Assembly: GCA_031370785.1 (NCBI GenBank)
Contig: JANMQY010000079.1
Location: 32,001-96,000, forward strand
Direction of reading: 5' to 3'
Length of the DNA stretch: 64,000 nucleotides
Origin: Candidatus Eiseniibacteriota bacterium
GTDB lineage: Bacteria; Eisenbacteria; RBG-16-71-46
Below are positions 1-64,000 of the stretch, one piece after another. The notes under the pieces are model-generated. The model was not told the DNA's origin and did not search any database. It saw only the letters and a program-made list of their open reading frames with translations. The translations under genes and the position numbers were made by a program. The stretch's first letter is position 1, and each line of letters begins with the position of its first letter.

Positions 1-918
1 GCTGACGAGGCGGTTTGCCTTTGCGAGCGGCATTCGATTCCACACCGCCCGCCCGGCGCTGCGCAGCGGCCGCAGCAGGGCGGGCAGTCCGAGATCGGGC
101 AGGCTCAGGCGCGCCTTCTCGGTCTCTTCGACGCCGTGCGTGTCGTAGCGGAAGCGGCGCGACCACGCGCGCAGCGGCCGCCACACCAGGAATTCCATCG
201 CGAGCACGATCAGCGTGAGCACCACGATCGCGCCGGCGGCGAGGCGCAGATTCCCGGTGGCAAAGGCCCGCGCCATGATGCTGCCCAGGCCGGGCAGCGG
301 ATATTCGACCGGGCCGGCCACGATGATCTCGCTCGCGATCAGGAAGTACCAGCCGTTGGCCCACGACAGGATGCTGTTGTAGATCAGGGTGGGGATGCAG
401 GCCGGCAGCAGGAGCGTTCGCCACAGCAGTATGCCGCGCACACCCAGGCTCTCGGTGGCGGCCCGCGTCTCGAGCGGAATCGTGGACAGCCCCTCGTAGA
501 CGCCGAACGCGAGATTCCACGACTGGCTGGTGAAGAGCAGGAAGATGGAGGCGAGCTCGATTCCGAGCCGCCCGCCGCCCATGACCGTGACGAACAGGAA
601 GATCGCGGCGGGGAAGAACCCGAGCACCGGCACCGACTGCCCCACGTCGAGCAGCGGCAGCAGAATCCGCGCCGCACGCGGACTGGTCGCGGCCTTGTAG
701 CCCACGATCCACGCGAACACCAGCGACAGGACGTAGGAGGCGGTCATGCGCAGCAGCGACCACGCCGCGGCGGCGGGCAGCTCGCCGACCCCGGGCTCGT
801 GCGCGACCACTCGCGCAATCGAGAGCGCGCGCGGCCCCTGCGAGAGCGTCGCGAGCGCGAGCAGGCCGGCGATCACCCCGATCGTCAGCCAGCGCGATGT
901 CGGACGGGTTTCGGTCAT
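1..918 (-). CDS. ABC transporter permease, NitT/TauT-type anion transport (duplicated-permease family); runs off the left edge
   Basis: Not on the ORF track; I translated it from the ATG at 918: MTETRPTSRWLTIGVIAG...LLPLLDVGQSVPVLGFFP...LFTSQSWNLAFGVYEGL...IYNSILSWANGWYFLIASEII. It has multiple TM segments and a GGAAGG RBS. Confidence 0.8.
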   Translation of the reverse strand, partial: MTETRPTSRWLTIGVIAGLLALATLSQGPRALSIARVVAHEPGVGELPAAAAWSLLRMTASYVLSLVFAWIVGYKAATSPRAARILLPLLDVGQSVPVLGFFPAAIFLFVTVMGGGRLGIELASIFLLFTSQSWNLAFGVYEGLSTIPLETRAATESLGVRGILLWRTLLLPACIPTLIYNSILSWANGWYFLIASEIIVAGPVEYPLPGLGSIMARAFATGNLRLAAGAIVVLTLIVLAMEFLVWRPLRAWSRRFRYDTHGVEETEKARLSLPDLGLPALLRPLRSAGRAVWNRMPLAKANRLVS

Positions 919-1107
919 GCGCAACCTTCCCCTCGAGGTGGAGCCCGCGCGCGGCCCCTCAAGGCTCGCGACGGGGAACTCCGCCGGCCGTGAGCGTGGA
1001 TGATTCCGCAATCTAGCGTGCGGATCGCGCGCACAACAACGTTTAATCGCGGTCCGTGAGCGATTGTCGGCCGCGCCACTTCGGCCCGCGTCCCCTGAGG
1101 CCCGCGA

Positions 1108-1137
1108 TTGACCCGGCTCTCACGGCGCGCTTAGCAT
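1108..1137 (+). promoter_or_regulatory. Sigma70-like promoter of phoB-phoR
   Basis: TTGACC (1108-1113), 18 nt spacer, TAGCAT (1132-1137), then a GGAGG RBS before the ATG at 1159. Confidence 0.5.
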
Positions 1138-1158
1138 CGCGATCCCATCGGAGGACGC

Positions 1159-1857
1159 ATGCACGATGTTGTGATGGTCATCGAGGACGAGAAGGAGATC
1201 CGCGATCTCATCCGCTACAACCTCGAGCGTGCGGGATTCCGGGTCGTCACGGCGCCCAATGGCGAGGAAGGGCTCGAGCGGGTGTTCGCTTCGAGACCCG
1301 ACGCGCTGGTGCTCGACCTGATGCTGCCCGGACGCAGCGGTCTCGACGTGCTGCGCGAAGTGCGCGGCGAGATCGCGACCCGTGACCTGCCGGTGGTGCT
1401 GCTCACGGCGCGCGGCGCCGAAATGGACAAGCTGCTGGGCTTCGAACACGGCGCCGACGACTACCTGACCAAGCCGTTCAGTCCGCGCGAGCTGATCGCA
1501 CGATTGCATGCCCTGCTGCGGCGCGCCCGGCCGGTGTCCGCCGAGAACGTGATCGAGATCGGGGAGCTGCGCGTGGACCCGCTCGCCCGCGAGGCGACGT
1601 TTGCGGGGCGCGCGCTCACACTCACGCCGCGCGAATTCGACCTGCTCGCCTACCTTGCGAGTCACCCGGGAAGGGTGCAGTCGCGCGAAGAGCTGCTGCG
1701 CAAGGTCTGGGGCTACGACTTCGTCGGTGAGACGCGCACGGTCGACGTGCACGTGCGCCGGCTCCGCGCCAAGATCGGCGAGAAGCATCGCGTGATCGAG
1801 ACCATGACCGGCGCCGGGTACAAGTTCGTCGGCGGGGCGAAGCGCGACTCGCGCTGA
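1159..1857 (+). CDS. phoB: Phosphate regulon response regulator (OmpR/PhoB family)
   Basis: REC domain (IEDE, LDLMLP, KPFS) plus winged helix (TRTVDVHVRRLR); located next to pst/phoU/ppx. Confidence 0.88.
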   Translation: MHDVVMVIEDEKEIRDLIRYNLERAGFRVVTAPNGEEGLERVFASRPDALVLDLMLPGRSGLDVLREVRGEIATRDLPVVLLTARGAEMDKLLGFEHGADDYLTKPFSPRELIARLHALLRRARPVSAENVIEIGELRVDPLAREATFAGRALTLTPREFDLLAYLASHPGRVQSREELLRKVWGYDFVGETRTVDVHVRRLRAKIGEKHRVIETMTGAGYKFVGGAKRDSR

Positions 1858-1878
1858 GCGCTGGCGAAAGAGGCGCGC

Positions 1879-3645
1879 ATGACACTGGGCCTGCGCGAGA
1901 GACTGTTCGGTGGATTCGCGCTGGTGCTGGCGGCGACCCTGGCGCTGGTCGCCCTGATGACCGCGCACGAACAGGAGCGCTGGCTGCAGGCGCGCACCCG
2001 CGAGACGCTCGAGCGCTCGGCGCGACTGGTGCTGCGCGAGATCGCACACGCTCCTGAAGCCGCGGCCGGCAACTGGCCGGCGTTCGCCGCGGAGATGGGC
2101 GATGTGCTCCAGTGCCGGGTCACCCTGATCGCGGGCGACGGTCGCGTGCTCGGCGACAGCGAGGTCGCGGCCGACCGGATCGCGGCGCTCGACAATCACT
2201 CCGGCCGCCCCGAGGTGCGCGCGGCGCTGGCTGGCCGGGTCGGCTGGGCGGTGCGCCACAGCCGGACTCTTGGGCTCGATCTCATGTACGTGGCGGTGCC
2301 CGCGGCGGCCGGCGGGCTCGGCGTGGTGCGCACCTCGGAGCCGCTGACCGTGCTCGCCGCGCTGCGCACCTCGCTCCAGCGCGCCACCATGCTGGCGCTT
2401 CTCGTCGCGCTCGCTCTCGGACTCGTGCTGGTGTACGGCGTCGCGGCCTGGCAGGCGGCGCGCGTGCGCTCGCTCCAGGCAATCGCCGCGCGCATTGGCG
2501 CTGGCGAGTCGGGCGCGCGCGCGCTGGAGCGCCCGCTCGACGAGCTGGGTCGGCTGGGGCGGACGCTGAATCAGATGGCGACCGACCTCTCGGCGCGGCT
2601 CGAGACGCTTTCGCGGGAGCGCGACGAGCGCGAGCACATCCTCGCCCACATGAGCGAAGGTGTTGCGCTGATCGACGCCGGGGGCCGGATCGTGCGCGCC
2701 AACCAGCGGCTTGCCGAGCTGCTGGATCAGACGTTCGTCGAGATCGGCCGGCCGTTCCGGGAATTCGCGCGCGTTCCCGAGCTGGCGGAAGTGCTGGAGG
2801 TCGCACGTCGCGATGGCGTGGTGGTGGAACGCGAGCTGAGGCTGTGGACGAGGGGTCTGCGCACGGTGCGCGCCAGCGCGACGCCGCTCGACGGACCCGA
2901 GGGGCGCGCGATTCTGCTCGTGCTCCACGATCTGAGCGAGGCCGAGAGGCTGAACCGCGTGCGCCAGGATTTCGTGGCGAACGTCTCGCACGAGCTGCGC
3001 ACGCCGCTCACCTCGGTGCGAGGTTACGCCGAGACGCTGCTCGACGGCGGGCTGGACGACCTCGAGCACCGTGAAGGCTTCGTGCGCATCATCCGCGATC
3101 AGACCGAGCGCCTGCAGGCGCTGGTGGACGACCTGCTTTCACTTTCCGAGCTGGAACGGCCCGGGGCCGAGCTGCGCGTTTCGCACTTCGACCTGTGGGA
3201 GCCGGTGGAGCGCCAGGTGGCGGCATTCCGGGATCGCGCGGTGCGCGCGCATCTCGCGCTGAGCGTGGAGCGGGGCCCGGCGGTCGAAGTGACCGCGGAT
3301 CGGGCCCGGCTCGAGCAGGTGGTGGCGAACCTGCTCGACAACGCCATCAAGTACACCGAGCGGGGCGGTGTGCGGGTCAGGGTCGGTGGCGACGCGCTGA
3401 GCGCGTGGTGCGAGGTCGAGGACACCGGCGCTGGGATTCCATTCGAGGATCAGGGACGCGTGTTCGAGCGGTTCTATCGCGTCGACAAGGCGCGCTCGCG
3501 GGACAAGGGTGGCACCGGGCTCGGACTTTCGATCGTGAAGCACATCGTCAGCCTGCACGGGGGAGAGGTCTCGCTCGAGAGCGCCCCGGGCAAGGGCAGT
3601 ACCTTTCGCTTCGAGATTCCGCGCCTCGCGCTCGCCGAGGACTGA
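1879..3645 (+). CDS. phoR: Phosphate regulon sensor histidine kinase (TM-HAMP-PAS-HisKA-HATPase)
   Basis: DFVANVSHELRTPLT H-box, NLLDNAIKY, FERFYRVDKARSR..GGTGLGLSIVKH, and periplasmic DNHSGRPEV. Confidence 0.88.
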   Translation: MTLGLRERLFGGFALVLAATLALVALMTAHEQERWLQARTRETLERSARLVLREIAHAPEAAAGNWPAFAAEMGDVLQCRVTLIAGDGRVLGDSEVAADRIAALDNHSGRPEVRAALAGRVGWAVRHSRTLGLDLMYVAVPAAAGGLGVVRTSEPLTVLAALRTSLQRATMLALLVALALGLVLVYGVAAWQAARVRSLQAIAARIGAGESGARALERPLDELGRLGRTLNQMATDLSARLETLSRERDEREHILAHMSEGVALIDAGGRIVRANQRLAELLDQTFVEIGRPFREFARVPELAEVLEVARRDGVVVERELRLWTRGLRTVRASATPLDGPEGRAILLVLHDLSEAERLNRVRQDFVANVSHELRTPLTSVRGYAETLLDGGLDDLEHREGFVRIIRDQTERLQALVDDLLSLSELERPGAELRVSHFDLWEPVERQVAAFRDRAVRAHLALSVERGPAVEVTADRARLEQVVANLLDNAIKYTERGGVRVRVGGDALSAWCEVEDTGAGIPFEDQGRVFERFYRVDKARSRDKGGTGLGLSIVKHIVSLHGGEVSLESAPGKGSTFRFEIPRLALAED

Positions 3646-4099
3646 GCCGACAGCGCGCCACGCCTGCCTCGCAGTCACTGCCATTCTCCAGCCGCGGCGC
3701 CCCTGCCCGTACTTCCGCCGCCGGCGCTTGCCCTCCTGCGTGAATTGCGGGGAGCCGGATCGGGTCCGGCGAACCCCTTCGGCGAGTGCCCCGCAATTCC
3801 GGATCTCCGACTTGCGGATCGAACGCGGCTCCGGCGGACCGCGCCCTCGAGAACGCTTCGAACGCGCCCGAAGCCTGCGCGATTCTCGAAATACCCATGC
3901 CCGCCTAACATGCGGGCGGACATGCGGTTCGGGCCGCGCGCCACGAGCCGTGTTTCCTCTCTCAATTCGGCAATGTTAGCGTTGATGCCCCGCGGCACCC
4001 CCTGCGTGGCGTCGTTGCTCCGCGGCGGCGTGACGCGGTGCGGCATTCGCCCGCGACCTGGCACCGCCCCATCAGATACTTGAAAGCGATCAGTTCCTC

Positions 4100-4618
4100 A
4101 TGCGTCTCATCCTGTTCAGGCACGGCCCCGCGGGCAGCTCCGATGCCGCACGCTGGCCCGACGACCGCGAACGTCCGCTCTCCTCGCGCGGCGAGGAGCG
4201 TACGCACGCCGCGGCGCTCGGTCTCGGCGAGATCGAGCGCGAGATCACCCGCATCCTGACGAGTCCGCTGCGCCGTGCGCTCGGGACCGGCGCGATCCTG
4301 CGCGAGGTGCTCGACCTCGACCGTGAGCTCGAGCTTCACGCCGATCTGGCGCCCGGCGGCTCGACGCGTCGGCTGCTCGAATCGTTCGCGGAGTCCACCG
4401 ACGAAGAGAGCGTGGTTCTGGTCGGGCACGAGCCCGACCTCGGCAAGCTCGCCGGCACGCTGCTCTTTGGCGCTCCGGCGCATCTGCCGCTCAAGAAGGC
4501 GGGCGGCTGCGCCATCGGCTTCGAGGGCGCCCCGCGTGCGGGAGAAGGGCAGCTGCTGTGGTTCCTGCCCCCGCGTGCGCTTCGCCGGCTGGCGCGCAAG
4601 CAAAGGATGCACGCGTGA
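4100..4618 (+). CDS. sixA: Phosphohistidine phosphatase SixA
   Basis: LILFRHG, D..RPLS..G, TSPLRRA and LVGHEPDL histidine-phosphatase motifs. Confidence 0.85.
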   Translation: MRLILFRHGPAGSSDAARWPDDRERPLSSRGEERTHAAALGLGEIEREITRILTSPLRRALGTGAILREVLDLDRELELHADLAPGGSTRRLLESFAESTDEESVVLVGHEPDLGKLAGTLLFGAPAHLPLKKAGGCAIGFEGAPRAGEGQLLWFLPPRALRRLARKQRMHA

Positions 4619-5325
4619 ACTCGATGCCGGACACCTACGGCGCCAACCGGACGCAGTATCCCGGCCGGTTGTTCATCGTCGAAGGCATCGACGGCTCGGG
4701 CAAGAGCACGCAGCTCACCCTGCTCGCGCAGTGGCTGCGCGGCCAGGGCTACCCGGTGGTGTTCAGCGAGTGGAACTCCTCGCTGATCGTGAAGGCGACC
4801 ACCTCGCGCGCCAAGAAGCGCCGGCTGCTCACGCCGCTGACCTTCTCCCTGATCCACGCCACCGACTTCTCGGACCGGGTGGAGCGCGAGATCGTGCCCA
4901 CGCTCAAGGCGGGCGCGGTCGTGCTCGCCGACCGCTACGTGTACACCGCGTTCGCGCGCGACGTGGTGCGCGGGGTGGACCCACGCTGGGTGCGTTCGCT
5001 CTACCGGTTCGCGGTGGTGCCGACGCGCGCGTTCTACTTCCGCGTGCCGCTCGAGATCGCGCTGCGCCGCATCCTCATGTCGCGTCCCAAGCTCAAGTAC
5101 TACGAGGCGGGCATGGACCTGGGCCTGCACCCGGATCCGCGCGAGTCGTACCGCCGATTCCAGACCCGCATCCTCGACCAGTACGAGACCCTGGTCGATG
5201 AATTCGGCCTCAGCGTGATGGACGCGACCGAACCGGTCGAGATCCAGCAGCGCCGCCTGCGCCGCGAGATCCTGCCACTGCTCGCGGGGCTGCCCCGTTC
5301 GGGAGACGTCCATGCGATCCTTTGA
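4615..5325 (+). CDS. Thymidylate-kinase-like P-loop protein 1 (candidate polyphosphate kinase catalytic subunit)
   Basis: IVEGIDGSGKSTQ Walker A and LADRY motif. GTG at 4615 overlaps the sixA stop (GTGA), with an AAGGA RBS. Confidence 0.8.
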   Translation: MNSMPDTYGANRTQYPGRLFIVEGIDGSGKSTQLTLLAQWLRGQGYPVVFSEWNSSLIVKATTSRAKKRRLLTPLTFSLIHATDFSDRVEREIVPTLKAGAVVLADRYVYTAFARDVVRGVDPRWVRSLYRFAVVPTRAFYFRVPLEIALRRILMSRPKLKYYEAGMDLGLHPDPRESYRRFQTRILDQYETLVDEFGLSVMDATEPVEIQQRRLRREILPLLAGLPRSGDVHAIL

Positions 5326-6019
5326 GAGTTACGGCGTCCCGATTCCGGCGGTGGATCCTGCCGAGCTCACCGGCTGGCTGGTCGTGATCGAGGGGACCGA
5401 TGGAGTGGGGCGCACCACGCACGTCAATCACCTGCGCGCCCATCTCGAACGCCAGGGCTACGCCGTGGCCGAGTCCGGATTCACGCGATCCGACGTCGCG
5501 AGCCGCGGCATCCGCCGCGCCAAGCAGGGCAACACGCTCGGCTCCAACGCGTACAATCTGTTCTACGCGACCGATTTTGCGGACCGGCTCGAACGTCAGA
5601 TCATTCCCGCACTTCGCGCCGGGTTCGTCATGCTGACCGACCGATACGTCTATTCGCTCATCGCGCGCGCCATCGTGCGCGGGGCGGATCCGGACTGGAT
5701 CAAGCAGGTCTACTCGTTCTCGCTCCAGCCCGATGCGGTGTTCTACCTGCGCATCGCGGTGCCCGACCTGGTGCCGCGCATCGTTTCCAACGGCGGCTTC
5801 GACTACTGGGAGTCGGGCATGGACCTGCCCATGGGCGAGGACATCTACGACTCCTTCATCAACTATCAGAAGCGCGTGATCGAGGAGCTGGACGGGCTGT
5901 CGCGTGACTACGGATTCCAGACCATCGACGCCACCCGGCGAGAGGACGACATCGCCGAGGAGCTGGCGGCCCGCGTCTCGACTCTGCTGGAAGCCGACAT
6001 TCCTCCAGTCGTCGAGTGA
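5312..6019 (+). CDS. Thymidylate-kinase-like P-loop protein 2 (degenerate Walker A)
   Basis: VIEGTDGVGRTT (Lys replaced by Arg) and LTDRY. Paralogous to the upstream gene (ATDFxDRxE..I.P.L.AG, YxEsGMDL). Confidence 0.8.
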   Translation: MRSFESYGVPIPAVDPAELTGWLVVIEGTDGVGRTTHVNHLRAHLERQGYAVAESGFTRSDVASRGIRRAKQGNTLGSNAYNLFYATDFADRLERQIIPALRAGFVMLTDRYVYSLIARAIVRGADPDWIKQVYSFSLQPDAVFYLRIAVPDLVPRIVSNGGFDYWESGMDLPMGEDIYDSFINYQKRVIEELDGLSRDYGFQTIDATRREDDIAEELAARVSTLLEADIPPVVE

Positions 6020-7077
6020 TCGCGCTGGCTTCTGAAGACACCGGCGCTCCCGGCGCTGGCGCTCCCGACACGCCGGACGCCGACGCTCGCGAGCCGCTGG
6101 CCCTGAGGCTCCGCCGTCTCACCGAAGCGCTCCTCATTGCCGCGCGTGGGCTGCGCGCGCACGACACCGAGGCGGCGCACGATGCGCGTGTCGCCGCACG
6201 CAGGCTCGAGTCCGCGCTTTCGCTGTGGCGATCGGTGCTGCGTCACAGCCCCGCCGATCGCGCCCGCCGCGAACTGCGCCGCAAGCGTCGCGCGCTGTCC
6301 CGGGTCCGCGATCTGGAAGTCCACCTTGCCGAGCTTCGCCCGATGCTGCGCCCGCTCGCCGCGGATGATGCGCGTATTGCGCGCTGGCTCGAGCGGCTCG
6401 AGCGCCGGACGGTGCGCGCCCGCGAGGTCGCGACGCGACGGGTGAGCCCGGCGCGGGTGAGGCGCGTGCAGAAGTGGATCGAGGCTGCCGCCGAGAATGC
6501 CGCGGAGGAGACGGCGCTCGATGCGGTGCGCGAGCGGCTTGCCGGGCGCGAGAAGGAATTCCGGGAACACGCGGCGCATGCGCTCGAATCCCCCGAGCCC
6601 GCGCGGCTTCACGCCGCGAGGATCGCCGCCAAGAAGCTGCGCTACGCGCTGGAGAGCGCGCAGAGTCCCGCTATGCCGTCGGACCAGCCTCGCGACGAGG
6701 TCGCGGAACTCCGCGCGGTCCAGCGGGCGCTGGGAGATGTCCAGGACGCTTCGACGCTGACCCGGCGGCTGACCCGGCGCCTGCGTCGCTGGCACGCACG
6801 CGGTCATGCGTCGACGGCTTCACGAGTCGAGCCCCTGCTCGAGCCGCTGGCGGCGCGGAGCGCGCGGGCCGTCGAGAAGGTGCTGCCGAAGATCCGTGCG
6901 ATTCTCGAGCGGGCTTCGCGGCATGTTCCAGCACCACCCGCACCCGCCCCTTCACCAGGCGCTCGAGAAGCCCGGTCCGGCGTCGCGCCGCCCACAGCTC
7001 CAGCTGCGCCTCGCGTCGGGCGGATACAACGATCGATACGGTCGCGTCGCGTCGCACCACCCGCATCGAGCGGATGA
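6016..7077 (+). CDS. CHAD domain protein (polyphosphate-binding family)
   Basis: AHDARVAARRLES, LSRVRDLEV, LHAARIAAKKLRYALE and LGDVQD CHAD motifs. Confidence 0.85.
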   Translation: MIALASEDTGAPGAGAPDTPDADAREPLALRLRRLTEALLIAARGLRAHDTEAAHDARVAARRLESALSLWRSVLRHSPADRARRELRRKRRALSRVRDLEVHLAELRPMLRPLAADDARIARWLERLERRTVRAREVATRRVSPARVRRVQKWIEAAAENAAEETALDAVRERLAGREKEFREHAAHALESPEPARLHAARIAAKKLRYALESAQSPAMPSDQPRDEVAELRAVQRALGDVQDASTLTRRLTRRLRRWHARGHASTASRVEPLLEPLAARSARAVEKVLPKIRAILERASRHVPAPPAPAPSPGAREARSGVAPPTAPAAPRVGRIQRSIRSRRVAPPASSG

Positions 7078-8455
7078 GCTGATAGTGACTGCGCTCGAGG
7101 CCCTCGGCGATGCGCAGGATCGCGGAGAGCCAGAGCACGACGCGCCGCTGACTCTTGTCCAGCGCCTTGTACTCCGGGTCGCGCTTTCGCGGGCGACCTT
7201 TGCCGTGATAGCGCGTCACCAGCGCCACCTGCACGATCTCCGCGGCAGAGAGCCCGCGCAGATTTCCGTTCTTGACCACGTAGCCCGAGTGCTCGTGGTG
7301 GCCGTCGTAGCCGATCGCCGAGCCGATGTCGTGGAGCAGCGCCGCGAAGTGCAGCAGCTCGCGCGCCTCGGCATCCAGCCTGTGCCTGGAGCGCAGCGCA
7401 TCGAACAGCGTGAGCGCGAGGGTCGCGACGTGACGCGGGTGCGCCCCGTCCGCGTTGAATTTCGCGAGCAGCAGGTAGACGCTGCGCAGCCGAAGGTCGT
7501 CGACTGTCTCCAGCTTCGAGATCTCCTTCGCGTGGTAGACCAGATGGTCGGTGACCAGTCCCTCGCGCACGCCGAAGTCCGACAGCGTGATCCCGTCGAG
7601 GCCGAGCATGGAGAGCAGCTCGTGCAGAACGGTGGCCCCGGCCAGCAGGATCTCGGCGCGTGCCGCATCGATCGCCGGCAGGTGCTCGCGCTCGGTCTGA
7701 TCCATGCGCTGCAATCGCGCCACCAGACGCTCGAGCCCCTCGGCGGCGAGGAAGTGCCCGTTCAGCTGCTCCAGGGGCACGCCGGTCTGGCTCCACGCCA
7801 CGGTCTGTGCCAGTGCGTGGATCGAGCCTGACGATCCGTACGCGCGGGTGATCTTGTAGGGCTCGAGCTCGCGCAAGGCCGGGCGCAGCTTGCGCCGCAC
7901 GTGGCGGCGAAGCCGTGCGACGTCGCGGCGGGTCGGCGGATCCCTGGGGACCATCAGCTCGGTGAGGCGCAGCGCGCCGAGTGGAACGCTGGCGGCGTGT
8001 GAAAGGCGCTCGCGGTTTCCCACCACCAGCTGGGCGCTGCCGCCGCCGATGTCCACGATCAGCGCGGGCGCCTCCTCCAGCTGGAGGGCGCTCTTGACCG
8101 CGAGATAGATGAGGCGCCCCTCTTCATCTCCGGGGATGACGCGGGGCGAGATCCCGCTCGCCTCGCGCGCCGCGCTCAGGAACTCGCCGCCGTTGCGGGC
8201 CTCGCGCACCGCGGCCGTGGCGGTGCACAGGATGCGGTCCACCTGATGCCGGCGCGCGAGGCGCACGAAGCGGGTGAGCGCGTCCACGGTGCGGCGGATC
8301 GCCGCACGGCGCAGCCGTCCGGCGGCGAACGAGCCGCGACCGATCTGCACCACTTCCCGCTCGCGATCGATCACGTCGAACGAGGCACCGCCTCGCGACT
8401 GCGCGATCACCATGTGAATCGAGTTGGTGCCGATGTCGATTGCAGCGATGCGCAT
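6671..8455 (-). CDS. ppx: Exopolyphosphatase Ppx/GppA with HD domain
   Basis: AAIDIGTNSIH, ATAAVREARNG, DIGGGS, GVREG and LLHDIG. Confidence 0.92.
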   Translation of the reverse strand: MRIAAIDIGTNSIHMVIAQSRGGASFDVIDREREVVQIGRGSFAAGRLRRAAIRRTVDALTRFVRLARRHQVDRILCTATAAVREARNGGEFLSAAREASGISPRVIPGDEEGRLIYLAVKSALQLEEAPALIVDIGGGSAQLVVGNRERLSHAASVPLGALRLTELMVPRDPPTRRDVARLRRHVRRKLRPALRELEPYKITRAYGSSGSIHALAQTVAWSQTGVPLEQLNGHFLAAEGLERLVARLQRMDQTEREHLPAIDAARAEILLAGATVLHELLSMLGLDGITLSDFGVREGLVTDHLVYHAKEISKLETVDDLRLRSVYLLLAKFNADGAHPRHVATLALTLFDALRSRHRLDAEARELLHFAALLHDIGSAIGYDGHHEHSGYVVKNGNLRGLSAAEIVQVALVTRYHGKGRPRKRDPEYKALDKSQRRVVLWLSAILRIAEGLERSHYQLIRSMRVVRRDATVSIVVSARREAQLELWAARRRTGLLERLVKGRVRVVLEHAAKPARESHGSSAAPSRRPARSAPPAARAGARLVKPSTHDRVRASDAGAGSAAGSASKRPGHLPAPAGPRGVPRPRREAGPTA

Positions 8456-8639
8456 CTGGTCCGGCCCTCCAAGGGGGACGCGTCCGCGGCCACCGAGTTT
8501 ACGCGTCTCGGGCGCCTTTGGCCATCACACTGCTCGACGTCCGCGCATCGTCGCCGTCCCGCCTGCCCCGGCGTCGTGCGCAGTTTCTCCGCACTTTTAT
8601 CGGGCGTTCACGCGTCGTAACCGCCGACGTGTTCTCTTT

Positions 8640-8862
8640 CGGCTCGTCGCTCCCGACCCTTGAGCTTCCCCGCCACTCGAATCCGGGAGTTCGCCCCGCG
8701 CGGCACCGCACGCATCGCGCGCTCTGCGCGCGCGCACGCCGACTGTTCGGAAGCTGGGAGGGCGCGGTCCGCGCGGCGGGACTCGACTACGCCGAGCTGG
8801 TCACGATTGCACGGCAGCGCGCCTCGCGCGCCCGCCGGCTCACCTGGCGTCGCGCGCGCTAA
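8640..8862 (+). pseudogene. Gene remnant carrying one 'FGSWxxAxxAAG' (homing-endonuclease-associated repeat-like) helix motif
   Basis: The frame of ORF 8440..8862 reads ALCARARRLFGSWEGAVRAAGLDYAEL. There is no convincing start codon or RBS. Confidence 0.4.
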
Positions 8863-9551
8863 GCGCGACCGAAGTCGTCGCCGGCTTCGGTTTGCTCTTC
8901 GGCGTGGTGCTTGATCACCCGTGCCTCGGCGATGAACACCACTTCTTCGGCGATGTTGGTGGCGAGGTCGGCGACACGCTCCAGGTTGCGCGCGACCAGG
9001 ATCAGCTCCATCGCCCGGGTGATGGTGGTCGGATTCTCCACCATGAAACTGAGCAGCTCGCGGAAGACCTGATCGTTCAGACTGTCGACCACGTCGTCGG
9101 CGCGGCACAGGCGCCGCGCGCTCACGGCATCCTGGCGCACGAACGCGTCGAGCGACTCGCGCAGCATCCCGTTCGCGAGCTCGGCCATTCGCGGGATGTC
9201 CACCAGCGGCTTGAGCAGGGGCTGTCCGGCCAGCCGCATCACGCTTCCGGCGATATTCACCGCATGGTCGCCGACCCGCTCCAGGTCGTTGTTGATCTTG
9301 AGCGCGGCGGTGATGAAGCGCAGGTCGCGCGCCATCGGCTGCTGGAGCGCGAGCAGGCGCAGGCAGCGCTCGTCGATGTCGAGCTCCATGCGATCGATGA
9401 TCTTGTCGTCGGCGAAGACCTCGCGAGCCAGGGTCTCATCCAGACGGCGCAGCGCGTCGATCGACTTGAGCACGATGCTCTCGGAGTGTCCGCCCATGAG
9501 CAGCAGCTGCTGCTTGAGCTGCTCCAGCTCGCGTTCGAAATGCCTTTCCAC
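8859..9551 (-). CDS. phoU: Phosphate signalling protein PhoU
   Basis: GTG at 9551 (VERHFERELEQLK), QPMARDLRFI, DLERVGDHAVNIA and LERVADLATNIAEEV. Confidence 0.93.
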   Translation of the reverse strand: MERHFERELEQLKQQLLLMGGHSESIVLKSIDALRRLDETLAREVFADDKIIDRMELDIDERCLRLLALQQPMARDLRFITAALKINNDLERVGDHAVNIAGSVMRLAGQPLLKPLVDIPRMAELANGMLRESLDAFVRQDAVSARRLCRADDVVDSLNDQVFRELLSFMVENPTTITRAMELILVARNLERVADLATNIAEEVVFIAEARVIKHHAEEQTEAGDDFGRA

Positions 9552-9583
9552 GTGTGTTCTCCGCCCCGGTTTGGCGCCGGCGC

Positions 9584-10447
9584 TCAGCCGAAGCGCCCGG
9601 TGATGTATTCCTCGGTGAGCTTCTGGCGCGGGCGCGTGAACAGCTCCCGCGTATTGCCCACCTCGATCAGCTCTCCCGACAGCATGAACGCGGTCCGATC
9701 CGAGATGCGCGCGGCCTGCTGCATGTTGTGGGTCACGACCACGATCGTGTAGCGCGATTTGAGATCCAGCACCAGCTCTTCGATGCGTGCGGTTGCGGTC
9801 GGGTCGAGCGCGGAGGCCGGCTCGTCCATCAGCAGGACCTCGGGCTCGACCGCGAGCGCGCGCGCGATGCACATGCGCTGCTGCTGCCCGCCCGACAGCT
9901 GGAGCGCGGAGCGGCCGAGCCGGTCGCGCACCTCGTCCCACAGCGCCGCGCGGCGCAGGCTGTTCTCGACGTGCGACTCGAGCTCGCCACGGTCGCGAAT
10001 CCCGAGCAGCCGAAGTCCGAAGGCCACGTTGTCGAAGATGCTTCGCGGAAAGGGATTGGGGCGCTGGAACACCATGCCGACGCGACGCCTGAGCTCGACC
10101 GTGTCGGTCGATGGTGCGTAGACATCGATCTCGGACACCCGGATCTCGCCCGTGACGCGCACGCTGGGAATCAGATCGTTCATCCGGTTGAATGCGCGCA
10201 GCAGCGTACTCTTGCCGCATCCCGACGGGCCGATGATCGCGGTGACCCCCCGCTCCGGAACGTCGAGGGATACCGACTTGAGCGCCTGGTGGTTTCCGTA
10301 CCACAGGTTGAAGTCGCGCGTGCAGATGCGCGGCTCCACGACGCGCCCGCTCTCGGCATCGCGCGCCGGGTCCGGGTTGCGAGGCGCGGATCCGGCGGCG
10401 ATCTCCGGAAGGATCGTCCGGATCGTGGGAGGAGCTTCCAGAGACAC
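9584..10447 (-). CDS. pstB: Phosphate ABC transporter ATPase
   Basis: [39 protein letters not shown] and YITGRFG. GTG at 10447 follows GGAG. Confidence 0.93.
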
Positions 10448-10449
10448 CC

Positions 10450-11334
10450 CTAGTTTCTCCCGGGCAATCGCCGCAAGGTCAGTCGCAGGATGCCGGACAT
10501 CAACGTGACGAGCAGGAGCAGCACGAGCGCTCCGGTCCAGGCCTGGCGGTTCCAGTCCTCGTAGGGCGCCTTGGCGTAATCGTAGATCATGACGGGAAGC
10601 GAGGCGATTGGCTGGTCCAGGCGAATCGACCAGAACCGGTTGCCGAGCGCGGTGAACAGCAGCGGCGCGGTCTCCCCGGCGGCGCGCGACAGCGCGAGCA
10701 GGCTCGCGGTCACGATGCCGGCCGAGGCCGACGGGATCACCACCGACTGGATCGCGCGCCAGCGCGGCGCTCCCAGCGCGAGCGCGGCCTCGGTGTAGGA
10801 GCGCGGCACGAGGCGCACCACTTCCTCGGTCGAGCGCACGATGGTCGGCAGCATCAGGATGGCGAGCGCGACGCCGCCAGCCAGGGCCGAGAACCGGCCC
10901 ATCGGCAGCACCACCAGCCCGTAGGCCGCGACCCCGACCACGATCGACGGCACGCCGGCGAGAACATCGGCGGTGTAGCGCACGATCATTCCCAGTCGGC
11001 CTCCGCCATACGTCGCGAGCCACACGCCGGCGCCGACTCCGACCGGCACCGCGATCAGGCCGCCGAGCCCGGTCACGATCAGCGTCCCGATGATCGCGTT
11101 GGCCATGCCGCCGCCCGGCTCTCCGACCGGCTTGGGCAGATTGAAGAAGAACGAAGGGCGAAGCGCAGGCAGACCCTTCGCGAGCAGGTGCCACACGATG
11201 AAGGCGAGCGGCAGCACCACCAGCGCGGCCGCGATCCAGCACGCCGCAAGGAGCGAGGCGTTGTGAATCAGCCGCAACCTCGAGGGGCCGCGCCCGGCCG
11301 AACGGGCCAGCGCGTCAGGCCGTGCCGGCGACAT
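10450..11334 (-). CDS. pstA: Phosphate ABC transporter permease
   Basis: [18 protein letters not shown] and [12 protein letters not shown]. Confidence 0.92.
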
Positions 11335-12310
11335 CGCGTCTTCCTCCGGTCGCGAGGTGGACGAGCAGGCGCGCCCCGGCGTTGACCACCAGCGTCAGCG
11401 CGAACAGCACCAGCGCCACCTCGATCAGCGCGGAAAGGTAGAGAGCGCCGGTCGCCTCGGTGAACTCGTTGGCGATCACGCTCGCCATGGTCGAGCCGGG
11501 CGCGAGCAACGAGGCCGAGATGCGATTGGTGTTCCCGATCACCATGGTCACCGCCATGGTTTCCCCGAGCGCGCGCCCGAGCGCAAGGATCACCGCGCCG
11601 AGGATTCCCGGCCTCGCGGCGTCGACCGCGACCGCGATCGCCTCGGCGCGGGTCGAGCCGAGCGCCAGCGCCGCTTCACGCAGCGAACGCGGCGTCGCGA
11701 GCAGGATCTCTCGCGAGATCGAGACCACCGTCGGCAGCACCATGATGGCGAGCACGATGCCCGCGTTGAGAACGCCGATGCCGAAGGGGGGACCCGTGAA
11801 CAGCGGCATGAACCCGAGGTGCTGGATCAGCCACGGCTCGACGGCGGTGCGCAGGACGGGCGCGAGCACGAACAGTCCCCACAGCCCGTACACGATGCTC
11901 GGGATCGAGGCGAGCAGATCGACCACGAACGCGACGGCTTCGCCGACCCGGGGCGGCGCCAGCTCGGAGAGGAACACCGCGGCCCCGATCCCGAGCGGCA
12001 CCGCGAGCAGCATCGCGATCGCCGAGGTCACCAGCGTGCCGTACACGTAGGGCAGCGCGCCGAACTTCTCCGCGACCGGATCCCAGGTGGTGGAGGTGAA
12101 GAACTGCCACCCGAAGGTGCGCAACGAGAGCTGCGCGCCCCGAGTGGACTCGAACACGATCAGCGCGGCGACCAGGAACACGAACAGGGCGCACGCGCCG
12201 AGCAGCCCCTGGTATGCGGTGTCGGCATGTGCCCAGGGCTTCGCCCGTGCGATCGGTCGGGTGAGCACCGGCAGATGGCTCGCGCCGGCCGTTCCGGTTC
12301 GGGAGGTCAC
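11315..12310 (-). CDS. pstC: Phosphate ABC transporter permease
   Basis: WDPVAEKFGALP, SIPSIVYGLWG and GRALGETMAV. Confidence 0.92.
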   Translation of the reverse strand: MTSRTGTAGASHLPVLTRPIARAKPWAHADTAYQGLLGACALFVFLVAALIVFESTRGAQLSLRTFGWQFFTSTTWDPVAEKFGALPYVYGTLVTSAIAMLLAVPLGIGAAVFLSELAPPRVGEAVAFVVDLLASIPSIVYGLWGLFVLAPVLRTAVEPWLIQHLGFMPLFTGPPFGIGVLNAGIVLAIMVLPTVVSISREILLATPRSLREAALALGSTRAEAIAVAVDAARPGILGAVILALGRALGETMAVTMVIGNTNRISASLLAPGSTMASVIANEFTEATGALYLSALIEVALVLFALTLVVNAGARLLVHLATGGRRDVAGTA

Positions 12311-12326
12311 CGGCTGTCCCGGGCGC

Positions 12327-13388
12327 TCACTGCAGCACCGGCCTGCCGTTCGCGGTCAGCTTGAGCAGGTTCGCATCGTTGATCTTGATCACCGCCTCGG
12401 GCAGCCGGGCGTAGTCCAGCGCCTCGGCCATGCTCTGTCCGTCGTGCATCGCCCAGCGGATGAATTCCGCGAGCGTGCGCGCTTTCTTCCCGTCCTTCAG
12501 GTCCCTGTAGACGAGCAGATAGGTGAGCCCCGCGATGGGGTAGGCGTCCGGGCTCGCCGAGTTCACGATTGGTGCGCGTACGTCCTTCGCAAGCGCCGCC
12601 TCCGCGCCGGCGACGGCCGCGGTGGTCGAAGCCAGCGAGGGTTCGACGAACTTGCCCGCCTTGTTGCGCAGCGCCGCGATCGGAAGCTGGTTCTGCTTCG
12701 CATACGCCAGCTCCACGTAGCCGATCGCGCCCGGAGATTGCCGTATCAGGCCGGCCACGCCCTCGTTGCCCTTGCCGCCGACACCGGCCGGCCAGCTCAC
12801 CGAGGTGTTGGCGCCGACCAGCTCCTTCCACTCGGTGCTGACCGACGAGAGGTAGGTGGTGAAGATGTTCGTCGTGCCGCTGCCATCCGACCGGTGCACA
12901 GGCAGGATCGGCACCGGAGGCAGCGCGACGCCGGGGTTGGCGGCGGCGATCGCCTTGTCGTTCCACACCGTGATCCGGCCGAGAGAGATTCCGGTCAGGG
13001 CCTCGGGCGTGAGCTGGAGCCGGCCCTTGAAGTCGGGAAGGTTGTAGGCGATCGCGACCGCCCCGGCGACGGTCGGGAAATGGATGATCGGGCGCGGCAG
13101 CTCGCGGAGCCGATCGTCCGAGAGCGCCGCGTCGCTGGCCCCGAAATCGACGGTGCCGGCCTTCACCTGCTGGATGCCCGCGCCGCTGCCGATCGACTGA
13201 TAGTTGATGCCCACCCCGGTCTTCTTCTGGTACGTGTCGAACCACTTCGAGTAGATGGGATAGGGAAAGGTCGCGCCTGCCCCGGTCAGATTCTGCGCCC
13301 GCGCACAACTGGCCGGACCGAGCGCCGCCAGCGCCAGGCCGAGGAGCGCCGCGACTCCGGTCACCTGTCGCTTCAATGTGCTTCTCAT
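12327..13388 (-). CDS. pstS: Phosphate ABC transporter substrate-binding protein
   Basis: Signal peptide from the ATG at 13388; GAGATFP, YQSIGSGAG, DFGASD and RSDGSGTT. Confidence 0.95.
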   Translation of the reverse strand: MRSTLKRQVTGVAALLGLALAALGPASCARAQNLTGAGATFPYPIYSKWFDTYQKKTGVGINYQSIGSGAGIQQVKAGTVDFGASDAALSDDRLRELPRPIIHFPTVAGAVAIAYNLPDFKGRLQLTPEALTGISLGRITVWNDKAIAAANPGVALPPVPILPVHRSDGSGTTNIFTTYLSSVSTEWKELVGANTSVSWPAGVGGKGNEGVAGLIRQSPGAIGYVELAYAKQNQLPIAALRNKAGKFVEPSLASTTAAVAGAEAALAKDVRAPIVNSASPDAYPIAGLTYLLVYRDLKDGKKARTLAEFIRWAMHDGQSMAEALDYARLPEAVIKINDANLLKLTANGRPVLQ

Positions 13389-13411
13389 GGGTCTGGCCCT
13401 TTCGTTGAGTT

Positions 13412-14617
13412 TCACGACTGCGGCCTGCTGAACCGGTAGAACAGAGTGATGCGGGCCTGCAGGTCGTGGTGAGCGGGGGCGACCGCCGTGCCCTTCGCCA
13501 GATACTGAGTGGCCTCGACGTTGGGAATGACGTGGACGTCCTTGAACGGCTGCCAGTCGACACCCGCGATCCACAGCTGCGAATCCACGCGATTGCTCGC
13601 GCGACGATTTGGAATCCACTGGTCGAAGCGCGCCAGCAGCACGACCGTGGAGCTTAACGTCGCGCGGGCAAAACACGAGTACCCGCGCGGCTCCTCGGTC
13701 GGGGCCGGACCCTTTCGATTCAGCCGGTCGAGCGCCTCGAAACCGATCGCGACGCGCCTGAATTCATATCCCGCGAAGATCTTCCAGGTGGTCTGGTCGT
13801 TGTTGATCGCCGCGCTCTCGGGCTGGACCGGCTGCGCTCGGTCGAGGTTCACCCGCACGCCCTGATAGTCCGCGTACGGCTCGATGCGCAGAGCGCCCAC
13901 ACGCAGCGGCAGCGCGAAGTAGAGCTTCTTGAACCGATCGGTCTCCGGTTTCTGGCCGGTGCCATCGCCGATCGCGGCGATGTAGCCGACATGGTGATCC
14001 GGGTCGGCGAATCCCTTGAGCTCGAGGGCGAGGTCGGTCGCATTGCCGATCGAGCGGAAGTCGCCAATCGTCTTCTCGACCGCGCGGTATTGCCAGAAAT
14101 CCTCGGAGTTCTCCCACGTTGGAGTGACGATCATGCCGACGTACAGATCGGTGCGCGGCAGGACGCCCTTGGCCTGAAGGTAGGCCGAGCGCAGGGCGAC
14201 TCCGATCTTTCCGTCCGAGGTCAGGGACTTGCTGTCGGCTTCGAGTCGAAAGCGCGTGGCGAGGCGGACCGAAAGATCGTTGTCGAGCTGGAAGTAGACG
14301 CGGCGGATCTGAACGCCGTTCAATCCCTGGGTGATCGGTTTCTTTCCGTCGATGTTGGTCTGACCCAGGTCCGCGCCGTTCACGTCGTAGACGTGGCTGG
14401 GGTCACCGGAGAGATTGCCGTAGAGGTCACCGAACACCAGGCCGCTGATCCGTCCGCGCGGGAAGTCGGGGGGGGTCTGCGGAACCACGATCGCGATCGG
14501 GATCGGCGGCGGGGTCGAGGCGCTATCCGGCGAGGTCGAGCCGGTCGCGGACATCTGTGCGGAGCAGGGGACCGCAACGGTCAGCGCTGCGGCAATGAAC
14601 CAGGCGCGTCCTGTCAT
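13412..14617 (-). CDS. Outer-membrane porin, probably phosphate-selective (OprO/OprP-like)
   Basis: Signal peptide (MTGRAWFIAAAL), IRRVYF motif, amphipathic beta strands and a near-terminal YRF. It is the first gene of the pst operon and has an AAAGGAG RBS. Confidence 0.72.
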   Translation of the reverse strand: MTGRAWFIAAALTVAVPCSAQMSATGSTSPDSASTPPPIPIAIVVPQTPPDFPRGRISGLVFGDLYGNLSGDPSHVYDVNGADLGQTNIDGKKPITQGLNGVQIRRVYFQLDNDLSVRLATRFRLEADSKSLTSDGKIGVALRSAYLQAKGVLPRTDLYVGMIVTPTWENSEDFWQYRAVEKTIGDFRSIGNATDLALELKGFADPDHHVGYIAAIGDGTGQKPETDRFKKLYFALPLRVGALRIEPYADYQGVRVNLDRAQPVQPESAAINNDQTTWKIFAGYEFRRVAIGFEALDRLNRKGPAPTEEPRGYSCFARATLSSTVVLLARFDQWIPNRRASNRVDSQLWIAGVDWQPFKDVHVIPNVEATQYLAKGTAVAPAHHDLQARITLFYRFSRPQS

Positions 14618-14710
14618 GGCGCTCCTTTCGGGATGGAGTGTCGCTGCAACTGGAGTTTCGAGGGGTTCCACTTCGGCCGCCGCATGTCCCGGTAAAAGAA
14701 CACGGCGGGA

Positions 14711-14739
14711 GTTACGGCAGCGTTACGGCCGGATGAAAT
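14711..14739 (-). promoter_or_regulatory. Pho box (three 11-bp-period repeats) upstream of the porin-pstSCAB-phoU operon
   Basis: Minus strand reads ATTTCAT-N4-CCGTAAC-N4-CCGTAAC, matching the CTGTCAT-N4 repeat architecture of PhoB sites. Confidence 0.7.
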
Positions 14740-14804
14740 GCATGGAACGGCCGACAAGGCGCAGGGAATTCCACGGGGAGTCCGTCTGCCAGCGCCTCAG
14801 AGCC

Positions 14805-15146
14805 TCATTCTTCGTCGGTCCGGGCGCGTTCGCGTTTCCGGCGCGCGGCAACCCGCTTGGCGGCGAGGCGCGCCTCGACCGCGGAGCGGCTCGGCCGGGT
14901 CGCGTGACGTGGCTTGGGCTTGTGGGCGCGGCGCTGGATCTCGGCCCACACCCTTTCGAGTGCGGCTTCACGGTTGCGCAGCTGCGAGCGGCTCTCGGTG
15001 GCGATGCGGGTGATTCCGGTCGGGCGATGGCGCACGCGCACGCTCGACTCGGTCTTGTTCTTCTTCTGTCCGCCCGGCCCCGACGATTTGTAGGCAACGA
15101 CATCGCAGTCGCGGGCCAGGCGCTCGAGATGTTCCGGCAACGCCAT
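14805..15146 (-). CDS. arfB: Peptidyl-tRNA hydrolase / ribosome rescue factor ArfB-like (RF-1 domain)
   Basis: SSGPGGQ, ESRSQLRNR and a basic tail PKPRHATRPS...KR. Confidence 0.75.
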   Translation of the reverse strand: MALPEHLERLARDCDVVAYKSSGPGGQKKNKTESSVRVRHRPTGITRIATESRSQLRNREAALERVWAEIQRRAHKPKPRHATRPSRSAVEARLAAKRVAARRKRERARTDEE

Positions 15147-15455
15147 GGCCGCATGCTAGCGCAGGAGCGGCCGCGTTTCGCTGCCGTTTGGTGAGCGTTT
15201 ACTTCCCGCCATGCCCGGCGAATGACCTATTGCATCGAAGGTGCGAACTCGGGGATCATCGTGCGGTCGCCAAGCCGGCCCGGGTCTCACACCTCGGACC
15301 GGAGGCATGGCACGCGCGGGACGCGCGCCATCAGCCCCACAGGAAATCGAAGCGCGTCATCGTGCCATCGCAACCTGCCACGCCGGCGCGCCTCTTGGAG
15401 ATCCACCATCCCCCGTTCCTCCTGCCCCGCATCGGGCCCGGCATTCGCACGCCGC

Positions 15456-17672
15456 GTGGCCCGGATCTTCGCGATTGCCGTTTTTGGAGCACTCACGCTG
15501 TTCGGTAGCCCACGCGCGGGTAATCGCATCTGGACGGGCGTCGCGCCGCGGGCCCGGAGCATCGAGGCAATCGCGCGCGATCCTCTGAACCCTTCTCGCA
15601 TGTGGGTCGCCTCGTTCGGAGCCGGCGTGTACCGGTCGCTGGACGGGGGGGTGACCTGGAAGGCATATCGCTCGGGCCTGATCAACACCTTCGTGCGCTG
15701 TCTCGCAGTTCAGCCCCTGCATCCGGATTCGGTTCTGTGCGGCACTAACGACGGCGTGTTCCTCAGCGTGGACGGTGGCGTGACGTGGAAGGCTCTGCTC
15801 TCGACGACTCGATCGGTGCGCTCGCTCGCCATTCATCCGGTGCGGACCGGCGTCGTCTATGCGGCGCTGTACGGCGGCGGCGTCTACAAGTCGCTGAACG
15901 CGGGCGCGAGCTGGAGCGCGATCAACCTGGGCCTGGTCAACACCAACGTGCGTGACATCGCGATCTATCCGACGCGGCCCGAGACCCTGCTGGCTGCGAC
16001 CGGGACCGGCGGCGGAATTCATCGGAGCTTCAACGGTGGCTTGAGCTGGGCCCAGGTGCCGGACACTACGGCAACTCGGGGCGCGGCGGAGCAGGTGCAG
16101 TTCGACGCGCTCGACCCCTCGCGAATCTATGTCGCCGAGCTGGACCGCGGCGTGCTGCGCAGCACCGACGGCGGCACCAACTGGGGGCGCATCAACGGTG
16201 GCCTGTCGTCGTTCCGGGGACGATCGCTGGCGGTGGTGGACACGCTGCGCTGGTTCGGCACCGACGGCGCCGGCGTTTTCGTGACCTCGCTCAACGATAC
16301 GATGTGGCACCCCGTCGACATCGGGCCGACCGGCCGGGTCGTGGATGCGCTGTGGTCCTCGGCCGCGGAACCGTCCACCGCCCTCGCGGGTACTGACGGA
16401 GACGGGATGTTCCTCACTTCCGACCGCGGAGCGTCGTGGATCCCGGTAGACGGCGGCCTGATGTCCACTCAGGCGTTTTCACTCGCGGTGCGCCCATCCA
16501 CTCATGTCGTCTATGCCGGCACCGGCTTCGGCGATCAGTTCTGGCGGAGCGCGGACGTCGGCGCGTCGTGGACGCGCGCCACGCGATTGGTCACGAACAA
16601 TTCGGAACATGGTGTCGCACCGGATCCGCTGCTGGCCGGTCGAGTGTATCTGTCGGCGTATGGCTCGGGGGTGTACCGCAGTGATGACGATGGCGCGACC
16701 TGGCTGAATCCCGACAGCCTGAACGCAACGCTCACCAACCGGTTCGTCCGCCCGCTGCTGGTCTGGCCGGGCCAGAGCGAGCACCTGTTCGTCGGCACCG
16801 GCATCGGACCATTCGAGAGCACGGACGGAGGCGCGCAATGGGCTTCACGCGTCGGGAACCTGCCGGCGGGCTTCGGCGTGCACTCAATGGCGCTGGTGCC
16901 GGGGGTGCCGGCCACGTTGTATGTGGGGAACGACAGCGCCGGCGTCTACCGCTCGAACGATGGCGGCACGACCTGGAATCAAAAATCGGCCGGGCTGCTC
17001 TCGCCATTCGTTCGCGCCATCGTAGTGGACGCCGTCGATCCGCTCCGGGTATACGTCGCGACCGACTCGGGAGTATTTCGCAGCGTCGATGGGGGTAACG
17101 CGTGGGTCGCGGCGCGCGCCGGGCTCCCCGCGGGGCTGGTGGTGCGGGCGCTGGTGCAGGATCCGGCGCACGGAGCGCTATTCTGCGGCGTCTATGGAGG
17201 CGGAGTGTTCGAGAGCGTCGATGGTGCCGGCACCTGGCTGCCGGTCTTCGGGCAGCAGGGGCTCAGTGATCTGCACGTACGCGCGCTTGCGGTGGACACC
17301 GGCCAGCGCGCCCTCTATGCCGGCACCGAGAACGGTGTCGCCTCGGTGACCTTCTACGACGCCCTCGACGTGCCGCGGCCGGTTGCGGGATCCAGGCTTA
17401 GCCTTTCGGCCTCGCCCAACCCTTCGTCCGGGTCCGGACCCGAGCTGCGCTTCGCAATGGCACGTGCCGGCTCCGCGCAGCTTTCGATCTACGACACGGC
17501 CGGGCGCCGGGTGCGGGTGCTCGCCGACGCGTGGCTCGAAGCCGGGGAGCACGAGGCGCGCTGGGACGGCCGGGACGCCCGCGGCTTTCCCGCGCCGGCC
17601 GGTCTCTATTTCGCGCGGCTGGTCGTACCCGACGGAGTCCGTGTCGTGCGTCTCGCGCGCCTCATGAGGTGA
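15456..17672 (+). CDS. Secreted Asp-box/BNR (VPS10/sortilin-like) beta-propeller protein with C-terminal FlgD-Ig-like domain
   Basis: About 13 SxDGGxTW repeats and a C-terminal SPNPS...LSIYDTAGRRVRVL...WDGRD..G..APAGLYFARL. The start is uncertain: the ORF is open from 15222 and a signal-like segment follows the GTG at 15456. Confidence 0.75.
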   Translation: MARIFAIAVFGALTLFGSPRAGNRIWTGVAPRARSIEAIARDPLNPSRMWVASFGAGVYRSLDGGVTWKAYRSGLINTFVRCLAVQPLHPDSVLCGTNDGVFLSVDGGVTWKALLSTTRSVRSLAIHPVRTGVVYAALYGGGVYKSLNAGASWSAINLGLVNTNVRDIAIYPTRPETLLAATGTGGGIHRSFNGGLSWAQVPDTTATRGAAEQVQFDALDPSRIYVAELDRGVLRSTDGGTNWGRINGGLSSFRGRSLAVVDTLRWFGTDGAGVFVTSLNDTMWHPVDIGPTGRVVDALWSSAAEPSTALAGTDGDGMFLTSDRGASWIPVDGGLMSTQAFSLAVRPSTHVVYAGTGFGDQFWRSADVGASWTRATRLVTNNSEHGVAPDPLLAGRVYLSAYGSGVYRSDDDGATWLNPDSLNATLTNRFVRPLLVWPGQSEHLFVGTGIGPFESTDGGAQWASRVGNLPAGFGVHSMALVPGVPATLYVGNDSAGVYRSNDGGTTWNQKSAGLLSPFVRAIVVDAVDPLRVYVATDSGVFRSVDGGNAWVAARAGLPAGLVVRALVQDPAHGALFCGVYGGGVFESVDGAGTWLPVFGQQGLSDLHVRALAVDTGQRALYAGTENGVASVTFYDALDVPRPVAGSRLSLSASPNPSSGSGPELRFAMARAGSAQLSIYDTAGRRVRVLADAWLEAGEHEARWDGRDARGFPAPAGLYFARLVVPDGVRVVRLARLMR

Positions 17673-18856
17673 TGCGGGGCATGCTCGTTCCGGGATTTCT
17701 GACGCTCGGCCTCGTGGCGTACGGCCTGTGGGAGTCGCGCTCCCACGCGGCCATGCTGTCCCGCATTCCGACCCGCGTCCACGTCAACGGCACGCGCGGA
17801 AAGTCCTCGGTGACCCGGCTCATCGCCGGTGGATTGCGCATGGGTGGCGTGAGGACTTTCGCCAAGACCACCGGCACCATGGCGCGCATGATTCGTCCCG
17901 ACGGCGCAGAGGTGGACGTGTATCGAGTCGGCCGGCCCAACATCATCGAGCAGACACGCATCATACGCCGCGCGGTGGAAGCGGACACCCACGCGCTGGT
18001 CGTCGAGTGCATGGCGGTCTCACCCGAGCTACAACCGCTCTCCGAGCTGCGGCTGATCCGCAGCACGGTCGGCGTCATCACTAATTGCCGCGCCGACCAC
18101 CTTGACGTGATGGGACCGACCACCGACGACGTCGCGCGGGCGCTGGCGCAGACCTGCCCGCTGCGTGGACACCTGTTCACCGCGGAGCGCGATCGCGCGT
18201 GGATCCTCGAATCGGTCGCGCGCGATCGCGGCACGGATCTGCACGTGATCGATTCTGCGGACGTCACGCCCGCCGAGATGGCGTCTTTCTCGTACATCGA
18301 GCATGCAGAGAACGTCGCGCTGGCCCTTGCGGTGTGCACGCACCTCGGGGTGTCGCGCGAGGCGGCGCTGGCGGGCATGCAGGTGGCGACTCCCGACCCG
18401 GGCGTGCTTCGCCGGTTCGTGGTTCACGTCGGGGGCAGAACGGTCGAATTCGTGAATGCGTTTGCCGCCAATGACCCGGACTCCACCCTGCTCATCTGGG
18501 AGCGCCTCGGACTCGAAGTGCCCCGCGCCGGAATCCAGCGAATCGTTCTGGCCCACTGCCGCCCCGATCGGATACAGCGCTCGGGCCAGATCGCGCAACT
18601 GGTCGCCACCCGACTGAAGTCGGATCACGTCGTGCTCTGCGGAGAGGATACCGATCTGGTGGCGTTTCACGCGGTCAAGGCGGGACTGCCGCGCGAGCGA
18701 ATCAGCAATCTCGGAGGGCGCGGCGCGGAAGCGGTGTATGAACATGTTCTCGATCTCGTGAAGGAGAAGGGCATCGTGGTCGGAATCGGCAATATCGTGG
18801 GACTGGGGGAGGAAATCGTGCTCCATTTCAGAAACCGGATGGTGCGTGGTGGTTGA
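17672..18856 (+). CDS. pgsB: Poly-gamma-glutamate synthase PgsB/CapB
   Basis: RVHVNGTRGKSSVTRLI, AKTTGT, PNIIEQ, VECMA, DHLDVMGPT, NAFAANDPDST and GIGNIVG. The ATG overlaps the upstream stop (TGATG). Confidence 0.92.
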   Translation: MRGMLVPGFLTLGLVAYGLWESRSHAAMLSRIPTRVHVNGTRGKSSVTRLIAGGLRMGGVRTFAKTTGTMARMIRPDGAEVDVYRVGRPNIIEQTRIIRRAVEADTHALVVECMAVSPELQPLSELRLIRSTVGVITNCRADHLDVMGPTTDDVARALAQTCPLRGHLFTAERDRAWILESVARDRGTDLHVIDSADVTPAEMASFSYIEHAENVALALAVCTHLGVSREAALAGMQVATPDPGVLRRFVVHVGGRTVEFVNAFAANDPDSTLLIWERLGLEVPRAGIQRIVLAHCRPDRIQRSGQIAQLVATRLKSDHVVLCGEDTDLVAFHAVKAGLPRERISNLGGRGAEAVYEHVLDLVKEKGIVVGIGNIVGLGEEIVLHFRNRMVRGG

Positions 18857-19298
18857 ACAGGCGATCGGCCTCGGTCTGGTGATCAGCCTGATCTTCTCGG
18901 AGACTCTCGGACTGGCGGCCGGAGGCATGGTGGTGCCCGGATACCTCGCGCTCACCATCCACGAGCCGCTGCGCATCCTCGGCACCGTGCTGATCGCGCT
19001 GCTCACCTTCGGCGCGGTGAGGTTCCTGTCGCTCTATACGCTCATCTATGGGCGGCGACGCATCGTGGTCGCCGTGCTCATCGGATTCGTATTCGGCGCA
19101 CTGTCGCGCAACCTGCTGTTCTTCCGCTGGCACGAGACTCCCGTCGACATTCGCACCATCGGATACGTCATCCCCGGCCTGATCGCCAACTGGATGGAGC
19201 GCCAGGGCGTGCTACAGACCCTGTGCGTCATGACCACCACCGCGGTTCTGGTGCGCCTGCTGTTGATGCTGATCAACGGCGGAACCCTCATCCGATGA
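18846..19298 (+). CDS. pgsC: Poly-gamma-glutamate biosynthesis protein PgsC/CapC
   Basis: GLAAGGMVVPGYLAL, IYGRRR and IGYVIPGLIANWMERQG. Confidence 0.92.
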   Translation: MVVEQAIGLGLVISLIFSETLGLAAGGMVVPGYLALTIHEPLRILGTVLIALLTFGAVRFLSLYTLIYGRRRIVVAVLIGFVFGALSRNLLFFRWHETPVDIRTIGYVIPGLIANWMERQGVLQTLCVMTTTAVLVRLLLMLINGGTLIR

Positions 19299-20422
19299 GT
19301 CTGGCCCGCGCCTCCACTCCCGCCCTCGCCGCGCTTGCGCTGCTGTCGCTCGTCGTCTATGCCGTCGCCGAGCGCTCGGTGACTCCCGTGCACGCCGAGG
19401 CTTATCGCATCAAGCTCGACGCCATGCGCGTGATGCAGCGGGCGGAGCATGCGGTGCTCGAGGCCAAGCGCGCCCGCGGCATCTCGATCGATGCGAAGAA
19501 CGATCCGGTTCCCACCGGACTGATCGGCCCGCAATTCACTTTGATCACCACGGATCGCGGCGCACAGTCCGCCAAGAGTCTTGCCACGCATTCGAGTTTC
19601 GCGGCCGCCGCCGCGCAGATGATGCTGCAGGGCGGGGTTCGTCGGGGGGACCTGGTGGCGGTCGGCGTGACCGGGTCGCTTCCCGGGCTCAACGTCGCGG
19701 TGTTCTCGGCCTGTCGCGCAGTGGGCGCGGAGCCGGTCGTGATCACTTCGGCAGGAGCCTCGATGTTCGGCGCGACCGATCCCGAGATGACCTGGCTCGA
19801 CATGGAGTCGGCGATCGTCGCGCGCGGCCTGTGGCCGGACGGCTTCCGATCGATCGCTGCCTCGCTCGGTGGCGGCGGCGACGCCGGGCGCGGGCTGTCC
19901 CCGACCGGGCGCCAGCTGCTGCGCGATGCCATCGACCGCAATCATGTTCGATTCCTCGATCCACCCACCGTGTTCGAGGCGGTCCGCGAGCGCGTCGCTC
20001 TCTACGACTCGGTGGCCGCCGCCCGGGGCAGGCCGATCCGGATGTACGTCAACGTCGGAGGCGGCGTGGCGAGTCTCGGCGGCGCGCAGAATGGACGGTT
20101 GATCCCGGCCGGCCTCAGTCCGCGCCTCACCACTCGCAACTATCCGAATCGCGGCGTGATCAACGTTCTCGGCGAACGGCGCATTCCCGTGATTCATCTG
20201 CTGCAGGTGGAGAAGCTGGCACGCGAGTTCGAGATCACGGACGCCGCGGGCGAGCCGGTCAAGCCCGGCCGCGGGCTGCTGTTCGTGAAGTATCGCTACA
20301 ACCTCGCGATCGTGGCAGGGGCGGCGGTGCTGGTCCTCTTCGCCAACCTGTTCGTGCTGCGTCACGACATTCGCCAGAAGCTGCTCGGCCAGCCCCATCC
20401 GGAAAGGATTCCGCTCGCATGA
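19295..20422 (+). CDS. pgsW: Poly-gamma-glutamate system protein (PgsW family)
   Basis: DP..TGLIG..FTLITT, GSLPGLN, ASMFGATDPEMTWLDME, ASLGGGGD, YVNVGGG and IPVIHLL. N- and C-terminal TM helices; ATGA overlap with pgsC. Confidence 0.82.
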   Translation: MSLARASTPALAALALLSLVVYAVAERSVTPVHAEAYRIKLDAMRVMQRAEHAVLEAKRARGISIDAKNDPVPTGLIGPQFTLITTDRGAQSAKSLATHSSFAAAAAQMMLQGGVRRGDLVAVGVTGSLPGLNVAVFSACRAVGAEPVVITSAGASMFGATDPEMTWLDMESAIVARGLWPDGFRSIAASLGGGGDAGRGLSPTGRQLLRDAIDRNHVRFLDPPTVFEAVRERVALYDSVAAARGRPIRMYVNVGGGVASLGGAQNGRLIPAGLSPRLTTRNYPNRGVINVLGERRIPVIHLLQVEKLAREFEITDAAGEPVKPGRGLLFVKYRYNLAIVAGAAVLVLFANLFVLRHDIRQKLLGQPHPERIPLA

Positions 20423-21330
20423 AGGCGTCGTACCTGTTCCTGCTCGTGTTGTTGCTCGCATCAGCTCCCGACCCGCGCTCTCCAGGCGTGCAGGCCGCGG
20501 GCTGGGTCACCATCGAGAAGCTGACGGACGCGAAACCGGTTCACGTGCTGGTGCGCGGCCAGGACCGGGTCTACTTCCGGATCACGCCCCAGAGGCCGCT
20601 CAACGTCGCAATCGATGGGCCGGTCCGCGTGCGCGTCGTGACCCGGGTCGAGCTGCGCGGCGCCGGGGACACGATCGCGACCTACAAGGTCCGCGCGGTC
20701 GAGAACGGTCGCGAGCTCGAGATTCTCGACACCGAGAGCTCCGCCGCTTCCGAGACCCGGCTGGCCGACGGCCCGGGTGTGCTCGGCAAGAGCCGGCGCA
20801 TGACGTTCGATGTGCCGGCCGGCCGCCATCGCATCCAGCTCGCGCTCGAAGGCACCGCGTCCGCGCTGGTCAGGCTGCAGCTCTCCCGTGAAAAGATCGG
20901 AGACGAGGCCATGGTCTCGCTCACCCCGACCGAAGCGCCGCGCAGCGTCTCGGTGATCGAGGGCGAGAAGACCGTGCCGTACTACAGCGTGCTCCCCGGC
21001 CAGCCGGTGCGGCTTCGCGTGATCGGACCGACGACGCTCGAGCTCATGACCCGCCTCGATTTCGACGCCACCATGCGCGGGACACAGACCTATCGAGTGC
21101 GGGTGACGGGGCGTGGAAAGGTGCTTCGTGAAGCGGAGTTCAAGACGACGAAGGCCACGACTGCCACTTACGCCAATCTGCCGGATCGCGTGCCTTCGAA
21201 ATTCGACCGCGTGGTCGTTCGTCTGGGAGGGGGCGTGCATGAGCTCGCCATCGAGCTGCTCTCGCCCGTTCGCGGGTCGGCCGAGATCCGCGCGCGCATC
21301 CCGCAACCATCCGTTGGCAACGAGGAATGA
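20419..21330 (+). CDS. Secreted hypothetical protein made of two tandem homologous beta-rich domains
   Basis: Signal peptide MKASYLFLLVLLLASA and an internal repeat (YFRITPQRPLNVAIDGPVRVRVVTRVEL / YYSVLPGQPVRLRVIGPTTLELMTRLDF). ATGA coupling to pgsW. Confidence 0.75.
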   Translation: MKASYLFLLVLLLASAPDPRSPGVQAAGWVTIEKLTDAKPVHVLVRGQDRVYFRITPQRPLNVAIDGPVRVRVVTRVELRGAGDTIATYKVRAVENGRELEILDTESSAASETRLADGPGVLGKSRRMTFDVPAGRHRIQLALEGTASALVRLQLSREKIGDEAMVSLTPTEAPRSVSVIEGEKTVPYYSVLPGQPVRLRVIGPTTLELMTRLDFDATMRGTQTYRVRVTGRGKVLREAEFKTTKATTATYANLPDRVPSKFDRVVVRLGGGVHELAIELLSPVRGSAEIRARIPQPSVGNEE

Positions 21331-22481
21331 TGGGAAACCCAGAGGTGCGCCGAAACCGCCGTCTCAGGACCGCAGCCACCGCCGTTCTCGCCGCACTCAC
21401 GCTCGGCACGGCCGACGCCGGAGCGGCGCAGAGAGTGAATCTCACACTCGGGCTCGGAGCGATCTACGACACGAACCTGCTGAAGTACTCGGCCGACCAG
21501 CGCACCCTTTTCGAGAGCGGCACTCGGCCCGACCGGTTCTCGATCCATTCGCTGGATGACCTGACGTGGAATCCGTTCGTCGCGCTCGCCTGGGATGCCG
21601 ACGCGGGGCGCGGCCGCCACCACATCCTGCGCCTTAAGAGTGAGGGGGAGTTCCACGATCGCAACCCCACCGCGGACTTCCACTCGATCAGTGCCGGCTG
21701 GCGCGAGACCTGGCGCGGCGGGCGCAGATTCTCGGTGGGATATTACGGACTGCCGCACTACTATCTGCGGCAGCTCGTCGACGAAGACTACGTGACGCCG
21801 TTTCCCGGGCTGGCGCTCCATCGTCGCGCGCAATTCGATCTGCAGATCGCCTCCACGTCGTGGGGCCAGCGCATCGCCCGGAATACCGACACCGAGCTCG
21901 CATACCAGTTCGAAAACCGGCGCTACGTGCCGGACTTTCGCGAGCGAGACTCGAAAACCCACCAGGGCGAGCTGACCTTCGGTTTCACGGGGCTGCCGGA
22001 TCGCGGCTCGATCGATGTTTCGGGAGGGTGGCGGGTGAGCAACGCGAAGGGCGTGGATGGTGACGAAGTTGCGGGCGCCCCTCCCGACGATCAGGACCTG
22101 ACCTATCACGGTCCGATCGCATCGGTGCGCGGTCGTGCCGAGCTCGGGCGAACCGCGCGCTGGCGGGTGATCGGCGATGCCGGCTACCAGTTCGGGAGCC
22201 GCACGTACGATTCGAAGGTGCCTGCCGATCGCTTCCACTTCGGGCGCCGCGATGCGCTCAATGCGGTCGAGTTCGGGCTGCGCGCCCAGTTTCGCCCTCA
22301 CCTGAGCGCCCGCGGATTCTTCCGTCACGAGTCCAACAACGCACACCACGGTGCCAACGTGGCGTCCACGACCGACCTGGGAAGCTACTCGCAGAATCAG
22401 GTCGGCCTGGTCGTGGACTGGTCGGGCGCAATCTGGCGGAGTCAGCGCGCCACGGCCGCCGAGCCGGACACGACGAATTGA
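21327..22481 (+). CDS. Putative outer-membrane beta-barrel protein
   Basis: Signal peptide, YDTNLL motif near the N-terminus, many alternating aromatic beta strands and a final NQVGLVVDW strand. Confidence 0.65.
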   Translation: MMGNPEVRRNRRLRTAATAVLAALTLGTADAGAAQRVNLTLGLGAIYDTNLLKYSADQRTLFESGTRPDRFSIHSLDDLTWNPFVALAWDADAGRGRHHILRLKSEGEFHDRNPTADFHSISAGWRETWRGGRRFSVGYYGLPHYYLRQLVDEDYVTPFPGLALHRRAQFDLQIASTSWGQRIARNTDTELAYQFENRRYVPDFRERDSKTHQGELTFGFTGLPDRGSIDVSGGWRVSNAKGVDGDEVAGAPPDDQDLTYHGPIASVRGRAELGRTARWRVIGDAGYQFGSRTYDSKVPADRFHFGRRDALNAVEFGLRAQFRPHLSARGFFRHESNNAHHGANVASTTDLGSYSQNQVGLVVDWSGAIWRSQRATAAEPDTTN

Positions 22482-23167
22482 TGCCTGCTCCTCGCCTCCG
22501 CCCGGGTCTGTTGCCGACATTGATCGCGGCCGCAGGGATCGCCCTGTTCGTAACGGGCTGCCATACCGCGCGCATCCTCGGGCCGCCGCCGCCGTTGCGC
22601 GCCGCGTCGGCGTCCAGCTATGCGGTGGATGTGGAGTTTGCGGAGCCGCTCGATCGCGCGAGCGCCGAAGACCCATCGCACTATGCGCTGGTCGCCGTCT
22701 CCGGTGGCGCCGCCGCGGTCATCCAGAGCGCGACCCTGGTGGACACGCTCTACGGCCGAGTCGTACAGCTCCTGATCCCGGACTGGCTCACCACCAATCC
22801 CGATACCACGGAGTTCGACCTCACCACGAGCGGCGTGATCGCGCTGGACGGGAGATCGACCGGCTCACGCACGGTGCGCTTCGCTACCGGGCTCTCCTAT
22901 CGCGCGCCGGTGCGCGCGCTGCTGGGCGCGCATTGCAGCTCGTGTCACGGGGCTTCACGCGCCGACGGAAGCTATCGCACCGACAGCGAGGCGGAGCTGG
23001 TGGGCGGCGGCAGAAATGCGACGCCCAATCTCATCGCCGGCGATCCCAACAGCCTGCTGCTGGTGAAGTGCCGGCCGGGCAACTCGATGTTCAATCGTGG
23101 CAACCTCTCCTTCCTCGACTTCGAGATCCTTCTCAACTGGGTCGTGAGTTACTCGGCGCGTTCGTAG
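22478..23167 (+). CDS. Lipoprotein with Ig-like domain and C-terminal c-type cytochrome domain
   Basis: Lipobox LFVTGC, VEFAEPLDRASAEDPSHY Ig-like segment, CSSCH heme motif and GDPNSLL...GNSM. Confidence 0.72.
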   Translation: MMPAPRLRPGLLPTLIAAAGIALFVTGCHTARILGPPPPLRAASASSYAVDVEFAEPLDRASAEDPSHYALVAVSGGAAAVIQSATLVDTLYGRVVQLLIPDWLTTNPDTTEFDLTTSGVIALDGRSTGSRTVRFATGLSYRAPVRALLGAHCSSCHGASRADGSYRTDSEAELVGGGRNATPNLIAGDPNSLLLVKCRPGNSMFNRGNLSFLDFEILLNWVVSYSARS

Positions 23168-23270
23168 CGCTTCTGCGCCGCCGTACCCACTTGTGGCCGC
23201 TTCGCGCCCGCCGTTAGACTGCCGCCGCTAAGGCCGCAGGCCCTGTCGTCACGTCCATTCCGGAGGTCTC

Positions 23271-24671
23271 ATGCTCACCGCATCCCGCGTGGCGCCGATC
23301 ATCGTGCTCGCGCTCGCGGGCGCGCTGCTCTCGGCTCCGGATGCCGTGGCGAAGAAGCGCCCCGCGCCCCGTCCGGCCGCCCCGGTGACGGCATCCTCGG
23401 CGCTCGCGCTCCGCGTGCAGCGCGTCACGCTCGGCAACGGACTCACTGTGCTGCTTCACGAGGACCACAGCGTGCCGACGGTCGCGTTCTGGCAGTGGTA
23501 TCGCGTCGGCTCGCGCAACGAGCGGCCGGGCATCACCGGGATCTCGCACTTCTTCGAACACATGATGTTCAACGGATCGAAGAACGTCCCGCCCAAGGAG
23601 TACGACCGGATCCTCGAATCGAACGGCGGCTACTCGGACGCGTTCACCGACTACGACATGACCGCGTACTTCGAGGAGATCGCATCGGACCGGCTGGGAG
23701 TCGTGCTGCGCCTCGACTCCGACCGCATGGCGGCGCTCTCGCTCCTGCCCGAGCAGCTCAAGAGCGAGATCGACGTGGTGAAGGAGGAGCGGCGGTTCCG
23801 CGTGGACGACGACATCCGGGGCATGCTCGACGAGCCGCTGTGGGCGACCGCGTTCGAGGCCTCGCCCTATCACTGGCCGGTGATCGGCTGGATGGGCGAC
23901 CTCAACCGGATCACGCGCGAAGACATGGTCGAGTACTTCCGGATTCACTACGCGCCGGACAACTGCATTCTCGCGCTGGTCGGGGATTTCGATTCGAAGG
24001 CCGCGCTCGACAGCATTCGGACGTACTTTGGCTCGATTCCGCGCCAGCCGGCGCCGCCCGAGCCGGTGGACTCGGAGCCCGAGCAGAGAGGCGCTCGCCA
24101 CCTCGAGGTGCACTATCCGGCGCAGAACGTCACGTTCCTCGCGGGTTACAAGGCGCCGGCCGCGAAGAGCGCCGATGCGCCGGTGCTCGATTTACTGCGC
24201 TCGATTCTCGGCGACGGCGAGTCGTCCCGGCTGCACCAGGCGCTGGTGTACGAGGGGCAGATGGCGATCGAGGCCTCCTGCGCGTACCAGGCCCGCATTG
24301 CTCCTGGCCTCATGGAATTCACCGTCGAGCTGAAGCCGGGCCGCAGCGCACAGGAAGGGTTGAAGGCGCTCGACTCGGTGTTGACGCACCTGTCGGACCA
24401 GGGCCCGAGCGAGCGCGAGCTCCAGAAGGCGCGCAATCAGCTCGAGGCGGCGGTGGTGCGCTCGCTCAAGACCAACAACGGCGTGGGCCAGCAGCTCGGC
24501 TACTTCGAGCACGTGTTCGGGGACTACCGCACACTGTTCCAGACCGTGGAGCGCTATCGCACGGTCAGCGCGGAGGACTGCCGGCGCGTGGCGAAGCAGG
24601 TATTCGATGCGAAGCGGCGCACGGTGGCGGTGCTCGTGCCCGACAAGGGCGCCGAGGATGCCGCACCATGA
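23271..24671 (+). CDS. M16B zinc peptidase, active subunit
   Basis: GSRNE..GITGISHFFEHMMFNGS (HxxEH), VKEERR and a signal peptide. Confidence 0.9.
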   Translation: MLTASRVAPIIVLALAGALLSAPDAVAKKRPAPRPAAPVTASSALALRVQRVTLGNGLTVLLHEDHSVPTVAFWQWYRVGSRNERPGITGISHFFEHMMFNGSKNVPPKEYDRILESNGGYSDAFTDYDMTAYFEEIASDRLGVVLRLDSDRMAALSLLPEQLKSEIDVVKEERRFRVDDDIRGMLDEPLWATAFEASPYHWPVIGWMGDLNRITREDMVEYFRIHYAPDNCILALVGDFDSKAALDSIRTYFGSIPRQPAPPEPVDSEPEQRGARHLEVHYPAQNVTFLAGYKAPAAKSADAPVLDLLRSILGDGESSRLHQALVYEGQMAIEASCAYQARIAPGLMEFTVELKPGRSAQEGLKALDSVLTHLSDQGPSERELQKARNQLEAAVVRSLKTNNGVGQQLGYFEHVFGDYRTLFQTVERYRTVSAEDCRRVAKQVFDAKRRTVAVLVPDKGAEDAAP

Positions 24672-26050
24672 GCGCGCGCCGGATCGGAATCGCGTTGCTG
24701 GCGGCGGGTCTGGTTCACTTCGCCCCGCCGGCGAGCGCGGCGGCGGTCGCGTTGCCGCCGGCCGTGCGCGTCACGCTCAAGAACGGGCTGGTCGTGATCG
24801 TCAGCCCCACCCACCGCCTGCCGCTGGTCGACTTTCGGCTGGTGGCCCGCGCCGGATCGAGCAGCGATCCCACGGGCAAGGAAGGCGTCGCCGGGCTCAC
24901 CGCGGATCTTCTGACCCAGGGCGCTGGAGCGCGCGGCGCTCGCCAGCTCGCCGAGGACATCGCGTTCATCGGAGGCACGCTCGAGGCGGGCGCGCTCGCC
25001 GAGCAGCTCGTGGTCACCTGCGAAGTGCTGAAGAAGGACATGGCGACCGGGCTCGAGCTGCTCCACGACGTGCTGGTCGCGCCCGCGTTTCCCGCCGAGG
25101 AGTTCGCGCGCAAGAAGGACGAGGCGCTGAGCGCGATCGTGGCCGCGCGGGATGATCCTTCGTCGGTGGCCGATCGCGCACTGCTTCCCTTCCTGCTTGG
25201 CACGGGCCCGCTCGCGCATCCGGTCTCGGGCTGGGAGAAATCGGTCGGCTCGCTCACTCGCGACGACGTCACCGCGTTCCACCGCCGGTTCTTGACGCCC
25301 GACAACGCGATCCTCGCCGTGGTCGGGGACGTGGATCCGCAGGCGATGATCGCCCTGCTCCAGCGCACCTTCGCCGACTGGAAGCCGAGCGGCCAGAAGC
25401 GGACCCTGGCCGCCGACATGCCGGCGCGCGCCGCAGGGGTGCAGCTGCGCATCGTGAGCAAGCCCGAGGTGACCCAGACCCAGATCCGGCTCGCCACGCT
25501 CGGCGTCGCGCGCAATCATCCGGACTATTTCCCGATCCAGGTCGCGAACACGATTCTCGGCGCCGGATTCACTTCGCGGCTGGTCAACGAGATCAGAGTC
25601 GTGCAGGGACTGAGCTACAGCATCTCGAGCGGCTTCACCATGTATCGCAACGCCGGCACGTTCGAGGTGAACACGTTCACCAAGAACGAGACCCTGCGCA
25701 AGACCATCGACGAGACCCTGCGCGTGATGCGCCAGTTCATCTCGCAGGGCCCCAGCGATGAGGAAGTGGCAAAGGCGAAGCGCTACCTGACCGGGCTCTA
25801 CCCGCTCGGGCTGCAGGCGCCCGACGATCTCGCGGCCGCGCTGGTCAACGTCGAGTTCTACGGGCTCGATCCGCAGTACATCGCGAACTACGACGCGAGA
25901 GTCAACGCGGTCACCCCGGACGACGTTCGCCGCGCGCTGCGCTCGTACTTCGACGTGGACAATCTCAGGATCCTCGTGGTCTCCGACCCGGCGACGGCGA
26001 AGGGCGCGCTCGAAGGGCTCGGACCCATCGAGGTGACCGCGATCCCGTGA
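24668..26050 (+). CDS. M16B peptidase, inactive partner subunit
   Basis: ATG at 24668. It has the M16 fold without HxxEH and keeps SRLVNEIRVVQGLSY (R/Y pair). Confidence 0.85.
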   Translation: MSARRIGIALLAAGLVHFAPPASAAAVALPPAVRVTLKNGLVVIVSPTHRLPLVDFRLVARAGSSSDPTGKEGVAGLTADLLTQGAGARGARQLAEDIAFIGGTLEAGALAEQLVVTCEVLKKDMATGLELLHDVLVAPAFPAEEFARKKDEALSAIVAARDDPSSVADRALLPFLLGTGPLAHPVSGWEKSVGSLTRDDVTAFHRRFLTPDNAILAVVGDVDPQAMIALLQRTFADWKPSGQKRTLAADMPARAAGVQLRIVSKPEVTQTQIRLATLGVARNHPDYFPIQVANTILGAGFTSRLVNEIRVVQGLSYSISSGFTMYRNAGTFEVNTFTKNETLRKTIDETLRVMRQFISQGPSDEEVAKAKRYLTGLYPLGLQAPDDLAAALVNVEFYGLDPQYIANYDARVNAVTPDDVRRALRSYFDVDNLRILVVSDPATAKGALEGLGPIEVTAIP

Positions 26051-27300
26051 GCGAAGCGCCCGCTTCGGACGGGTCCGGCGGGCCATCCGCGAATCCCGCG
26101 CGCGCGAAGGGCCGCGGCCCAGCGGGAGTCACCCGCAACGTCGTCGCGCTGGGTATGGTTTCCTTGCTCACCGACGTCTCGACCGAGATGATCCTGCCGG
26201 TGCTGCCGCTGTTTGTGACCGGTGTGCTGCATGCGTCGGTCACCAGCGTCGGTGTGATCGAGGGCGTGGCCGAGTGCACCGCCGCGATGCTGCGCCTCGC
26301 CTCGGGGTGGCTCTCCGACCGGATCGGCCGGCGCAAGCCATTCCTGATGTTCGGCTACGGAATCTCGACCGTGGCCAAGGGCGCGATGGCGCTGGCCGCT
26401 TCCTGGCCCGCGATCCTCGCCCTGCGCTTCGCCGATCGCGTCGGCAAGGGCCTGCGCAATCCGCCGCGCGACGCGTTGATCGCCGACTCGGTCGAGCCGC
26501 AGTATCTCGGGCGCGCGTTCGGACTCCACCGCGCCATGGACACGCTCGGCGCCGCGCTCGGGCCGCTGGTCGCCTTTGCGATGCTGCAGCGGAACCCGAC
26601 TGGATTCCGCGACATCTTCGGCTTGAGTGCGGTGCCCGCGCTGCTCTCGATCGTCGTGCTCGGCATCTTCGTGCGCGCGCCGCGCCACGTCGCACGCCGC
26701 AGTACGGGCGGGTTCCGGGGCGAGGTCAAGGCGCTGGGCGCGCCATTCATGCGCTTCCTCGCGGTGGATGCGGTCTTTCAGCTCGGCAACAGCAGCATGG
26801 CCTTCGTGCTGCTGCGCTCGCGCGACGTGGGCCTCAACGCCGGCCAGGTGGTGCTCGGCTACCTCGGCTACAACCTGGTCTATGCGCTGCTGTCGTGGCC
26901 GCTGGGCGCGCTCTCGGATCGCATCGGCCGGCGTCCGCTGCTGCTCGCCTCCTATGCGCTCTATGCAGGCGCATACGCGCTGCTCGCCTTTGGTCTGACC
27001 CGCTGGGCAGCGCTCGGCGCGCTCGCGCTGCTCGGGGTGCAGAGCGCGCTCATGGAGGGGCAGGCGCGCAGCCTGATCGCCGACTTCGTGCCGGAAGATC
27101 GGCGCGCGACGGCGTACGGCGTTTATTACACCGTGGTCGGGGCAGCCCTGCTGCCGGCGAGCGTGCTGGCCGGAGTGCTGTGGGATCGGGTCGGCGCCGC
27201 GGCGACGTTCGGGGTCGATGCCGCGCTGGCCGCTGTGGCGGCGCTCCTCTTCCTGACCGTGCTGCCCTCGCGTCACGAGCTGCGAGACCGCCATGGTTAA
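26047..27300 (+). CDS. MFS transporter
   Basis: [39 protein letters not shown] and about 12 TM segments. Confidence 0.9.
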
Positions 27301-28444
27301 GCAGCGCGAACGCATGGGCGAGCGCGAGCGCATCCGCCGCGTGACGGAACGGCTGACGCAGGGCGAGGGCGTGGTGCTGGGTCCGGGCGATGACGCCGCG
27401 CTGCTGCGCGCCCGGGCCGGCCGCGACCTTGCGGTGACCGTCGATGCGTTCGAAGAGGGACGCCACTGGCGCGCAGGCTGGATCGAGCCCGCATCGCTCG
27501 GCGCGCGCTTCGCCGCCGCAAACCTGAGCGATCTGGCGGCGATGGGCGCGGCTCCACGCTGGGCGCTGCTCTCGGTCGGGGCCAGGCCTAAGGGCGATGC
27601 GAAGCGGTGGGAGGAGATCGAGCGCGGGCTCGCGGACCTGCTCATGAGGCACGGCGCCTCGCTGGTGGGCGGCAATCTTTCTGCGACCACCGGGCCCGAG
27701 TGGATGAGCCTCACGTTGATCGGCGAGGTCGAGCGCGGCAAGGCGTGGACCCGGGCCGCAGCGCGCCCCGGCGATCTGATCGCGGTGACCGGGCATCCGG
27801 GCCGCGCCGGGGCTGCGCTGCGGTTGCTCGCCGCAGGCGGTACGCGGGTGCGTGAGCGCGCGTGGCGTCCGCTGCTCGAGGCGTGGGCCGCGCCCGAGCC
27901 GCGCGTCGCGTTCGCGCTGCGCCTGGCCGCGACCGATGCGGTGAGCGCGGCGATCGATATTTCGGATGGATTCGCGGGCGACCTCTCGCGCCTTTGCGAA
28001 GCGAGCGGGGTCGGCGCCGAGATCGACGCATGGCCGGCCGATCGGCTGCTGGCGCGTGCGGCGCGCGCGCTGGGCCTGAGCGCCGAGGCATTGCGCTTCG
28101 GGCCGAGCGATGACTACGAGCTGCTGCTCGCGGTCGAGAGCGCGCGTCGCGCGGAGTGCGAGAGTCTGGCGCACGAGATGAAGGTGCCGCTCGAGTTCGT
28201 GGGGCACCTGACCGATGCGCCGGGCATGATCCAGCGGGTGGATGGCAGAGGTAGGCGGAGTGCGCTCGAGTCAGGGGGCTACGATCACTTCGCGACGTCG
28301 ACAGGAGCGCCGCAAAAGCCGCGTCGCGCTACCGTACGGGGGTCACGCTCCGGTCCCGTCGCGCGCCGCGCAGCGACCAAGCGCAGCGGCGTGCGACGCC
28401 GAGCCTCGAGCGGCCGCGCACGCCGCAGGCGGCCTCAGCGGTAG
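27293..28444 (+). CDS. thiL: Thiamine-monophosphate kinase
   Basis: [28 protein letters not shown] and GYDHF, followed by a basic C-terminal tail. Confidence 0.9.
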
Positions 28445-29379
28445 AGGGCCTTGAGCCTTCCCCAGGTGCTGGTGTGCACCGGCGTCGCGCAGTTGTCGGC
28501 GGCGCCCGAGAAGTTCGGAGTCGGGTTGTCGAACCAGCGGTTCACATCGTGCACCGAGGCGCTGCCACAGAACTCGATCGAGTTCCCGACCGCAACCACC
28601 GGCACCGACTGTCCGGCCCCCCAGTATCCCGCACTCATCGCGGTCGCTTCGTTCGCGCCGCCGCCCGCGCCCCACTCGACGTAGTCGACCATCTGATCGG
28701 CCGAGGCGAGGCCGCCGGTCGCGGTAAGCGCCGGCACGTAGAGCGCGAGCGCGCCGGATGGGTCGGGCAGGTTGCCAACCGCGCTCACGAAGAAGTCGGT
28801 CGCGGTGTTGATGCCGGTCTCATTGGTGTGAATGGTCATGGTCGCGCCGGGACCGAGCGCCACGTTGCTGAACGGAATCACCGTGGCCGCGCCCGCTCCG
28901 ATGCTCAGCCGGTAACGCCCGAGGTCGCCGGCCGCGGTGCCCATGTTGGTGATCTCGATGAGATCGTGCCCGGCCGCCTCGTTGTACTGCACTTCGGTGA
29001 TGCGGAAGTCCGAAACATCGATCGCCGAGCCGTTCACGATCACGCGGCCGGCCATCAGCGGCGCGTGCGGGGTGCAGTAGTAGAGAAAGGTGCCGGTGCC
29101 GGTCACGCGCCACATGAAACCCGCGCCGCTGCCCACAAATCCGCTATCCCACCGCCCGTCGGGCGTGACGGTCAAGCTGTCCCCGGAGGTTGTCGTGTGG
29201 CTGCTCGTTGCCGCTACCCATACAATCTTGTCCCCAACGTTGGCGTTGATCGCCCTGGGGACGAAGCCCGTAACGTTGGATACGATTGTGACGCGAACCT
29301 GACCGGCGTCCGCAACGGCGGCAAATCCGAGTGTGATCGCCGCGATGGTGATCCCGACAGAAAAGTAGCGAAGCGACAT
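28435..29379 (-). CDS. Secreted cupredoxin + lamin-tail-like domain protein with C-terminal [10 protein letters not shown] motif
   Basis: Signal peptide; SHTTTSG...[10 protein letters not shown] (His/Cys/His/Met type-1 Cu ligands); ITEVQYN...IEITN; DYVEWG. Confidence 0.75.
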
Positions 29380-29442
29380 GCATCCCCCCGTGAACGCGGC
29401 CTGCGTTTCGGTAACGCCTGCTCATTCCATCCGTGGTGTTGG

Positions 29443-30462
29443 TTATTTCGCGCTGCGCCGTCCCGATCCGCGCCGCGTCCCGGCGGCACGCGAGCTGGCG
29501 CGGCTGGGAGTGCGGCCGCCCGAGGTTGCCGGGCGGGCTCTGGCGCCTGATGCGCGCGCAACGGCCCTGGCGGCGGGTTTCTTCGCACTCACCTTCGCGC
29601 GGTTCTTCGTCGCCGAAGAGCGCGCGACCCCCGCTCTGGCCTTCGAAGTCGAAGTCTTCGTGGCCGCGCTGCGCAGCACCGCAGCTTTGCTCATGCGCTC
29701 CTGCTCGGCGCGGGCCTTCACGCGTTCCTGCTGGGCGCGAACCTTAGTCAGACGCTCCTGTTCCGCGTGGAACCTCGCGAGGCGCTCCTGCCCGATCCGG
29801 ATTTTCGCGAGGCGCTCCTGCTCGGCCAGATTGCTCTTCGCCGCACGCGCGTTGGCGGCTGCCGCGCCCTTGGCGACCGCCGCGACCTCGGCCTCGCGTC
29901 TTGCGAGCGGCACCGCGGCCGGAGGCGAGAACAGGTCGAGCGTGCGCCCCACCGGCTTTGCGACCCGGGCCTCATGGTCGAGGAGCCAGCGCTTGCGCGG
30001 AAGGCCGCCGCCGTAGCCGGTCATGGAGCCGTCGGCGCCGATCACCCGGTGGCATGCCACCACGATCGCGAGCGGGTTCTGGTTGTTGGCGAGCCCGACC
30101 GCGCGAGCGGCCTGCGGCTGGCCGACCTGGCGCGCGATTTCCGCATAGCTCACGGTCTCGCCGTACGGAATCCGACGGAGGACATTCCACACCTGCATCT
30201 GGAACTCGGAACCGATGGGGTCGAGCGGGACGGTGAACTCGGTTCGATTGCCGCTGAAGTAGTCGTCGAGCTGGTCGACGTACTTCTTCAAGTTGAGCAG
30301 CGACGGCTCCCACTTCGCGTCTGGATGCTCGGCCTCGTGCGCGCCGATCATGCGCTTGAGGCTCTTGCGGTCCATGAACTCGAGATAGCGAAGCCCGCGC
30401 TCGGTGCGCGCGAGAAACAGAAGCCCCAGGGGCGAGGACATTACATGGTAGGTGAGGCGCAT
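29443..30462 (-). CDS. ogt: Methylated-DNA-protein-cysteine methyltransferase with long repetitive basic tail
   Basis: SPLG, FQMQVW..L..IPYGETVSY, ARAVGLAN.QNP, ACHRVIG and GYGGGL..KRWLL. Confidence 0.88.
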   Translation of the reverse strand: MRLTYHVMSSPLGLLFLARTERGLRYLEFMDRKSLKRMIGAHEAEHPDAKWEPSLLNLKKYVDQLDDYFSGNRTEFTVPLDPIGSEFQMQVWNVLRRIPYGETVSYAEIARQVGQPQAARAVGLANNQNPLAIVVACHRVIGADGSMTGYGGGLPRKRWLLDHEARVAKPVGRTLDLFSPPAAVPLARREAEVAAVAKGAAAANARAAKSNLAEQERLAKIRIGQERLARFHAEQERLTKVRAQQERVKARAEQERMSKAAVLRSAATKTSTSKARAGVARSSATKNRAKVSAKKPAARAVARASGARARPATSGGRTPSRASSRAAGTRRGSGRRSAK

Positions 30463-30535
30463 CGCGGGGAGTCTAGCCGAGGGCCGAGCGGAGTGCCAAG
30501 CGCCGCGGGCGCGCCGGATCGTGCCGACCCGGTGC

Positions 30536-31273
30536 CTAGTGGCGCCGCACCGCGCCCAGCCGAGGCAGAACGCGACCGGTACGCGCGCAGTAGCGGGTGA
30601 ATTCGTCGCCGAATCTGCGCGCGAGCAGCGCCTCTTCGGCCTCCATGCGCGCGTGCAGCGCCAGCGCCATCAGCGCCGCGCCCACTAGGCCGATCGCGCT
30701 TCCGAATGCGAGCGCCGCTCCCAGGTTGGCGAGGCCCGCGCCGAGGTAGCCGGGGTGGCGGATGCGCGCGTAGGGCTCGCCGGTCTCGAGAGCGTGTTCG
30801 CGCTGCACCGCGACGACCGGGGCGAAGCGCGGCCCCAGCCGATCCATAGCCGCGATCCGCAGCGTGAGCCCCGCGGCCGCGAGCACGACTCCCGCCCAGC
30901 GCATGGGCGCTCCGCCCGGGAGCGGAAACCAGCCCATGCGCTCGCCAAGCGCGGAGAGCGGCGGAGTCAGAAGCGGGATCAGGAACAGCGCGAGCAGCAG
31001 CATGCGCTGGCCCGGCGCGGACTCGACCACGTCCTGCGCGCGCACCGGGCGCAGGAATCCGAGCACGAGCGTGGTCACCCCCCAGATCGCGACCAGCGCG
31101 AGCGCGCGAGCGTGATGAGCCAGCGCCCCCACGCCGCCCAGTGCCAGCGCGAGCAGCGCGGCGTCGAGCGCGGTCACGATCAGCGCGGTGATCAGCGTGC
31201 GCAGTGGATGTGTGCGACGTTCTTCGGCAGGGGTCACGGGGCGCAATCTATCAAATTGGGAGCGAGGCGTCAT
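30536..31273 (-). CDS. Isoprenylcysteine carboxyl methyltransferase / PEMT family membrane protein
   Basis: YARIRHPGYLG and EEALL..RFGDEF..Y. An alternative leaderless GTG start lies at 31237. Confidence 0.82.
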   Translation of the reverse strand: MTPRSQFDRLRPVTPAEERRTHPLRTLITALIVTALDAALLALALGGVGALAHHARALALVAIWGVTTLVLGFLRPVRAQDVVESAPGQRMLLLALFLIPLLTPPLSALGERMGWFPLPGGAPMRWAGVVLAAAGLTLRIAAMDRLGPRFAPVVAVQREHALETGEPYARIRHPGYLGAGLANLGAALAFGSAIGLVGAALMALALHARMEAEEALLARRFGDEFTRYCARTGRVLPRLGAVRRH

Positions 31274-31325
31274 CGCGCTAGGCTCGCGCCGCCCTCAGTA
31301 GTCGCGCCCACCCCTGGAGAATGTC

Positions 31326-31580
31326 ATGCCCGGCATGCCGCCGCTTCATCCCGTCCTGGTTCACCTGGCTCGCGCGCTCGCGGGACGCGCCGGCAAGGCG
31401 ACGCCGGTCGTCTCGGGGCTCGCTCTCGCGCTCCATCTCGCGGCCGCGATCGCGGTCGGGGTCGCGGGTTTCCGCGGTGGCCGACTGGTCTTCGAGCACG
31501 GCGGCGGTGTCCGCGTGCACGACCCGCTGGTTCCGAGCGATGGGCCGCCACGAGAAGAGGGCGAGCACGAGAAGGACTGA
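31326..31580 (+). pseudogene. Internally shortened DUF2231-like membrane protein
   Basis: N-terminal LHPVLVH joined almost directly to C-terminal AGFRGGRLVFEHGGGV; the central TM helices are absent. Confidence 0.5.
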
Positions 31581-31610
31581 GCGCGCCGCGCCCGGACCCA
31601 GGGCCTCCCA

Positions 31611-32432
31611 ATGCCCGCACAACCCCCGCTCCGCCTGATGGCCGTCCTTGCGCACCCCGACGATGAGTCGCTCGGGATGGGCGGCACGTTGGCGAGGTAC
31701 GCGGCCGAAGGGGTCGAAACCTACCTCGTCACCGCGACGCGCGGGCAGAGCGGACGCTTCCGCGGGATTCCCGCGGGCGAGGGACATCCGGGCAAGGAGA
31801 AGCTGGCGCAGATCCGCGAGGCCGAGCTGCGGGCCGCCGCCGAGGCTCTCGGCGTGCGCGAGCTCGCGCTGCTCGACTACATGGACGGGGAGCTCGATCG
31901 CGCCGAGCCACGAGGAGTGATCGCGAAGATCGCGGCGCAACTGCGGCGCCATCGGCCGCAGGTCGTGCTCACCTTCCCGTCCGATGGCATCTACGGCCAT
32001 CCGGATCACATCGCGATCTCGCAGTTCACGCTGGCCGCGATCGTGGCCGCGGCCGATCCGGCGCACGCAGCGGGCGCGGAGGCGCCGCATGCGGTGTCCA
32101 AGTGCTACTTCATGGTGACGTCCGAAGCCTCCTCGAACGCCTATCAGGCGGCGTTCAAGAAGCTCGTCTCCAACGTGGACGGCGTCGAGCGGCACCTCAT
32201 TCCGTGGTCCGACTGGTCGATCACCACGGTGGTGGATACGCGCGCGTATTGGGCGACGGCGTGGCGCGCGGTCTCGTGCCACGATTCGCAGATCGCCGGC
32301 TACCAGGCGCTGAAGACGCTCGAGCCCGATCATCACGAGGCGCTGTGGAGCAGCCGGGAGTACTACCGCGTATTCAGCACCGTGAATGGCGGGCGCAAGC
32401 GCGAGACCGACCTGTTCGAGGGCCTGCGCTGA
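31611..32432 (+). CDS. PIG-L/LmbE family N-acetylglucosaminyl deacetylase
   Basis: AHPDDE, ATRGQSG, R.AEL, YGHPDH and CHDSQ. Confidence 0.9.
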   Translation: MPAQPPLRLMAVLAHPDDESLGMGGTLARYAAEGVETYLVTATRGQSGRFRGIPAGEGHPGKEKLAQIREAELRAAAEALGVRELALLDYMDGELDRAEPRGVIAKIAAQLRRHRPQVVLTFPSDGIYGHPDHIAISQFTLAAIVAAADPAHAAGAEAPHAVSKCYFMVTSEASSNAYQAAFKKLVSNVDGVERHLIPWSDWSITTVVDTRAYWATAWRAVSCHDSQIAGYQALKTLEPDHHEALWSSREYYRVFSTVNGGRKRETDLFEGLR

Positions 32433-32659
32433 GGCGAGTCCGCACCGCGAACGAGCACGAGGCCCTGCCTCTGACGGCCAGGGCGCGCCAGGGCTTTCGA
32501 AACAGGTAGAGCGCGAAGCCCAGCGTCTCCCGGCCCCATTGCAGATATCCGTCGCGCCAGCGACGGATGCGCTTCAGCATCGCATCCCGATCCGGATCGT
32601 CGGGGTTCTCGGCCGCGAATCTCGACGTTCGCGGCGTAAAGGCGTCCGGACTCCACGCG

Positions 32660-34009
32660 CTACGGGTTCTCGAACACCAGATCGCGCCTGGTCCAGTCGA
32701 TGGTCATGCGCCATCCGCGCAGGAACGCGCCGGACAGCGCCGCATCGCGGCGCACGCCGTGTCGCCACAGCTCGCTGGAATCGATGCCGCCGGACCAGCC
32801 CGGCACCTTGTCCTTCGTGATCGGGCCGACGATCACCGCGGGCACGGTCACGCCGGTCCACGGCCGGCCGCGCAGCATCGAGCCGGCGCCGGTCACCGCG
32901 CGCGCGAGCACGCCGGCCTTGAGTCCGACCTCTTCGAACACTTCGGGTGGCGCGGCGATGCCGCATCCCGGGATGCCGCTGTCGAGCGCCATCGCCATCC
33001 GGCGCCCGCCATTCATCGTGCCGTAGACGGTCAGCTCGTTCTCGCCCCAGATCTCGAACGGAACGCGCCGCGCGTCGGCGGCCGCACCGATCGCGGCATC
33101 CACCGGACGCAGCTCGAGTCGCAGCTTGTCGTAGTCGATCGTGGGCGAGAAGTGGCGCAGCAGGTTGATCCCGATGACGCCGACCACGTGTTCACCCTGC
33201 GGATTCACCTCGACGCTCCAGCGTCCCAGCTTGAGCACGCCGGCGGGCACGTTCTCGATCTGAACGCCCTCGAGGTCGAGCCGCTGGACCATGGCGTTAC
33301 GCACTGTGACCCGATCGCCGTTCCAGAGCACCGGCTGACTCGCCGGGAGCAGCGAGAGCTTGAGCTGGCGCGCGAAGTAGTCGTCGATGAGCAGGTCGCC
33401 GGCGCCGGTTTCGACCGCCATCAGCGCGCGCTGTCCGTTGATCTTCACGCGCACCAGCGGAAGCGGGTAGGCACGCTGGAACGGCATGCTCGTCTCTTTC
33501 GCGCCCGAGATCCGATACGTGTCGCCTTCCGCGAGACGGCGCAGCATCTCGGCGTGGCCGGTCTGCCCCAGGGAATCCGCGAGCGCCGCGGCCGCGGTGA
33601 ATTCTCCGCGCCGGACACGCGCCGCCAGCAGATCGACGCCGGCGGTCGGATCTGCGTCGATGCCGCCGGCCAGCAGGCTCTCGGCCTCGGCGAGGCGATC
33701 GTTCCACAGCGCGAGCTTGCCGAGAGCGGCCTCGGCCGCATCGTCGCCGGGGTAGAGCTCGAGCACGCGCGTGAAGATCTTCCGGGCATCGGCGTAGCGG
33801 TTGAGCCGGAGCATCGCCACCCCGAGCGTGTCGAGCCGGGCGACGTTCGTGCTCTGCCCGACCGTATCGCGGAGCGCGGCACGCAGCGCGAACTGGGCGT
33901 CGCGGTAGGTGGCGTCGGGCTGGAGGAGCTCGGCATGCGCCGTGGAAATGCCGAACGCGGCGAGGGCGAGGACGAGAAGTGCAAGGGCGCGCTCCCGCGC
34001 GGCCGCCAC
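32660..34009 (-). CDS. Secreted TPR protein with two retropepsin-like aspartyl-protease domains
   Basis: Signal peptide and TPR helices; VKING...MAVETGA, GVIGINLL, MALDSG and ALSGAFL. GTG at 34009. Confidence 0.72.
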   Translation of the reverse strand: MAAARERALALLVLALAAFGISTAHAELLQPDATYRDAQFALRAALRDTVGQSTNVARLDTLGVAMLRLNRYADARKIFTRVLELYPGDDAAEAALGKLALWNDRLAEAESLLAGGIDADPTAGVDLLAARVRRGEFTAAAALADSLGQTGHAEMLRRLAEGDTYRISGAKETSMPFQRAYPLPLVRVKINGQRALMAVETGAGDLLIDDYFARQLKLSLLPASQPVLWNGDRVTVRNAMVQRLDLEGVQIENVPAGVLKLGRWSVEVNPQGEHVVGVIGINLLRHFSPTIDYDKLRLELRPVDAAIGAAADARRVPFEIWGENELTVYGTMNGGRRMAMALDSGIPGCGIAAPPEVFEEVGLKAGVLARAVTGAGSMLRGRPWTGVTVPAVIVGPITKDKVPGWSGGIDSSELWRHGVRRDAALSGAFLRGWRMTIDWTRRDLVFENP

Positions 34010-34010
34010 C

Positions 34011-35210
34011 TCAGCGCTCCAGGAACTTGCGCGCGGTGCGCAGCAGCACCTCGGCTCCGAGCGCGAGGCAGGCCTCGTCGACATCGAAGCGCGGGTGATG
34101 GTGGCCCCAGTGCAGGCCACGCGACTCGTTGCGCGAGCCCACCGCGATGAAGCACCCCGGCACCTCGCTGAGGAACGCCGAGAAGTCCTCGCCGCCCATG
34201 GTGCGCACGTCGTCGAGCACGTTGGCCTCGCCGACCAGTTCGATCGCGGCCTCGCGTGCGATCGCGGTCATCGCTGGATCGTTCACGGTCGGACGGTTGT
34301 GACGCAGGTACTCGACCTCGACGCGGCAGCCGAACGCATCGGCGACCCCGCGCACGATGCGCTCGAAGCGGCCGGGCAGCTCGTTCCATACCTCGTCATC
34401 GAACACCCGGCAGGTGCCGTTCATCCACGCGATCTCGGGGATGACGTTGAATGCCGAACCCGCCCGGAGCTGGGTGACGCTCACCACCACTTCCTTGAGC
34501 GGGCTCACCTCGCGGCTCGCGATCGCCTGCAGCGCGCTGACCATGTGCGCCAGGCACAGCACCGGGTCGATGCCGAAGTGCGGCATCGCCGCGTGCGCGC
34601 CCTTGCCGCGCACGGTCACGGAGAACTCGTCCACCGCCGCCATCCACGGCCCCGGAGTGACGCCAATCTTACCGAGATCGAGGTCCTGCCATACGTGGAG
34701 CCCGAACGCGGCGTCGGGACGCGGCTTCTCGAGCGCGCCGTCGGCGATCATCGCGAGCGCGCCGCCGCCCTGCTCCTCGGCCGGCTGGAAGCACAGCCGC
34801 ACCGAGCCCTTGAGCTCCGGCGCGAGCTCGGCCAGCTTCTTCGAGATGCCGAGCAGGATCGAGGTGTGGCAGTCGTGTCCGCACGCATGCATCTTGCCCG
34901 GCGTCTGCGATCGGTATGCGGTCTCGTTCTCCTCGTGGATCGGAAGTGCGTCCATGTCGGCGCGCAGCAGCACGGTCTTGCCGGCATGTCCGCCGCGGAC
35001 GGTCGCGAGCACACCGGTCCTGCCCACCCCGGTGCGCGGCTCGAGGCCGAGGCCGCGCAGCCGATCGGCGACGATCGTCGAGGTGCGCACTTCTTCGAAC
35101 GCGATCTCAGGATGCTGATGCAGGTCGCGGCGGACGGCGATCAGTTCGTCCACGTCGGCGCGAGAGAAGCTGGTCTCGGCGTTCCTGCGGATGACGGTCT
35201 CGGCAGTCAT
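34011..35210 (-). CDS. M20D amidohydrolase
   Basis: RRDLHQHPE, LRADMDALP, MHACGHD, FQPAEE, GGEDF and HHPRF. Confidence 0.92.
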   Translation of the reverse strand: MTAETVIRRNAETSFSRADVDELIAVRRDLHQHPEIAFEEVRTSTIVADRLRGLGLEPRTGVGRTGVLATVRGGHAGKTVLLRADMDALPIHEENETAYRSQTPGKMHACGHDCHTSILLGISKKLAELAPELKGSVRLCFQPAEEQGGGALAMIADGALEKPRPDAAFGLHVWQDLDLGKIGVTPGPWMAAVDEFSVTVRGKGAHAAMPHFGIDPVLCLAHMVSALQAIASREVSPLKEVVVSVTQLRAGSAFNVIPEIAWMNGTCRVFDDEVWNELPGRFERIVRGVADAFGCRVEVEYLRHNRPTVNDPAMTAIAREAAIELVGEANVLDDVRTMGGEDFSAFLSEVPGCFIAVGSRNESRGLHWGHHHPRFDVDEACLALGAEVLLRTARKFLER

Positions 35211-35453
35211 GAGCGTGGCCTCGGTGTCGTTCAGTGTGGGCGCGGTGTGGCCCGGCACGCGGTCGGGCGCGCAGCGAGCGCGCATTCTACGCTTCGCCAG
35301 CCGCGCGCGCCATGCCGCAGAGGCGCTGGAGCTGGCCGCGCGGCCAGTTGAGGCGGCCGACCCGCAACTGGCCGCCATAGCGAAGCGGGCCGGAGCACTC
35401 GCCCCGGCCCGCCGCGATCCATCGGTGCGCGACCTTTCGAGGCCGCGCGCCTC

Positions 35454-36941
35454 TTACTTCTGCAGCAGCTTGCGCCTTTCGACTTCCTTCTTCAGCACGT
35501 CCTTGTTGAGCACCACGAACTCGACCCGGCGGTTCTTCGCCATGTTGAGCGCGCTGGTGTTCGGGACGAGCGGCTTGAGCTCGCCGTAGCCCTTCGCGGT
35601 GTACTGCTCGGGCTTGAGGGTCGGGAAGTTCTTGATGAGGTAATCCATCACCGATCTCGCCCGAGCCTCGCTCAGCCCCTGGTTGTAGGCGACGCTCCCG
35701 CGCGAGTCGGCGTGACCACCGATCTCGATCTTGAGCTCCGGCCACTTGGAAAGCACCGTTCCGACCACGTTCAGGACCGGATACGACTCGGGCAGGATGT
35801 CGGCCTTGGCGGTCTCGAAGTTCACGTTGTTGAGCCGGATCATGCCGGTGTCGAGCAGCTCGGTCTCTTTCTCGGTGACTTCGATCGGGCAGCCGTCGCT
35901 GTCCACCTTGAGTCCGGCCGCGGTGCCCGGGCACTTGTCGAGCCCGTCGTAAACGCCGTCGCCGTCCGAATCCATCGGGCAGCCCTTCGCGTCCACGGTC
36001 GCACCCCTGGGCGTGTCGGGGCACTGGTCCAGACCATCCAGAACGCCGTCGCCGTCCGAGTCGGTCGGGCAGCCCTTCGCGTCAACGGTTGCGCCCTTCG
36101 GCGTGTCGGCGCACTGATCCATTCCATCGAGAACGCCATCGCCGTCGGTGTCCTTCGGGCAGCCGGTCGCGTCCACGGTCGCGCCCTTGGGCGTACCGGG
36201 GCACTTGTCCAGGCCATCCAGAACGCCGTCGCCGTCCGCGTCGTGCGGGCAACCGTCGGCGTCCACCGTCGCGCCGAGCGGTGTATCCGGACACTTGTCC
36301 TTGCGGTTGGGCACACCGTCCGCATCGTCATCCTTGGGCGTGCCGCCGAAGGTGAACTGCAGGCCGGCGCCGAAGATTTCGTAGTTGAGCTTGGCGCTCT
36401 CGGGGCGCTTGTTCGGAATCCAGAGCAGGTTGCGCGCCTCGAGCCTCAGCCCGAGGTGGTCGGAAAAGCGGAACAGCCACCCACCGGCGACGTCGAAGAC
36501 GCCCTGGTCGAAGTTGTCCTTGCTCGTGTCGGGAAAGACCTTCGTGTCCTTGATCGTGGTGCGCGCCGCGCCGAAGCCGACGCTGACCCACGGTGCGCCC
36601 CACGAGCCCGGCGTCGGACTGAAGATGATGTTGCCCGTCGCGTGGATGAACGTGAGGTCGGTCTCGTTGCCACTCCCGTCCTTCGCCTTGCCCGGGGTAT
36701 AGCCGCCGGCGATTTCCAGCCCGAGGCCGTTCGACATGATGTGACCGAAGCGCAGGCCGCCGTTGACTGCATCCTTCACCGTAATGCTGTCGTTGCTGGT
36801 GGCGAACTTGCCGAACTGTTTGTCGAAGTGAGTGATCCCGCCGAAGGGTGTGAAGTAATTGCGGGATTCCCCGGCGGTCGCGCGCACGGGGGCGATCGCA
36901 AGCATGGCGAGGGCAAGGAACAGAATGACTCTGACGCGCAT
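35454..36941 (-). CDS. OmpA family protein (beta-barrel + TSP type-3 repeats + OmpA_C)
   Basis: Signal peptide, barrel strands, five DxDGDGV..DxCP repeats, IGGHAD..G...YN..LSEARA and NRRVEF. Confidence 0.9.
   Translation of the reverse strand: MRVRVILFLALAMLAIAPVRATAGESRNYFTPFGGITHFDKQFGKFATSNDSITVKDAVNGGLRFGHIMSNGLGLEIAGGYTPGKAKDGSGNETDLTFIHATGNIIFSPTPGSWGAPWVSVGFGAARTTIKDTKVFPDTSKDNFDQGVFDVAGGWLFRFSDHLGLRLEARNLLWIPNKRPESAKLNYEIFGAGLQFTFGGTPKDDDADGVPNRKDKCPDTPLGATVDADGCPHDADGDGVLDGLDKCPGTPKGATVDATGCPKDTDGDGVLDGMDQCADTPKGATVDAKGCPTDSDGDGVLDGLDQCPDTPRGATVDAKGCPMDSDGDGVYDGLDKCPGTAAGLKVDSDGCPIEVTEKETELLDTGMIRLNNVNFETAKADILPESYPVLNVVGTVLSKWPELKIEIGGHADSRGSVAYNQGLSEARARSVMDYLIKNFPTLKPEQYTAKGYGELKPLVPNTSALNMAKNRRVEFVVLNKDVLKKEVERRKLLQK
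35886..36335 (-). repeat. Five 90-bp (30-aa) thrombospondin type-3 Ca-binding repeats
   Basis: xDxDGDGVxDGxDxCPxTPxGATVDxxGCP five times; boundaries approximate. Confidence 0.85.
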
Positions 36942-37135
36942 GGAGCACTCCTTTAGCTAGCGATGGCGGACGTACGCCGGAACCTCGAGAGCGTGGATGC
37001 GGTGCAGGCTGTCAGTCGCGGCAAGATAACCGCTTGCCCCAGGCGCAGCAAGGACCAACGCCCGGCCCCGGCGGGACCCGCGCGGCGGCTGCCCGCGAAA
37101 ATGGCGCGGCGAGCGCCCGCGGCGCGCAAAGGCGA

Positions 37136-37165
37136 CGGGCCGGACCCTTGGAGGGGTCCGGCCCG
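37136..37165 (-). terminator. GC-rich hairpin after the second OmpA gene
   Basis: Perfect 12-bp inverted repeat CGGGCCGGACCC / GGGTCCGGCCCG about 20 nt past the stop. Confidence 0.6.
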
Positions 37166-37185
37166 GGCGTTCTCAAAGCCCTGCG

Positions 37186-38715
37186 CTACTTCTTCGTCGT
37201 GTCCGGCGGGGCCGGGGTGGGCGCGGGTGCGGGGACGGCCTCGCCCTTCTGGAGCAGGCGGCGCCGCTCGTTCTCGCGCTTGAGCACGTCCTTGTTGAGC
37301 ACCACGAACTCGACCCGGCGGTTCTTCGCCATTCCGAGCGCGTCGGTGTTCGGCGCGATCGGCTTGAGCTCGCCGTAGCCCCTTGCCGTGAACTGATCCG
37401 CCTTGAGGTTCGGGAAATGCTGAACCAGATAGGTCAGCACCGATGAAGCGCGCGCCTCGCTCAGCTTCTGGTTGTAAGCCACGCTCCCGCGCGAGTCGGT
37501 GTGACCGCCGATCTCGATCCTCAGCTCGGGCCACTTCGACAGCACCTGCCCGACCACGTTCAGGACCGGATACGACTCGGGCAGGATGTCGGCCTTGGCG
37601 GTTTCGAAGTTCACGTTGTTGAGCCGGATCATTCCGGTGTCGAGCAGCTCGGTCTCGCGCTCGGTGATCTCGATCGGGCAGCCGTCCTTGTCGACCCGGG
37701 CCCCGGCCGGAGTGTCCGGGCACTTGTCGATGCCGTCCGGCACGCCGTCGCCGTCCGAGTCGGTCGTGCAACCGGTCGAATCCACCTTCGCGCCCTTCGG
37801 AGTGTCCGGGCACTTGTCGATGCCGTCGAGCACGCCGTCGCCGTCCGAGTCCATCGGGCAGCCCTTCGCATCCACGGTCGCGCCCCTGGGCGTGTCGGCG
37901 CACTGGTCGATGCCGTCCCAGACGCCATCGCCGTCCGAGTCCGACGGACATCCGCTCGCATCGACGATCGCGCCCTTCGGAGTGTTCGCGCACTTGTCGA
38001 GCCCGTCGAGCACGCCATCCGCATCGCTGTCCTTCGGACAACCGGTCAAGTCCACGGTCGCGCCGAGCGGCGTGTCCGGGCACTTGTCGCGCCGATCCGG
38101 CACGCCGTCGCCGTCGGTGTCGCGCGGCTTCGCGCCCATCGCGAGCTCGATGCCCGCGCCGAACACCAGGTTGTTGTAGAGGAACTTGATCTTCGGTTCC
38201 TTCTGCATCAGCGAGACGTTGCGCGCTTCGAGCCTCAGCCCGATCGCGTCGGTGAGCCAGAAGCGCACGCCGCCGCCCAGCTCGACCGTTCCGTACGTCA
38301 ATTTGCGGCTCGGAAGGGAGCTCGACGAATTCGCGGAGTACTTGAGATTGCTGTAGCCGTAGCCTGCGAACAGGAACGGTCCGCCGTAGCGCCCCTGGAA
38401 CGGAGTCAGCATCAGGTTGCCCGAGGCGTGCCAGAAGTCCACGTCGCGCCCGCCGGTGCTGTCCTCGGTCGTCGGCGCGAAGCCGCCCGCCGCTTCGATG
38501 CCGAAGGCGCGACCGTGCCATCCGATCCGGCCGCCGGCGTAGAGCTCGTCCTTGAGCGGCAGCGTGCCGGGGAAGAACAGGTCGCCGTCGAAGATGGTGT
38601 AACCGGCGAAGGGCGTGAGCGTGAAGTACGAGCCGATGGGTTCCGCCGAGGCCGCGCGCGTCGCGAGCAGCGCAGCACAGACCACGAGGGCGAAACGAAG
38701 GCGGGCGCGGCGCAT
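37186..38715 (-). CDS. OmpA family protein, paralog 2 (beta-barrel + TSP3 repeats + OmpA_C)
   Basis: ATG at 38715 after GGAG, signal peptide MRRARLRFALVV, five TSP3 repeats and OmpA_C motifs. Confidence 0.9.
   Translation of the reverse strand: MRRARLRFALVVCAALLATRAASAEPIGSYFTLTPFAGYTIFDGDLFFPGTLPLKDELYAGGRIGWHGRAFGIEAAGGFAPTTEDSTGGRDVDFWHASGNLMLTPFQGRYGGPFLFAGYGYSNLKYSANSSSSLPSRKLTYGTVELGGGVRFWLTDAIGLRLEARNVSLMQKEPKIKFLYNNLVFGAGIELAMGAKPRDTDGDGVPDRRDKCPDTPLGATVDLTGCPKDSDADGVLDGLDKCANTPKGAIVDASGCPSDSDGDGVWDGIDQCADTPRGATVDAKGCPMDSDGDGVLDGIDKCPDTPKGAKVDSTGCTTDSDGDGVPDGIDKCPDTPAGARVDKDGCPIEITERETELLDTGMIRLNNVNFETAKADILPESYPVLNVVGQVLSKWPELRIEIGGHTDSRGSVAYNQKLSEARASSVLTYLVQHFPNLKADQFTARGYGELKPIAPNTDALGMAKNRRVEFVVLNKDVLKRENERRRLLQKGEAVPAPAPTPAPPDTTKK
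37675..38124 (-). repeat. Five 90-bp TSP3 repeats
   Basis: Same 30-aa unit as in paralog 1; boundaries approximate. Confidence 0.85.
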
Positions 38716-38918
38716 AGAGTTCTCCATGATTGCCAGGGTGAAACGGAGGGTGCGGTTGATGGCGCAGGAGCCCGGTCTCTCCCGTCGGACGGTTCGGAAG
38801 GCGGGACGATAGCGGCGGAGAACGGCGGAGGCAAGCTTTGCGCGCGCGAGTGCGCGTCGGCGCCGCGCGCGAGTAAGCGCCGGCCCTGCGCGCCGGGAAC
38901 GCGGCAGGCGCGCTTCGT

Positions 38919-40175
38919 CTAGAACGTGGTCTGCAGCTTGAGGAAGCCCTTGTCGTGGTGAAACGTGACCTCGTACGGCTCGTGATCGAGCTCGATGCCC
39001 TCGATCCCTTCGACGCTGACCCGGCCGAAGCGCGCGGCGAGCCCGAGGTAGGCGCGCGATTCCTTGCGCGTGCCGTAGGTGGTCCACGGGGTCGTGCCCT
39101 GCTGGTCGATCGAGATCCGGTCGACCATCGCGCCGACCCGCGCGATCCAGCCCGGCGAAAGCAGCCAGGCCAGCTCGCCATGGGTGAGGCGGTCGATGCC
39201 GCCGAACGCTCCGGGACCGATGCCCTGCCCGACGAGCTGGGTGCGCGCCTGATACATCCAGTGCACCGACGCGGAGAGCCTGGTCGTGAGCTGACGACGC
39301 AGCGTCCCCTCGGCCGACCACTGGCGGCGGTAGTCGAGCCGGTCGCCGTCCGAGAAGTCCAGCGCCCGATCGGTGCTCGAAGCCTGTTGGTTGGTGGCGC
39401 GCGTTTCCCACTCGAGCCCGAGCGCGCGCACCTCGAGCGAACCGTACGCGAACGTTCCCCACAGGTACCGCTCGTGGTTGGGCTCGGCCGGCGTGGCGCC
39501 GAACACCTTCCTTCGCGACGGCGTGAGCCAGCGTCCGCCAGCCTCGGCCCGCCACGCGGCATGGCGAGTGACCACACGCAGCTCCGGCTCGTACGGGTGC
39601 ACCAGGTAGGGCTCCGAAGCGTTGCCGACCCGCGTCTGGCGAAACGCCCACAGGTTGTTGAGCATGTCTTCGACGGTGAACGTGGCCTGCATCTGTAGCG
39701 CGGTGGTGTCGGCGCCCAGTTCCCATCTCAGCGAAAAATCCTGGCGAGATTTGTCGTACGAGGGCTGGAAGATGATCGAAGTCGTGCCCCAGCGCCTCGG
39801 GAAGGCGAACGAGAGGCCGAGGTAGTCGAACGACTCCACGTTGTCGTGCGACTGGCGCATCTCGAGCCCGAACGTGGATTTCGTGCCGAGCGCGGTGCGG
39901 AGCTTGAGATCGTTGATGAGGAACCACTGCCCGGCAGTCAGGCATCCCTGCGAGGTGCGGAATGCCTGCGGCGCATGCTCCCACTCGTCACGCCACTCGC
40001 GCGGCACGCGGGTCAGCACGTGATCCAGCAGACTCTCGTCATCTTCCTCCTGCCGCGCCACGTCGAAGCTCGAGAACTCCTCGGCGTTGGCGCCGGCGGG
40101 CGCGGGCGCGGTGGCGAGGAGCGCGCAGGCGAAGAGTGCGGCGGGAAGGCCGCGGCGGAACGCGAAGGCGATCAC
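38919..40175 (-). CDS. Hypothetical outer-membrane beta-barrel protein
   Basis: Signal peptide, beta-strand pattern and a C-terminal KGFLKLQTTF (terminal Phe beta-signal). Confidence 0.65.
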   Translation of the reverse strand: MIAFAFRRGLPAALFACALLATAPAPAGANAEEFSSFDVARQEEDDESLLDHVLTRVPREWRDEWEHAPQAFRTSQGCLTAGQWFLINDLKLRTALGTKSTFGLEMRQSHDNVESFDYLGLSFAFPRRWGTTSIIFQPSYDKSRQDFSLRWELGADTTALQMQATFTVEDMLNNLWAFRQTRVGNASEPYLVHPYEPELRVVTRHAAWRAEAGGRWLTPSRRKVFGATPAEPNHERYLWGTFAYGSLEVRALGLEWETRATNQQASSTDRALDFSDGDRLDYRRQWSAEGTLRRQLTTRLSASVHWMYQARTQLVGQGIGPGAFGGIDRLTHGELAWLLSPGWIARVGAMVDRISIDQQGTTPWTTYGTRKESRAYLGLAARFGRVSVEGIEGIELDHEPYEVTFHHDKGFLKLQTTF

Positions 40176-40837
40176 CCGCGCTCCCGCGCGGGCGCGGCGC
40201 CGTGGCCCGAGCGGGCGACCAGGTCGACGAACGCGCGCGCACGGCGCGTGATCTCACCGAACTCGCCACGGGCGGCGAGCACGGGATCGGCGAGCGCGCC
40301 GCCGAGTCCGACCCCGATGCAGCCCGCTTCGAGGAACAGGGCGGTGTTCGCGAGAGTCGTCCCGCCCGCGGCCAGCATCGGCAGGTCGGGCAGCGGGTCG
40401 CGAATGACGCGGATGTAGTCCGGTCCTCCCGCGACACCAACCGGGTACACCTTGACCACGTGCGCCCCGCCCTCGCGCGCGGCGAGGATCTCGGACGTGG
40501 TGTAGGCTCCGGGGCAGTACATTGCAATCGCCTCGAGGGCGACACGCGCGACTTCGCGATTGAAATTGGGAGCGACGATGAAGCGTGCACCGGCGGTGAT
40601 CGCGGCGCGCGCCTGATCGGCGGTGAGCACGGTGCCGGCGCCGACGATCGCGCCAGACAGGTCGCGCAGCGCGGCCATGACCCGCGCCGCATCGGGTACG
40701 GTGAACGTGACTTCGAGGAGCGCGATTCCGCCGCGGGCCACGGCGCGCGCCGACGCTTCGGCGGCCTCGGGCGAGGGAGCGCGGATGACGGCGAGCAGGC
40801 GCTGCTCGCGCAGCGTGACGAGGGCGGAGGGAGTCAT
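40172..40837 (-). CDS. eda: KDPG/KHG aldolase
   Basis: LAVIR, LEVT, VGAGTVL, GARFIVAP, PGAYT.SEI and VKVYP. Confidence 0.85.
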   Translation of the reverse strand: MTPSALVTLREQRLLAVIRAPSPEAAEASARAVARGGIALLEVTFTVPDAARVMAALRDLSGAIVGAGTVLTADQARAAITAGARFIVAPNFNREVARVALEAIAMYCPGAYTTSEILAAREGGAHVVKVYPVGVAGGPDYIRVIRDPLPDLPMLAAGGTTLANTALFLEAGCIGVGLGGALADPVLAARGEFGEITRRARAFVDLVARSGHGAAPARERG

Positions 40838-40927
40838 GAGTTTGGATCCAGCCTGGGACTCTAGAAGGGGCGGAGAAATGCGGCAAGGCTGGAGTGCGCG
40901 ACCCTTTCCCGGATCGGGAGCGTCCCG

Positions 40928-43513
40928 ATGAGCGGCGCCGGCTCCCGGCGAAACCTGATCCTGCTCGTGGCCAGCGCGCTGGTGGTGCTGGTCGTCATTG
41001 CCTGGGCGGTGGTGTCCGCGGCCTTTCCGCCGGCAAAGGTGCGCGAGCTGATCGTGGCGAGGCTCTCGGCGACGCTCGACCGCGACGTGCGCATCGAGGG
41101 CGCGTCGTTCACGCTGTGGCCGCCGGTCCGGTTCGTGATGAAGCGCCCCGCGCTCGCCGAGCCGGGTGGCTTCGTGCGCGGGGAGGCGCTGCGCGCCGAA
41201 GCGCTCGATCTCGACGTCGATCCCTTCGCGCTGCTCGCGCGTCGGCTGGTCATCCGCCGGCTCGCGCTCGATCGACCGAGCGTTCACCTCGTGCTCAATC
41301 CCGACGGAACCACCAACTTCGACCGCATGACGAAGCCGTCGTCGAGCGCGAAGAAGAAGGCTTCATCGTCGGCCATGGACCTCGCGGTGAGCCAGCTGTC
41401 GCTGCGCGGTGCGCGGTTCGTGATCGACGATCTGCGGACCCGCCGGCGCACCACGTTCCAGGCGGACAGCCGGATCGCGCTCAAGATGGCGGGCGGCACG
41501 CGCATCGAGACCGATGGCCGCACCACGCTGACGGGCTTTGCGCGCGGGCCGCTGAGTGCCGCGCGCCTCGCCGATCTCGACCAGAGTCTCGCCGGCATCG
41601 TGCTCGCGGTCGAACACCGCGGTCGATGGGACGGCCCGCGCAAGCGCCTCGCCCTCGAGCGCCTCGCGCTGCGCATGGGCAAGGCCGAGGCGTCTTTCGT
41701 CGGCACGATCGACGACCCGGGGCCGCGCGCGGCCCTGGACCTCAACGGGCGCGGCTCGAATGTCGACGTGGCCGAGCTGCTGCGCGCGCTGTCGGCGGCC
41801 AGCCTGCCCGCGCTGCACGGGGTCTCGGGCTCCGGGCGCGCCGACTTCAACCTCACCGCGCGCGGCGCGCTCGGGCCCGGGCGGAGCCCGGCGCTGACCG
41901 GCGTGCTGCGCGTGCGCGACGGTGCGTTCCGCTATCCGGGATCTGCGCTCCCGGTCAGCGGCGTCGCCTTCACCGCGCGGTTCGCGCCCGACTCGCTCGG
42001 AATCGGCGACCTGGTCGCGCGGGTGGGCGATCAGCCGCTCAAGGCGGCAATGTCCATGACCCGTTTTGCCGATCCCAGGGTGCGCTTCCTGGTGGACGGG
42101 CTCGTGGATCTCGCCGCGGTCGGACCGCTGATCGCGCCTCCCGACGTGAAGCTCAGCGGACGCGCGGCGCTGCACCTGAACGGCGAGGGCCGGCTGCGGG
42201 ATCGCGGCGCGATGACGCTGAACGGGAGCTCGCGCTTTGCCGAGATCAGCATCCGGAGCCTTTCGCTGCCCAAGGTGGTCGAGCACGTCCGCGGCGACGT
42301 CACGTTCTCGGGCACGCGGGCCGTGGTGCGCGGGCTCTCGGCGAGCGCCGGGCAGTCCTCCTTCGCACTCGACGCCTCGGTGGAACGGCCGCTCGCGCTG
42401 ATGGCGAAGCCGGACTCGGTGCCTCCCGCGCTCGTGTCGTTCACGCTCAACTCGCCCTATCTCGACCTCTCCGAGCTGCTCCCGCCGGTGCCGGGCCCGA
42501 CGCTCTTGCCCAACGCGCGCGGACAGGGCCGCGTGACCATCGCCCGGCTTCGCCAGGGCAAGCTCGACGTGTCGAAGGTCAACACCACGGTGACTTTCGA
42601 TCCGCGCACGCTCACCGCTCCCGATTTCGCGCTCGAAGGCTACGGTGGCGCGGTGAGCGGCAGCGCGAAATTCGATCTCACCGACCCGGCCAATCCCGCG
42701 TTCCGGGTGAAGGCGAAGATCGACACGGTGCAGGCCGACGCGCTGCTCTCGACGTGGATCCCCGCGAAGAGCGCGCTCAGGGGCGCGCTCAGCACCACGC
42801 TCGATCTTTCGGGAGTCGGGACCAGGCCCGAGCAGATGCGCCGCACCCTCACCGCGATCGGGCAGGCGGTGGTGGCGAACGGGGAGTTCGGGCCCGCGCC
42901 CGCGCTCGATGCGATCGCGGCGCTCACGAAAATGAAGACCTTTCAGAAAATCACGTTCCGCCACCTCGACGTGCCGTTCAAGATCGAGAACGGCAGGGTC
43001 GCGATGCGTGAGATCGCACTCGATGGTCCGAGCGGCGATTGGCGGGCAAGCGGGCTGCTCGGCTTCGATGGCGCGCTCGACTACGCGGTCATGGTGCTGG
43101 TGCCGCGCGAGCAGGTCGATCAGTTGGGCTCTGGCGCGGCCCTGCTCGCGGGCGCGCTCACCGATGCGCAGGGCCGGGTGCGGCTCGCGTTCCGGGTCGG
43201 CGGCACCGCGACCTCTCCGCGCGTCTCGCTCGACGCTCAGGCGATGCGCGATGCGGCCGCCGGGCGCGTGAACCAGGTGATCGAGCAGCAGAAATCTCGC
43301 ATCGAGGAACAGCTGAGGCAGGTGCTCAACCCGCGGCCGGGCCCGAAGGACAGCGCGCGCGCCCCGAGCATGGGGTCGATCGCCGACAGCCTGAAGAAGA
43401 TCAAAGGGAGCGACGTGCTGAAGGACCTGCTCGGCATTCCGAGGAAGAAGAAGGCCGTTCCCGCCGACACGGTGGCACGCGATACCGCGGCGCGCGACAG
43501 CGCCGCGCACTGA
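40928..43513 (+). CDS. AsmA family (bridge-like lipid transport) protein
   Basis: N-terminal TM, LNPDGTTNF, repeated beta-taco segments and the C-terminal G.LGFDGALDY...FRVGGTATSPRV. Confidence 0.82.
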   Translation: MSGAGSRRNLILLVASALVVLVVIAWAVVSAAFPPAKVRELIVARLSATLDRDVRIEGASFTLWPPVRFVMKRPALAEPGGFVRGEALRAEALDLDVDPFALLARRLVIRRLALDRPSVHLVLNPDGTTNFDRMTKPSSSAKKKASSSAMDLAVSQLSLRGARFVIDDLRTRRRTTFQADSRIALKMAGGTRIETDGRTTLTGFARGPLSAARLADLDQSLAGIVLAVEHRGRWDGPRKRLALERLALRMGKAEASFVGTIDDPGPRAALDLNGRGSNVDVAELLRALSAASLPALHGVSGSGRADFNLTARGALGPGRSPALTGVLRVRDGAFRYPGSALPVSGVAFTARFAPDSLGIGDLVARVGDQPLKAAMSMTRFADPRVRFLVDGLVDLAAVGPLIAPPDVKLSGRAALHLNGEGRLRDRGAMTLNGSSRFAEISIRSLSLPKVVEHVRGDVTFSGTRAVVRGLSASAGQSSFALDASVERPLALMAKPDSVPPALVSFTLNSPYLDLSELLPPVPGPTLLPNARGQGRVTIARLRQGKLDVSKVNTTVTFDPRTLTAPDFALEGYGGAVSGSAKFDLTDPANPAFRVKAKIDTVQADALLSTWIPAKSALRGALSTTLDLSGVGTRPEQMRRTLTAIGQAVVANGEFGPAPALDAIAALTKMKTFQKITFRHLDVPFKIENGRVAMREIALDGPSGDWRASGLLGFDGALDYAVMVLVPREQVDQLGSGAALLAGALTDAQGRVRLAFRVGGTATSPRVSLDAQAMRDAAAGRVNQVIEQQKSRIEEQLRQVLNPRPGPKDSARAPSMGSIADSLKKIKGSDVLKDLLGIPRKKKAVPADTVARDTAARDSAAH

Positions 43514-43540
43514 ACCCGGACGCTCGCGGCGTGCGAACTT

Positions 43541-45598
43541 CTAGCTCGCTCCGACTCCCGCCATCTCCGCAACCTGGGCGCGGTCCAGCTCTTCGATCAC
43601 CACGCGCAGCAGCTCGGCGGCGGCGAGCGGAGAGCGAGTGCCATCCGCATGCCACGCGCCGTCCGGCGTGAGCCGGAACGTCGCGGGAACTCCGCCGAAA
43701 AGCCCGCGAGCGTCGTCCGCCGCTGAACCGGACATCGCGGTCGCGGCGTCTGCGCCGCCCTGGTCGAGCGTGCACAGCGCGCGGAGCCAGCCGCCCACCC
43801 GCGCCTGCGCCGCGAGGTCGCGGGCGTAGACGCGCAGGTAGGCGCTGAAGAAGGGGCCGAGCCACTCGGGACGCGCGATCGTGCCGCCCGGCTCGTCGAG
43901 CAGTCCGTACGGCGTGAACAGCTTTTCCTCCAGCGTTTCGATCAGGCACGCGGCGCGATCCGGGCTGATCAGCGTGGGCGACAGGCTCACCGCCAGCGCC
44001 TGCGCGGGGGAGAGGCCGCTCACTGGACCGTCCGGGCCGAGCGCGACATAGAGCGCGCCCTGGCGCACGTCCCACATCACATCGTGGAAATGAGTCTGGT
44101 GGTCACGCGCCCAGGCCAGATAGAACGCCCCGTTCTCGCGGTGCCCGGTGAGGCGTGCCAGCTGAGCCATTGCCACCAGCGCGTGATACCAGAGGATGTT
44201 GAGGTCGGCGCGCGCGCTCCACGAATCGCCGCCACCGGTCTCGAGAAGCCCGCTCGGGCCGACCCGGATTCCGTGCGTGCCGGCGCGGTAGAACAGCATC
44301 ACGCTTTCGAGCGGCGCGTACAGAACATCGCGCACGAAGTCGAGATCGTCGCTGCGGCGCGCGTAGACATCGGCGGCGGCGACCAGCCACAGCGCGGGCG
44401 CGGGATCGCCATAGCGCGGGGTGCCGTCCTCGGGCGCGAAGCCTTCGGGCGCGAGCCCCTCGTTCAGGTACTCGGCCGCGCCGCGCAGGATCGCTCGCGC
44501 ATCGTCGAATGCGCGCAGCGCGATCAGCGCCGGGATGGCGCGCAGCGCGGCCGCGCCAGACTCGTGCGAACCGGGAAGGGTCTCGGCGAGGCCGAGCCTT
44601 CCGGCGCGATGCACCAGGCCGGCTTCGAGCGCGCGGGCGAGCGGCGTCACCCACGGATCTCCGGGCTCGACCAGTGGCTCGCGCCTTCGCGCCGCCTCGC
44701 GGCCGTGCGCGGCGGCGGCCAGCCGCGCGGTGAAGTCCGCGCCCGCGATCGCGCTCGCCTCGAACTGGGCGAGAGTCACGCGGCGCTCGCGCTCGATCAC
44801 GCGCACGCATTCGGCGAGCGAGCGGGGCGGCGGCGTGCCGAGTCGATCCTCGGCGGCGAGCGCGCGGAACAGATCGCTCTCGCTCGAGGCGACGACGAGC
44901 AGTTCCTCGCCCGGCGCGAGCCCGCCCTCGATGTGTCCCGGAACGAAAGCGTCTTCGTACTCGGGTTCCACCCCGGGCAGCGCATCGAACGGAAGGTACA
45001 GCCTGCGCTGCCAGACCCGTGCCGGCAGGAACGCGCCGTTGTGCCACAGCGTGAGCGCCGGGTCGCCATCGGCAAATTCGATGCGCACCCGGCCCGGCAC
45101 GCCCTGCGCCGCGCCGCGCAACGCCGGATTCTCGCGCTGCACCGCGTGCGGAGCGCGGGCGGCGGTGAGCGGGCTCACCGTGAGGCGCACCGGAGGGCCT
45201 TCGATGTGACGGTAGGCGATCGCCACCGCGTGGTGGCCGTCCACCATCAGCACGGACTTCTCGATCAGGGTATCCCCGGCGCGGTACCGCCAGATGGGCC
45301 ACGGCTCGGCGTGGAACGACTCGATCAGGCGATGTCCTGCCGGGCGGGCCGCCCCGCCCGCGACCAGCGCGCTGCCCAGCTCGAAGGTTCCGACGGCGGA
45401 GAGCACGCGCTCATCGAGCCGCAGCAGCAGCGTGATCAGCTCCGAGTGAGCGCGCGTCGCGGTGAGCAGCGCGTGGGTGCGGCGCGCGTTCGCACCGGCC
45501 GCGGTGCCCGAGGCCGAGCCGCCGATTCCGTTCGAGAGCAGCCATTCGCTCGAAAGCAACGCATCGAGCGGCGAGCGGACATCCTGTCCTGGACGCAT
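43541..45598 (-). CDS. Glycogen debranching enzyme (amylo-alpha-1,6-glucosidase)-like protein, catalytic motifs degenerate
   Basis: GDE_N start EWLLSNGIGGSASGT...RRTHALL, NILWYHAL and LFTPYGL. Confidence 0.75.
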   Translation of the reverse strand: MRPGQDVRSPLDALLSSEWLLSNGIGGSASGTAAGANARRTHALLTATRAHSELITLLLRLDERVLSAVGTFELGSALVAGGAARPAGHRLIESFHAEPWPIWRYRAGDTLIEKSVLMVDGHHAVAIAYRHIEGPPVRLTVSPLTAARAPHAVQRENPALRGAAQGVPGRVRIEFADGDPALTLWHNGAFLPARVWQRRLYLPFDALPGVEPEYEDAFVPGHIEGGLAPGEELLVVASSESDLFRALAAEDRLGTPPPRSLAECVRVIERERRVTLAQFEASAIAGADFTARLAAAAHGREAARRREPLVEPGDPWVTPLARALEAGLVHRAGRLGLAETLPGSHESGAAALRAIPALIALRAFDDARAILRGAAEYLNEGLAPEGFAPEDGTPRYGDPAPALWLVAAADVYARRSDDLDFVRDVLYAPLESVMLFYRAGTHGIRVGPSGLLETGGGDSWSARADLNILWYHALVAMAQLARLTGHRENGAFYLAWARDHQTHFHDVMWDVRQGALYVALGPDGPVSGLSPAQALAVSLSPTLISPDRAACLIETLEEKLFTPYGLLDEPGGTIARPEWLGPFFSAYLRVYARDLAAQARVGGWLRALCTLDQGGADAATAMSGSAADDARGLFGGVPATFRLTPDGAWHADGTRSPLAAAELLRVVIEELDRAQVAEMAGVGAS

Positions 45599-45647
45599 GG
45601 ACGCCTAGGATACCCGCGAACCGGCGCGGATGAAAGAACCGCGTGCG

Positions 45648-46826
45648 CTAAAGCGTCGCCGGCTTGCGCAGCACCGCGGTGAGCGGGACGAGGCTGACCC
45701 CGTCCAGACGCTTTGCGGTGGTCGCCCGTGGCAGCCACTCGAGCAGGTGCGGGGTAGCCCGCACCATGACCAGCAGCCGTCCGCGGGCGCGCGCTTCCTT
45801 GAGGGCCGCGTTCCAGGCCAGATCGAGCGCCCGGGAGCTGGTCGCGCGCGGCTCGCTGTCCATCACCGCGTCCGGCTCGTCGTAGACCACGCCCAGATCG
45901 GCGGCGAGCCGCCGGCACACCGACCCGGCCGCGGGTTGCACGTGCAGGAACGGCAGGTTGCGGCGCTTGAGCTCGCTGTAGACAGAGGTCATCACCGACA
46001 TGTCCTGCGTGGCCAGGGAACCCATCAGGTTCGCGACTGCGACCACCGGGCCCGACTGATCGAAGTCGCGGCGCAGCTGCCCGGTGATGCGTGCGTCGCT
46101 CATGGTGACCAGCACCGTGCCCGCGCCGGGATTGACCTGCGGGTAGTTGATCGGCTCGAGCGGCAGGTGCATGACCACCTCCCGGTCGCGGCGATGCGCC
46201 TCGCGGAACAGCTCGACGCTGTGCTTCATGCCCGGCGCGAGCGCGACTGCGAACGGCACGGGCAGCTGGAACGCCCTGGCCTCCGCCGCGTCGTCCCCGA
46301 ATCCGTAGAGCAGCAGCGCCAGCTTCGCGGGCTCGCGCGGCGCTTCGCCCTCGACCAGCGGCGCGCGCACCAGCGTGACCGAATGCGTGGCCCGGTTCGG
46401 CAGTCCGACCAGCAGCGTCACCAGCGTCTCGCCGTGCTCCCCGCTTTTTTCGCGACCGGAGAGAACCGCCCCGCCCTGTTCCTCGACCCGGCGGCTGATC
46501 GCATAGTTGGCCTGGATGAGCGAAGCCTCGGGCCTGAGCCCGACCCGCCAGCGCACCGCGGCGCGGCCGCTCCCGGCAACACTCTCGTGCACGCTGTCCG
46601 CACTCACTCCGGCCGCCGCCAGACCGGCGCGGATCTCACGGCCCACGATCTGGGTGACCCGCGCCGGATCCCCGATTCCGAAGCGCGCGATCAGCAGGAT
46701 CCGGCCCGTATCCGAGCGCGACAGCTTCCATGCCTCGCCGGCGAGAAAGACGACGAGAGCGGCGGCCGCGAGCAGAATCACGGTGCGCAGTGAGAACCAG
46801 GCGGATTTCGATTTGCGTTTGGGCAT
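45648..46826 (-). CDS. Divergent polysaccharide deacetylase (YibQ-like) family protein, degenerate
   Basis: N-terminal TM; EVVMHLPLEP..YP..NPG and NLMGS.AT.D..VM. Confidence 0.75.
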   Translation of the reverse strand: MPKRKSKSAWFSLRTVILLAAAALVVFLAGEAWKLSRSDTGRILLIARFGIGDPARVTQIVGREIRAGLAAAGVSADSVHESVAGSGRAAVRWRVGLRPEASLIQANYAISRRVEEQGGAVLSGREKSGEHGETLVTLLVGLPNRATHSVTLVRAPLVEGEAPREPAKLALLLYGFGDDAAEARAFQLPVPFAVALAPGMKHSVELFREAHRRDREVVMHLPLEPINYPQVNPGAGTVLVTMSDARITGQLRRDFDQSGPVVAVANLMGSLATQDMSVMTSVYSELKRRNLPFLHVQPAAGSVCRRLAADLGVVYDEPDAVMDSEPRATSSRALDLAWNAALKEARARGRLLVMVRATPHLLEWLPRATTAKRLDGVSLVPLTAVLRKPATL

Positions 46827-47070
46827 AGGGTTCGCGGGCGCGGCGCAGGTTACGGAGCGACGCGAGTTTCGTCAACGGGTCACGTGGCAGCGGACAATAC
46901 GCGGCATGATGTAGCGTCGGCAGTTCAGATCAGGCGGTTCGCCCGCCCGACTCTTTGCACTTCACTGACACGCCTTCGCAAGTACGGTGTCAGCCTCTTT
47001 CCCGGCAGCGCCGATATTCCCCTTGAGACGCCCATGCCGGGCGCCGCTCATGCTCCCTGGGAGGTGCGAC

Positions 47071-47853
47071 ATGAAGTATTCGCGACTCGTGTGGTCCGCG
47101 CTCGCTCTGTGGGCGATCGCCGGAGTGACAACGCTGGCCTACGCCTGCGATCAGCACAAGGACGCTTCCGCCGCTTCCGCCGCTTCGGCTTCGAATCCCC
47201 TGATGTTGACCGCGAACGACGCCACGCATTGCACCGCCGCCCAGATCGCGGCCTGCAAGGCCGCAGGCGCCTCGATGGATCACTGCGCCAAGGGCGCGAA
47301 GGCTTCGAACGCTTCGACCGCCTCGATGGATCACTGCGCCAAGGGCGCGAAAGCTTCGGGCGCCTCCACCGCCTCGATGGACAACTGTGCGAAAGGCGCG
47401 AGCGCGATGACCGCCGGCGCATCGCCAACCTGTGGCGGACAGGGCATGACCCGGGTCGCGGCCCGCGGTATCCACCCCGACTGTGACGCGTGCAAGGACA
47501 TGGGGCTCTGCGAGCAGGAGATCGTTGCCGCGGGCGGTCGCGCGCAGATCGTGCCGCTCAAGAACGGCGTGATGTACGTCTACACCGCCGGAACCGCCGC
47601 GGGTATCCGCGCGGTGCAGGCCGCGGTCACTCACCGCAGCGAGCGCATGACGGCGATTTCCAATGCCGCCGTCAACTCCCACCTGTGCAGCGACTGCAAG
47701 GCGATGCGCGGGGCGATCGCGAGCGGCAAGCTCAATCGCGAAGTGGTGAGCATCGAGGGAGGCTGCCTGACGCTCGTGACCTCGAACGATCCCGCCATCG
47801 TCGCCCGACTGCACGCCATGGCCGGCGAGGTCGAGAAGCACACGAAGAGCTGA
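47071..47853 (+). CDS. Secreted Cys/His/Met-rich hypothetical protein
   Basis: GAGGTG RBS and signal peptide; SMDHCAKGAKAS repeats, HPDCDAC and HLCSDC. Confidence 0.75.
   Translation: MKYSRLVWSALALWAIAGVTTLAYACDQHKDASAASAASASNPLMLTANDATHCTAAQIAACKAAGASMDHCAKGAKASNASTASMDHCAKGAKASGASTASMDNCAKGASAMTAGASPTCGGQGMTRVAARGIHPDCDACKDMGLCEQEIVAAGGRAQIVPLKNGVMYVYTAGTAAGIRAVQAAVTHRSERMTAISNAAVNSHLCSDCKAMRGAIASGKLNREVVSIEGGCLTLVTSNDPAIVARLHAMAGEVEKHTKS
47269..47400 (+). repeat. About 2.6 copies of a 51-bp tandem repeat (ASMDHCAKGAKASxAST)
   Basis: GCCTCGATGGA.. units start at 47269, 47320 and 47371. Confidence 0.85.
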
Positions 47854-47867
47854 ATGCGCGGGTGCGC

Positions 47868-47901
47868 CAGAGGGGCCGGTCCAGGCGGACCGGCCCCTCT
47901 G
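47868..47901 (+). terminator. Hairpin terminator-like inverted repeat
   Basis: CAGAGGGGCCGGTCC-AGGC-GGACCGGCCCCTCTG, a perfect 15-bp stem 15 nt after the stop. Confidence 0.65.
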
Positions 47902-47942
47902 CGTTGCCCGGCGCGCGCCCAAGGGGCTAGGCTTCACCTCTC

Positions 47943-49520
47943 ATGACGGTCTCGAGATTCAGTCGCAGGGTACTCATCATCATCGGGCTCGGCGTGGCGC
48001 TCCCCGCGCTGCTGCTGGCCTTCATCGGTATCTCGCTGACCCTGCGCATCGGCCGCGCGGTCGAAGACTCCACGATCCGCTACAACTCGTACATGGCGCA
48101 GCAGGTGGCCGAGGCGTTCGAGCTCGAGCTGCTCGCGCACCTGCGCCTTTCGATTGCGCTGGCCGAGAACGCCTCCCAGCGTGGCGAAGACGCGGCCGGC
48201 GTCCGCCGCGCGCTCGAGGCGGGCTCCAACGAGTTCGGACCAGCGCACGTGGTCTCGATCAACGAACTCTCGCAATTCGCGCTGCGCGTGATGGAATCCG
48301 AGCCGGTCGTGTACGGCGAGCGCGCCGACGGCCGCTGGTTCGCCGGGATCATGCTGCACAACGCGAGCGGTGAGCTCACCGGCGCGGGCGGCTGGTGGTT
48401 CGATCCGGGCGTGTTCCTGCGCCAGCATCTCGAATCGGTGGTGCAGGACCGGCTGCCCTCGAACCCGCGCATGTACGGCGGCTTCGAGTCCACGCGCCGC
48501 CTCAGCATCGAGCTGCTCGACTCGACCGGCACGCGGATCGCCGCGGTGCGCGAGCCCTACAATCGCAGCGAGGGACGCAGCTCGCGGCTGGAGGCTCCGT
48601 TCGAGGGCTACCAGGTGCGGGTCGGGGTCACCTCGAGCGCACCGGCGGTATGGACCCAGCGCTTCGTGCTGCTCGAGGTGGCCTTCATCGGGCTCATGGG
48701 CCTGGTGATCCTGCTGGCCACGATCTTCGGACTGCGCTACACGGTACGTCAGCTCGAGCTGGCCCAGCTCAAGTCCGGGTTCGTCTCCAATGTGACCCAC
48801 GAGCTCAAGACTCCGATCGCGCTCATCCGGCTGGCGGTCGAAACCCTCGAAATGGGCCGATTCCGCTCTCCGGAAGAGGGCCAGAAGTTCCTGCAGACCA
48901 TTGCCCGCGAGGCCGACCGGCTCTCCCAGCTGGTCGATAACATCCTCGATTTCGCCCGTTTGGAGTCGGGTCGGGCCACTTTCCGCCTGGAGGTGCTCGA
49001 TCCGGGGGAAGTCATCCGCGAGACCCTCGAAACTTTCCGGCCGCGTCTGGACGCCGAGGGGTTTAAAGTCGAGGTGGAGATTCCCGAACAGCTTCCGGCG
49101 ATTCGGGCTGACGGACGGGCCCTCAGTCACGCGCTCCTCAACCTGCTCGACAACGCGGTCAAATATTCGCGCCAGAGGCGCGAAATACGAATCTCGGCCG
49201 GGGCGCGCGATGGAGAGGTGCGCATCTCGGTCGCAGACCGGGGCATCGGCATCGCCCCCGGAGATCAGGAGAAGGTGTTCGACAAGTTCGTTCGGCTCGA
49301 GACCGGACTGGTGCACGACACAAAGGGCGCCGGACTCGGGCTGTCGCTGGTCAATCAGATCGTCCGCGCACATGGCGGGCGTGTCGAGCTGGTGAGCACG
49401 CCCGGAGAGGGCAGCACGTTCACACTGGTGTTGCCGATCGCGGAGGAAGAATGGACCGCGAGCTCGGGCCCGGCAGCGCCGGAGGCTCAGCACTCGCCGC
49501 GGGCCCGTACCGGATCGTGA
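47943..49520 (+). CDS. Membrane sensor histidine kinase
   Basis: Two TM segments, FVSNVTHELKTP, NLLDNAVKY and GAGLGL. Confidence 0.9.
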   Translation: MTVSRFSRRVLIIIGLGVALPALLLAFIGISLTLRIGRAVEDSTIRYNSYMAQQVAEAFELELLAHLRLSIALAENASQRGEDAAGVRRALEAGSNEFGPAHVVSINELSQFALRVMESEPVVYGERADGRWFAGIMLHNASGELTGAGGWWFDPGVFLRQHLESVVQDRLPSNPRMYGGFESTRRLSIELLDSTGTRIAAVREPYNRSEGRSSRLEAPFEGYQVRVGVTSSAPAVWTQRFVLLEVAFIGLMGLVILLATIFGLRYTVRQLELAQLKSGFVSNVTHELKTPIALIRLAVETLEMGRFRSPEEGQKFLQTIAREADRLSQLVDNILDFARLESGRATFRLEVLDPGEVIRETLETFRPRLDAEGFKVEVEIPEQLPAIRADGRALSHALLNLLDNAVKYSRQRREIRISAGARDGEVRISVADRGIGIAPGDQEKVFDKFVRLETGLVHDTKGAGLGLSLVNQIVRAHGGRVELVSTPGEGSTFTLVLPIAEEEWTASSGPAAPEAQHSPRARTGS

Positions 49521-49539
49521 ACCATCGGAGAGGAACGTC

Positions 49540-50241
49540 ATGACTGAGCCGCATCGGGTGCTGATCGTTGAAGACGAGGAGGGGCTGCTCGACGGACTGG
49601 CCCACAACTTCCGCTTCGAGGGCTACGAGGTGCTCACGGCGCGCAACGGCGCCGAGGGACTGAAGCTCGCGCTCAAGCAGAAGCCGGACGTGGTCGTGCT
49701 CGACATCATGCTGCCCGAGAAGGACGGCTTCACCGTGCTGAAGGAGCTGCGTCAGCGCCATCGCGACATCCCGGTGCTGGTGATGACCGCGCGCAACTTC
49801 GAGGCCGACGTGCTCAAAGGCTTCGACCTCGGCGCAGACGACTACGTGACCAAGCCGTTCGGCATCAAGGAGCTGATGGCGCGGGTCAAGCGCCTGATCC
49901 AGCGTGGCCCTTCAGGAGCGCCTGGGCCGGCGACCACGACATACAAGTTCGGAGACGTCGAAGTGCGCTTCGAGCCGCGCGAGGTGCTGAAGGTCGGCAA
50001 GCCGGTCGCGCTCTCGTACAAGGAGTTCGAGCTGCTCAAGTACCTGATCGAGCACCGCGGGCGCACCGTCTCCCGCGAGGAGCTGCTCGAGGAGATCTGG
50101 GACGTGGACGAGGAGCTGGGCATCACCACGCGTACCGTGGACACCCACGTCTCGAACCTGCGCAGCAAGCTCGGCGCCGGATTCGCGCAGCCGTTCATCG
50201 TCGCGGTTCACAAGGTCGGGTACAAGTTCGTCGAGCCGTGA
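49540..50241 (+). CDS. OmpR family response regulator
   Basis: IVEDE, LDIMLP, KPF and TRTVDTHVSNLR. Confidence 0.92.
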   Translation: MTEPHRVLIVEDEEGLLDGLAHNFRFEGYEVLTARNGAEGLKLALKQKPDVVVLDIMLPEKDGFTVLKELRQRHRDIPVLVMTARNFEADVLKGFDLGADDYVTKPFGIKELMARVKRLIQRGPSGAPGPATTTYKFGDVEVRFEPREVLKVGKPVALSYKEFELLKYLIEHRGRTVSREELLEEIWDVDEELGITTRTVDTHVSNLRSKLGAGFAQPFIVAVHKVGYKFVEP

Positions 50242-50511
50242 GCTAGAGGCGGGACGCCGAGTCGCGGCGAGGCGGATCGAAGATTTTTCTTGACGCCCTT
50301 CTTGACTCCGACTTCGCGCGACCCGAGGCCCGTGTGCGAACCGCGCGCCTGCGCGCACGCCGTGGGCGCTGGCGAGATCAGACGGCCGAGTCACGAAATT
50401 TCTCGTCGCAGCTGGCGCATCGCGCGCAGCGCGCATGCACGGAAGCCGCAAAGCCTCGTGATATGAAGTGACGGTTGCCCCCGCGATGTGTCTTCTTCGC
50501 GGAGTCCCGTC

Positions 50512-51842
50512 ATGAAGTCCTACTCGTTGTCGCATCTCGATGATCGCGCCCTGCTGCGCGACCTGGCCACGCTCGTCTCGCAGGATCGCGCCACGACTGC
50601 CGCGCTCCTGGCTCACCTCGGCGAGGTGGACGAGCGCCGGCTCTACGTGCCGGCGGCGTACCCCTCGATGTACCTCTACTGCGTGAAAGAGCTGCGCATG
50701 TCTGAGGATGTGGCGTACAAGCGCATCCGTGCTGCGCGAACGGCGCGGCAGCACCCGGCAATCTTCCCCGCGCTCGCGGACGGTCGCCTGAACCTGACGG
50801 CGGTGCTGCTCCTGACGCCCTGCCTGACTCCGGAGACGCCGAAGGAGACGGCGGACCAGCTGCTGGCTGCGGCCGCGCACAAGTCCAACGCCGAGATCGA
50901 GCTGCTGCTCGCCGAGCGCTTCCCGCAACCGGATGTACCGACTCTCGTGCAGCCCATCGGGGCGCCGATGGCCACGGGCGAACTGGCCGGGCCCGTTGAG
51001 TCGCCCTCGCTCGAACTGGCCGTGCGGCCAGTTGGAGGCCTTGCCTTGCAACGGGTTCCAGTATCGGCTGCTTCATCCGCCCCACCACTCGTTCCGGAAC
51101 GAGTTGATCATCCGTCGCGCGCGAAGCTCGCACCTCTCTCGCCCGGCCGGTACGCGCTGCAGGTCACCGTGGATCAGGAGACCCAGGACCAGCTCCGCTA
51201 CGCACAGGCGCTGCTCGGTCATGCGGTGCCTTCGGGCGACGTCGCGACAGTGCTCAAGCGGGCGCTCGACTCGCTGGTCCAGGAGCTCGAGAAGCGCAAG
51301 TTCGCCAGGTGTGCCCGCTCGCGTCCGCGGCGCAGCTCGGCGAACAGCCGGTACGTCCCCGCCGAGATCCGGCGCAGCCAGTGCACGTTCGTCAGCGAGG
51401 ACGGAAGACGATGCGAGGCGCGCAGCCGACTGGAGTTCGATCACGTGGCCCGGTCGCGCGTGGTGGGCAGACGACGGCGGATCGGATGCGGCTGCGGTGC
51501 CGGGCGCACAACCAGTACACGGCCGAGTGCACATTCGGCGCCGGATTCATGCGCGAGAAGCGTCAGAGCAGGACGGGGCCGGCGCGCGAGCGTGCCCAGG
51601 CGCGTGTGCAGAAGCGAGCGCAAGCGCAGAATCAGTCGCAGCCTGTAGCCACGGCGACAGAAGCGAGTCAGGCGGACGTGATTGCCTGTCTTCACGAGCT
51701 CCGGTTCAGCGCCCAGGAAGCGCGCCGAGGAGCCGCGCTCTGCGCGGACATCCCCGACGCTCCGCTCGAGCAACGAGTGCGCGTCGCGCTGCGGAGCCTC
51801 GCTCCGAACTGCGTGCGCCGGCCCGCGCCCGTGGCTTCATGA
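50512..51842 (+). pseudogene. Frameshifted DUF222-like/HNH endonuclease repeat-family gene with RuvA-C-like tail
   Basis: MKSYSLSHLDD..LLAHLGEVDERRLY...QCTFVSEDGRRCEARSRLEFDHV, then the HNH half PVARGG...LRCRAHNQY continues in another frame (ORF 51309..51842). The shift is near 51450. Confidence 0.72.
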
Positions 51843-51903
51843 TAGCGCCGGGCTGCTAGCGGGCACCGATCAGTCGTCCCATGCAAACATGAACGGACGG
51901 CTG

Positions 51904-52149
51904 TCAGCCATCGTACCTCTCATCCGAATCGCTCTGGCTCCACTTCGGGAGTCCGCAATGAAGGCACTTCCGAGTGAAGGGATTGGAATACCACGGGCTC
52001 CAAAAAAAACATGTGATGGCATCTGGGACAGCGGAAACAAATAAGGCGAATTTCAGCGACGAGAAACGCAGCCAACCATGTCAGGCCGAGGAGGCAGAAT
52101 ACCGTCTGTAATCGTTCCACGCAGGATCAAATCCAGGGCGATCACTCAT
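51904..52149 (-). pseudogene. Low-GC remnant of a small membrane Zn-ribbon protein
   Basis: Three frame segments: MSDRPGFDPAWNDYRR / VFCLLGLTWLAAFLVAEIRLICFRCPRCHHMFF / WSPWYSNPFTRKCLHCGLPKW..*. The second shift lies in an A8 run at 52002-52009. Confidence 0.55.
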
Positions 52150-52184
52150 GGTCCGAGCCTAAGTAGAAAGCCATTGCACTTCAT

Positions 52185-53120
52185 CTACACATAATCCGCC
52201 GCCGCCCGCGCCAGCTTCGCGAACTCTTCGAGGGTCAGCGTCTCGCCGCGGCGATGCGGATCGATCGCGGCGTGGCGGCACAGGCGCTCGATCTTTTCCT
52301 TGCCCAGGCCGAGCGGCTCTTCGAGCGTGTTCATCAGCTGCTTGCGCCGCATCTGGAACGAGCCGCGGATGATGCGGAACAGCAGCTCTTCGCTCGGCAC
52401 CTCGACCGGCGGGTGCTCGCGCAGGAAGAATCGCACCAGCATGCTGTCGACCTCGGGCCGCGGCCAGAACGCCGAGGCCTTGATCGTCATGAGCGGTTCG
52501 AGCAGCGCATGGTAGCGCGCGAACAGGGTGAGCGATCCGTATTCCGGTGTGCCGGCGGCGGCGGCGAGGCGCTGGGCGTATTCCTTCTGCACCAGCAGCA
52601 CCGCGCTGCGGATCACGGCGCGCTGCTCGAAGAGGCGCTCGAGAATCGGCGTGGTCACGTAATACGGAATATTGCCGACCACCACCAGCTTCTCGACTCC
52701 CTGCGCCTTCGCGGCGGCGGCGAGGTCGAACTCGAGGAAGTCGCCTTCGACGATCTCGACCCGCGGCCACTCGGCCATCTCCTCGCGCAGGAGCGCGGTG
52801 AGGCCGATGTCCTTCTCGACCGCCACCACCTGGCGCACGCGGCGAGCGATGCGCGGGGTGAGCGCGCCGGCGCCGGGGCCGATCTCCACCACCACATCGT
52901 CCTCGCGCAGGTGGCAGTGCTCGACGATGCGCTCGCTCAGTTCTTCCCGGACCAGGAAGTTCTGCCCGAATCGCTTGCGTGGCGACAGTCCTCGCACGGC
53001 GAGCGCGTCCTTCACCCGGCGCAGCTCCCCGCCCTCGGCGGCGGCTTTCTCGCGGATGTAGGTCGAGGCGCGTGACGCGCGGGGTTGGGCGGCGCGGTAG
53101 TCGAAGCGGGGGCGCGTCAT
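52185..53120 (-). CDS. rsmA: 16S rRNA m6,2A dimethyltransferase
   Basis: PRKRFGQNFL, VEIGPGAGALT, VGNIPYYVTTPIL and RGETL. Confidence 0.95.
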   Translation of the reverse strand: MTRPRFDYRAAQPRASRASTYIREKAAAEGGELRRVKDALAVRGLSPRKRFGQNFLVREELSERIVEHCHLREDDVVVEIGPGAGALTPRIARRVRQVVAVEKDIGLTALLREEMAEWPRVEIVEGDFLEFDLAAAAKAQGVEKLVVVGNIPYYVTTPILERLFEQRAVIRSAVLLVQKEYAQRLAAAAGTPEYGSLTLFARYHALLEPLMTIKASAFWPRPEVDSMLVRFFLREHPPVEVPSEELLFRIIRGSFQMRRKQLMNTLEEPLGLGKEKIERLCRHAAIDPHRRGETLTLEEFAKLARAAADYV

Positions 53121-53152
53121 GGAAAGAGTGTAAGGGCGCTGCTCTCGATTCG

Positions 53153-54217
53153 CTAAGCGCGCGATCCCTGATCGTGAAAGCCGCCGGCGAGCGCTTCCTC
53201 GGCGATGTCGCGCGCGTATGCGTCGCTCGACTGCTGCGTCACGCCGAGGAGCGCGGCGCGACCTTCCGCGCCGAGCGCGGCGAGCGCATACGCCGCGTGA
53301 TGGCGCACCCACCACGCGCGGTCCGGCAGCGCGGCGACCAGCGGCGCGATCGCCTCGGTCGCGCCGATCCGGCCCAGCGCCCATGCCGCCTGCGCACGCA
53401 CCTGCCACGCTTCATCGCCGAGGGCCTGCGCCAGCGCACTCGCGGTCTCGCGCGCTTCGAGCCGGCCCAGCGAGCGTGCGGCGGCGACCCGCACGTCGAC
53501 CAGCGGATGCGTCAGCCGGTTCGCAATCGCCGGCACCGCCGCGCGCAGTCCGCCGATGCCGAGCGTCTCGATCAGCGCGTGCTCCAGCTCGGGCGCGCGG
53601 CCGGCCTCGAGCGCGGCGAGCAGGTCGGGTTTGGCGGCGCGCCCGAACGAGCGGAGCAGCGCGATCCGGGCGCGCGGAGTGCGCCGCGCGAAGACCTCGG
53701 AATGGCCGAGCACCCAGCGCAAGGCGGCGCGGTCGCGATGGCGCGCTAGCGAGAGCGCGGCCGTGAAAGCCACCGCCTCGGGCCCGCTGACCAGCGCGCG
53801 GCGGAGCGCGCGGCGCGAGGCCGGCGAGCGCAGCAACCCGAGCCGGCGTGCCGCCAGCTCGCGGCGCAGCGGCGAGTCGTCGCTGAGCGCGCGGCGTTCG
53901 GCCGCGCAGTGGCGATTGCGCTCCAGCTCGCGCGCGAGCGCCGGCCACGCCGGCCCCCGCCATTCGAGCCCCAGGGTTTCGATCGCGCTCCAGAACGCCG
54001 CGCTCGAAGCGCGCGCTGCGTCGCGGCGCATCGCGGATGCCGCGCCGCGCCCGGTGAGGAAGCGCTCGAAGCGCAGGTGCAGAGCGCGCACGATCTCGCG
54101 CTGCCGGCGGCGCTCGGCCCGGGCCGCGACGCCGGCCAGCGCCCCGAACGCGCCGATCGCGAGCAGCACGGCGGCCAGAGCGGCGAGCGCGTAGATGACG
54201 GCGGGATTCACTCGCAT
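53153..54217 (-). CDS. Membrane-anchored HEAT/PBS-repeat protein
   Basis: N-terminal TM; VRVAAARSLGRL, WQVRAQAAWALG and WWVRHHAAYAL. Confidence 0.78.
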   Translation of the reverse strand: MRVNPAVIYALAALAAVLLAIGAFGALAGVAARAERRRQREIVRALHLRFERFLTGRGAASAMRRDAARASSAAFWSAIETLGLEWRGPAWPALARELERNRHCAAERRALSDDSPLRRELAARRLGLLRSPASRRALRRALVSGPEAVAFTAALSLARHRDRAALRWVLGHSEVFARRTPRARIALLRSFGRAAKPDLLAALEAGRAPELEHALIETLGIGGLRAAVPAIANRLTHPLVDVRVAAARSLGRLEARETASALAQALGDEAWQVRAQAAWALGRIGATEAIAPLVAALPDRAWWVRHHAAYALAALGAEGRAALLGVTQQSSDAYARDIAEEALAGGFHDQGSRA

Positions 54218-54221
54218 GTCC

Positions 54222-54986
54222 TTACGCGATCGGGAGCCGGAACAGCGCTTTCGCGTTCGCGGTGGTGATGCGATCGGCCTCGTCGGTGGTCCAGCCGCGA
54301 AGCTCGCACAGCCGCGCCACCACCCGGGGCAGCAGCCCTGGCTCGTTGCGCTTGAGCGTGCGCGGCTCGGGCTCGAGGTAGGGCGCGTCGGTCTCCAGCA
54401 CCAGCATGTCGTCCGGTGCGGTGGACACCGCCTCGTCGAGCGGCGCGTGCCCGTAGGTGATGCTGCCCCCGATCCCGAGCTTGAATCCGATCGCCTTCGC
54501 GCGCTCGACTGCGGCGAATCCATCGTCGAAGCAGTGCAGGACGCCACCGGCCCTGGGGGCTGCCTTCTCCAGAATGGAAAGCGTCTCTTCGAGCGCGTTC
54601 CGCTGATGGATCACGACCGGCAGACCCAGCTCATCGGCAAGCACCAACTGCTCGTGAAACCAGCGTTCCTGATCCTCGCGCGGGGCATGGTCGCGATGGA
54701 AGTCGAGACCGGTCTCGCCGATCGCCACGACGCGCGCATGCCGCGCCTGATCGCGCAGCGCGTCGAGGAATGCCATCGGCACGCGCCCGGCTTCGCTCGG
54801 ATGGACGCCGAGCGAGAGGAACAGGTTCGGATGCCGCCCCGCGAGCGCGAACGCGGGATCGAGCAGCGTCGGCGCGTAGGCGATCTCGACGAAGTGCCGG
54901 ACGCCCGACGCGTGCGCTCGCTCGATCACCTGCTCGCGGTCCCTGTCGAATCTTCGATCGCACAGATGGCAGTGGGTGTCGATCAT
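54222..54986 (-). CDS. tatD: TatD family hydrolase
   Basis: MIDTHCHL, GVHP, AIGETGLD, VLHCF and ETDAPYL. Confidence 0.93.
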   Translation of the reverse strand: MIDTHCHLCDRRFDRDREQVIERAHASGVRHFVEIAYAPTLLDPAFALAGRHPNLFLSLGVHPSEAGRVPMAFLDALRDQARHARVVAIGETGLDFHRDHAPREDQERWFHEQLVLADELGLPVVIHQRNALEETLSILEKAAPRAGGVLHCFDDGFAAVERAKAIGFKLGIGGSITYGHAPLDEAVSTAPDDMLVLETDAPYLEPEPRTLKRNEPGLLPRVVARLCELRGWTTDEADRITTANAKALFRLPIA

Positions 54987-54991
54987 GGTCC

Positions 54992-56713
54992 CTAGCTCGT
55001 CCGCGCGTCGGCCTCGAGCGCAATCCGCGGGAACAGGATGCCGGTCTCGCCCAGCGTTCGCGCGGTCGCGGCGCCGAAGTGCGGGCGCGCCTCTTCGCCG
55101 CGCGTGGTGCCGGGCTTGCCGGGCAAGCCGAGCATGGTCCACAGGGTTTCGCTGCGCGCCGGAATGGCGGGCCACGCCCAGATTGCGACCAGGCGCAGCG
55201 CTTCGAGAAGCGCCGAGAGCACGGTGCCGAGCTCTTCGCGTCTGGCTTCGTCCTTGCCCGACTCCCACGGCCTGGCGCGATCGGTGAACTCGTTGGCGCG
55301 CTCGATCACGCTCCACACGTGCGCGAGCGCGTCGTTGAGACGCAGCTCATCGTAGGCGCCCGGGACCTGGGCCGCGGCCGACTCGGCCGCGGCGACCAGC
55401 GCGGCCAGGGCCTCGCGCGCCGCGACATCAGGAATGGATTGCGGCGCCCAGACGGTCGGCGCGGAGCCGCCGAAATACTTGTGCACCAGCGTCACCGCGC
55501 GGCTCGCCAGGTTGCCGAGCTTGTTCGCGAGGTGGGTGTTGCAGTGCTCGACGAACTGTTCGAGCGTGAACTCACCGTCGCGACCGGTCGGAATCGAATC
55601 GAGCAGGTAGAAGCGCAGTGCATCGGCACCGTAGCGGTCCACCATCTCGACCGGATCGACCGTGTTGCCAAGCGACTTGGAGAGCTTCTCGCCGCGCGCG
55701 TATACGAAGCCGTGCACGTACACCTGGCGCGGGAGCGGTACGCCTGCCGCCAGCAGAAGCGCCGGCCACAGCACGCAGTGGAAGCGGCTGATGTCCTTGC
55801 CGATGAGATGCAGCGCATTCGTGCAGTAGGGCGGCGTGGTGCCGGCCCAGGCCGCGCCCGGCTTTCCCTGTCCGTCGAGGTGCTGGAACTCGTCCTGCCG
55901 CGCCGCGCCCGGGCCGCCGACTTCGTTTTCGCGCGCGAGCCACCACAGCGAGGAGCGACGCTCGGGCCAGCCAATCGCCGAGAGATAGTTGAGCAGCGCG
56001 TCCGCCCACACGTAGACGGTGTGTCCCTCGCTGTCCTCGATCTCGGGTGGAAGCTTGATGCCCCACGGCACGTTGGGGCGGGTGACGCTCACGTCCAGCA
56101 GGCCGGAGCGGATCACGTTGGTCACTTCGTTGCGGCGGTAGTCGGGCTGGATGAATTCCGGGTGTTTCTCGATGTGCTCGAGCAGCGCCTCGTCGTATTC
56201 GGAGAGCCGGAAGAAGAAGTTCGTCTCCTTGATCCTGCGTGGCGCTACCTTGTGGATCGGACACAGGCCATCGATCAGGTCCTTCTCCTGCTTGAACTCC
56301 TCACAGCCCTCGCAGTAGATGCCTTCATAGTCCTTTTCGAACAGCACTGGCTGGCCGGTCTTCGGGCTCAGGGCATCGTTCAGCCGGCGGAACAGCTCCT
56401 GCACGGCCAGCTCGTGACGCGAGTCGGTGGTTCGGATGAACTGGTCGTAGGAGATGTCGAGCTTCTTCCACGCCGCGACGAAGGTGGCCGAGATCTCGTC
56501 GACATAGTCCTGTGGGGTCTTGCCGGCTTCGGCCGCGGCGCGCGCGATCTTCTGCCCGTGCTCGTCGGTCCCGGTCAGGAACCAGGTAGTATCGCCCTGC
56601 TGGCGGTGGTAGCGCGCCAATGCGTCGGCCAGCACCTTCTCGTAGGCATGTCCGAGATGGGGCTTTCCGTTCACGTAGTCGATGGCGGTGGTGACGTAGA
56701 AGCGTCGTGGCAC
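54992..56713 (-). CDS. metG: Methionine-tRNA ligase (short form, no C-terminal tRNA-binding domain)
   Basis: YVTTAIDYVNGKPHLGHAY, TGTDEHGQKI, YVWADAL, IGKDI and KLSKSLGN. GTG at 56713 follows GGAG. Confidence 0.95.
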   Translation of the reverse strand: MPRRFYVTTAIDYVNGKPHLGHAYEKVLADALARYHRQQGDTTWFLTGTDEHGQKIARAAAEAGKTPQDYVDEISATFVAAWKKLDISYDQFIRTTDSRHELAVQELFRRLNDALSPKTGQPVLFEKDYEGIYCEGCEEFKQEKDLIDGLCPIHKVAPRRIKETNFFFRLSEYDEALLEHIEKHPEFIQPDYRRNEVTNVIRSGLLDVSVTRPNVPWGIKLPPEIEDSEGHTVYVWADALLNYLSAIGWPERRSSLWWLARENEVGGPGAARQDEFQHLDGQGKPGAAWAGTTPPYCTNALHLIGKDISRFHCVLWPALLLAAGVPLPRQVYVHGFVYARGEKLSKSLGNTVDPVEMVDRYGADALRFYLLDSIPTGRDGEFTLEQFVEHCNTHLANKLGNLASRAVTLVHKYFGGSAPTVWAPQSIPDVAAREALAALVAAAESAAAQVPGAYDELRLNDALAHVWSVIERANEFTDRARPWESGKDEARREELGTVLSALLEALRLVAIWAWPAIPARSETLWTMLGLPGKPGTTRGEEARPHFGAATARTLGETGILFPRIALEADARTS

Positions 56714-56836
56714 GGTGTCTCCGGGTAGAAAAGGGCGGCGGCGAGTATAGCCCAAACCGAGCGCGGCCCGGGCGAGGCGGCGGGGCTCGCGGCGCGACGC
56801 GCGGGCGCGCGGGCCCTCATGCGCCGGGCGCCGTCC

Positions 56837-56865
56837 GTGATACTCCCGCGGCTCGCCCGTATATT
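56837..56865 (+). promoter_or_regulatory. Sigma70-like promoter giving a probably leaderless ECF sigma mRNA
   Basis: GTGATA-N17-TATATT, ending 7 nt before the ATG at 56873; no RBS. Confidence 0.55.
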
Positions 56866-56872
56866 GAAGTGC

Positions 56873-57406
56873 ATGACCAGCGCAGGCGCGGTGTTCGGGA
56901 GACTCAGGACCTGGGTGGCCCCGGCCGCCGAGGCGGACTGGGATGCGCTTTACGCGGAGCAGCTGCCCCGCGTCTACAACTTCTTCCGCTACCGCGTCGG
57001 GGACGGGCCCGAGGCCGAGGATCTGACCTCGATCACGTTCGAGAAAGCATGGCGAGCGCGCGGCCGTTACCGGCGCGACCTGGCGGCGTTCTCGACCTGG
57101 CTGCTGACCATCGCACGCAACGTGGCGATCGATCATCACCGCCAGCGTCGCGACCATGCGCCGCTGGCGGCGGCCGCGCAGTTGGCCGGAGGCGAGACAC
57201 CCGAGGAGCTGGCGATGCGCCGCTCCGACCGGGAACGCCTCGCCAGTTTGCTGCACTGTCTTCCGGAGCGCGAGCGCGAACTCGTGGCGCTCAAGTACGG
57301 GGCGGGACTCACCAACCGGGCGATTGCCCGGATGACGCAGCTCAGCGAATCCAACGTCGGCACCATCCTGCATCGCACGATCCAGGAGCTGCGGGCCGGC
57401 TGGTAG
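56873..57406 (+). CDS. ECF RNA polymerase sigma factor
   Basis: AEDLTSITFEKAW, FSTWLLTIARNVAID and LPERERELVALKY...IA HTH. Confidence 0.9.
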   Translation: MTSAGAVFGRLRTWVAPAAEADWDALYAEQLPRVYNFFRYRVGDGPEAEDLTSITFEKAWRARGRYRRDLAAFSTWLLTIARNVAIDHHRQRRDHAPLAAAAQLAGGETPEELAMRRSDRERLASLLHCLPERERELVALKYGAGLTNRAIARMTQLSESNVGTILHRTIQELRAGW

Positions 57407-57419
57407 AAGGAGACTCGAG

Positions 57420-58439
57420 ATGGACGACCGTTTTCTGCGTGACCATGCGCGCGACCCGGTACCTGAATTCGCGCGCGAGCTGGGCGATCGCCTGCGCCGG
57501 CAGGACGCGCCCGCGCTGGCTGGGCGGCGCTGGTCGATGCTGCCGGTGCGTGCGGCGCTCGGAACCGCCTTTGCGGTGGTGCTGATCGGCAGCCTGTTCG
57601 CATTCCCCGCCGCGCGCGACCAGGCGCAGGCGTTCCTCGACCAGTTCCGGGTGCGCAACTTCGCGGCGGTTTCGTTCGACATGGATCGGGTGCGCCAGCT
57701 GGAAGAGGGCAAGCTCGACCTGAAGGCGCTGCTCAGCGATCGGGTCGAGTCGCTGAAGGAACCGGGTACGCCTAAGGTCTACCCTTCGGCTCAGGCGGCC
57801 GGCGCCGCGGCCGGATTCCCCGCGGCCGTGCCCGGGATGCTGCCTGCCGGTCTCACCGCCGACACCGTGCTGGTGCGCGGTGAGGGCGCGGCGCGGCTCA
57901 CGGTCGACGTGCCGCGGCTGCAGCAGGTGCTGGATGCGCTCGAACTGAGCGACGTGCGCATCCCGGCGAACCTGAACGGGGCGCAGGTCACCGTGCGCAT
58001 GCCGCAGGCGGTGGTGCAGACCTTCACCAGCAACAGCCGGGAGGTCGTGCTGCTGCAGTCGCGCAGCCCGGAGGTCTCGCTTCCTCCGGGCGCCGACCTC
58101 GCGCAGCTCGGAGAGATCGGACTGCGCGTGCTCGGCCTGGATGCGACCGAGGCCCACCGCTTCGCGAGCAGCATCGACTGGCACAGCACGTTTCTGGTGC
58201 CGGTGCCGGCGAAAGAGGCCGAGTTCCGTCAGGTCGTGGTGAACGGCCACCCCGCGCTGATGGTGACCGCGAAGCCGGACGCCGGGCGGCCGCGGAAACC
58301 CGGGGTCGAACGCGAGGGCAGATGGCACGACGGCCGGGCGCGAAACGTTCTGCTGTGGTCCGACGGCGACATGGTGTATGCCCTGTGTGGCAACCTGAAC
58401 AGCGTGGACCTGATGCAGATGGCCGACTCCATCCGGTAA
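57420..58439 (+). CDS. Putative anti-sigma factor (single TM, extracytoplasmic domain)
   Basis: Directly after the ECF gene; short cytoplasmic N-terminus, one TM and a C-terminal LLWSDGDMVYAL.G. Confidence 0.65.
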   Translation: MDDRFLRDHARDPVPEFARELGDRLRRQDAPALAGRRWSMLPVRAALGTAFAVVLIGSLFAFPAARDQAQAFLDQFRVRNFAAVSFDMDRVRQLEEGKLDLKALLSDRVESLKEPGTPKVYPSAQAAGAAAGFPAAVPGMLPAGLTADTVLVRGEGAARLTVDVPRLQQVLDALELSDVRIPANLNGAQVTVRMPQAVVQTFTSNSREVVLLQSRSPEVSLPPGADLAQLGEIGLRVLGLDATEAHRFASSIDWHSTFLVPVPAKEAEFRQVVVNGHPALMVTAKPDAGRPRKPGVEREGRWHDGRARNVLLWSDGDMVYALCGNLNSVDLMQMADSIR

Positions 58440-58448
58440 GCGGGGCGA

Positions 58449-59369
58449 ATGGTCGCCAGCGTCGTCGAGACTCACGGGCTGCGCAGGCAGTTCGGAAGCA
58501 AGGTCGCAGTCGAAGATCTCTCCCTGACAGTCGGACGCGGGGAGATTTTCGGCTTTCTGGGCCCGAACGGCGCGGGCAAGACCACCTCGCTCAAGATGCT
58601 GCTCGGGCTCGTGCCTCCCTCGGCCGGCAGCGCGACCGTGCTCGGCGCACCGCTCGGCGACCGCCGCACGCGTGCGAAGCTCGGCTTCTTGCCCGAGCAC
58701 TTCCGCTTCCACGACTGGCTGACCGGGCGCGAGCTGCTCGAATTTCACGGACGCCTCTACGGCATCCCCGGGCACCGGCTCGCGCCGCGCATCGAGGCGC
58801 TGCTCGCACGCGTGGACCTGGCCGATGCCGCGCATCGCCGGCTGCGCGAATACAGCAAGGGCATGCTCCAGCGCATCGGGCTTGCGCAGGCCCTGCTCAA
58901 CGATCCCGAACTGGTGTTCCTGGACGAGCCTACCTCGGGACTCGATCCGCTGGGACGCCTGCTGGTGCGCGACATCATCGACGAGCTGCGCCGCGCGGGA
59001 ACCTCGGTGTTCCTGAACTCGCACCTGCTCGGTGAAGTCGAGGCCACCTGCGACCGGGTGGTGTTCGTGAAGGCGGGGCGCGCCGTGCACGAGCTCAAGC
59101 TCGGCGTGAGCGCGGGCGCGGATCTGGCGGTCGAGCTGCGCCTCGGGGCCCATGGCGCCGAGATCGTCCAGGGGCTCGCGCGCTTCGGCCAGATCGTCGC
59201 GGCGAGCGACGATCTGGTGCGGCTGCGGATCGAGCGCGACGAGACGCTGCCCGAGATCGCGCGCTGGCTCGTCGAGCGCGCCGTGCCGCTCTACGAGATG
59301 CGCGCGCAGCGCAAGTCGCTCGAGACCTGGTTCCTCGAGGTCATGGGCGAAGACCAGCGGCCGGGGTGA
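58449..59369 (+). CDS. ABC transporter ATP-binding protein
   Basis: GPNGAGKTT, YSKGMLQR, LDEPTSGLDP and NSHLL. Confidence 0.92.
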   Translation: MVASVVETHGLRRQFGSKVAVEDLSLTVGRGEIFGFLGPNGAGKTTSLKMLLGLVPPSAGSATVLGAPLGDRRTRAKLGFLPEHFRFHDWLTGRELLEFHGRLYGIPGHRLAPRIEALLARVDLADAAHRRLREYSKGMLQRIGLAQALLNDPELVFLDEPTSGLDPLGRLLVRDIIDELRRAGTSVFLNSHLLGEVEATCDRVVFVKAGRAVHELKLGVSAGADLAVELRLGAHGAEIVQGLARFGQIVAASDDLVRLRIERDETLPEIARWLVERAVPLYEMRAQRKSLETWFLEVMGEDQRPG

Positions 59370-60214
59370 TCGCGATGCGTCCATTTCTCGTCATGGTTCA
59401 CCTGACCCTGCACGAAGCGCTGCGCCGCCGGGTGCTGCTCGTGGTGCTGGTGTGCGGGCTGGCGTTCCTGACCCTCTACGGCATCGGCTTCCATTACGTC
59501 GAGCGCGATCTCGCGCGCCATGCGAGCGCGATGTCGCGATTCCAGCACCGCATGATGCTCAACTTTTTCATTCTCGCGGGGCTTTACGCGGTCAATTTCC
59601 TCACGATCATGACCGCGGTGCTTCTTCCGGTGGACACGCTGGCCGGCGAGATCGGCTCGGGAGTGATGCAGACCCTGGCCGCGAAACCCATCCGCCGCTC
59701 GGACATCGTGCTCGGCAAGTGGGCCGCGCACGTGCTGCTGGTCGCCGGCTACCTGCTGCTCATGGCGGGCGGCGTGCTGGTGGTGGCGCGCGCGCTCAGC
59801 GGCGTGACGCCGCCAGGGATCGCGATCGGCCTGCCGCTGATGATGCTCGAAGGCGCGCTGCTGGTGACTCTTTCGATCGCGGGCGGCACGCGATTCAGCA
59901 CGGTCACCAACGGGGTCGCGGTGTTCGGGCTCTACGGGCTCGCGTTCATCGGAAGCTGGGTCGAGCAGATCGGCACGCTCTCGGGGAACCAGGCGGCGCG
60001 CAACGTCGGCACGGTCGCGAGCCTGATCATGCCGAGCGAGGCGCTATGGCAGCTCGCCGCACACCACATGCAGCCGGCGATCATGCGCGACCTGCACCTG
60101 ACACCATTCTCACCAGCCTCGGTGCCGAGCGCGGCGATGGTGGCGTGGGCCGCCGGCTACCTCGTGCTCGTCCTGCTGGTCGCGCTCGGCCAGTTCAGGA
60201 AGCGCGCGCTCTAG
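59366..60214 (+). CDS. ABC-2 type transporter permease
   Basis: About 6 TM segments and EIGSG...LAAKPIRR..IVLGKW. Confidence 0.85.
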   Translation: MIAMRPFLVMVHLTLHEALRRRVLLVVLVCGLAFLTLYGIGFHYVERDLARHASAMSRFQHRMMLNFFILAGLYAVNFLTIMTAVLLPVDTLAGEIGSGVMQTLAAKPIRRSDIVLGKWAAHVLLVAGYLLLMAGGVLVVARALSGVTPPGIAIGLPLMMLEGALLVTLSIAGGTRFSTVTNGVAVFGLYGLAFIGSWVEQIGTLSGNQAARNVGTVASLIMPSEALWQLAAHHMQPAIMRDLHLTPFSPASVPSAAMVAWAAGYLVLVLLVALGQFRKRAL

Positions 60215-60282
60215 CGCGGGGAACTCGCTCTGGAGCGAGTTGCACACCGGCGCACCTCAACTGGCTCTGAAGCCAGTTGCAC

Positions 60283-61188
60283 CTACTGAACGTCGGGCGG
60301 GGTCACGTCCCAGCCTTCGGGGGGCGGGGCCTCGTTGCTCGATGCCTTCGGCTTCTTGCCGCAGTTGCAGTCGCCGCACTGGTGGTAGGGCCCCGGCGGC
60401 AGATCGGCGTAGGCGATTCGATGCTCGGCGCCGTCGCTGTCGCGGATCCACACCGCCTCCTGATAGGTCTCGGTGCGAATCACCGTGCACACGCCCTGTC
60501 CGGTCTTGAGCTGGGCGCCCGCGGGCGGAAGCTTTTCGGCGCTGTCGCGGTACTGCGCGAGCTCGTAGGCGAGGCAGCACATGAGCCGTCCGCACACTCC
60601 CGAGATCTTGCTCGGGTTGAGCGAGAGCTGCTGCTCGCGCGCCATGCGCAGCGTCACCGGATGGAAGTCCTTGAGCCAGGTCGAGCAGCAGAATGCGCGC
60701 CCGCACGGGCCGCACCCGTCCAGGCGCTTGGCCTGATCGCGCACCCCGATCTGACGCAGCTCGATCCGGGTCTGGAACTTCGCCGCCAGGTCCTTGACCA
60801 GGTCGCGGAAATCCACGCGGTGCTCGGCGGAGAAGTAGAACGTGATGCGGTGCCCGCTGAACGCGACCTCGACCTCGGAAAGGTCCATCGTCAGCTCGCG
60901 GGTCTCGATGCGCTTGCGGCACCAGTCGAAAGCCTCGCGCTCGCGCAGGCGGTTGTGGTCGATCTGGTCCAGGTCTTCCTCGGTGGCCTTGCGGATGATT
61001 TCGCGGGCCACGTTGCCGGGGCGCTTGAGCTGCACCAGCATCTGGTCCTTGAGGAAGACCAGGCCGTCGCTCTCGCCGTTCTCGGCCTGCACGATCACGG
61101 GATCGCGCAGCTTGAGCCAGAGATTCCGGGAATTGAGGAAGCATTCCTTCTTCGAGCCGCGCAGGGCCACCTGCACGATATCCGACAT
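60283..61188 (-). CDS. ricT: PSP1 domain protein RicT/YaaT
   Basis: FYFSAEHRVDFRDLVKDLA, RIELRQIGVRD, GPCGRAFCC and ISGVCGRLMCCLAYE. Confidence 0.9.
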   Translation of the reverse strand: MSDIVQVALRGSKKECFLNSRNLWLKLRDPVIVQAENGESDGLVFLKDQMLVQLKRPGNVAREIIRKATEEDLDQIDHNRLREREAFDWCRKRIETRELTMDLSEVEVAFSGHRITFYFSAEHRVDFRDLVKDLAAKFQTRIELRQIGVRDQAKRLDGCGPCGRAFCCSTWLKDFHPVTLRMAREQQLSLNPSKISGVCGRLMCCLAYELAQYRDSAEKLPPAGAQLKTGQGVCTVIRTETYQEAVWIRDSDGAEHRIAYADLPPGPYHQCGDCNCGKKPKASSNEAPPPEGWDVTPPDVQ

Positions 61189-61434
61189 CCGAAACCTCTA
61201 TGGGCGACTGGGAGTCGCCTGAAACGCCGGCTCGAGAATCCGACGGGTCGGTTTTCCAGCGGATCCGGCAGTTCGCGAATGCAGCGCCGGGCCGCCTTCG
61301 AGCGGTGAATCCGGACGCGGTGCCGCGCGTGCTGCCGGCTATCGAAAGATCCCGGTTGCCAGGGACCAGAAATTGGAACGCCGCCAGCATAGCGCACCGC
61401 AGGCCGCCTTGCAGCAATCCGGCGTGCGCGCCGC

Positions 61435-64000
61435 CTAGCCGGACGGCGCCGGTCCCGAGCCGTCGAGGACCTGGCGCAGCGTCTGAAGGAGCGCCTTGCC
61501 GCCGTACGGTTTCGGCAGGAACGCCGCGGCCCCGCCGGTCAGCGCCTCCGGGCTGTCCAGCGATTCGGCGGAGAACCCGCTCGACAGGATCACGCGCAGT
61601 CCCGGGGCGATCTCGCGCAGGACGGCCTGCACTTCGAGCCCCGAGCGCCCCGGCATGCTGAGATCGAGCAGCACGACCTGGATGTCGGCCGCGTGCGCGC
61701 GGACGGTCTCGATCGCCTCGTCTCCGGTGCGGGCGACCATCACCCGATAGCCGGAACCCGAAAGCGTTTTTGCGGCCAGCTGGCGCACCACCTGCTCGTC
61801 GTCCACCACCAGCACGGTCTCGGTGCCGCCCTGCGGGCGATCCGCCTTTCGCCGCGCCGGCAGCACGCGCTCGACCGAGCGCGGCAGCATCACGCGGAAG
61901 GTGGCCCCCTTCCCGACCGCGCTCTCGACCTCGATCCAGCCGCGATGGTTGGAGACGATGCCGTAGGCCATCGAGAGGCCGAGCCCGGTGCCGACGCCGA
62001 CCGACTTGGTGGTGAAGAACGGCTCGAAGATGCGCGGGATCACCTCCGGCGCCATGCCGCAGCCGGTATCGGCCACGCCGATCTCCACGAATTCTCCGGA
62101 GCGGGCCTCGGGATGGGTGCGCGGCGATTGCTCGTCAATCGCCAGGTTACGCGTCCAGATCGTGAGCGTGCCGCCGTCGGGCATTGCGTCGCGCGCGTTC
62201 ACGCACAGGTTCATCAGCACCTGCTGGATCTGTCCCGGGTCTGCCATCGCGCTCCACGCGTCGTTCTCGAGCTCGACCTTGAGTCGCACCCGAGAGGGCA
62301 GCGTCCGGTGCAGCAGCGCGGCGGTCTCTGCGACCGTGTCGTTGAGCAGCGTGGGCTCGGGATGGCTCGCCAGCCGGCGGCTGAATGCGAGCAGTCCGCG
62401 GGTGAGATCGGCGCAGCGTTCGGCGGCGCGCAGCGCGAGGCGCACGTGCTCCTGGCGCGGGTCGGCGCCGTCCAGCTCGTGGGCGAGCAGGTCCAGGTGG
62501 CCCATCACCCCGGTGAGCTGATTGTTGAAGTCGTGCGCCACCCCGCCCGCCAGCGTGCCCACCGTCTCCATCTTCTGCGCGTGCGCGAGCTGCCGCTCGA
62601 GATCGCGATGATCGGTGATGTCCGCCATCGATCCGACCATGGCGATGGCCTCGCCCTCGGGCGCGTAGCTGAAGAACGCGCGATCCCGGATCACGCGCCA
62701 GCGTCCGTCCGCGTGGCGCAGACGGTACTCGCAGTCGAACATGCGCCGCTCGTTCCGGCACGATGCCATCTCGGACATGACCCGCGCGAGGTCGTCGGGA
62801 TGGAGCCGCTTCTCCCATTCCTCGATACGATCCGGGAACGAGCTTGCCGAATAGCCGAGCACGGCCCCGAGGCTGCCGCTGCGCCGTGACTCGCCGGTCG
62901 CGATGTTCCACTCGTACACGATCTGGCCGGTCGCGGTCGCGACCGTCTGGAATCGCTCGCCCCAGTCGCGCAGCTCGTCGATGCGCCGCTGCAGCTCGCG
63001 ACGGTCCTGGATCACCGCGACCACCGCATCGAACGGCTCGCCGGGCGAGGTGATCACCGGCGCCGCGGCGATGTACACCGGGATACGCGTGCCGTCCTCG
63101 CGGATGTAGACGAGGTCTTCGAATTCTGCGGGGAGACCGCTGCGCATGACCACGGGAATCGGGCGCTCTTCGGGCGGGCACGGCGAGCCGTCGAGGTGCT
63201 CGAACTCCACCTGATCGAGATGGAGGGAGATGGCGTCGCCGGATTCGAGCGGAAAGCCGGACATCTCGGCGGCCTTGGGGTTCGCGAACAGTAGCCGCCG
63301 GTCGGTGCGCGAAACGGCGACGATCGCCAGCGGCAGCGCACGGAGCACCGCGTCGAACAGCGCCCGGGTCCGGGTCAGCTCGGTCTCGGTCGTCTCGATC
63401 CGGTCGGCCATGCGATCGAACGCCTCCCCGGCGCGGCGGATCTCGTCCCGGCCCCTGACGCCGCTGCGAGCCGACAGATCGCCCTGGCCCAGGCGGTCCG
63501 CCGCCTGCGCGATCGCGAACGCCGGCCGCAGCACCCGCGCTTCGAGCAGCAGCCACAGCGCGCCGAGGACGAGGCCGCTGAACAGCACGATCCACAGGGC
63601 TTCGAACAGCGCCTCGCGCATCGCCCCCGCGTAGGCGGACCTGTAGTCGAACAGCAGCAGCAGGTGAAAGGTGCCCTGCGCCGCGTGGACCGCGCAGGCG
63701 CCGAGCGCCCGGTGATCGGGGAGCGCCGTGACATGCAGCGAGTCGGATGTGAACCCGGTGGCGATGTCGGGCTGGTCGCGCGCGAGCGCGGTCTCAGCGA
63801 TCGGTTGTCCGCGCCAGCGCGAGTCCGACGCACCCATCACGATCCCACGATCATCCACCAGCGCGACACCACCGATGCTCGGCGTCAGCTCGACGAACTC
63901 CCGGAACATCGGATCGGGGGCCACCCCGGCATCGAGCAGGCGCTCGACCCCGAGCGCGAGCCGCTGCGTCGCCATCTTTGCCACCGAGATCGTGTCGTGG
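61435..64000 (-). CDS. Hybrid sensor kinase (HAMP-PAS-PAS-HisKA-HATPase-REC), CckA-like; 5' end beyond the window
   Basis: QKMETVGTLAGGVAHDFNN, NLCVNARDAMP, FEPFFTTK..G.GTGLGL and a C-terminal REC domain. Confidence 0.88.
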   Translation of the reverse strand, partial: HDTISVAKMATQRLALGVERLLDAGVAPDPMFREFVELTPSIGGVALVDDRGIVMGASDSRWRGQPIAETALARDQPDIATGFTSDSLHVTALPDHRALGACAVHAAQGTFHLLLLFDYRSAYAGAMREALFEALWIVLFSGLVLGALWLLLEARVLRPAFAIAQAADRLGQGDLSARSGVRGRDEIRRAGEAFDRMADRIETTETELTRTRALFDAVLRALPLAIVAVSRTDRRLLFANPKAAEMSGFPLESGDAISLHLDQVEFEHLDGSPCPPEERPIPVVMRSGLPAEFEDLVYIREDGTRIPVYIAAAPVITSPGEPFDAVVAVIQDRRELQRRIDELRDWGERFQTVATATGQIVYEWNIATGESRRSGSLGAVLGYSASSFPDRIEEWEKRLHPDDLARVMSEMASCRNERRMFDCEYRLRHADGRWRVIRDRAFFSYAPEGEAIAMVGSMADITDHRDLERQLAHAQKMETVGTLAGGVAHDFNNQLTGVMGHLDLLAHELDGADPRQEHVRLALRAAERCADLTRGLLAFSRRLASHPEPTLLNDTVAETAALLHRTLPSRVRLKVELENDAWSAMADPGQIQQVLMNLCVNARDAMPDGGTLTIWTRNLAIDEQSPRTHPEARSGEFVEIGVADTGCGMAPEVIPRIFEPFFTTKSVGVGTGLGLSMAYGIVSNHRGWIEVESAVGKGATFRVMLPRSVERVLPARRKADRPQGGTETVLVVDDEQVVRQLAAKTLSGSGYRVMVARTGDEAIETVRAHAADIQVVLLDLSMPGRSGLEVQAVLREIAPGLRVILSSGFSAESLDSPEALTGGAAAFLPKPYGGKALLQTLRQVLDGSGPAPSG

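Follow-up and report, generated by a model that had tools for sequence, protein, structure and literature searches.

A five-gene core with a candidate outer-membrane export route in a poly-gamma-glutamate operon of Candidatus Eiseniibacteriota

The conserved unit of a poly-gamma-glutamate (PGA) operon found in a Candidatus Eiseniibacteriota genome consists of five genes: pgsB, pgsC, pgsW, a gene for an unnamed two-repeat protein (protein X) and a gene for a predicted outer-membrane beta-barrel. We consider it probable that the operon combines a PGA synthase with an export route across the envelope, formed by X and the barrel, and with an optional accessory pair acting at the cell surface. Two candidate genes, both testable, are thereby named for the outer-membrane step of PGA export. 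Export of the PGA chain is incompletely understood even in Bacillus, according to a 2026 review (PMC13721041, section 8.2.4), and PGA loci have been reported in most phyla (PMC5542703), the CapsuleFinder PGA model comprising only CapABCDE and PgsS. No description of the five-gene core was found in the literature searched.

The window is the whole stretch of 64,000 nucleotides that was analyzed. The operon occupies positions 15456-23167, with seven open reading frames, all on the + strand:

15456..17672, + strand: secreted BNR/Asp-box beta-propeller (738 aa) that has a signal peptide and ends in a FlgD-Ig domain (Pfam, motifs)
17672..18856, + strand: pgsB, poly-gamma-glutamate synthase ligase subunit (TIGR04012; Walker A GTRGKS)
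18846..19298, + strand: pgsC, integral membrane subunit (TIGR04011; PF14102; four hydrophobic segments)
19295..20422, + strand: pgsW (TIGR04332; membrane helices 8-27 and 337-363, predicted periplasmic alpha/beta domain)
20419..21330, + strand: X, a basic protein of two repeats, unnamed and predicted to be periplasmic (repeats, linkage, fusions, charge)
21327..22481, + strand: predicted outer-membrane beta-barrel of 14 strands, unnamed, which may be the exit channel (predicted fold)
22481..23167, + strand: lipoprotein with an N-terminal beta-rich domain and a monoheme c-type domain (Cys27, CxxCH 152-156)

The first-pass annotation had described seven overlapping genes in this order, and all of them are present, neighbors overlapping with no gaps between genes. 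Direct reading of the junctions showed TGATG between the propeller gene and pgsB (17670-17674) and ATGA at 19295, 20419 and 21327; a second TGATG (22479-22483) joins the barrel and lipoprotein genes, and pgsB and pgsC overlap by 11 nt (18846-18856), or by 8 nt if pgsC starts at its second GTG. Between the run and neighboring M16 genes lies a gap of 103 bp. The gene coordinates given earlier also hold overall, except for the lipoprotein gene, whose start is more likely ATG 22481 than TTG 22478. The open frame of the propeller gene extends 5' to 15222; a strain about 94.5% identical carries frame-shifting indels at 15341 and 15401, and the hydrophobic signal of the protein begins at 15456, so that a start at 15456 is supported.

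The proposed identities of PgsB, PgsC and PgsW were upheld, as all three exceed their NCBIfam cut-offs. PgsB, which matches the polymer-synthase equivalog over its full length and is a Mur-type ligase in profile searches, scores 431.5 bits against TIGR04012 (cut-off 222.7), the adjoining PgsC 127.7 bits against TIGR04011 (cut-off 96.45), and PgsW, next to pgsBC, 270.6 bits against TIGR04332 (cut-off 100). A polymerizing activity of PgsB and PgsC is expected from what is established for the Bacillus enzymes. PgsW gave no match to PF09587 (CapA family) or any other Pfam entry, and a fold search with its predicted domain returned no close solved fold, only background Rossmann-like rows. As in Bacillus PgsBCA(E)/CapBCADE, PgsB and PgsC are adjacent, overlapping equivalogs; unlike the Bacillus systems, this one has an outer membrane to traverse, two extra core envelope genes, and PgsW instead of PgsA/CapA and CapD. 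The reported lack of pgsA/capA and capD is true of the operon, with no PF09587 (capA/pgsA) or PF01019 (capD/GGT) match, but not of the genome, in which two genes match PF09587 in full (C22, C133) and a single GGT gene lies on C133, all three unlinked to the operon.

The same three genes form the pgsB-pgsC-pgsW cassette of, for instance, Cetobacterium somerae, where pgsW is named in RefSeq. Loci of that clade are linked to ggt, DUF6305, a TRAP permease and an AstE-like gene, with neither X nor barrel nearby, and the window operon falls outside it, in a larger X/barrel clade. Two types of diderm pgsBCW locus thus emerge, one with X and the barrel and one linked to GGT.

Co-occurrence with pgsBCW, expected for all three downstream genes, was found for two of them. 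Among 151 genomes, 50 of which carry pgsW, X lies directly downstream of pgsW in 49 of the 50 and the barrel is present in 47; in the 101 genomes lacking pgsW, X matches appeared in only two, both weak and partial. Metagenome loci gave a similar picture, with X directly behind pgsW in 66 of 67 evaluable loci (of 80, GC 33-72%) and the barrel present in 44 of 49 evaluable ones. A full-length lipoprotein was detected in just 15 of the 151 genomes, all pgsW-positive and all with the gene directly after the barrel. In other lineages different proteins occupy both flanking slots; just upstream of pgsB, a C25 peptidase was found in 18 of 38 cases and the propeller in 5. This restriction of the lipoprotein to 15 of 50 pgsW genomes, together with the variable flanking slots, reduces the proposed seven-gene system to a core of five genes, to which certain lineages add an accessory pair.

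The two repeats described for protein X were confirmed: its halves align at 24% identity over 102 aa (E 3e-6), and both contain Arg and Tyr positions that are invariant (R76, R152, R212, Y52). The family has 380 relatives at 50% clustering and a median net charge of +4.1 per 100 aa, with 88% of 121 proteins positive, and the X of this operon stands at the 90th percentile of its proteome for charge. Fusions of PgsW to X, in L075, L121 and L180, fall into three regions of the PgsW tree, and X-like repeats are in frame with the barrel in 13 loci, including L180, which has both arrangements. We regard X as a core partner of PgsW and a candidate polymer scaffold.

The product of 21327-22481, expected to fold as a barrel, is predicted to be a 14-stranded outer-membrane barrel (pLDDT 91). 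No sequence match to solved structures was found; the best structural match of the model is CymA, an oligosaccharide import channel. The 14-stranded porins CymA and OmpG, which are import or general channels, share 6-10% identity with it, and this common fold shows no function. In 47 genome slices the barrel gene directly follows X in 30, lies 6-12 kb upstream in 7 and falls outside the slice in 10; in L003, L116 and L117 it has moved in front of pgsB with linkage kept.

Since X and the barrel pass the co-occurrence and fold tests, the operon is best read, still by inference, as a module for PGA export in a diderm. The organization resembles synthase-dependent exopolysaccharide export (AlgK/AlgE, BcsC, PgaA, PelB/C), where an inner-membrane synthase, a periplasmic scaffold and an outer-membrane barrel are likewise coded in one operon. 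Here, unlike there, the polymer would be a polyamide and the scaffold a two-repeat, non-TPR protein; the window proteins gave no TPR match, and the synthase is a Mur-type ligase in place of a GT2 processive glycosyltransferase, so that the likeness is one of working principle only. The barrels of alginate, cellulose, PNAG and Pel export have 16-18 strands, against 14 in the window barrel. In one of 25 barrels scanned, a TPR domain precedes the barrel as in BcsC/PgaA, and other copies lie beside a GT2 synthase and beta-helix proteins, in one case along with a chondroitinase-B-like gene. Together with the PgsW-X and X-barrel fusions, these observations favor polymer export. Counting against it, barrels also occur without pgsB, so that the family is not exclusive to PGA loci, and the GGT-linked diderm clade has pgsBCW without X or barrel. 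In its favor, non-pgs barrel copies require three changes on the tree, and a single clade of them, a group defined after tree inspection, was rejected (p-AU 6e-7). Of 88 pgs-type barrels, moreover, 68 have an excess of Arg/Lys over Asp/Glu at inferred lumen positions, against 1 of 8 others.

The barrel might instead serve proteins, PGA leaving by some other path: it could translocate the lipoprotein as Slam does, or shuttle the CTD protein in the manner of PorV. We judge this unlikely: in L001, L002, L003, L046, L053, L069, L090 and others the barrel stands by pgsBCWX with no such lipoprotein detected behind it, and barrels are fused to X-like repeats. The window barrel (P0006) gave no hit to PorV or SlipAM (PF04575), weak SlipAM hits appearing in 3 of 63 cases, and PorV (PF19572) matches lie elsewhere in the genome (C142, C16 and, weakly, C32), none in the window. 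Furthermore, the C25 protein linked to other loci was rejected as PorU (33.6 against 420 bits). Alternatively, the polymer could stay periplasmic or surface-held, bound by X, with the barrel as a porin that takes up or recycles gamma-glutamyl oligomers, or as a Wzi-like surface anchor. The CymA match, the tighter association of X than of the barrel with pgsW, and the survival of barrels without pgsB would suit this idea, which we nevertheless find improbable: the barrel gene is overlap-coupled to the synthesis genes, maps of the X/barrel clade show no recurring uptake transporter or GGT gene, GGT and TRAP permease mark the clade without the barrel, and the TPR-barrel and GT2-linked copies suit export.

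Under the export reading, glutamate would be polymerized at the inner membrane by PgsB/PgsC; PgsW, with its predicted two-helix anchor and periplasmic domain, may replace Bacillus PgsA; X, bridging PgsW and barrel as linkage and fusions suggest, may bind the polyanion; and the chain would cross the outer membrane through the barrel. Parts of such an operon could improve PGA secretion by Gram-negative production strains.

Regarding the accessory pair, the description of the first gene as an Asp-box propeller with a FlgD-like CTD proved accurate (Sortilin/BNR matches, eight Asp-box-like motifs, FlgD_ig tail). The genome contains T9SS-like parts (SprA_N, two PorV over cut-off, 67 FlgD_ig matches), and the propeller is likely cargo of a T9SS-like system, which would export it separately from this barrel. 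The CxxCH lipoprotein was likewise confirmed, with the lipobox Cys27 in 13 of 14 aligned rows (one row truncated) and CxxCH in all 14; with heme-c assembly genes in the genome, it classifies as a c-type cytochrome lipoprotein with predicted heme binding, PSCyt1 scoring 20.8 against a cut-off of 22. In 21 evaluable loci both proteins are present in 14, neither in 7, and none is discordant. This co-loss hints at an unexpected tie between polymer, T9SS-like cargo and heme chemistry, and the two proteins might, speculatively, hold or process the polymer. A more specific version, in which PgsBC, PgsW, X and barrel, including three uncharacterized families, form a continuous conduit dedicated to secreting a non-ribosomal polypeptide and the pair, as a two-part module at the surface, captures or redox-modifies exported polyglutamate, is possible but doubtful.

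Two further explanations involve this pair. PgsBCW could make short gamma-glutamyl chains that modify T9SS-like cargo or a lipid of the envelope, as an anionic anchor similar to A-LPS, and the CTD protein and lipoprotein would then be the apparatus for attachment. The CTD-bearing protein, C25 peptidase or propeller, that many lineages have immediately before pgsB, an HGSNAT-type acyltransferase linked in several, the conserved enzyme-like motifs of the PgsW family and a faint PorZ match of the propeller P0001 (E 0.0036) point that way; we hold it to be quite improbable, given that PgsB is an equivalog of the polymer synthase along its full length, PorZ and PorU scores are far under cut-off, the system is found patchily, in 50 of 151 genomes, and seven loci dispense with both accessory genes. 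Finally, barrel and lipoprotein could be a split porin-cytochrome electron conduit merely located in the operon. Their genes are TGATG-coupled, two genomes from a single genus have the orphan barrel in front of an operon for cytochrome c and oxidase, and a weak match (E 4e-4) links the heme domain to 8q1w, a code that is mentioned in an article about extracellular redox domains. We give this very little credence, as the cytochrome occurs in just 15 of 47 barrel-plus-pgsW genomes, co-varies with the propeller and not with the barrel, and has a single heme.

The seven open reading frames of the operon are present as the first-pass annotation described them, and every junction between them overlaps. 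The pgsB, pgsC and pgsW products scored above the NCBIfam cut-offs in a profile search; the folds and topology of the operon proteins are model predictions. Frame-shifting indels upstream of 15456 in a strain about 94.5% identical support this position as the propeller start, and the heme lipoprotein gene probably starts at 22481. The operon and its surroundings in the window are:

8859-14671, divergent: cluster for phosphate uptake, with a PstS-type binding protein and, as read from the sequence, putative permeases, ATPase and PhoU-like gene
13412-14671, within that cluster: putative porin-like gene, unnamed
14805-15146: putative ArfB-like gene with RF-1 domain
15456-23167, + strand: operon (propeller with FlgD-type tail, pgsB, pgsC, pgsW, X, barrel, heme lipoprotein)
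20419-21330, + strand: X, unnamed basic two-repeat protein, predicted periplasmic
21327-22481, + strand: barrel, predicted 14-stranded outer-membrane protein
23271-26050: two M16 peptidase genes 3' of the operon, across a 103-bp gap in which a terminator was looked for and none found

M16 genes adjoin the locus in several family members, at times on the opposite strand.

One set of 151 genomes of the phylum was searched five times, and we found pgsW in 50, pgsB in 50 (48 common to the pgsW set), X in 51, the barrel in 61 and heme lipoprotein matches in 17. Of the 50 pgsW genomes, 49 have X directly 3' of that gene, the two other X matches being weak and partial, and 47 have the barrel; the barrel also occurs in 14 of the remaining 101. 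The co-occurrence with pgsBCW proposed for the three downstream genes holds for X and the barrel; the heme lipoprotein is restricted to some lineages. The metagenome loci studied were the 80 best of 582, a sample therefore skewed to closer relatives; where the DNA was long enough to tell, 66 of 67 carry X next to pgsW and 44 of 49 carry the barrel. Named genomes with the block extend to Acidobacteriota, Cloacimonadota and Neomarinimicrobiota. Tree-distance correlations over the 70 loci with all four genes (W-X 0.73, W-barrel 0.76, X-barrel 0.68, B-W 0.63) indicate co-inheritance only, because kin share history. At L088 (G140:C6:870894-873478) pgsB, pgsC and pgsW seem to be in pieces, by frameshifts or assembly errors, and L155:1-4404 holds the barrel, a 433-aa lipoprotein-like ORF, pgsC and pgsW on a contig without pgsB or X.

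The PgsW tree shows PgsW-X fusions in three of its parts (L075, L121 and L180), and proteins P0076 (that of L121), P0153 and P0199 share this layout, the last two not necessarily additional to L075 and L180. X-like repeats stand in the barrel reading frame at 13 loci, 11 from one family, and in one protein a TPR domain stands N-terminal to the barrel. On balance we favour a reading in which PgsBC would synthesise the polymer, PgsW and then X would hand it over, and the barrel would let it out, while the propeller, secreted separately, would act with the heme lipoprotein at the surface. The operon is real, and we class it with synthase-dependent polymer export, in a new form whose transport and binding steps we infer. 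A literature search, with subscription journals largely outside its coverage, found no account of what PgsW does, of X or of the barrel; the PMC4497714 S2 PgsB/PgsC lists and the PMC5542703 dataset are relevant to distribution, not to the export genes.

Against this export reading counts a separate clade of five PgsW sequences (support 0.97 at the midpoint root), including Cetobacterium somerae, which are ggt-linked and have no X or barrel nearby. X was not found in genomes G036, G154 and G155. Loci L010, L014, L061 and L191 form a second diderm type, in which ggt and DUF6305-type genes accompany pgsBCW; L010, L014 and L191 also have a TRAP permease and an AstE-like gene, and in L010 and L014 the order is pgsW-pgsB-pgsC.

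Also counted against it are close barrel homologues in genomes without pgsB, whose retention shows that the barrel can do something without poly-gamma-glutamate. In trees (the second using 27 of 96 rows) they branch from within the pgs-linked barrels at three points. Their gene neighbours are GT2 with beta-helix genes, an ABC transporter or an operon for cytochrome oxidase. That the barrel is a Slam-like protein translocon or PorV-like shuttle we think unlikely, and that it is an uptake barrel or a Wzi-like anchor we judge quite improbable; the copies linked to GT2 speak for a polymer channel. An alternation estimate gives the barrel of the window itself no net basic lumen. Contigs from RNA libraries yielded no evidence for or against co-transcription of the operon. 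The exopolysaccharide export barrels AlgE, BcsC and PgaA have 16-18 strands. L097:9538-14335 and L098:7146-14202, each with a GT2 synthase, a beta-helix protein and the same barrel (L098 also with a chondroitinase-B-like gene), are candidate undescribed synthase-dependent polysaccharide loci. Barrel copies in three genomes (L099:7220-17156, L100:9925-16385, L101) neighbour a CarboxypepD-repeat/FlgD protein, an ABC exporter and an unnamed P-loop protein.

What the window adds to the five-gene core is the propeller and heme lipoprotein. Full-length lipoprotein orthologues (one split in two pieces) occur in 15 of the 151 genomes, all pgsW-positive, always directly behind the barrel; that this arrangement is a porin-cytochrome seems to us barely credible. 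The Eisenbacteria-type clade has 36 loci, 15 set aside as truncated; in the other 21, where the DNA reaches far enough on either side, both genes are present 14 times and both absent seven times, and no locus has one alone. The seven fall in about four places on the PgsW tree (FastTree, moderate support), beside loci with both. No propeller orthologue was found in any of four pair-lacking genomes searched (two only 82% and 89% complete), which hold at most partial paralogues of 30-35%; the control orthologue in genome G023 was recovered at 55% over full length. Since genes at opposite operon ends vanish together, the pair is probably one functional unit.

The closest named relatives are Candidatus Eisenbacteria. 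The genome, 100% complete by markers, encodes SprA_N, two PorV and 67 FlgD_ig matches, which point to an outer membrane as well as a T9SS-like system. The operon might make a short glutamyl anchor for T9SS-like cargo, comparable to A-LPS, which we hold very improbable beside polymer export. The reported absence of capA and capD needs qualifying, as unlinked copies exist on other contigs (two CapA-family genes over the cut-off, one GGT). One CapA-family gene (G000:C22:1668-5432, locus L106) lies just upstream of the operon propeller's closest paralogue (E 1e-38, with FlgD tail).

In other lineages the upstream slot holds a C25 peptidase or C45 hydrolase, and the downstream slot LVIVD lipoproteins, an HGSNAT-type acyltransferase or small lipoproteins. 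Upstream stand also a 631-aa protein with an apparently TPR-like start (L129:4412-6304) and a 1145-aa propeller-CTD protein (L132:2894-6328). At L059:2988-6059, L071, L085 and L088, a gene for a CapA-domain protein with PKD, CBM and T9SS-type tail is divergent from the C45 hydrolase gene preceding pgsB.
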